IMG/VR virus record: IMGVR_UViG_3300027758_000025
Location: 1 to 26,753 of that record
Reading direction: 5' to 3' (one strand)
DNA from: a virus
Lineage: Duplodnaviria; Caudoviricetes
Length of the DNA stretch: 26,753 nt
Part shown: positions 1 through 26,753 of the stretch, piece by piece
Layout: every line of letters begins with the position of its first letter
How positions within the stretch are numbered: the first letter of the stretch is position 1
The notes under the pieces: generated by a model
Database searches by the model: none
The model's input: the letters and a program-made list of their open reading frames with translations, nothing else
Told to the model about the DNA's origin: nothing
Translations under genes and position numbers: made by a program

Positions 1-259
1 AGTTTAAGTAATCAGTTATTTGGCTATCGCACTCATGCAATGCGTGCTTTAGCTTTGGGATATCTTCAGTCAGTGCCTTGGGCCATGTGCCATTCACGAA
101 AGGCTTTGGACAAGGTAAGAGCATGCCCGCAGGTGGCAGTCTGTACTCCACCTCCGTGGCCGTGACTTCAGTACGGTTCGCGCAACCGCTCAGTAACAGC
201 AGCAGGAACATGACATTCAACGTCTTGCAGTTGGTTAGTAAGGAAACTAATGTCTTCAC
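1..259 (-). CDS. o-spanin (Rz1/LysC-like outer-membrane lipoprotein), 3' end runs off the window
   Basis: Not in the ORF track. Hand translation from GTG 259 (or ATG 211): ...MFLLLLLSGCANRTEVTATEVEYRLPPAGMLLPCPKPFVNGTWPKALTEDIPKLKHALHECDSQITDYLN, with no stop before base 1. Lipobox LSGC, Pro-rich segment, overlaps the i-spanin 3' end in another frame. Confidence 0.85.
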   Translation of the reverse strand, partial: MKTLVSLLTNCKTLNVMFLLLLLSGCANRTEVTATEVEYRLPPAGMLLPCPKPFVNGTWPKALTEDIPKLKHALHECDSQITDYLN

Positions 260-509
260 GTAACTTTGCCTCACTCTGAATCCGATCCCGTTGCCTTTGC
301 ACCATCAATGCGTTTTGCCTTGCTGCGTCGCCTTTTAATGTGGCAATCGTGTTCAAGTTGGTCTGATTGTCACTGTTGGCTTTCTCAAGCTGTTCGTTGA
401 CTCTCGCCAGTTCGGTTTGACTGACTTGAAGCTTTAATCCAAGCATCAAAATCGTTACCACTAGCGAGGCTAACCCCAACCATTTAATCCACTTCCATGC
501 AGCGAACAT
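168..509 (-). CDS. i-spanin (Rz/LysB-like)
   Basis: N-terminal TM segment (WLGLASLVVTILMLGL), coiled-coil body, C-terminal Cys; follows the endolysin. ATG 509 with GAGG upstream is preferred to TTG 515. Confidence 0.85.
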   Translation of the reverse strand: MFAAWKWIKWLGLASLVVTILMLGLKLQVSQTELARVNEQLEKANSDNQTNLNTIATLKGDAARQNALMVQRQRDRIQSEAKLREDISFLTNQLQDVECHVPAAVTERLREPY

Positions 510-1074
510 ACTCAACGCCTCGTCGCGTGACTAAGCCAGGCAACTGAACGCCACCGCCATAAACCCATCGCGTGAGTTCATGACATGCTTTCTCATATTC
601 CCCAGTCGAAGCGAATCGATAGATTTGGGTCATACTCTTGTCTGAGTTGTGCTTGAACCGTGTACATCCGGTGTTAAACGCGAAGGAAGTAAACGCATCA
701 AACTGCCCTTGTGTCATCGCTTTACCGGACTTCAGCTCTGCAAGTTCAACGCAGCGCTCGGCATCTTGCAGGTTCTTCACCCAATCTTTCGCGACTTGCT
801 CTAAGTTAACTGGTGCATCAGGGACACCATGTGTATTTCCAATACCGTTGGTCGCTAGCCCCGATGGACACGTGTATGGGTCTAATCGACACCCTTCCGC
901 GTTCCCAGTAATTTTGAGTCCTTGCGGGCTCATTCGGAGTTCGCCTAATTGCTGCCCTTCAATCACTACTTGGCCGACTGGTTGTACAAACTCATCGCCA
1001 TACAAGGTCGTGCCGCCTGTCACCAAGCCGATCACGGCAGCAACAGAGCAAAGAATTTTTTTAGTTATCTTCAT
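484..1074 (-). CDS. SAR endolysin, GH24 phage lysozyme
   Basis: Start MKITKK at 1074. Gly/Ala-rich SAR segment; catalytic EGC...C.....T motif; FDAFTSFAFNTG and RWVY..G..LPGL.RR lysozyme motifs. Confidence 0.93.
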   Translation of the reverse strand: MKITKKILCSVAAVIGLVTGGTTLYGDEFVQPVGQVVIEGQQLGELRMSPQGLKITGNAEGCRLDPYTCPSGLATNGIGNTHGVPDAPVNLEQVAKDWVKNLQDAERCVELAELKSGKAMTQGQFDAFTSFAFNTGCTRFKHNSDKSMTQIYRFASTGEYEKACHELTRWVYGGGVQLPGLVTRRGVEYVRCMEVD

Positions 1075-1288
1075 TGAGGTAGATCCCCTTTTCTTTAGCG
1101 ATATTTTGCATAGCGCGTTTGTGCCAGATATTGGCGATAAGCGCAGAGACACCCACAAAAATGGACACCCACTGCTCAATACTCAGGTAGCCAAGAAACA
1201 CGCCTACACCCGACATGAGATAAGCAAGGTAAGAGGTTATTTTTTCAAACCAATCATGAAACCATTGGTTTTGTAGCCATTGATTCAT
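1061..1288 (-). CDS. holin (HP1-type), 75 aa
   Basis: ATG 1288 with AGGAGG RBS; two hydrophobic segments and a charged C-terminal tail; directly upstream of the endolysin. Confidence 0.85.
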   Translation of the reverse strand: MNQWLQNQWFHDWFEKITSYLAYLMSGVGVFLGYLSIEQWVSIFVGVSALIANIWHKRAMQNIAKEKGIYLNEDN

Positions 1289-1494
1289 TTGCCCTCCTTT
1301 TCGACCTGACAGGAGGTGCAGTACAAGCACCCTTTCACAGCTTCCCTTCGCGCTTGCGGTATTTCGTCGCCACATTCCAGACACTCGGCTTGGCTTTCCA
1401 CCGACCGATTCTGTGAACAAACTGCGCGGTGGTTTGCCAATGCCATTTGTTGGAATTGGGCTTCCGTTTTTGCTGCATCGTCGATTACGTCCAT
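1285..1494 (-). CDS. TraR/DksA-family C4 zinc-finger protein
   Basis: N-terminal DxxDxA; CLECG...IPQARR...CLYCTSCQ. Confidence 0.92.
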   Translation of the reverse strand: MDVIDDAAKTEAQFQQMALANHRAVCSQNRSVESQAECLECGDEIPQARREAVKGCLYCTSCQVEKEGK

Positions 1495-1502
1495 AAGGTT
1501 CC

Positions 1503-1958
1503 TTAGTTGATAAGGCCACGTGTATCCTCTGGTGCAAGGTAGTCAACACCATTGATTTTCACGAACAGAGGACTCGTCACAAAGCCTTTGATTTTGCGTG
1601 TAGATTTGTCACTGCTTTCAGGGTCAATACCGATGATGTCCGCAAGCACCCACTTCACACCGAACAGCTCGACCTTGTCTTCATCCACACCATTGTCGGC
1701 ATAGAACAAGATGTCATCGGGCTTAATACCGCGATAACTGCCCGCTGCGCGTGCCGCTTTGTGAACCTTTTGGAACTGAAGCAAATCGAGTTCAATTTCA
1801 ACATCACAGCCCACTTTGCCGTCTGTGTATCCATCCGTGACACCACGTGTGTATGCCGCTTCTGATTCATCATTGATGGTTGCCGTGGCGTTCTTTACGT
1901 GAACATATTCACCAAACAGCGTCGTATCGAAGCTGCGGCCAGAAAAGCGTGCTGTCAT
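1503..1958 (-). CDS. tail tube protein (HP1/K139-type)
   Basis: 151 aa, RFSGRSFD N-terminus; ATGA-coupled to the sheath gene. Confidence 0.8.
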   Translation of the reverse strand: MTARFSGRSFDTTLFGEYVHVKNATATINDESEAAYTRGVTDGYTDGKVGCDVEIELDLLQFQKVHKAARAAGSYRGIKPDDILFYADNGVDEDKVELFGVKWVLADIIGIDPESSDKSTRKIKGFVTSPLFVKINGVDYLAPEDTRGLIN

Positions 1959-3064
1959 GATGTCGCTCCTTGTTTAACAGAAATGGCGATGGTGATTTTT
2001 ACTGGGCATTCATAAGGACGAACGCTCATGTAAATCTCGACGTCGGTTGAGCTCACCCACTTAATGTCGATGTCTTCATCTTGTGGCGGCTTGATTTCAC
2101 CCGGCACACCCGTCAGTGCCATTTGGCGCAAATCTTTGGTGAAGTAGAGCTTCGCTGCTGCAATGCTTCCGGGCGTAGAGTTGAGTTTGCGATCGGCAAT
2201 TCGAGCAATGGCGCGAATGCGAACTTTGCGAGCGGCTTTCATGGCAACACGAATGTGTCGAATATCTTGAAAATCCCCACCTGGCGCATCCAACGTGCGA
2301 CCAGTGGTCCAATACTGACCTGGGTAATCTGGGTAAGACATAGGCACCGCTAGGCGATTCTGCTCTAACGTTTTCAGCGTGGCCAAATCCAACACAACGC
2401 CATTCTTGTCTTGCATCAGTTCGGTATCACCTAGAACGCTGCCCGTTTGGACTCGTGCTGGAGAGTCTGCAATCGAGACTTCTTTATTGGATAAGCGGCC
2501 TGCATACTTGCCGAGTGTGTCGCCACCTTTATGCACATTAGGCACTATAGAGATGTATTCACTTGCCACGTCTTTTGGGATGGCTACCGTGTCAATCAAC
2601 CACTGCGCCCAATCTTGGCCTTCTACACCATTGTTAATGGCAGGAAGCTGACAAAGAACACCCACTTCACGTCCTAGCGAGTTTTTTAGCTCATGGCGCA
2701 GTGCCACCGCTTGCTCTAAAAACTGTTTATTCTCTGCATTAAAGCCGAGTACGACGAATTCAAAGCTGGACACTTCATTGGCTTTTTTAACGGCATCTTC
2801 CCATAAATCATCTGCATCGATGATCATCACGCCAGCCGTCCAACCCTGTTTGCCATTGAGCTGAGCTGCTTTGATGATTGCCAAGCCTTGCTCACTGGCA
2901 TCACTAAGGACCGTGTCGAGTTCTGAAGTAGAATCAACCATGATGAGGTTGCGAACATCCCCTGCAACCGTACCGCGAACGACAAAGAGGAAGTGATTCT
3001 CAATGTCAGCGATAGGGCCGTTCATCAGGTTCATTATTTTGATAATAACGCTAGGCCATGCCAT
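1955..3064 (-). CDS. tail sheath protein (HP1/K139-type)
   Basis: MAWPSV N-terminus; SIADSPARV, YPDYPG and KAARKVR motifs; synteny. Confidence 0.85.
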   Translation of the reverse strand: MAWPSVIIKIMNLMNGPIADIENHFLFVVRGTVAGDVRNLIMVDSTSELDTVLSDASEQGLAIIKAAQLNGKQGWTAGVMIIDADDLWEDAVKKANEVSSFEFVVLGFNAENKQFLEQAVALRHELKNSLGREVGVLCQLPAINNGVEGQDWAQWLIDTVAIPKDVASEYISIVPNVHKGGDTLGKYAGRLSNKEVSIADSPARVQTGSVLGDTELMQDKNGVVLDLATLKTLEQNRLAVPMSYPDYPGQYWTTGRTLDAPGGDFQDIRHIRVAMKAARKVRIRAIARIADRKLNSTPGSIAAAKLYFTKDLRQMALTGVPGEIKPPQDEDIDIKWVSSTDVEIYMSVRPYECPVKITIAISVKQGATS

Positions 3065-3065
3065 G

Positions 3066-3725
3066 TTATTTGCTCCTGTTGCGCTTGAGTTCTCGCTTGA
3101 CCATGATTGCCACTCTTCTTTGGCTAATCCCTATCAGGCGTCGTTCTGGTCTTCCTACTTCCCAATCTCGCGCTGGCGTTTTGCTTTCCAGTTCTTGAAT
3201 GGTTTTTGCCGCTTCACCAACCGTCATGTTTTCTCGAATCCATGCAAAGGTTGGTCTCTTGCCTCTTTTCTGTCTGCCTTGAGGCTGAAGGCGAAAATCT
3301 AGATCACGCAGAGCACGTGCCTGTTCGCGGGTCGCTGGGTCGGTGCTTTTCGGTTCACCTTGCTTCTTTGCCTGTCGCTTTCGTGCCGACAATCCGCTTT
3401 TTTGCGCGATGCCATGATGATGTTCATAGGCCACTCGACCACGAGCACTAGGCCAACCCACGATTAATGTTCGATTGTTGTTTCTTTGGTAATGCTTAAG
3501 CTTACGAGTAAAGCCTTTAAGCAATTTCTTGCGTCCTTTCTGACGCTGTTTCCACGCCTTTCCTTCTGGGTCTCGTTGGGCACGAATGTTCTTTCTGGTT
3601 ATCTTGACGATTTGAGGGCCAATTCGTTTAAGCAGCTTTTGACGCGTTTTTCTGTCTAGCCCTAAAAGCTTGAGCTGCTCTTTGACTCGAAGAAGACTGC
3701 GCTTTTCATAGTCAATCTCTAACAT
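3066..3725 (-). CDS. virion morphogenesis / tail completion protein (P2 gpS-like)
   Basis: Very basic; QRDPEGKAW, VAYEHHHG and PERRLIGIS motifs; synteny. Confidence 0.8.
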   Translation of the reverse strand: MLEIDYEKRSLLRVKEQLKLLGLDRKTRQKLLKRIGPQIVKITRKNIRAQRDPEGKAWKQRQKGRKKLLKGFTRKLKHYQRNNNRTLIVGWPSARGRVAYEHHHGIAQKSGLSARKRQAKKQGEPKSTDPATREQARALRDLDFRLQPQGRQKRGKRPTFAWIRENMTVGEAAKTIQELESKTPARDWEVGRPERRLIGISQRRVAIMVKRELKRNRSK

Positions 3726-4200
3726 CGGTCACCACGTCACGGAGGTTTTCCGCCACCCAGATTTCATACTCAGCAATCTTCCACTTGTGTCCACGCCAAA
3801 CGATGTCGCCTTCTGGGTCTTTGACCAACTTGATAGGCTCTTCAAACACCACTTGAATCAATACTTCGGCGCTGCTTTCGTCTTCCAAAACTACATCAAT
3901 GTCTGGGTCTCGCAGCTCTCCAAGTGTGTCTTCCCTATCAGGGTCGTTATCCATCAACCAAGCGGCGACATTGGCAAAGAGCACTGCAGGGTCAAACTTT
4001 TTAAAAGGCAGACGCTCAATCAAAAATTCTGCGACATAGCGTTGCTGAACAATATCGATACCATTACCTTGATTGCGAGGCGTCAGCATGAGCTCAATGC
4101 CGCCCATTTCCGCGTCCATACGTTTGGCAATTTGCTCGCCAACACAACTTGCGATATGGGCTCTTAATGCCTTCATTTTGTAGCCAACTCGGTACGTCAT
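3712..4200 (-). CDS. tail completion protein (P2 gpR-like)
   Basis: Acidic 162 aa, AWLMDNDPDR motif; lies between gpL and the gpS-like gene. Confidence 0.75.
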   Translation of the reverse strand: MTYRVGYKMKALRAHIASCVGEQIAKRMDAEMGGIELMLTPRNQGNGIDIVQQRYVAEFLIERLPFKKFDPAVLFANVAAWLMDNDPDREDTLGELRDPDIDVVLEDESSAEVLIQVVFEEPIKLVKDPEGDIVWRGHKWKIAEYEIWVAENLRDVVTDVRD

Positions 4201-4658
4201 ATCAGCTCCACTGTAGAACGACCTTTTCCGTACATATTGCGGATGATGCGTTCACTCTCTGCAAGTAGTTCGTTCTTCACTTCTTGGGCACGCTCGGCCA
4301 GGTGCTCCCCTTCTTTTTTCTGACTGACGGTTGAGAAGTCAGGAAGAAGATCCGCTTTTGCTCGGGCGAACACGGCACTTTGGTATTGAATAACAATGCG
4401 GTTTTTGCCATGCACTTTCGGGAATACTTCGATGGCTTCCGCTTTCTCGATACCTTGTTCTAACTGGCGTTGCTTGAACGCCTCCAACTGCTGATTAATC
4501 GAGGCTATCGCATTGACCAATGCATGAACGATTCGCTCATCGTCTTGCGCTGCTGGCGTACCGCGAAGACGTTCAAAATCCCCGGCTTCGATGTCAGGCC
4601 AAAAACCATCGTTTCCGATGTTAGTGGTTTGATAGTCGTTATCATCAGCTGTAAACAT
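4197..4658 (-). CDS. gpL: head completion/stabilization protein
   Basis: NDGFWPDI and YQSAVFARAKA motifs; downstream of gpM. Confidence 0.9.
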   Translation of the reverse strand: MFTADDNDYQTTNIGNDGFWPDIEAGDFERLRGTPAAQDDERIVHALVNAIASINQQLEAFKQRQLEQGIEKAEAIEVFPKVHGKNRIVIQYQSAVFARAKADLLPDFSTVSQKKEGEHLAERAQEVKNELLAESERIIRNMYGKGRSTVELI

Positions 4659-4679
4659 AAGTACCTGGTTTGAATAAGT

Positions 4680-4750
4680 GCGCCTCTAGCCACTGAGTCG
4701 ACGGCATAGAAATGAACTCTCAGTTATTTCAGCCTCGTCAGCCGAGGCGC
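4680..4750 (-). other. long imperfect hairpin in the gpM-gpL intergenic region
   Basis: On the minus strand: GCGCCTC/GAGGCGC outer stem, then GCTGA/TCAGT, CGA/TCG, GGC/GCC, GAAAT/ATTTC and AAC/GTT closing a TGAGA loop. No U-tract. Confidence 0.6.
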
Positions 4751-4766
4751 GGCGGCGTAGGAGTCT

Positions 4767-5480
4767 TTAAAGATTGTTGCCCGATTCCAGCGCTCGAATG
4801 CGTTGGTCGATGTTGTCGACCATGGTTCCAACACCAATCGCGACGTATTGCTCGTGCGCTTCAGTAAGTAGATCTCTTGCCTTCTTCAAGGTTTCGATAT
4901 CACCTATCGAGGCGGCATGTGGCTTACCTTTGTCATTTCGAAGCAAATGCAAACCAGCAAACTTGAACCATTTTGCGGTCAACTTTTCGTTGATACTCCA
5001 CTCACTGCGAACCTTCTCAAATACTTGAGAAAAGTACGGTTCAATAGCGTGACCTTTCTCAGCCATGCGATCGGCCCAAGCAAGAACTTCATCTGCACAG
5101 AAAGTCGCAAAATCTCGCTTAAATCGTTCAGGAGTATCAAGGCCGCGCTCGATAGCAATACCACACCATTCAATGGCAGTATCAAGGTCTTCGATATCGA
5201 ACAACCAAATCACCATTTGGGCGAAAAGCGGGTTATCAAACTGATCTCCACCTTCTAGGTAAGCTTCGACCGCTTCACGATATTTAGGGACAAGCACTTC
5301 ACGTTTGTACTCGACTTTTTCATCGGTTCGGTTGTAGTTTTTCAAAACCTTCAAGTCGGTCTCTAACTCTGCCAACAACAAGTGCAAACTGTTTGGATTA
5401 GCGACAGCGTCACCACGTTGCTGCAGGTATCGCTGCTCTTCAATAATTTGCTGACGAGCTTTTGCTAATGGGCTTGCCAT
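4767..5480 (-). CDS. gpM: terminase small (endonuclease) subunit
   Basis: IWLFDIEDL...WCGIAIERGL.TPERFKR motif; follows the capsid gene. Confidence 0.9.
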   Translation of the reverse strand: MASPLAKARQQIIEEQRYLQQRGDAVANPNSLHLLLAELETDLKVLKNYNRTDEKVEYKREVLVPKYREAVEAYLEGGDQFDNPLFAQMVIWLFDIEDLDTAIEWCGIAIERGLDTPERFKRDFATFCADEVLAWADRMAEKGHAIEPYFSQVFEKVRSEWSINEKLTAKWFKFAGLHLLRNDKGKPHAASIGDIETLKKARDLLTEAHEQYVAIGVGTMVDNIDQRIRALESGNNL

Positions 5481-5483
5481 ACG

Positions 5484-6491
5484 TTACCCCTGCGCAGATT
5501 CAACAACTTCTACAGCTTCGATCGCTGCGAACTTGTTTAAGTTGCCAATCGCGTAGCCTTCCATGCGAATGTGGTTTGACTCAAAACGAAGCTCATCGTC
5601 GTTGTTCTTCTGGCGTCGCTGCTGTGTGCCTTCTTGCGTTAGTACTTGTAGGTTTTTCAGGTTAGTTACCCAAATACCATAAGGTGGGAAAAATGGCGGA
5701 ACGTACGCTTTCTTACCTGCAATGGTCTTAGCTAGGGCTTGAGCAGCTTTGTGTTCCGTTGGCGTATTCGCTGATTCAAGCAAGCGATGTTGCTCAGCCG
5801 CAACCAAACCGCTACCAAGCACCATAACTAGGTCAGGATCCTGACGATGTTCAGGCGCAATGGTTGTATTAATAAGGTCTTGGCCAAGTGAATCTAGGTT
5901 TTTATATGAGCCCGCCGTTTGTCCCGTTGGGTCTAACTTCGCTGAAGGAAGCACTTGTGAGGCTTTCTTCTCTTTGGCGATTTGAATCCAGCCCTTATTA
6001 ACGTCTTCACCCATCGGATTATTTTCTGGGTCTGTCGGTGTTGCGACTGATTTGCCATTGAAACCAACGCGAAGAATATCCAATGCAAAAATGCGCGCTA
6101 TCGCATTTTTCATTAGTTTTAGCCATTCGCCTTTCTTGCCCGAGTTCGCCCATACAGTCATCGTTTCCCATAAGATATGAGCACCAGAATCCGTTTTGTA
6201 TAACTGGTAGGTGTTGCCGCTTTGAGTCATTTCACGGGAGAAACGTCCCGAGCTTGTTCGACCTGTCGACAGGCCATCACCACCGACATCAATCACTTGA
6301 CCTTGGATTTGTGGCACAGTGAGCAAAGAGATCATGCCCAAAAATTCATGAGACTCTAAGATGGCTTGGCGCAAAGCGGTTTGCATTGGTGGCGTGATGT
6401 TGAACATGCCATAAGGAGCACCACACCCTGCTTCTTGGGCTACGGCTAAGCTGAACTCAGCTAGATATTCAGTTGAAACTGCATTTAACAT
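5484..6491 (-). CDS. gpN: major capsid protein, P2 family
   Basis: ALDILRVGFNG, NPMGEDVNKGW, VPPFFP and NLQVLTQ motifs; TAATG overlap with gpO. Confidence 0.95.
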   Translation of the reverse strand: MLNAVSTEYLAEFSLAVAQEAGCGAPYGMFNITPPMQTALRQAILESHEFLGMISLLTVPQIQGQVIDVGGDGLSTGRTSSGRFSREMTQSGNTYQLYKTDSGAHILWETMTVWANSGKKGEWLKLMKNAIARIFALDILRVGFNGKSVATPTDPENNPMGEDVNKGWIQIAKEKKASQVLPSAKLDPTGQTAGSYKNLDSLGQDLINTTIAPEHRQDPDLVMVLGSGLVAAEQHRLLESANTPTEHKAAQALAKTIAGKKAYVPPFFPPYGIWVTNLKNLQVLTQEGTQQRRQKNNDDELRFESNHIRMEGYAIGNLNKFAAIEAVEVVESAQG

Positions 6492-7420
6492 TAAAATACT
6501 CCCATTGAGCTGAACTTCTCTTCACCACCACTGCCTTCTTCACCTGGTTTCTGGCCTGGCTTTTCTTGTTTTAGTTCTGCGAACTGGGTTTGCAGGTCTT
6601 TCACTTGTGCTGTCACTGGCGATAGCTGTTTTTGCAGTTCTTCACTGAACTGCTGCACAGAAAAGCTTTGTGTTTGGTCGTTGTTTTCATCTGGCTTTTC
6701 ATCAGTAGCTGAAAACTCTTCAACCTTCCCAGCAAGGTCATTGATTTTGGTTTCTTGGGCATTTTGCTTTAACTCAATACCGTCAAGCTTGCCCATGAGC
6801 TGGCTAAACTGCTCTGGATTCATTTCTTCCTCTTCCTCGCTAGGGGTTGATTCTGATTGGGTGATTTCATTAGGTAGCTCTCCATATTTAGCTAAGTTCG
6901 CTAAAGCCGAAAAGAAGTTACTTAATGGGTTCGATTTAGGCTGACATTCAGAAAAGTCCAACTCTTCTAAATGGCTTACTTCACGCGTCACTTCTTCCCC
7001 TTCTGCTGTTGAGAATTGGAGGCGCGTTGTCCCTGTGCTTGCTGGTTTATCTGTTACAGCCAAGCCACGAAGGTAACAACGGCCTGTTCCCAAGTAGTCC
7101 GGGTCAGGTTCGATGGACGTGAATAACTTTTGCCCATCTTTGTTCGCAGATAACAAATAGTTGTTTGGCGTCAGTTTCGCTAACAGACGAAGCTTTCCAG
7201 CTCTTTTCTCTGCTTTTAGCTCTTCCACTACCCCCCAGTTCTTGCCTTCATATGGTCCCCAAGGGGTATCACCCTTATAGTGCTCGGGCCATATCAAAGC
7301 GGTGGATTGATCATGAGAATAGGTTTCGGCCATATCCTTAATCCATGTAGCGGAGATGATGCGCTTATCTACTGTCGCCCCTTCTGTCGCTACTATTTTC
7401 CAATCACTGGTTTTTGCCAT
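6491..7420 (-). CDS. gpO: capsid scaffolding protein / protease
   Basis: W..VATEGATVD.R.I, KLFTSIE and YL.GLAVTD.PAS.GT motifs; coiled-coil C-terminus. Confidence 0.95.
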   Translation of the reverse strand: MAKTSDWKIVATEGATVDKRIISATWIKDMAETYSHDQSTALIWPEHYKGDTPWGPYEGKNWGVVEELKAEKRAGKLRLLAKLTPNNYLLSANKDGQKLFTSIEPDPDYLGTGRCYLRGLAVTDKPASTGTTRLQFSTAEGEEVTREVSHLEELDFSECQPKSNPLSNFFSALANLAKYGELPNEITQSESTPSEEEEEMNPEQFSQLMGKLDGIELKQNAQETKINDLAGKVEEFSATDEKPDENNDQTQSFSVQQFSEELQKQLSPVTAQVKDLQTQFAELKQEKPGQKPGEEGSGGEEKFSSMGVF

Positions 7421-7472
7421 TTGCGTTTTGTACCTAGTAAAAAATTTGTCAGTTAGGTGTTTCTGGACTCAA

Positions 7473-7592
7473 ACAATACGCCTTTAAATTCACCCTTTCA
7501 GCCACTTCAATTCTGGTCAATTCGGATATACGCCAAATCCGAACAGAGCCGAATTTTGCTATGCAATTTAGGTGGTTATCTGGGCGTATGAT
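7473..7592. promoter_or_regulatory. divergent late promoters pO/pP with central inverted repeat (candidate late-activator site)
   Basis: GGCGTATTGT (minus, 7473-7482) and GGCGTATGAT (plus, 7583-7592) lie symmetrically about TTCGGAT-N9-ATCCGAA (7521-7543). No sigma70 -35 was seen. Confidence 0.65.
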
Positions 7593-7598
7593 TGGGAC

Positions 7599-9377
7599 AT
7601 GGCATATACAGATGAAGTAAAAGAGGCAGCGCAAAAGCTCTATTTGCGCGGTGTTCCTCCTAAAGAGATTGCGGAACAGCTCAATCTCAATAGCACGCGA
7701 GTTATTTATAACTGGGCGAAGGATTTCGGCTGGGCGGCGCTATTGGATGAGCTATCTGCTGAACAGATGATTACCCGTCGATTGGCGGTTTTAATTGATA
7801 AGGATGAGAAAAGTGATCAGCAGCTAAAAGAGCTGGAGTTACTCGCTGGCCAAGTCGTTAAACTGAGAAAGGCCAACGCTGAAATTAAAATGAAAGAGCT
7901 CCGTGTTCAGAGTTCGAGTTGCATTGCGACACCAGCTCGTGAATCTAATGGAGGCCGCAAAGAAAGCAGTCGTAAAAAGAAGAAGGTGAAAAACGACATT
8001 GGCCATCTTCAAGCAGCGGACTTTGATGAATGGATCGCCAGTCTATTTGATTACCAGCGCCTAGCTCGGTCAATTAAGAATGACCCTAAGATGCCACGAA
8101 CCCGCAACATCTTAAAAAGTCGCCAAATTGGTTTTACCTACGGTACTGCAGGTGAAGCTTTTGAAGATGCAGTACTCACAGGTGAAAACCAAATTTTTGT
8201 TTCAGCAACGCGAGCTCAGGCTGAGGTATTCAGAGCCTACATCATAAAAATAGCGCATGAGTTCTGGGGTATTGAGTTAACCGGCAATCCAATCATTCTA
8301 AGCAACAAAGCAGAACTGCATTTTCTATCCACTAATGCAAACTCAGCGCAATCACGCTCTGGTAATGTCTACATTGACGAATACTTCTGGATCCGGGACT
8401 TCAAAAAGTTGAGCGATGTTGCTTCGGCTTGTGCAACACAAACACGCTTTCGCAAAACTTACTTCTCTACTCCATCAAGCAAGAATCATCCTGCTTATCC
8501 GTTTTGGACTGGCGATGCTTGGCGCGGTGAAAAAGATACGCGTAAAAACATCGAGTTTCCATCTAACAAACAACTCAAAGATGGTGGCCGTGTCTGCCCT
8601 GACAAGCAGTGGCGTTACATCATTGACGTACATGACGCGGTTAAAGGTGGATGTCATCTTATTGATGCTAACGAACTGGAAGAAGAGTACAGCCCAGATG
8701 CATTTCGCAATCTCTATAAATGCGAGTTCGTGGATGACTCAGCTTCTGTTTTCAAATTCACTCAACTTGAAAAACTCATGGTAGATATCAATACCTGGCA
8801 AGATTTCTTGCCTGCTGAAAGCCGTCCATTTGGTAACCGCGAAGTATGGCTCGGTTATGACCCGAGCCGAACGCGAGACAACGCCTGCTTAATCGTCATT
8901 GCGCCACCTATTGATAGCAAAGAGAAATTCCGAGTACTTGAGCGCCACTACTGGAAAGGGCTGAACTTCCAATATCACGTAAACCAAATCGACCAGATGA
9001 TGAAGCGTTACAATGTGACATACCTTGGCGTTGATACCACCGGTATCGGCGGTGGTGTTTGGGATCTGATTCATCAGAAGTATCCACGCGAAGCCCACCC
9101 TATCCACTATAGCAATGAAAATAAGAACCGCTTGGTGATGAAGATGATTGATATCGTCGAAGGTGGCCGGATTCAGTTCGACAAAGAAATCAAAGATATT
9201 CCAGCAGCTTTCATGGCTATCAAGCGCTCAATGACCAATGGCGGCGGCATGATGACCTTTAAAGCCGACCGCAGTGAGCTAGTCGGCCATGCCGATGCAT
9301 TTTGGGCTATCTCTCATGCCTGTATTAACGAACCTCTCGACCACACGGCTAAACGTAAATCAACCTGGCAGATTTAA
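7599..9377 (+). CDS. gpP: terminase large (ATPase) subunit
   Basis: N-terminal HTH ([11 protein letters not shown]...), KSRQIG Walker A, VYIDE Walker B, FSTP motif, LGYDP nuclease and HADAFWA. Start at ATG 7599. Confidence 0.96.
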
Positions 9378-9380
9378 CCA

Positions 9381-10388
9381 ATGACTGAACAGATAACCGA
9401 AACAACCACAAAAGATGAAAGCTTGATGTTCACCTTTGGTGAACCTGAAATCGTGGATCGTGATTTCACTAACTACGATTATAACGAGCTTTATTACAAC
9501 GAAGATGGCGACTACTGGGAACCGCCACTTGATAGAGCAGGCTTAAACAAGCTGACTCGAGCCAATGCTTATCATGGCTCTATACTCATGGCTCGCCGCA
9601 ATATGATTGCAGGTCGATTCACCAAAGGGGGGATGCAAAAACAGCAGATGCAGTCTTCGGTACATGATTTCTTAGAATTTGGTGATACTGCCCTACTCAA
9701 ACTGAGAAACTATTTCGGTAAGGTCGTTGGACTGTGGCCTATTCCAACCATGTATTTACGCAAGCGCAAAAACGGCAATTTCGCTTTCCTTGAGCGTGAC
9801 AACAAACAGAAGAGCTACAAGAAAGAAGACATTATCTTCATCAAACAATACGACCCTGTTCAGCAGGTATATGGTGGACCTGATTACCTAGGCTGCGTCC
9901 AATCTGCTTTGTTAAGCAAGGACTCCACCACGTTCCGTCGTCGCTATTACAAAAATGGTCTGCACATGGGCTTTATCTTCTATGCGACAGACCCGAACCT
10001 AAGTAAAGATGACGAAGATGACCTAAAGAAGAAGATGGCTTCAAGCCGCGGTGTAGGCAACTTCCGCTCAATGTTCATCAACATTCCAAACGGCAATGAA
10101 AAAGGCATTCAACTTATTCCAGTTGGTGATATTGCGACCAAAGATGAATACGAGAAAATCAAGAATGTTACCGCGCAAGAGGTGATCACTGGTCACCGCT
10201 TCCCCGTCGAGTTGGCTGCTATCATTCCAAATGGTGGTACACGTGGTGACCCTGTGAAATTTGATTATGTCTATTGCAAGAACGAAGTTATTCCTGCGTG
10301 CCAAATGTTTATGGATGCCGTAAACAGCGACCCAGAAGTGCCAAAGCATCTACATTTGGAGTTTGATTTGGAAAACCAAGCCGCTTAG
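9381..10388 (+). CDS. gpQ: portal protein (P2 gpQ / PBSX family)
   Basis: QQVYGGPDYLG, FRRRYYKNG.HMGFI and G.GNFRSMF.NIP motifs. Confidence 0.96.
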   Translation: MTEQITETTTKDESLMFTFGEPEIVDRDFTNYDYNELYYNEDGDYWEPPLDRAGLNKLTRANAYHGSILMARRNMIAGRFTKGGMQKQQMQSSVHDFLEFGDTALLKLRNYFGKVVGLWPIPTMYLRKRKNGNFAFLERDNKQKSYKKEDIIFIKQYDPVQQVYGGPDYLGCVQSALLSKDSTTFRRRYYKNGLHMGFIFYATDPNLSKDDEDDLKKKMASSRGVGNFRSMFINIPNGNEKGIQLIPVGDIATKDEYEKIKNVTAQEVITGHRFPVELAAIIPNGGTRGDPVKFDYVYCKNEVIPACQMFMDAVNSDPEVPKHLHLEFDLENQAA

Positions 10389-10434
10389 GTTCTGTGAAAT
10401 TTTTTGCAATTTTTATTTGTACTTTAGTTTTCGC

Positions 10435-10459
10435 TCAGCCCTTTTCCAATAAGGGCTGA
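10435..10459. other. 9-bp inverted repeat downstream of the portal gene
   Basis: TCAGCCCTT-ttccaat-AAGGGCTGA; no U-tract, so terminator function is uncertain. Confidence 0.5.
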
Positions 10460-10754
10460 ACCACTTCAAAACAGATCATCCAGACACCAAAACGATCTTC
10501 CAAAATTACGACCAAAAACACAACAACCTTTTATATTCAACAACTTACAACCCAGAACCAGATCAATTGTGATCGTCAAAATTTCAATTCTCTTCAATTT
10601 TCTTCACACAACGAAATTCTGATAAGCACTCTATAGGAGCCTCTACGAAGTATTTCAGGATGGTAGACCCTTTATAGCAAAAGGGCTAAGACCATGCTTG
10701 CGGACTTCCCTAGTCCCCAAATTTCGTCATTTGAAAAGTGCGAAAAAACTGATC

Positions 10755-10795
10755 GTTTTAGCGCGCAGGCGGGTGAGGAGGAGTGCGATTTCGGT
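10755..10795. other. putative cos (cohesive-end) site
   Basis: G-rich tract GCGCGCAGGCGGGTGAGGAGGAGTGCG in non-coding DNA downstream of Q, where P2/186 have cos; resembles their GGCG.GGCGGGG.. ends. Exact cut positions not determined. Confidence 0.55.
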
Positions 10796-11015
10796 CATGT
10801 TTTCCCAACTTTACTTGATGTCTGTAATTCGTTGATGACTATTCCCCCTTCAGAACATGAATCGTTATATTTGGCATTAAAAAATGCCAAGGATGTCACT
10901 AACAGGCCTTACCTTATCTGTTACCTTCCGCAACTAACTCGGTCTATTCGGAACTTGGTTGCGCTAAGACCAGTTACTAAAGCAACGGTAATAACGATTA
11001 TGTGGAGAATTAAAA

Positions 11016-12029
11016 ATGTGTTGCTATACAAATAACGCTTTGTTGGATTACAAATCTTGGTGCACTTTGTATGAACTGAATAATAATATCTATAAGAAGG
11101 ATCACAAAGATATTGTAGATGCTACATACAGCAAGCATCAGGAGTGGTGGAAAGGTACCATTCAAGTGTTCTTTAACTTAAGAAACTTAAGCACGATTGG
11201 GGTTCAAAGTATCGACTCAGCGAAAAAAAGAACCTCCTATGATTCTGATAAAGAAGATAGGTTTTCTATCTTGTACAACGCTTTCGGCTCTAACCCTGCC
11301 ATATATGACACTTTATCACGTAGCATTGGGTACAACTCTTTGTTATTTGCCGAAGCATCTTTTGCTAAAGAAAATAACACTTCGTCAAGTGAAATTACAT
11401 TGACAGAGAGGCTCTTAAATATGATCGGCACCGCAGGAGCTGTGGTAGCTAAAAATTATGAGAGCAGCAACGCAAACAAAGAACACTTCTCTATATCCAA
11501 AATAGACTTCCAAACAAAAAACCGAGAGAAACATATCGGTGCAGATTTTGCTTTAATAATAGAGTCTCGAGATTGCAACGGTTTGCCAAAGTTTACACCT
11601 ATCATATTCCAAGCAAAAATGGCTCGAAATAGCGAAGCAAATATTAGCTACAGAAGTAAAAAAAGCGAAGAATCACAGTTCGAAACACTTTGCAAGCAAA
11701 ATAATGGATACTATATTTTTTATCCTAGTGGAGATGATATGGAGACTTTACCTTCAGTAAAAAGCGTGAAGAAAATCGATCCTATGGAACGACGTACTAG
11801 TACAGTAAATGATGTGATAGCTTTGTCTACGCTATATTTAGATATCGTGAGCAATACATCTGATAATTACCAATGTTATAACAATAGAAACGCTATGCTA
11901 GAGAGCATTTACACTCCGTTGGTCGAAGGAGATATTAGTAGTTTGCTTGTGATTTCTGAAGATGAAAACTCGAAAACTATATGGCAAAAAATCATTGATT
12001 CGATGTATATCGAGCCGAGATTGAGCTAA
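11016..12029 (+). CDS. accessory protein, putative PD-(D/E)xK nuclease fold; candidate defence gene
   Basis: GGAG RBS, AT-rich. SEITLTE...REKHIGADFALII...IIFQAK motif pattern; sits in the A-to-Q cargo slot. Confidence 0.65.
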   Translation: MCCYTNNALLDYKSWCTLYELNNNIYKKDHKDIVDATYSKHQEWWKGTIQVFFNLRNLSTIGVQSIDSAKKRTSYDSDKEDRFSILYNAFGSNPAIYDTLSRSIGYNSLLFAEASFAKENNTSSSEITLTERLLNMIGTAGAVVAKNYESSNANKEHFSISKIDFQTKNREKHIGADFALIIESRDCNGLPKFTPIIFQAKMARNSEANISYRSKKSEESQFETLCKQNNGYYIFYPSGDDMETLPSVKSVKKIDPMERRTSTVNDVIALSTLYLDIVSNTSDNYQCYNNRNAMLESIYTPLVEGDISSLLVISEDENSKTIWQKIIDSMYIEPRLS

Positions 12030-12072
12030 CAATAACATCGAACTAAGGGCTCTATTATCAACAGGCAAGCAA

Positions 12073-12103
12073 CTGTATAAAAATACAGATGATGACGTAT
12101 AAT
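12073..12103 (+). promoter_or_regulatory. LexA (SOS) box and -10 of the ogr promoter
   Basis: CTGTATAAAAATACAG (CTGT-N8-ACAG) at 12073-12088; TATAAT at 12098-12103. Confidence 0.8.
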
Positions 12104-12135
12104 AATTAGCTCTGTCTATTAGCTAGGTATTTATT

Positions 12136-12387
12136 ATGAGAGTGTTGTGCCCTGAGTGCGGAGAAAAAAGCCGTATTCAAAAATCCAACCGTTTATCTAA
12201 CAGTCATTCAGATTTGTATTGCAGTTGTAGTGACCCAGAATGTGGACACAGTTTTGTGATGAACTTGTCTTATAGCCATACGTTAAGCCCATCAGCAAAA
12301 ACCACTAGCCAAATGGCTTTCGAGTTGTGCAAAGCGTTGCCTCCAGAAACTCGACAACAGCTTAGGCACCAACTCTCTATGCTATAA
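12136..12387 (+). CDS. ogr: Ogr/Delta-family late transcription activator
   Basis: CPECG...LYCSCSDPECGHSFV C4 zinc finger and TLSPS motif. Confidence 0.93.
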   Translation: MRVLCPECGEKSRIQKSNRLSNSHSDLYCSCSDPECGHSFVMNLSYSHTLSPSAKTTSQMAFELCKALPPETRQQLRHQLSML

Positions 12388-12388
12388 A

Positions 12389-12616
12389 CTATTTCGATAT
12401 AAAAGCAGTGCTCTCCACTTCACAAGCCATCTCGATAATACTCAAGATGGCTTTTGTTTTTTGGGCATCTAATGAACCTTTCAAATCAGCCAGCACCAGA
12501 CTCGCCAAATAAGCAGCTGCTCGCCTTGTCTTTGGCGTAGCTTCACTACTTGCTGCACCATCCACGATGATTTCCAATGCTGTCAGTGCGGTGTCTTTGT
12601 TATTTTTCTCAGACAT
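12389..12616 (-). CDS. SOS-regulated small helical protein, candidate antirepressor (186 Tum position); possible longer form from ATG 12700
   Basis: ATG 12616 with AAGGG RBS, below a LexA-boxed promoter; downstream of and co-oriented with gene A. Function inferred from position only. Confidence 0.6.
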   Translation of the reverse strand: MSEKNNKDTALTALEIIVDGAASSEATPKTRRAAAYLASLVLADLKGSLDAQKTKAILSIIEMACEVESTAFISK

Positions 12617-12643
12617 ATCAATACCCTTACCAATCACGTAGGA

Positions 12644-12672
12644 AATATACTGTATATTTATACAGGTTTCTA
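12644..12672 (-). promoter_or_regulatory. LexA-repressed sigma70 promoter
   Basis: -35 TAGAAA (12672-12667); 17-bp spacer containing CTGTATAAATATACAG (12665-12650); -10 TATATT (12649-12644). Confidence 0.8.
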
Positions 12673-12798
12673 CTGTTGTTTTAAGATCAGTTTCACTCAT
12701 TTTAAATCTCCTCATTGCGGGAACATCAGAAATACATCAACGCAGTTGTGCTTAAATAAAAATCAATGAGGTGGGGTCTGAGGAAGGAGGGTGTATTT

Positions 12799-12827
12799 AT
12801 AGTCTGCAAACTATTGATTGCTGTCAA
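12799..12827 (-). promoter_or_regulatory. possible upstream sigma70 promoter
   Basis: TTGACA (12827-12822), 17-bp spacer, weak -10 GACTAT (12804-12799). Confidence 0.4.
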
Positions 12828-13004
12828 CGCCCCGAAAAGCACGTGATTAAGCTCAGTGTCATGTTTTACCATTTGCTCAAGTAGGAGCTACCAAGTTTGC
12901 AAAAAGGCTACGACATATTTTTGCGAAGCCACCAATACGAACCACTTTCATTTGATCTCAGCTTTTAATTTCATTTTGTGACATCAATCAAACTGTTAGC
13001 GCTC

Positions 13005-15491
13005 CTACGCTAGCGGCCAGTCGTCTGCCATCTCAGGGAAAAACAATAAGTCCGGTTGTTGATATTCTTTGGTTTCAGGCAGAGCAAATACGCTGCCCCA
13101 ACCTTCGAAATTTATCCAACTGCGGTCTTCTGCAGGTATGCAAGTCACTTCAACCAGTTGTGCTGGGCGAATATTGCCGCGTTCGTCCAGCTCCTCAGGG
13201 CGGATTTGCAAACTTCTTTCACTGTCGATGCGAATTGAACTGCCTTTTAGCAATGCGGCCAGTGCCGCTTTATCAATATTTGGTGATTTATTCTCTCGTT
13301 TATTAGCAGGGTCTAATAATCGGGTTAGCTGATCGCAGACCTGTACTTTCTCTGGCTCCGTACAGTTATTGACAGAACTCCGAGAGGAGCCAGAGGCTCC
13401 AAAAGCGGTCGCTTCGCTCCCAAGATCGCACGCTTTAGCTTCATCGTTAACCTTTGATTTCTTCTGAATCGTCCAAACTTTGATGCGAGTTTTGATGGTT
13501 TCTTCTGGTGTCGCGAAACCTTCTATTTTACGAACGTCTTCCCCATGTGGTGAAGCAAACGGCAAAACCTCATAAGAGTTCACGATCAGCAAATCTTCAC
13601 GCTTAACGAATGGGCCACCTTGCCCCATGATATAACCTTTCCAGTTACCATGATCGGCAGCTTTTAAAGTGTCTGTGATGCTTGCATCTTCTGACTTGGT
13701 GCGTGCCTGGTAGCTATCACCGATCACCTTCATCAACTCTTCATTGGTGATCAGCTTGCTAGGCTTAATAGGCCCAACAAGATCACGCTGTAGCATCGAG
13801 TAAATAGTGAGTAGGTCGACACGCTCTTGCATGAAGAGGTATTCCATAAACGCTTTTTTGTTCTGGTTAGCAAAGCGGCGTAATTCACGGTAAGTCGTAA
13901 CCGGCGCACCACCAAAGAACTGAAATTGACGAATGTTCCAACGGCTTTTCCAAGCACTAACGTTTTTCGCCATGTCTTTAACTGACTTGCCAGTTTCGTC
14001 GGATACTTCATCATCCATCGCGAAACCGTCGATGTTTTTGGAAATGTATTTAGCGATATAGCCTGTTGCTGTGCCTTTCTCTGGGTCAATTTCTCCTACA
14101 TCACAACGAGCCGAGTGATCAAACTTACCTTGTTTATCAAATAGCTCATGCTTGTCTTCTTTCGTTGCGTAATCGACAAATATTTCTGTAACTGCCTCTT
14201 TGTCTTCTGGCTTAACCCAGATAAGCAAATGCCAGTGTGGTGTGCCATCATGATGCGGCTCTGCAACGCGAACACCAAACCAACGGATTTCTTTACGACC
14301 TAACTTGGCGCGGATTCGTTGCCATACATTGTTTAAGTACGTTTGTGCATCACGTGGACTAGCGCCGTTCCAGTGACCAATGAAACCGCCTTTCTTGTAT
14401 GAGTTGTGATATTTAGCTGGCGTGGTCAGCGTTAGGAACAAGCCTTGTAAGCCCAGCTCGCTGCCAATGTCTTCACAACCACGGCAACGAACCATTAATT
14501 CGTGACGACGAATCGCAGGGTTAGCCACACTCTTTTTGACCATATCCCATAGATCAGCTTCTTCACCTGTTTCTTCATCTAAAAGCTGACACTGTTTAAT
14601 GTATTCATAGTTCGCTGTTTGCTGCTCCTGGTGTTCACGAACACAATCCCAAGACGCATACGGCGAAGCCTTAGAAGAGACTTGACCCATTGCAATGGCT
14701 AGGTGCTCACGCATGATTTTGCGGATTTTATTAAGACGGCCACACCACCACTTCTCGCTGATCAGCTTTGAAATGTCTTGCAGTGCAGATAACTCAGATT
14801 GCTCTTTGTACTTGCGAGGAGACTTAACACCAAAAGTGTTGGATACGAACTTAGCAACTTGCTCATAGGTGAACACCACCGCCATGGTGGTACCAAGCTC
14901 TGTCTTGGCGTGATACTTGTCGCTTTCCAATCGAAGAAAGCGATCAACAATGACAGAGATTTTAAAAGCCATCTCTTTAAGTTCAGATGGCTCAAGCTCT
15001 GCAAGTAATCGACTTTTTACTGGCTTACGATTGCGCTCTACCTTGTCAAAATCAAAGTATGCTTGCTTATTGTTAGCAAAGTCGCTTTGCTCAGTGTCAC
15101 TAAACTCTTCACTAAGCAAAGAAACCTTTTGAGTTGTAGGTAGTTTTTTGTATTTACGTAAAACCATAAGCGCACGCTCTGCAGCAGGCCCCATGCGCTC
15201 ACGCAAAAAGATGTTCGCTTCTCTTCTGCTTTTCTTTTCGAAAACTGAAATGTAACGAGTCACGAAGTACCTGGTTAGGTAATCCGGCAGGTCTTTAATC
15301 TTATCTTTCGCCCACTCGAAATCGTCTGGGTTAGCATCAAATAGCTTACGTTCCAGGACACTAAGATCATCAGGTTCAATGATTGTGTTGTATCGACGTG
15401 AACCAAAGCAGCCCGCTTCAACCTCAGTTAAAGGGGCTTGCCATGGAAAATCGTATAGGTCAATTTCAGTTGGTTCGATTAATGATTTCAA
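13005..15491 (-). CDS. gpA: rolling-circle replication endonuclease A
   Basis: FLTLTTPAKYH, EPHHDGTPHWHLL (HUH), YIAKYISKNIDG (two catalytic Tyr), WNIRQFQFFG. The TTG start is tentative. Confidence 0.96.
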   Translation of the reverse strand: MKSLIEPTEIDLYDFPWQAPLTEVEAGCFGSRRYNTIIEPDDLSVLERKLFDANPDDFEWAKDKIKDLPDYLTRYFVTRYISVFEKKSRREANIFLRERMGPAAERALMVLRKYKKLPTTQKVSLLSEEFSDTEQSDFANNKQAYFDFDKVERNRKPVKSRLLAELEPSELKEMAFKISVIVDRFLRLESDKYHAKTELGTTMAVVFTYEQVAKFVSNTFGVKSPRKYKEQSELSALQDISKLISEKWWCGRLNKIRKIMREHLAIAMGQVSSKASPYASWDCVREHQEQQTANYEYIKQCQLLDEETGEEADLWDMVKKSVANPAIRRHELMVRCRGCEDIGSELGLQGLFLTLTTPAKYHNSYKKGGFIGHWNGASPRDAQTYLNNVWQRIRAKLGRKEIRWFGVRVAEPHHDGTPHWHLLIWVKPEDKEAVTEIFVDYATKEDKHELFDKQGKFDHSARCDVGEIDPEKGTATGYIAKYISKNIDGFAMDDEVSDETGKSVKDMAKNVSAWKSRWNIRQFQFFGGAPVTTYRELRRFANQNKKAFMEYLFMQERVDLLTIYSMLQRDLVGPIKPSKLITNEELMKVIGDSYQARTKSEDASITDTLKAADHGNWKGYIMGQGGPFVKREDLLIVNSYEVLPFASPHGEDVRKIEGFATPEETIKTRIKVWTIQKKSKVNDEAKACDLGSEATAFGASGSSRSSVNNCTEPEKVQVCDQLTRLLDPANKRENKSPNIDKAALAALLKGSSIRIDSERSLQIRPEELDERGNIRPAQLVEVTCIPAEDRSWINFEGWGSVFALPETKEYQQPDLLFFPEMADDWPLA
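13360..13384 (-). other. P2/186-type replication origin (gpA nick site) inside gene A
   Basis: Minus strand CTCG^GAGTTCTGTCAATAACTGTAC, encoding RSSVNNCT, matches the P2/186 ori as I recall it. Predicted nick between 13381 and 13380. Confidence 0.8.
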
Positions 15492-15534
15492 TGTGTTAAT
15501 CTCAGTCTCAACGCACTTAACGAAGAGTTGGCTA

Positions 15535-15846
15535 ATGAAAACAAAACTATTTAAACCAGAACTAAAACTGGACTTTGACGATGCAATTGTTTCATTCGTT
15601 GAAAGCTATGAATCAAACGAGCACCTACCTGAACTCAAGGTGGCTCTACTATCAGATAAAGCTCAAAGCCAGTACCGTTCCATAACAGTCTTCGGTCAAG
15701 AGGCTTTAGAAGACCTGAACGAAGAAATGGAAGATTGGAACCTTGTCAATCTGCAACAAGGTTACCCGAGCGCTTCTCCGTACGCTGCGATCTACGGTTT
15801 CGAGCCTGAACCGCATTATGACGATGAAGACGAAATATTCTTATAG
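15535..15846 (+). CDS. acidic hypothetical protein (103 aa), antisense to the early operon
   Basis: ATG 15535 with GAAGAG upstream; fills an otherwise ORF-free gap; 23 D/E versus 7 K/R. Confidence 0.6.
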   Translation: MKTKLFKPELKLDFDDAIVSFVESYESNEHLPELKVALLSDKAQSQYRSITVFGQEALEDLNEEMEDWNLVNLQQGYPSASPYAAIYGFEPEPHYDDEDEIFL

Positions 15847-16036
15847 CGTCATTAAAAGTGCCATCAGACAATACGGTGGCTCTTAAACAAGCAAAGTAAC
15901 CCCAATCACTCAAATCCCTGCCTCTCCTCACTGCTGACATAAGCTCTTTCACCAAACTCAGACTTCCAAATTTACGGCAGCATTCTTGTTCAAAGCTTTC
16001 AATTAAATCATCCAAGGTAATTAGTGGCTCGTTCAT
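15746..16036 (-). CDS. hypothetical early phage protein (3' part overlaps the acidic antisense ORF)
   Basis: ATGA-coupled to the methyltransferase with a GAGG RBS. The last ~33 codons are antisense to 15535-15846. Confidence 0.6.
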   Translation of the reverse strand: MNEPLITLDDLIESFEQECCRKFGSLSLVKELMSAVRRGRDLSDWGYFACLRATVLSDGTFNDAIRIFRLHRHNAVQARNRRSQRTEKRSGNLVAD

Positions 16037-16575
16037 GCCGCCACCTCATGACCAACTGAAACGATATGGCTTAGCCCTTGAGGAATATCGAAGCGGTTGC
16101 CGTTATCCCAGATAAACCAAGCGTATTCACACGAATCTGAACCACCGCCAACAAAACGAGGGCGAGGAACGATGATTGGGCACTTTGGCGGAAAGCCAAT
16201 TTCAAACCAGAAAGAAAGGCGCTTTTTAGAGCCTAAATAGTTAACACGCTGTAGGTATGCCATGGTCCCGTCTGGGGCTAACTCACTTAGGCTTTTGCGA
16301 ATGAATTCCTCCGTTAGTGAAAACGGAGGATTAGTAATGATCACATCTTGCGTACCGAAATCAGTAGTTAGGTAATCAATGCCTTTTTCGATTTCAGCAA
16401 ATGACTTTTGGCTTTTTGGCAAAGTTATCTTGTCGAAGATTGCGCCAGTACCGTAGCAAGGTTCTAAAAACTTGTCGGTTGAGCGAACGGTTAACTTTGA
16501 TAGCAATGCGTCGACAACTTCTGGCGGTGTTGGGTACAGCTCACGAGGTTGCACTCTTCCGGTAGTTGAACTCAT
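16033..16575 (-). CDS. small orphan SAM-dependent amino (N6A/N4C) DNA methyltransferase
   Basis: YPTP (motif X), FLEPCYGTG (motif I), VIITNPPF (motif IV), YAWFIW. Confidence 0.88.
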   Translation of the reverse strand: MSSTTGRVQPRELYPTPPEVVDALLSKLTVRSTDKFLEPCYGTGAIFDKITLPKSQKSFAEIEKGIDYLTTDFGTQDVIITNPPFSLTEEFIRKSLSELAPDGTMAYLQRVNYLGSKKRLSFWFEIGFPPKCPIIVPRPRFVGGGSDSCEYAWFIWDNGNRFDIPQGLSHIVSVGHEVAA

Positions 16576-16585
16576 GACTTACCCC

Positions 16586-16993
16586 TTACTTACCAATGAC
16601 TGACAAGCAGTACTGTTCGAATTTATAAAGTGCTTCATCGTCCCAACGGCCAAGATCACGCAAGGCAAGCATTTCAACAAACAGGCTGCGGTTTTTCATA
16701 TCTAGCTGTGACCAATGGTGTAGCTGTGGCTTGGCGCTCTCGTTTTGATAAGAGCGGTACCAACTCACATAGGTATGAGCGAAGAACACGCTTGCACGAT
16801 CACCCTGCATTGCTTCTTTGATATCAGCTAAAACGTCCTCTAATGGGCGGTGTGTTTGAACAGGAGCTAACTTTTTAGCAATAGCATCAAGCTGAATCAC
16901 AATTTCTTCTTGCTGCGCTATGCTGCTTATTTCAAAGCGTGCGGCAATCTGTTCAAATGACTGGTTGAATAGATGTTCGTAGATATTGCTCAT
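16586..16993 (-). CDS. hypothetical early phage protein
   Basis: 135-aa ORF, ATGA-coupled, GAGGTGG RBS; no recognised motif. Confidence 0.75.
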   Translation of the reverse strand: MSNIYEHLFNQSFEQIAARFEISSIAQQEEIVIQLDAIAKKLAPVQTHRPLEDVLADIKEAMQGDRASVFFAHTYVSWYRSYQNESAKPQLHHWSQLDMKNRSLFVEMLALRDLGRWDDEALYKFEQYCLSVIGK

Positions 16994-17589
16994 GCTTCCA
17001 CCTCTGCTTTTGCTTCGGCTTCTTCACGGGCTTCAATGATCAGTTCAGTGACTTCGCTTTCGACTCTTAAAAGACGCTGAATTGGGCAATCACCGGTTGG
17101 ACAACCAACATAGAATCCATCAACAAGGCTGACTTCTTCACGGTAGACAACTGGTGAAAGTGAGTATTCATCACCATCTGGTGATGCCACCGACAGTGGG
17201 CGAACACGAACAATGAATAGATTGCTGCAGCCACGGAATTGGGTATTGATGTTTAATATGTCCGTGTTAGCCATTGCTAACACATTGATAGAGTGAACGA
17301 TGTCAAAGGCTTCTCTTTGCTTAAAGTTCTCTGCTAATTCTTCTGCAATTACTTCAAAAGCACCTGATTTCATGGCTTTTGCTAATTCAGTAAGCTGTTT
17401 CTCTTCGCATGGGTTAGGACTTATTACATATGGCTTTGGCAACAGATTAGACAGCGCAAATGAAAGACGGCGGTTTTGTTCCACCATCAGTTCATTGAAT
17501 GTCTGTGACTTTTCTAAATTCTGCGTTGATTGTTCTAAAACGCTTTCGGCTCGAGCCAAGATTTTATTGGCTTGTTCTAGGTCATTCAT
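16990..17589 (-). CDS. hypothetical early phage protein (199 aa)
   Basis: Start moved to ATG 17589 (AGGAG RBS), just downstream of a terminator; N-terminal coiled coil. Confidence 0.75.
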   Translation of the reverse strand: MNDLEQANKILARAESVLEQSTQNLEKSQTFNELMVEQNRRLSFALSNLLPKPYVISPNPCEEKQLTELAKAMKSGAFEVIAEELAENFKQREAFDIVHSINVLAMANTDILNINTQFRGCSNLFIVRVRPLSVASPDGDEYSLSPVVYREEVSLVDGFYVGCPTGDCPIQRLLRVESEVTELIIEAREEAEAKAEVEA

Positions 17590-17613
17590 CTTCCATGCTC
17601 CTACGCTAAGACG

Positions 17614-17639
17614 AAAAAAAAGCCCCCTGTTACAGGGGC
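17614..17639 (-). terminator. intrinsic terminator inside the early lytic operon (tR1-like)
   Basis: Minus strand GCCCCT-GTAAC-AGGGGGC followed by T8. Confidence 0.85.
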
Positions 17640-17653
17640 AAAGGCTTGGAGTA

Positions 17654-17989
17654 TTAATGGGTACTACTGAATTGATAATGCTTGAGGCGACGCACATCAC
17701 CCAAGTCATTGTCGAAGCCGACAATCAAATCTTTTAGGTACTGCATTCCGCTTCGAATTTTTTGCAGCTCTAAGTCGTTAAACGACTCAAAAGCGCGTTG
17801 GTAATCTCTAGCAGGCAAACCACCTGCAATAAGCACTAGGCCTCGGCTTTTATCCGGCAGTGCATCGAATGTTTCTCTCAACTTGCAGCGAGTGGCCTCG
17901 CCAGTGAAAAGAGCCTTACAAGCTGCAATGCTTTCAGCAGCATTTGGTGTCTGGAACTTTTGCTCTCGTTTAATAGCTAACTGACTCAC
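17654..17989 (-). CDS. early protein, weak resemblance to P2 gpB-type helical repeat
   Basis: GTG start with AAGGAG RBS; F..L...R..VL.AGG....F..F...E pattern; follows cII. Confidence 0.65.
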   Translation of the reverse strand: MSQLAIKREQKFQTPNAAESIAACKALFTGEATRCKLRETFDALPDKSRGLVLIAGGLPARDYQRAFESFNDLELQKIRSGMQYLKDLIVGFDNDLGDVRRLKHYQFSSTH

Positions 17990-17998
17990 GTGGACTCC

Positions 17999-18538
17999 TT
18001 AGGTTAAACCTGGGATTGGTGCACCATTAGTCAGAAACTCTGAGCCCATCTGCATTAGTGGCTGTAAGCCTGTGGTGCGGTTTTCTAAATCATTGACGAA
18101 CAAGACCAAGTTACCGATGGCAGCTTGCACCTTGGCGATGGTTTTGCGTTTTTGACTGCGAGGTAAACGGTCTGCACTGCACATGTGCATTGCATCGCTA
18201 GACAGCTCACCTGAATATTGGTTATTGAGCAGAGTGCGCTCTAATAGGTTCTTGTCTTCACCTTCTTGTGGCAGTTGGACTGTCACTACTCCGAGATCAG
18301 CAAAGAGTGTGTTCACAATGGTGTAATCGCCGGATTCTTTACTCAGCAATGCCAAATCAACTGGGTCTAACCTGTGAGGCTGTTCTGGGTTCAGCTTGTT
18401 ACGCAGCATTCTCCCAGTCAGTCCGATACGTGGCGCTAGCTTTTCCATATTGTGATTGACGGCGAAGTCGCTGCATGCAGCGTTGAAAGATTGCTGTTTG
18501 CGTTCGCGTAATCCGCACATGGCGATTTGTTTGTCCAT
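17999..18538 (-). CDS. cII: CII establishment regulator (186 CP76-like)
   Basis: Start ATG 18538; AC..FA..HN...LA...G....LRNKLNPEQPH.L HTH signature. Confidence 0.92.
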   Translation of the reverse strand: MDKQIAMCGLRERKQQSFNAACSDFAVNHNMEKLAPRIGLTGRMLRNKLNPEQPHRLDPVDLALLSKESGDYTIVNTLFADLGVVTVQLPQEGEDKNLLERTLLNNQYSGELSSDAMHMCSADRLPRSQKRKTIAKVQAAIGNLVLFVNDLENRTTGLQPLMQMGSEFLTNGAPIPGLT

Positions 18539-18549
18539 GATCCACACTC

Positions 18550-18645
18550 TTACATGAAAGGCGGTACGAAAGTGACAACCCAAGCAATCACATGTAGCCA
18601 CAACGGGCAGTATGATTTGGTTGGGATTAAAGAGGATGAATACAT
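18550..18645 (-). CDS. 31-aa hydrophobic peptide between cox and cII
   Basis: Below the ORF-track cutoff: MYSSSLIPTKSYCPLWLHVIAWVVTFVPPFM*. Starts 3 nt after the cox stop and fills the gap. Confidence 0.5.
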   Translation of the reverse strand: MYSSSLIPTKSYCPLWLHVIAWVVTFVPPFM

Positions 18646-18648
18646 GAA

Positions 18649-18861
18649 TCACCCCAAAGCAGCTACAGCTTCGCGAGCAGCTATTTCATGCATTGCCACC
18701 ATATTAATCAGAGGCTTATCACGAGGTTTGTCTTTGGGTTTGATGATGACGCGACCTTCAGTCACGTACTGCCGAATGGTGCCCATAGGAAGGCCAGTGA
18801 TGCGAGAGTATTCTTCGTAAGTCACATATGGACTTAGCGGTGGTATCTTGTACGTTAACAT
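18649..18861 (-). CDS. cox: Cox/Apl repressor and excisionase (RDF)
   Basis: ATG 18861 with TAAGGA RBS; winged HTH PYVTYEEYSRITGLP.GTIR...LINMVA; divergent from cI. Confidence 0.9.
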   Translation of the reverse strand: MLTYKIPPLSPYVTYEEYSRITGLPMGTIRQYVTEGRVIIKPKDKPRDKPLINMVAMHEIAAREAVAALG

Positions 18862-18956
18862 AGTGATATCCTTAGATTTATGTCTATCTTCATCGGTTGT
18901 CTTTAGCTTTGGTCGGCGCGACAATCAACTTTCGAGTACAATATTGATCAATTATT
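18862..18956. promoter_or_regulatory. lysis/lysogeny switch region (lytic and lysogenic promoters, CI/Cox sites)
   Basis: Short intergenic region between divergent cox and cI; TACAAT at 18937-18942. Individual operators not resolved. Confidence 0.65.
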
Positions 18957-19625
18957 ATGGATAGTCAACAGCAGATATCAATTTTTGAGTACCTAAAAGG
19001 TGAGAATTTTACTCAAACCTTGAAGGAGTCTCTGGGTTTATCCACATTTGCAGAGCTCGCAGATGTGACGAACGTAAGCCGTCAGACAATTAGCACTTGG
19101 AATGCCCACAACAGGAACTCACACGAGTTGGTTGTTCGTATTCATTTGAGGACAGGAATCCCCGTTCATGAATTAATTCTTCCGAAGGGCTACCCTCTAA
19201 CGGATCTCCATCATTCATTCTGGAACGACAAAAGGACTGACGAGGTTGTAACTGGTCCATCCAGCCCAGAACTATTGAATCCTCAACTCTCTGTAGTGGT
19301 GGTTAAGAGCTTTTGCCTCTCAAATGGTCAACTTATTCCAACTGGAGAGATGCCATATGCAGAGCGCATGTTTAACTCATGGGATTTAGTTGCAGCTAAT
19401 ACTGTAGAGATAGAAACCAACGAAGGTCGTTTTCTAGTAGACAAGAGACAGAATGATGCGGTTAGTGGGGATTATCTGATCGATATGAATGGACGACTTT
19501 CCATCAACCATATCCAGCGATTGCCAACTAAACTAGCGGTGGTATTTGGTAATTCGACAGTTGAAGTATCAGAAGAAGTTATAAAAGTTATCGGCCGCGT
19601 TGCTGTTGTATTGGAGAAAGTTTAG
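18957..19625 (+). CDS. cI: CI immunity repressor (186/HP1-type)
   Basis: N-terminal HTH (ELADVTNVSRQTISTW); C-terminal domain with AVSGDYLIDMNG.LS...IQRLP and VIGRV. Confidence 0.92.
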   Translation: MDSQQQISIFEYLKGENFTQTLKESLGLSTFAELADVTNVSRQTISTWNAHNRNSHELVVRIHLRTGIPVHELILPKGYPLTDLHHSFWNDKRTDEVVTGPSSPELLNPQLSVVVVKSFCLSNGQLIPTGEMPYAERMFNSWDLVAANTVEIETNEGRFLVDKRQNDAVSGDYLIDMNGRLSINHIQRLPTKLAVVFGNSTVEVSEEVIKVIGRVAVVLEKV

Positions 19626-20542
19626 TGGAATTCCACGCATTAAGAGCGCTACAAGGTGATGCATTCATAGTCAACGATGGTGATACGAGCATCCTTATTG
19701 ATGGCGGTATGCCATCGACCTATGGCCAAATTGCAGGCTGGCTTGATGAGCATACGATAAGTGCAGTATTTATCACACATGTCGACTATGATCATTTAGG
19801 TGGGCTATTCAACTGGTTCACCGACCAAAGCTCAGACCTTTCATCATGTACGTTTTTTATGAATCACCCTGAGTTTCCATGTGAGTATCAGGGTGAAACT
19901 GTTGGCTTCAAACATGGTCATAGCTTAAAAGACCTTTTAACCATGAGAGATCAATACTTCCACAAGTTAATTACGAACCAAGAACTCGAGTATGGCAACA
20001 TAAAAATCCTCGCTTTGTCACCAGACGAAAACGTAGTCGAGATGCTTTATGAAGACTGGGGAAATAACATCATCTATAACGATGGTGTATTAAAGTATAA
20101 AAAAGTCCAAACTCAGTCGGACGATATCATCAACAAATCTTCATTAATCCTACTAGTGTCATGTAACGATGTCAGAGTGTTGATGCTTGGCGATTCGCAT
20201 TGTGACGTCGCATCTGCAAGCCTGAGAAACCAAGGCTATTCTAGAGACAATCCCTTAAAACTGGATATGGTGAAACTATCCCACCACGGTTCACAACACA
20301 ACACAAGTACCGATTTACTTCACCTAATAGATTGTGAAAACTTCTACATATCCACGAATGGCGGAAGATATGATCATCCACATGAAAAGACCATCTTACT
20401 TCTGCAGCAGCGAGCTGCAGAACTTGGCACACATTTCAACATTTTCCTCAATTATGAAATAACACTAGACATACAAAATAAATGTAACTTCTCTCTCGAA
20501 AACTTGAAGTTCATAGAACAATGTTCCGTGGAGTTTAAGTGA
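19625..20542 (+). CDS. MBL-fold metallohydrolase (ComEC/Avs1a-like), putative nuclease effector
   Basis: GDAF, LIDGG, THVDYDHLGG (HxDxDH), LGDS, KLSHHGS and HPH motifs; TAGTG overlap with the cI stop. Confidence 0.9.
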   Translation: MEFHALRALQGDAFIVNDGDTSILIDGGMPSTYGQIAGWLDEHTISAVFITHVDYDHLGGLFNWFTDQSSDLSSCTFFMNHPEFPCEYQGETVGFKHGHSLKDLLTMRDQYFHKLITNQELEYGNIKILALSPDENVVEMLYEDWGNNIIYNDGVLKYKKVQTQSDDIINKSSLILLVSCNDVRVLMLGDSHCDVASASLRNQGYSRDNPLKLDMVKLSHHGSQHNTSTDLLHLIDCENFYISTNGGRYDHPHEKTILLLQQRAAELGTHFNIFLNYEITLDIQNKCNFSLENLKFIEQCSVEFK

Positions 20543-22026
20543 GCATGCTTTATCACAACCCAGAAAAGCTTCACGGAAAGATATACCAAGATGAACAGTG
20601 CATTGGAAGTTGCGTACCATTTGTTTCTCAACAACGAGCATTTGCGATAACATGTCATCACGTTCTTTTTGAACAACGGACACGAGAGCAATTAGATCTC
20701 GAAAGCTTAACTGTTGCAATAGATTCAAAAAGATATAGATTACTAAAGGTAGTTACAGCACATGAGGTATCTTCTGAAAGCGACGTACTAATTGTTGAGT
20801 TATCTATCTCTAATACCGATCAGTTGAGAGGCTTTGCTGATATTGTTTTGTCTACGAAAGTTGATGCGGCAAGTGTCGTCGAACAAAATCATGGTCTCAT
20901 CGTTTGCCACCCCCACGAACATCAAATAGCAACGGTTCAACTTGCCTCACAAGCTAGAAATTGTGGGAACTTCAATATTGAAAGCACAGTCGAAAAAGGA
21001 ACGTTTTACAATCTTGGCAAAGCTAGGGGCGGAGCGAAAGAGTATGCTGGAGTCTCTGGATCCGGGTTATTTATGTATCTTGGTGAAAAAACTTATCTTC
21101 TCGCGTTACTTGCCAAGCTACCAAACAGCTCAATTACTGAAACAGTCGTTCTTAAACGACTGGACTCGATAGCTACAATGTTTGCAGAATCTCAGCTGTT
21201 TTTCGACATTATAAATCCAACGCAGAAACGAACAGAAAATCCAAAAGCCCCCTTAAAAGACGTATGCTTTGTAAACTATACAGAGCGTTCAAAAGACTAT
21301 TATTGTGAAAGGGCTTGTGATTCAGAATTCAACGCAAACCTTGACGATAACATGAATACTTGGCTATATGGTGACTCCGGAACAGGAAAAACGGCACTAT
21401 TAACGCGAACAATGCGTGAGCGAAATGTAAGCCATATTGCCTGTGATTTAGAGCCTGTAACAATCGAATCCAGCGATAGTATCTTCCAAGGTATAATTGA
21501 TGATATAACCCAATTTGTTGAAATCGACGATAGACCAGCAAGTTTAGATGTTAAATCAATCTGCGAATTCTTGCAAAAATGTAAACTCAAAGATGATACT
21601 GTCATAACTATTGATGAAATGAGTTGTTCATCACCAGAAATCATCAAGGCGTTTTGTCAGAAAACTATGAATTTAGTGAGACACTACCAAAAGCTTGAAC
21701 CAAGTAAGAATATTATTTTTGTAATATCAAGTATATTTAATCCCAAACAGCATGGGTGTAGTCCAGGTAAACTAATTGAGTCATTCGAACTGATATGCTT
21801 GAATGACTGGTCTGATGATATTGAAAAATTGTTTAATACACAAAATACTGCTTTGGGCAGCATGATAGAGCAAGACGGTAAACGTATTATCTTAGATAAA
21901 TGCGAGAATCTGCCAAGACTCTTAACTAAAATGGTTCAAAAAATATATAGAAGTGAAGATTTTTCATTAACGTCCGTTTCTAAAATGGTTGATCGAGTAA
22001 TTAGTGAGTATAAAGAGTATGAATGA
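20539..22026 (+). CDS. trypsin-like serine protease fused to a STAND/AAA-like P-loop ATPase
   Basis: Triad motifs ITCHHVL, SDVLIVEL, AGVSGSGL; then YYCER..D, Walker A GDSGTGKT, Walker B VITIDE, and NLPRLL. GTGA overlap with the MBL gene. Confidence 0.85.
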   Translation: MSMLYHNPEKLHGKIYQDEQCIGSCVPFVSQQRAFAITCHHVLFEQRTREQLDLESLTVAIDSKRYRLLKVVTAHEVSSESDVLIVELSISNTDQLRGFADIVLSTKVDAASVVEQNHGLIVCHPHEHQIATVQLASQARNCGNFNIESTVEKGTFYNLGKARGGAKEYAGVSGSGLFMYLGEKTYLLALLAKLPNSSITETVVLKRLDSIATMFAESQLFFDIINPTQKRTENPKAPLKDVCFVNYTERSKDYYCERACDSEFNANLDDNMNTWLYGDSGTGKTALLTRTMRERNVSHIACDLEPVTIESSDSIFQGIIDDITQFVEIDDRPASLDVKSICEFLQKCKLKDDTVITIDEMSCSSPEIIKAFCQKTMNLVRHYQKLEPSKNIIFVISSIFNPKQHGCSPGKLIESFELICLNDWSDDIEKLFNTQNTALGSMIEQDGKRIILDKCENLPRLLTKMVQKIYRSEDFSLTSVSKMVDRVISEYKEYE

Positions 22027-24595
22027 TAAGGTTTTAAAAAACTACACAACTATACCGCCACACCTCTATGTAGAACGATCTGCGGATAAACAGTTAAAAT
22101 ACATAATTGAAGACATGCAACGTCCCGGCTATGTGTTAGTAGCACGTCAAATGGGTAAAACCAATCTTCTATTCAATGCTAGACGAAATTTAGAGTCAAA
22201 TTCTAGAAAATTTGTTTATATAGACTTATCAAATAACTTCTCTACAGAGAGAGAGTGCTATGAGTTTATTATAGGTTCGATTTTAGATGTATTAGATGAT
22301 GAACTATGGGAAATTAGAGATGAAATCGACAAAATATCAATCAGGACAATAACTGACCATGTTTTTTATACAAAGTCATTACTAAAAATACTTCGTCATC
22401 TAAATAGAGACCTTGTTATTATTTTAGATGAAATAGATGCACTTAGAACATCCGAATATTCCGATAACATCTTCGCTGTTATTAGAAGTAATTACTTTGC
22501 ACGCTCTAACTTCCCTGAATTAGAGAAGTTAACTTATATTCTTTCTGGCGTAATAGAGCCAAAAGATTTAATTAAAGATAGAAACAAGTCTCCTTTCAAT
22601 ATTGGCGAAAAGATATACTTGGATGACTTCTCTCGAGAAGAGTTTGGTGATTTTATCTCAAAAAGCAAACTAGAGCTAAGTTCGCACCTCATTGAACATA
22701 TCTTTTCATGGACAAACGGAAACCCTAGATTAACTTTTGACATCTGCTCTGATGTAGAAACTATTTTAAATGAAAAAGAATCAATTAAAAAAGAAGACAT
22801 TGACAACCTAATTAAGAAAAAGTATTTAACCTCATTTGATATCGCTCCAATAGACCATATTAGAGAATTGGTAACAGATGAAAAAGAGATACAAAAAGCT
22901 GTTATACAACTACATTCTAACAATGAAAAAAATGAAATTTCAGATAAAATAAAGAGTAAACTATATCTTTATGGAATAATATCTTCAAGCGACGAGCATG
23001 GTGAGGTTAGAATAAAAAACAAAATAATTGAAGAATCCTTGACTTTATCATGGCTAAAATCTCTATCTGAAGATAGAAAATCAATAATAGATAAAGCCGT
23101 AAGTTTGATAGAGAAATCTCGTGACTATCATCAGGCTATAGAACTACTTAATTCAGTTATAGAGAAAGACAAAACCGAAGACAAGGGTAACCTATCTATC
23201 CCTCTCTTTTATCTTGGCTATGCCGAGCACAGTATAGGCCAATTTGAAAAGTCGAACTTGCATCTATTAGAAAAACCTGTTTCGAAAAATGTATCGCCAA
23301 TATTACATTTTAAAGCTAAGTTTATGGTTGGTCTTAACTTCTACAATCTAAATAATACCGAACTTGGAAATCAAGCATTACAAGATGTTTTAGACAACTA
23401 CCCGAACACAATTACTTGGGCTAATGCAGCTATAAATTTAGCAATACACAATGACAATGATGAAAAGTATCTTGATATTCTGAAAAGTATTATCGATGAT
23501 GACAAAAATATTCATGCAGAAACTGAATCTGAATCTGAATCTGAAGTACAACATCATATTAAGATAATTAAGTCTTATGCTTACAATCAATTAGCAACTA
23601 AAAGCAAGGATTCTAGCGAAAAACTAGACTATATTGAAAAAGCAATTAAGGTAAACATCATAGAGCATGTTCCATACTTCATGTTATTAAGGGGAGTAAC
23701 TCTAGGTATAGATAAGTCAAAAACTTCTCTTGAAATCATAGATTTCGTATTAGATAACCAAATAAACTTCAATACATTAAAAACACCGAAGTCTAATATT
23801 GATTACAACTACGCGCTCCACGCTCAAATTGTTGCATATTGCTTTGAGATGTCAAAAAATAAATTCAGAGAAGTATTAGACTATTCAGTTAATGACCTAA
23901 ATTTAAAAGAAGGCGATTTCATATACGATGTCGGAAATTACATCGATGAAGACTTTTTACGAGCAGAACTTTATCACTTCTACTTTAAAAACATTCCTAC
24001 CTTTGCAGAAAGTAAGCTTTATCGCGCATATATATATAGTGCGTTAGAATATAGCAAAAGATATGAAACGTATTTTTCTGATTATATGAAATCAATGTTG
24101 CATAATGAAACATTGGAGAGTGCAGATATAGCACCACTTTCACTACTATATAAAAGTAGAATCGAAACAGAAAACTCTGAACTGATAAAGCTTGATGATT
24201 ATTTCGATGAATTAACATCACTATCATTAAACTTTAGAGGTAGTGACATTTATGACTCTGCAGTATTATGTTATTGGATTTCTGAATATTATCACCATGT
24301 AGGTAAATTTGGACACTCACAAATATTTGGAAAAGAAGTATTACAAAGGCTAGACACAAAAGATAAAGAAAGGAATATCATTACCGAAGAGGGAGAGAAA
24401 AGTATTAGGACTCGAGTAAGAGCATTACTCGATTTTCGTAAGAGTACTAATAAAACGAAACCTATTAGGAAAACTTACGACTTCGGTAGAAACGAAAAAG
24501 TGACTGTACGTTATAATGATGGCAGTGAAAAGACTGACAAATTCAAAAAGCTTCGGCAAGATATAGAATCTGGTCAATGCACGATTTTGAATTAA
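22019..24595 (+). CDS. STAND/AAA_35-like ATPase with TPR-like helical repeats, putative sensor
   Basis: LYVERSAD, Walker A VARQMGKT, Walker B IILDEID, SPFNIG, WTNGNPRLT (GxP); then TPR-like helices (LFYLGYAEHSIGQFEKS; FMVGLNFYNL...ALQDVLDNYP). Start ATG 22019 or GTG 22004. Confidence 0.85.
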   Translation: MNDKVLKNYTTIPPHLYVERSADKQLKYIIEDMQRPGYVLVARQMGKTNLLFNARRNLESNSRKFVYIDLSNNFSTERECYEFIIGSILDVLDDELWEIRDEIDKISIRTITDHVFYTKSLLKILRHLNRDLVIILDEIDALRTSEYSDNIFAVIRSNYFARSNFPELEKLTYILSGVIEPKDLIKDRNKSPFNIGEKIYLDDFSREEFGDFISKSKLELSSHLIEHIFSWTNGNPRLTFDICSDVETILNEKESIKKEDIDNLIKKKYLTSFDIAPIDHIRELVTDEKEIQKAVIQLHSNNEKNEISDKIKSKLYLYGIISSSDEHGEVRIKNKIIEESLTLSWLKSLSEDRKSIIDKAVSLIEKSRDYHQAIELLNSVIEKDKTEDKGNLSIPLFYLGYAEHSIGQFEKSNLHLLEKPVSKNVSPILHFKAKFMVGLNFYNLNNTELGNQALQDVLDNYPNTITWANAAINLAIHNDNDEKYLDILKSIIDDDKNIHAETESESESEVQHHIKIIKSYAYNQLATKSKDSSEKLDYIEKAIKVNIIEHVPYFMLLRGVTLGIDKSKTSLEIIDFVLDNQINFNTLKTPKSNIDYNYALHAQIVAYCFEMSKNKFREVLDYSVNDLNLKEGDFIYDVGNYIDEDFLRAELYHFYFKNIPTFAESKLYRAYIYSALEYSKRYETYFSDYMKSMLHNETLESADIAPLSLLYKSRIETENSELIKLDDYFDELTSLSLNFRGSDIYDSAVLCYWISEYYHHVGKFGHSQIFGKEVLQRLDTKDKERNIITEEGEKSIRTRVRALLDFRKSTNKTKPIRKTYDFGRNEKVTVRYNDGSEKTDKFKKLRQDIESGQCTILN
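23523..23545 (+). repeat. in-frame hexanucleotide tandem repeat (CTGAAT) x3.8
   Basis: CTGAATCTGAATCTGAATCTGAA, within the codons for TESESESE. Confidence 0.85.
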
Positions 24596-24609
24596 CTCAT
24601 TAATTAAAA

Positions 24610-25632
24610 ATGACCATCAGAAAACTGAAAAATGGGACTCAAAAACCATGGTTATGTGAGTGCTATCCGCATGGCCGAAATGGTAAACGCATCCGCAAAC
24701 GCTTTGCCACTAAAGGCGAAGCGAATGCCTTTGAGATCCACATGATGAAAGAGGTGGACGACAAGCCTTGGCTTGGAGCAAAGCCAGATCACCGTCGCCT
24801 TTCTGACTTGGTAGCACTTTGGTTTAAGTTGCATGGCAAGAATCTAAAATCAGGTGATCATTCTCGCTTACGCTTAGAAATCATGGTTGCCGATCTCGAT
24901 AATCCAATCGCTGCTCATCTAAACTCCCAACAACTGGCGTTGTACAGAGCAAACCGCTCGAACAAAGGGCGAGGCAAACAACACAAGGAGTTGGCGATCG
25001 CCTCAAAGAATACAGACTTCGGCTTGCTGAAATCTGTGTTCAACCGATTGATAAAACTTGGTGAATGGAAACTACCTAATCCGGTGAACGGTATTGATGC
25101 CATCAAAAAGCCACAAACTGAATTGGCGTTCTTATCCGATCAGGAAATTCTGCATTTATTCGAAGTGGCAAAGCAAAGCCCAGTTGGTGACGAGATAATT
25201 AAGATATACAAGATTTGTTTATCCACAGGGGCACGAGTCAGAGAAGCGATATTTCTAAAAGGCTCTAACTTAACGAAGTACCGTATCACGTTTAGCAACA
25301 CCAAAGGCAAACGCAACCGAACGATTCCCATTTCGCAAGAGTTATATAACGAGATTTATAAGCCAACCAATGATCGCCTTTTTACTTGCAGTTACAGAGT
25401 TGTGTATAAATGGATTAAGATAGCATTACCACACTTACCGGAAGGTCAAGCAACACACGTTCTGCGCCATACCTTCGCAAGTCACTTTATGACGAATCGC
25501 GGCAATATCCTTGTATTAAAGGATATCCTCGGTCATAAGATGATTGACCACACTATGATTTACGCCCATTTCTCACCAAATCATTTGAGCGATGCGGTGC
25601 ACCTCAACCCTCTCGCAAACCTCAATATCTAG
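24610..25632 (+). CDS. int: tyrosine integrase (HP1/186 family)
   Basis: PWLCECYP.GR.GKR.RKRFATKGEA arm-binding domain; catalytic TGAR, TKG, HVLRH, LGH and IYAH. Confidence 0.97.
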   Translation: MTIRKLKNGTQKPWLCECYPHGRNGKRIRKRFATKGEANAFEIHMMKEVDDKPWLGAKPDHRRLSDLVALWFKLHGKNLKSGDHSRLRLEIMVADLDNPIAAHLNSQQLALYRANRSNKGRGKQHKELAIASKNTDFGLLKSVFNRLIKLGEWKLPNPVNGIDAIKKPQTELAFLSDQEILHLFEVAKQSPVGDEIIKIYKICLSTGARVREAIFLKGSNLTKYRITFSNTKGKRNRTIPISQELYNEIYKPTNDRLFTCSYRVVYKWIKIALPHLPEGQATHVLRHTFASHFMTNRGNILVLKDILGHKMIDHTMIYAHFSPNHLSDAVHLNPLANLNI

Positions 25633-25673
25633 CCATTAAAAATGGCGACAAGATGGCGACAGCCGCCATTAAA
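25632..25673. repeat. candidate integrase arm-type binding repeats
   Basis: ATGGCGACA at 25642-25650 and 25653-25661 (11-bp period), flanked by GCCATTAAA at 25632-25640 and 25665-25673. Confidence 0.65.
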
Positions 25674-25765
25674 TATCGGTATTAATCGATAGCCATCAGA
25701 ACGGAATAGTTTTCAAACACTCGATATAGCAAGGGATTGCTAGGTTTCGCGAGGGTCACTGAAAG

Positions 25766-25800
25766 AGTGGGACATAATAAAGCTTTATGTTCATTCCACT
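25766..25800. other. candidate att core / prophage-host junction
   Basis: Perfect palindrome ATAAAGCTTTAT (25777-25788) inside a wider imperfect dyad AGTGG...CCACT, between the arm repeats and the grxD terminator. Confidence 0.5.
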
Positions 25801-25805
25801 AACCT

Positions 25806-25837
25806 AAAAAAGAAAAAGGAGCCAATGCGGCTCCTTT
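25806..25837 (-). terminator. intrinsic terminator of grxD
   Basis: AAAGGAGCC-aatgc-GGCTCCTTT hairpin with a T-rich run on the minus strand. Confidence 0.85.
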
Positions 25838-25869
25838 GTATTCTATCGCCAAATGTGAGTATTTACGAA

Positions 25870-26205
25870 TTACTCCGCGTCACCTTCAACACGAGCTGCC
25901 GCTTCTTTGATTAGAGGCTGAAGTTCACCTTTTTGGAACATTTCCAAAATGATGTCACAACCACCGATCAACTCACCTTCAATCCAAAGCTGTGGGAATG
26001 TTGGCCATTGAGCGTACTTTGGTAGCTCAGCACGGATGTCTGGGTTTTGTAGAATGTCTACGTAAGCGAACTTCTCACCACAAGCCATTAGCGCTTGTGC
26101 TGCTTGAGAAGAGAAACCACAGCTAGGTAGTTTCGGTGATCCTTTCATGTACAGCAGGATTGAGTTTTCAGAAATCTGCTGTTTGATTTTATCGATAGTT
26201 TCCAT
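25870..26205 (-). CDS. grxD: monothiol glutaredoxin Grx4 (host)
   Basis: MKGSPKLPSCGFS active site, WPTFPQLW, GGCDI; ATG 26205 with GAGG RBS. Confidence 0.97.
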   Translation of the reverse strand: METIDKIKQQISENSILLYMKGSPKLPSCGFSSQAAQALMACGEKFAYVDILQNPDIRAELPKYAQWPTFPQLWIEGELIGGCDIILEMFQKGELQPLIKEAAARVEGDAE

Positions 26206-26295
26206 CGCTTCCTCATTCATGGATGTGAACTTTAATTATTGCCACATTCTACTCAATAAACACAGAATAAAAACCATATAATTAGTAAGCTTTTG

Positions 26296-26345
26296 TACTA
26301 AAGTAACTTCAAGATACAGGAATCCGAGCGTAGTCACTTATTCTA
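26296..26345 (+). repeat. degenerate ERIC-like intergenic repeat, copy 1 (partial)
   Basis: AACTTCAAGATACAGG at 26305-26320, repeated at 26458-26473 with one mismatch. Confidence 0.45.
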
Positions 26346-26393
26346 ACTTAAGAAAATGGACACCTTGAGAAAACGACCACTTCCATAAGGTTT

Positions 26394-26413
26394 AAAAGCC
26401 GAATCGGCTTTTT
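26394..26413. terminator. possible bidirectional terminator / palindrome
   Basis: AAAAGCCG-aat-CGGCTTTTT. Confidence 0.45.
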
Positions 26414-26446
26414 ACTGTACACGTGGAGGCGATTTGTTTTGGTGTG

Positions 26447-26570
26447 TATGCCCAAGCAACTTCAAGATGCAGGGTTCAGCGCACTGTCATTGACTCCCCG
26501 TCTACCGAAAGTAAGCAAGGAAAACAACGCCGTACAATGACAAGCGCTTCCCAAGTTGTTTGACGCAACA
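26447..26570 (+). repeat. degenerate ERIC-like intergenic repeat, copy 2
   Basis: Begins TATGCCCAAGCAACTT-CAAGATGCAGG, resembling the ERIC terminus; internal TGTCATTG/CAATGACA dyad; ends with inverted AAGTTGTTTG. Confidence 0.55.
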
Positions 26571-26683
26571 ATAGAACCAATAACTCGCTCTCTTTACACT
26601 TAGTAATGGCCTTGGAAGTTATCGCTCTAGCCCTCCTTTCTGTCAAAATATTTTCATATCGGGCTTTTAATAAAGTAAAAACT

Positions 26684-26692
26684 TGCTAAAAT
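26684..26692 (+). promoter_or_regulatory. extended -10 for the next host gene beyond the window (possibly sodB)
   Basis: TGcTAAAAT. sodB is suggested only by recalled grxD-sodB synteny. Confidence 0.35.
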
Positions 26693-26753
26693 ACTTTTCA
26701 AGTCAGTCGTAACGACTACATATAAATAAAAACACTGGAAGCAATCGAAAGGT

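What the first reader, a model, noticed from the sequence alone, without database searches (positions are those of the whole stretch)
19625..24595. Candidate new anti-phage system: MBL nuclease + protease-STAND + STAND-TPR
Seen: three overlapping, AT-rich, intact genes inserted between cI and int. They encode an MBL hydrolase with a full metal motif set, a trypsin-like protease (H/D/S triad) fused to a P-loop ATPase, and a second ATPase with about 500 aa of TPR-like helices. Known: AVAST type 1 (Avs1) pairs an MBL protein with a protease-STAND; Avs STAND-TPR proteins sense phage proteins; P2-like prophages carry defence cargo. Inference: a phage-triggered cascade (sensor, then ATPase oligomer, then protease, then MBL nuclease, causing abortive infection). 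I do not recognise this two-ATPase layout as a named system.
Basis: partly seen in the sequence, partly recalled or inferred. Interest (0 to 1): 0.93.

Follow-up and report, generated by a model that had tools for sequence, protein, structure and literature searches.

The report
Paired-ATPase trypsin-MBL phage defence cassette
A Vibrio prophage carries three intact genes: a known protease-activated DNA-cutting module attached to a widespread pair of related ATPases, which likely act as a separate phage sensor and effector carrier, predicted to work like paired immune receptors in animals and plants.

Summary
The three ORFs are real and intact, with the motifs described, and sit between cI and int of a Vibrio P2-like prophage. 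That slot holds defence-like genes in 14 of 23 related prophages scanned. The trypsin-MBL output is a published module: an oligomerised protease cuts an MBL pro-nuclease into a DNase. This exact layout is already listed, untested, as 'AAA_novel + STAND-TPR' (28 rows) in Evans et al. 2025, Table S2. A protease-ATPase plus ATPase-TPR layout also exists in CARD-NLR systems, so it is not unprecedented. What I add: the conserved core is the two ATPases, not the triplet. In 14 of 14 other loci an effector-ATPase gene abuts the STAND-TPR gene. Across the family the effector is swapped (purine nucleoside phosphorylase, hydrolase, Cap4/Mrr nuclease, phosphoesterase, caspase, nitrilase). The first ATPase ends at the C-terminus in 128 of 128 relatives; the STAND-TPR has no N-terminal effector in 120 of 120. 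The two NTPase domains are homologous. Best reading: a CARD-less sensor/helper STAND pair. The scan's earlier notes held no match. Verdict: new variant of a known kind.

The parts
19625..20542 (+). ORF1: MBL-fold (ComEC-like) predicted pro-nuclease, 305 aa; candidate gating residue V93 in the first insertion; second insertion shorter than in 340-360 aa relatives
   Evidence: Pfam Lactamase_B; PADLOC LmuA-MBL E 2e-60, RTasMBL 5e-38, Avs1a 4e-33; metal ligands invariant; V at 93 in 31 of 35, I in 2; profile hits ComEC structures
20539..21213 (+). ORF2 N-terminal trypsin-like serine protease (H41, D82, S173); no room for a CARD before it
   Evidence: PADLOC LmuA-protease E 7e-7; 8 of 9 protease-only relatives hit the LmuA protease model
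21244..22026 (+). ORF2 C-terminal P-loop ATPase (nucleotide-binding domain plus a short helical domain, no sensor), predicted helper/effector carrier; K284 Walker A, D359-E360 Walker B
   Evidence: ends at the protein's C-terminus in 128 of 128 relatives; homologous to the ORF3 NTPase, hhalign probability 97.3, E 2e-11
22004..23083 (+). ORF3 AAA_35 STAND-type NTPase module starting at the N-terminus (no effector); K52 Walker A, D142-E143 Walker B, GNPR motif
23084..24460 (+). ORF3 TPR-like helical region, predicted sensor; much more variable than the NTPase
   Evidence: column conservation 0.31-0.51 versus 0.57-0.89 in the NTPase
24461..24595 (+). ORF3 C-terminal GRN-motif knob resembling the C-terminal tail of Bacteroidota SecA (lead only)
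   Evidence: motif in 90 of 120 relatives; predicted-structure TM 0.57-0.65 to SecA clusters, under the tool's naming bar
18957..19625 (+). cI repressor, left flank; its stop overlaps the ORF1 start
   Evidence: Pfam Phage_CI_repr and Phage_CI_C; sequence
24610..25632 (+). Tyrosine integrase, right flank; closest named relatives are Vibrio Peduoviridae phages

Best explanation
This is a prophage-borne three-gene cassette whose core is a pair of homologous ATPases that likely form an anti-phage sensor/helper unit, predicted to switch on a trypsin protease that would cut the MBL pro-nuclease into a DNase. Shown: intact genes and motifs, conserved pairing, complementary domain layouts, effector swapping, hotspot position. 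Inferred steps: (1) the genes are read with cI from the lysogenic promoter; (2) the ORF3 TPR region binds a product of an invading phage and releases its NTPase; (3) active ORF3 nucleates a mixed oligomer with the sensor-less ORF2 ATPase through NTPase-NTPase contacts; (4) clustering activates the ORF2 trypsin domains; (5) they cut ORF1 after V93 and probably a second aliphatic residue near 149-150; (6) the MBL degrades DNA and the infected lysogen dies or arrests.
For: Pairing in 14 of 14 loci, genes overlapping or within 6 nt. ORF2-type ATPase never followed by a sensor, 128 of 128, Walker A intact in 127. ORF3 relatives are 814-873 aa with Walker A in the first 50 residues, 120 of 120. The two NTPase domains are homologous and their trees agree (Mantel rho 0.61, n=13, 0 of 2000 permutations). 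N-terminal domains are typical defence effectors. The cI-int slot has PADLOC hits in 14 of 23 related prophages. Trypsin-MBL chemistry and its need for oligomerisation are published for Avs2, Avs4 and Hachiman. CARD-NLR shows that a separate NLR-like protein can activate a protease-ATPase partner.
Against: No defence, expression or binding data exist for this family. PADLOC 2.0 has no model for ORF3 or the ORF2 ATPase. The ORF3 Walker A lacks the first glycine. The second gating insertion of this MBL is short (W145-N170 span of 25 residues versus 39-48 in longer relatives) and the first site has Val where the tested systems have Ile, so steps 5-6 may differ. Tree agreement is expected from simple co-inheritance of neighbours. 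AAA_35 relatives in cyanobacteria carry signalling domains such as CHASE2, PAS and GAF. No promoter beyond chance level was found.
Confidence: 0.58

Rival explanations
1. Guard/antitoxin model: ORF3 binds ORF2 constitutively and keeps it inactive; a phage protein displaces or destroys ORF3, and ORF2 then homo-oligomerises and activates the MBL. Still anti-phage, with the logic reversed.
For: ORF2 has the canonical Walker A/B and no sensor to inhibit itself, so it may need a brake in trans; strict pairing; in CARD-NLR, deleting part of the NLR-like protein made the system toxic.
Against: The ORF3 NTPase is the most conserved part of the system, with GKT and DE retained in 120 of 120, as expected of an active switch. 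Two loci carry a split ORF3 beside an intact effector-ATPase (L008, L048), which a pure antitoxin might not allow, though these may be sequence errors.
Confidence: 0.22
2. The cascade is real but its trigger is not an invading lytic phage: it senses a host stress (translation or secretion, via the SecA-tail-like knob), a satellite or plasmid, or serves lysis control as LypABC does.
For: LypABC is a co-opted two-ATPase system that controls lysis for gene transfer agents; SecA-tail resemblance; signalling-type AAA_35 relatives.
Against: The slot is filled in sister prophages by Lamassu, Menshen, type II RM and PD-Lambda-1 matches; every identified effector is of the defence type.
Confidence: 0.14
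3. ORF1-ORF2 and ORF3 are independent or decaying cargo placed together by chance.
For: GC differs between the halves; no functional data.
Against: 14 of 14 pairing across distant taxa; 28 tabulated triplets; intact frames and catalytic residues.
Confidence: 0.04

Closest known systems
'AAA_novel + STAND-TPR' sensor class of MBL-serine protease modules (Evans et al. 2025, PMC12642450, Table S2)
   Same: Same three-part architecture; 28 of about 2,690 rows, including Vibrio orthologues with ORF2 74% identical.
   Different: A table label only: not among the systems tested in their Table S1 and not discussed in the passages read. It covers only MBL-linked copies, not the other effectors.
Trypsin-MBL effector module (Tuck et al. 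PMC12799240; Evans et al.; Huang et al. 10.1101/2025.09.03.673762), as in Avs1/Avs2-MBL, Lamassu hydrolase-protease, Hachiman HamMAB
   Same: MBL gene directly upstream of an N-terminal trypsin fusion; catalytic residues intact; best profiles are the LmuA MBL and protease models.
   Different: The protease is fused to a sensor-less ATPase; the MBL is short, with Val at the first candidate site and a reduced second insertion.
CARD-NLR systems and LypABC (Wein et al. 10.1101/2023.05.28.542683; PMC13236601)
   Same: Protease-ATPase protein, separate ATPase-TPR protein and an exchangeable death effector.
   Different: No CARD in ORF2 and no 150-190 aa N-terminal domain in ORF3, which form the LypA-LypB contact. 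The ORF2 ATPase keeps Walker A/B, whereas LypA lacks them. Here the swapped part is the domain fused to the first ATPase, and it is usually not a protease. Sequence homology was not tested.
Single-chain Avs (antiviral STAND) families (Lee et al. 2026, PMC13581612)
   Same: Effector, NTPase and TPR sensor; the same pool of effectors.
   Different: Split over two proteins, each with its own NTPase; no fused form among the relatives examined. Their main supplementary tables could not be read, so ORF3 may belong to one of their clades or cloned clusters.
Paired NLRs of animals and plants (NAIP-NLRC4; sensor/helper NLRs)
   Same: Division of labour between a sensor without effector and a homologous NTPase that carries the effector (NAIP/NLRC4 hetero-complexes: abstract).
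   Different: Analogy only; the bacterial helper has no repeat domain at all, and no complex is shown.

Membership tests
Trypsin-MBL module | MBL gene immediately upstream of an N-terminal trypsin fusion | tested here: met
Trypsin-MBL module | Intact MBL metal ligands and protease triad | tested here: met
Trypsin-MBL module | Two gating insertions, each with a conserved Ile at the cut site | tested here: inconclusive
   V93 conserved (31 V, 2 I of 35); second insertion short, no invariant Ile; MBL not modelled
Trypsin-MBL module | Cleavage-dependent DNase activity | not testable with these tools
   needs biochemistry
AVAST type 1 (Avs1) | MBL above the NCBIfam Avs1a cut-off | tested here: not met
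   141 bits versus cut-off 420
AVAST type 1 / single-chain Avs | Protease, STAND and long sensor in one chain | tested here: not met
   ORF2 is 495 aa and ends after the ATPase; no Avs1b/Avs1c hit
Lamassu hydrolase-protease | LmuB (SMC-like ATPase) and LmuC present | tested here: not met
   no LmuB or LmuC hit among the three ORFs
CARD-NLR | N-terminal CARD (about 80 aa) on the protease | tested here: not met
   catalytic His at residue 41; strands from residue 13 in the model
CARD-NLR | About 150-190 aa helical N-terminal domain on the NLR-like protein | tested here: not met
   Walker A within the first 50 residues in 120 of 120
CARD-NLR | ATPase falls in the CARD-NLR clade | not tested
'AAA_novel + STAND-TPR' (Evans Table S2) | Orthology and same gene set as the tabulated rows | tested here: met
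   rows match P0002, P0005, P0009, P0011, P0018 by eye; these are 37-74% identical to ORF2
STAND NTPase (ORF3) | P-loop NTPase with helical-domain GxP motif and C-terminal repeats | tested here: met
   AAA_35, G239-N-P241-R242 invariant, TPR hits; STAND clade placement by tree was not done
Anti-phage system | Protection against phage | not testable with these tools
   context only

The most novel reading that the evidence does not exclude
A widespread bacterial sensor/helper STAND pair: an effector-less sensor nucleates a homologous, sensor-less helper ATPase into a mixed ring with no CARD adaptor, a bacterial counterpart of NAIP-NLRC4. The helper is a socket for at least eight effector types, and a SecA-tail-like knob on the sensor may tether it to the ribosome or secretion machinery to catch newly made phage proteins.
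Probability: 0.4. Interest if true: 0.82.

Novelty: new variant of a known kind. Interest (0 to 1): 0.6.

Why it matters
Characterised bacterial Avs receptors are single chains, and CARD-NLR uses a death-domain adaptor. A pair in which sensing and effector display sit on two homologous NTPases would give a tractable bacterial model of how paired NLRs work and might have arisen. The family is broad (733 ORF3 hits; Pseudomonadota and Bacteroidota among the named ones) and has no PADLOC 2.0 model. Because the trypsin-MBL output has a known readout (cleavage bands, DNA degradation), this copy is a convenient one in which to find the trigger. The cI-int slot of Vibrio P2-like prophages is also a ready source of further candidates.

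Tried and rejected
Complex prediction of the ORF3 NTPase region with the ORF2 ATPase: tool queue full, nothing folded; this is no evidence either way. Structure prediction of ORF3 and ORF1 and all fold searches: machine busy. Single-sequence PDB searches found nothing significant; profiles gave only generic Cdc6/ORC, TPR and ComEC hits. The viral-contig scan with ORF2 found none; the phage collection had no ORF3 match. In one search, four of five loci (L002-L005) were short Walker-A matches with no ORF3 relative in the locus and were dropped; two of their genomes also lacked ORF3. Promoter/terminator scan was at chance level. RNA run X20 had no contig over the cassette; this shows nothing, as the prophage is not shown to be in that sample. 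Pfam found no family for the ORF3 C-terminal knob. Motif search of 7 readable supplements of Lee et al. gave 0 hits, but the sequence tables are unreadable. The K139 paper read gave nothing on this slot. DefensePredictor passages showed no such pair. Rejected labels: Avs1, Lamassu, CARD-NLR membership (see tests); MBL as an antibiotic beta-lactamase (NCBIfam scores far under cut-offs). Scan notes: no look-alike by sequence; two unrelated STAND findings by words.
Full report
Observation. The window is a P2-like prophage: terminase, portal, capsid, tail sheath, replication protein A, cII, cox, cI and integrase. The integrase is 82% identical to that of Vibrio phage L9-1, a Peduoviridae member. 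Between cI and int lie three intact + strand ORFs at the coordinates given. GC falls in steps: phage core 44-47%, MBL and protease about 40.5%, ORF2 ATPase 34.9%, ORF3 31.6%. The step lies at the domain boundary inside ORF2, which fits (inference) a trypsin-MBL module joined to an ATPase pair. A single contig of run X2 covers the cassette with no differences, but may be the source sample. Run X4, another study, has a 668-nt contig inside ORF2 with 7 differences and a related prophage in which 4593 other letters lie between cI and int.

The slot. Among 26 viral contigs with a related integrase, the cox-int distance ranges from 1.3 to over 7 kb with varied cargo. I scanned 58 hand-picked cargo proteins from 23 of the 26 loci; 14 loci had PADLOC hits at E <= 1e-8, including complete Lamassu (L022) and Menshen (L025) sets, type II RM, PD-Lambda-1 and PDC-M03; 9 had none. 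A 2026 survey puts 8% of P2 defence systems between integrase and primase (PMC13586616, passages). The cI stop overlaps the ORF1 start, so expression in the lysogen with cI is likely (inference; not shown).

The output module is known. ORF1 scores best against the Lamassu MBL model (E 2e-60) and below the Avs1a cut-off (141 versus 420 bits). Of 9 relatives matched only through the protease, 8 hit the LmuA protease model. Tuck et al. (PMC12799240; part 1 of 6 and passages), Evans et al. (PMC12642450; parts 1-2 of 7, passages, Table S1 and searched rows of Table S2) and Huang et al. (10.1101/2025.09.03.673762; part 1 of 6) show that such MBLs are pro-nucleases cut at two insertions by the partner protease. 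Guo et al. (10.64898/2026.08.25.746987; part 1 of 5) report that the trypsin must tetramerise. In ORF1 the first candidate site is V93 (V in 31, I in 2 of 35 aligned, chosen from 69 hits), and the second insertion is short.

The architecture is catalogued. Evans Table S2 labels 28 rows 'AAA_novel + STAND-TPR'; I saw all 28. Thirteen are the clade of this cassette (Vibrio, Photobacterium, Shewanella, Enterovibrio). The rows fall in six separate blocks of the table, with MBLs of different lengths, suggesting (inference) repeated capture of trypsin-MBL by the same core. None is among the systems tested in Table S1. Their supplementary figures could not be read. In my searches, 9 of 17 non-self ORF2 homologues share an identical longest-contig length with an ORF3 and an MBL homologue, indirect evidence for the triplet.

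The conserved core is the ATPase pair. ORF3 has 733 hits among 7999 candidates scored; the best 120 are 814-873 aa, all with Walker A in the first 50 residues. I examined 14 distinct loci with an ORF3 relative (13 found through ORF3, 1 through ORF2). In all 14, the gene directly upstream ends in an ORF2-type ATPase and overlaps or abuts it; none has MBL or trypsin. Their N-terminal domains are alpha/beta-hydrolase (8; 5 by Pfam, 3 by motif), Cap4/Mrr-like nuclease (4; 3 by profile, 1 by likeness), nitrilase (1) and metallophosphoesterase (1). One is on a viral contig (L014). In a sample of Pseudomonadota-level relatives of G001, 4 of 401 genomes had ORF3. A whole-library profile search with ORF2 gave 416 representatives at E <= 0.001. 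Of the best 150, 138 have the ATPase and 128 have it in full; all 128 end within 7 residues of it, 127 keep a canonical Walker A. Single-linkage clusters of 121 N-termini, labelled from representatives only: purine nucleoside phosphorylase 40, hydrolase 27, trypsin about 28, Cap4/Mrr 10, phosphoesterase 5, caspase 2, SMEK 1, nitrilase 1, and others unlabelled or NACHT-like. The genomic neighbours of these representatives were not seen. The two NTPase domains are homologous over 210 columns (probability 97.3). The ORF2 model shows two confident domains on a flexible linker (pLDDT 89, pTM 0.53).

Mechanism. The layouts are complementary: ORF2 has effector and NTPase without sensor; ORF3 has NTPase and sensor without effector. 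The simplest reading is that ORF3 senses and then recruits ORF2 through NTPase contacts, clustering the protease, which activates the DNase (0.58). The guard model, with ORF3 as a brake, is the main rival (0.22). A non-phage trigger or co-opted role is possible (0.14). Overall I put an anti-phage role at about 0.85.

Comparison. CARD-NLR systems already combine a trypsin-ATPase, an ATPase-TPR and a swappable effector (Wein et al., passages; PMC13236601, section 9 and passages), so the two-ATPase layout is not without precedent. This cassette lacks both domains that make the CARD-NLR contact, and keeps Walker motifs that LypA lacks. It is not Avs1 or Lamassu. Lee et al. 2026 (parts 1-5 of 13) describe single-chain families in the text read, with no hit for 'two STAND', 'second STAND' or 'two-gene'; their main tables were unreadable, so ORF3 may be in them. 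Literature searches for a paired bacterial STAND system returned no description of this core; the library lacks most subscription papers. The STAND subdomain names and the SEC-C analogy are from my own knowledge.

Verdict. Real feature; known effector chemistry; architecture already listed but untested; the effector-swapping, CARD-less ATPase pair is the part worth following. New variant of a known kind, interest 0.6; novel case probability 0.4, interest 0.82.

Noticed in passing
window 24461-24595: The last ~40 residues of ORF3 form a conserved GRN-motif knob whose predicted structure matches the C-terminal tail of Bacteroidota SecA and part of a phage peptide deformylase cluster (TM 0.57-0.65, under the naming bar).
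   Followed up: partly
window 10694-11035 and 11016-12029 (+): Two overlapping ORFs (113 and 337 aa, the second 36% GC) between portal and ogr, near the classical P2 cargo slot, with no Pfam, NCBIfam, PADLOC or PHROG assignment: a second candidate defence unit.
   Followed up: partly
L015-L039, between cI and int: Hypervariable cargo slot in Vibrio P2-like prophages; several large ORFs had no PADLOC hit, e.g. L030:2854-6213 (1119 aa), L032:2733-6521 (1262 aa), L027:2573-5494 (973 aa), L025:403-2370 (655 aa).
   Followed up: partly
L026:2460-7770: Cargo with an MBL-like gene (5261-6241), response-regulator-like ORFs and a cytosine methyltransferase in the same slot.
   Followed up: no
L014:4460-8574: A hydrolase-effector version of the same ATPase pair on a viral contig, beside a repressor-like gene.
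   Followed up: partly
L009:1141-10026: Nitrilase-ATPase plus STAND-TPR pair lies in a defence cluster with SMEK/ABC-3C-like genes and PDC-S01.
   Followed up: no
L008:5989-8592 and L048:214-2756: The ORF3 relative is split into two frames while the effector-ATPase is intact; real decay or sequence error is not resolved.
   Followed up: no
P0222: An ORF2-type ATPase preceded by a NACHT-like NTPase domain instead of an enzyme effector.
   Followed up: no
window 25870-26220 (-): Host monothiol glutaredoxin-like gene downstream of int, marking the chromosome side of the integration site.
   Followed up: no
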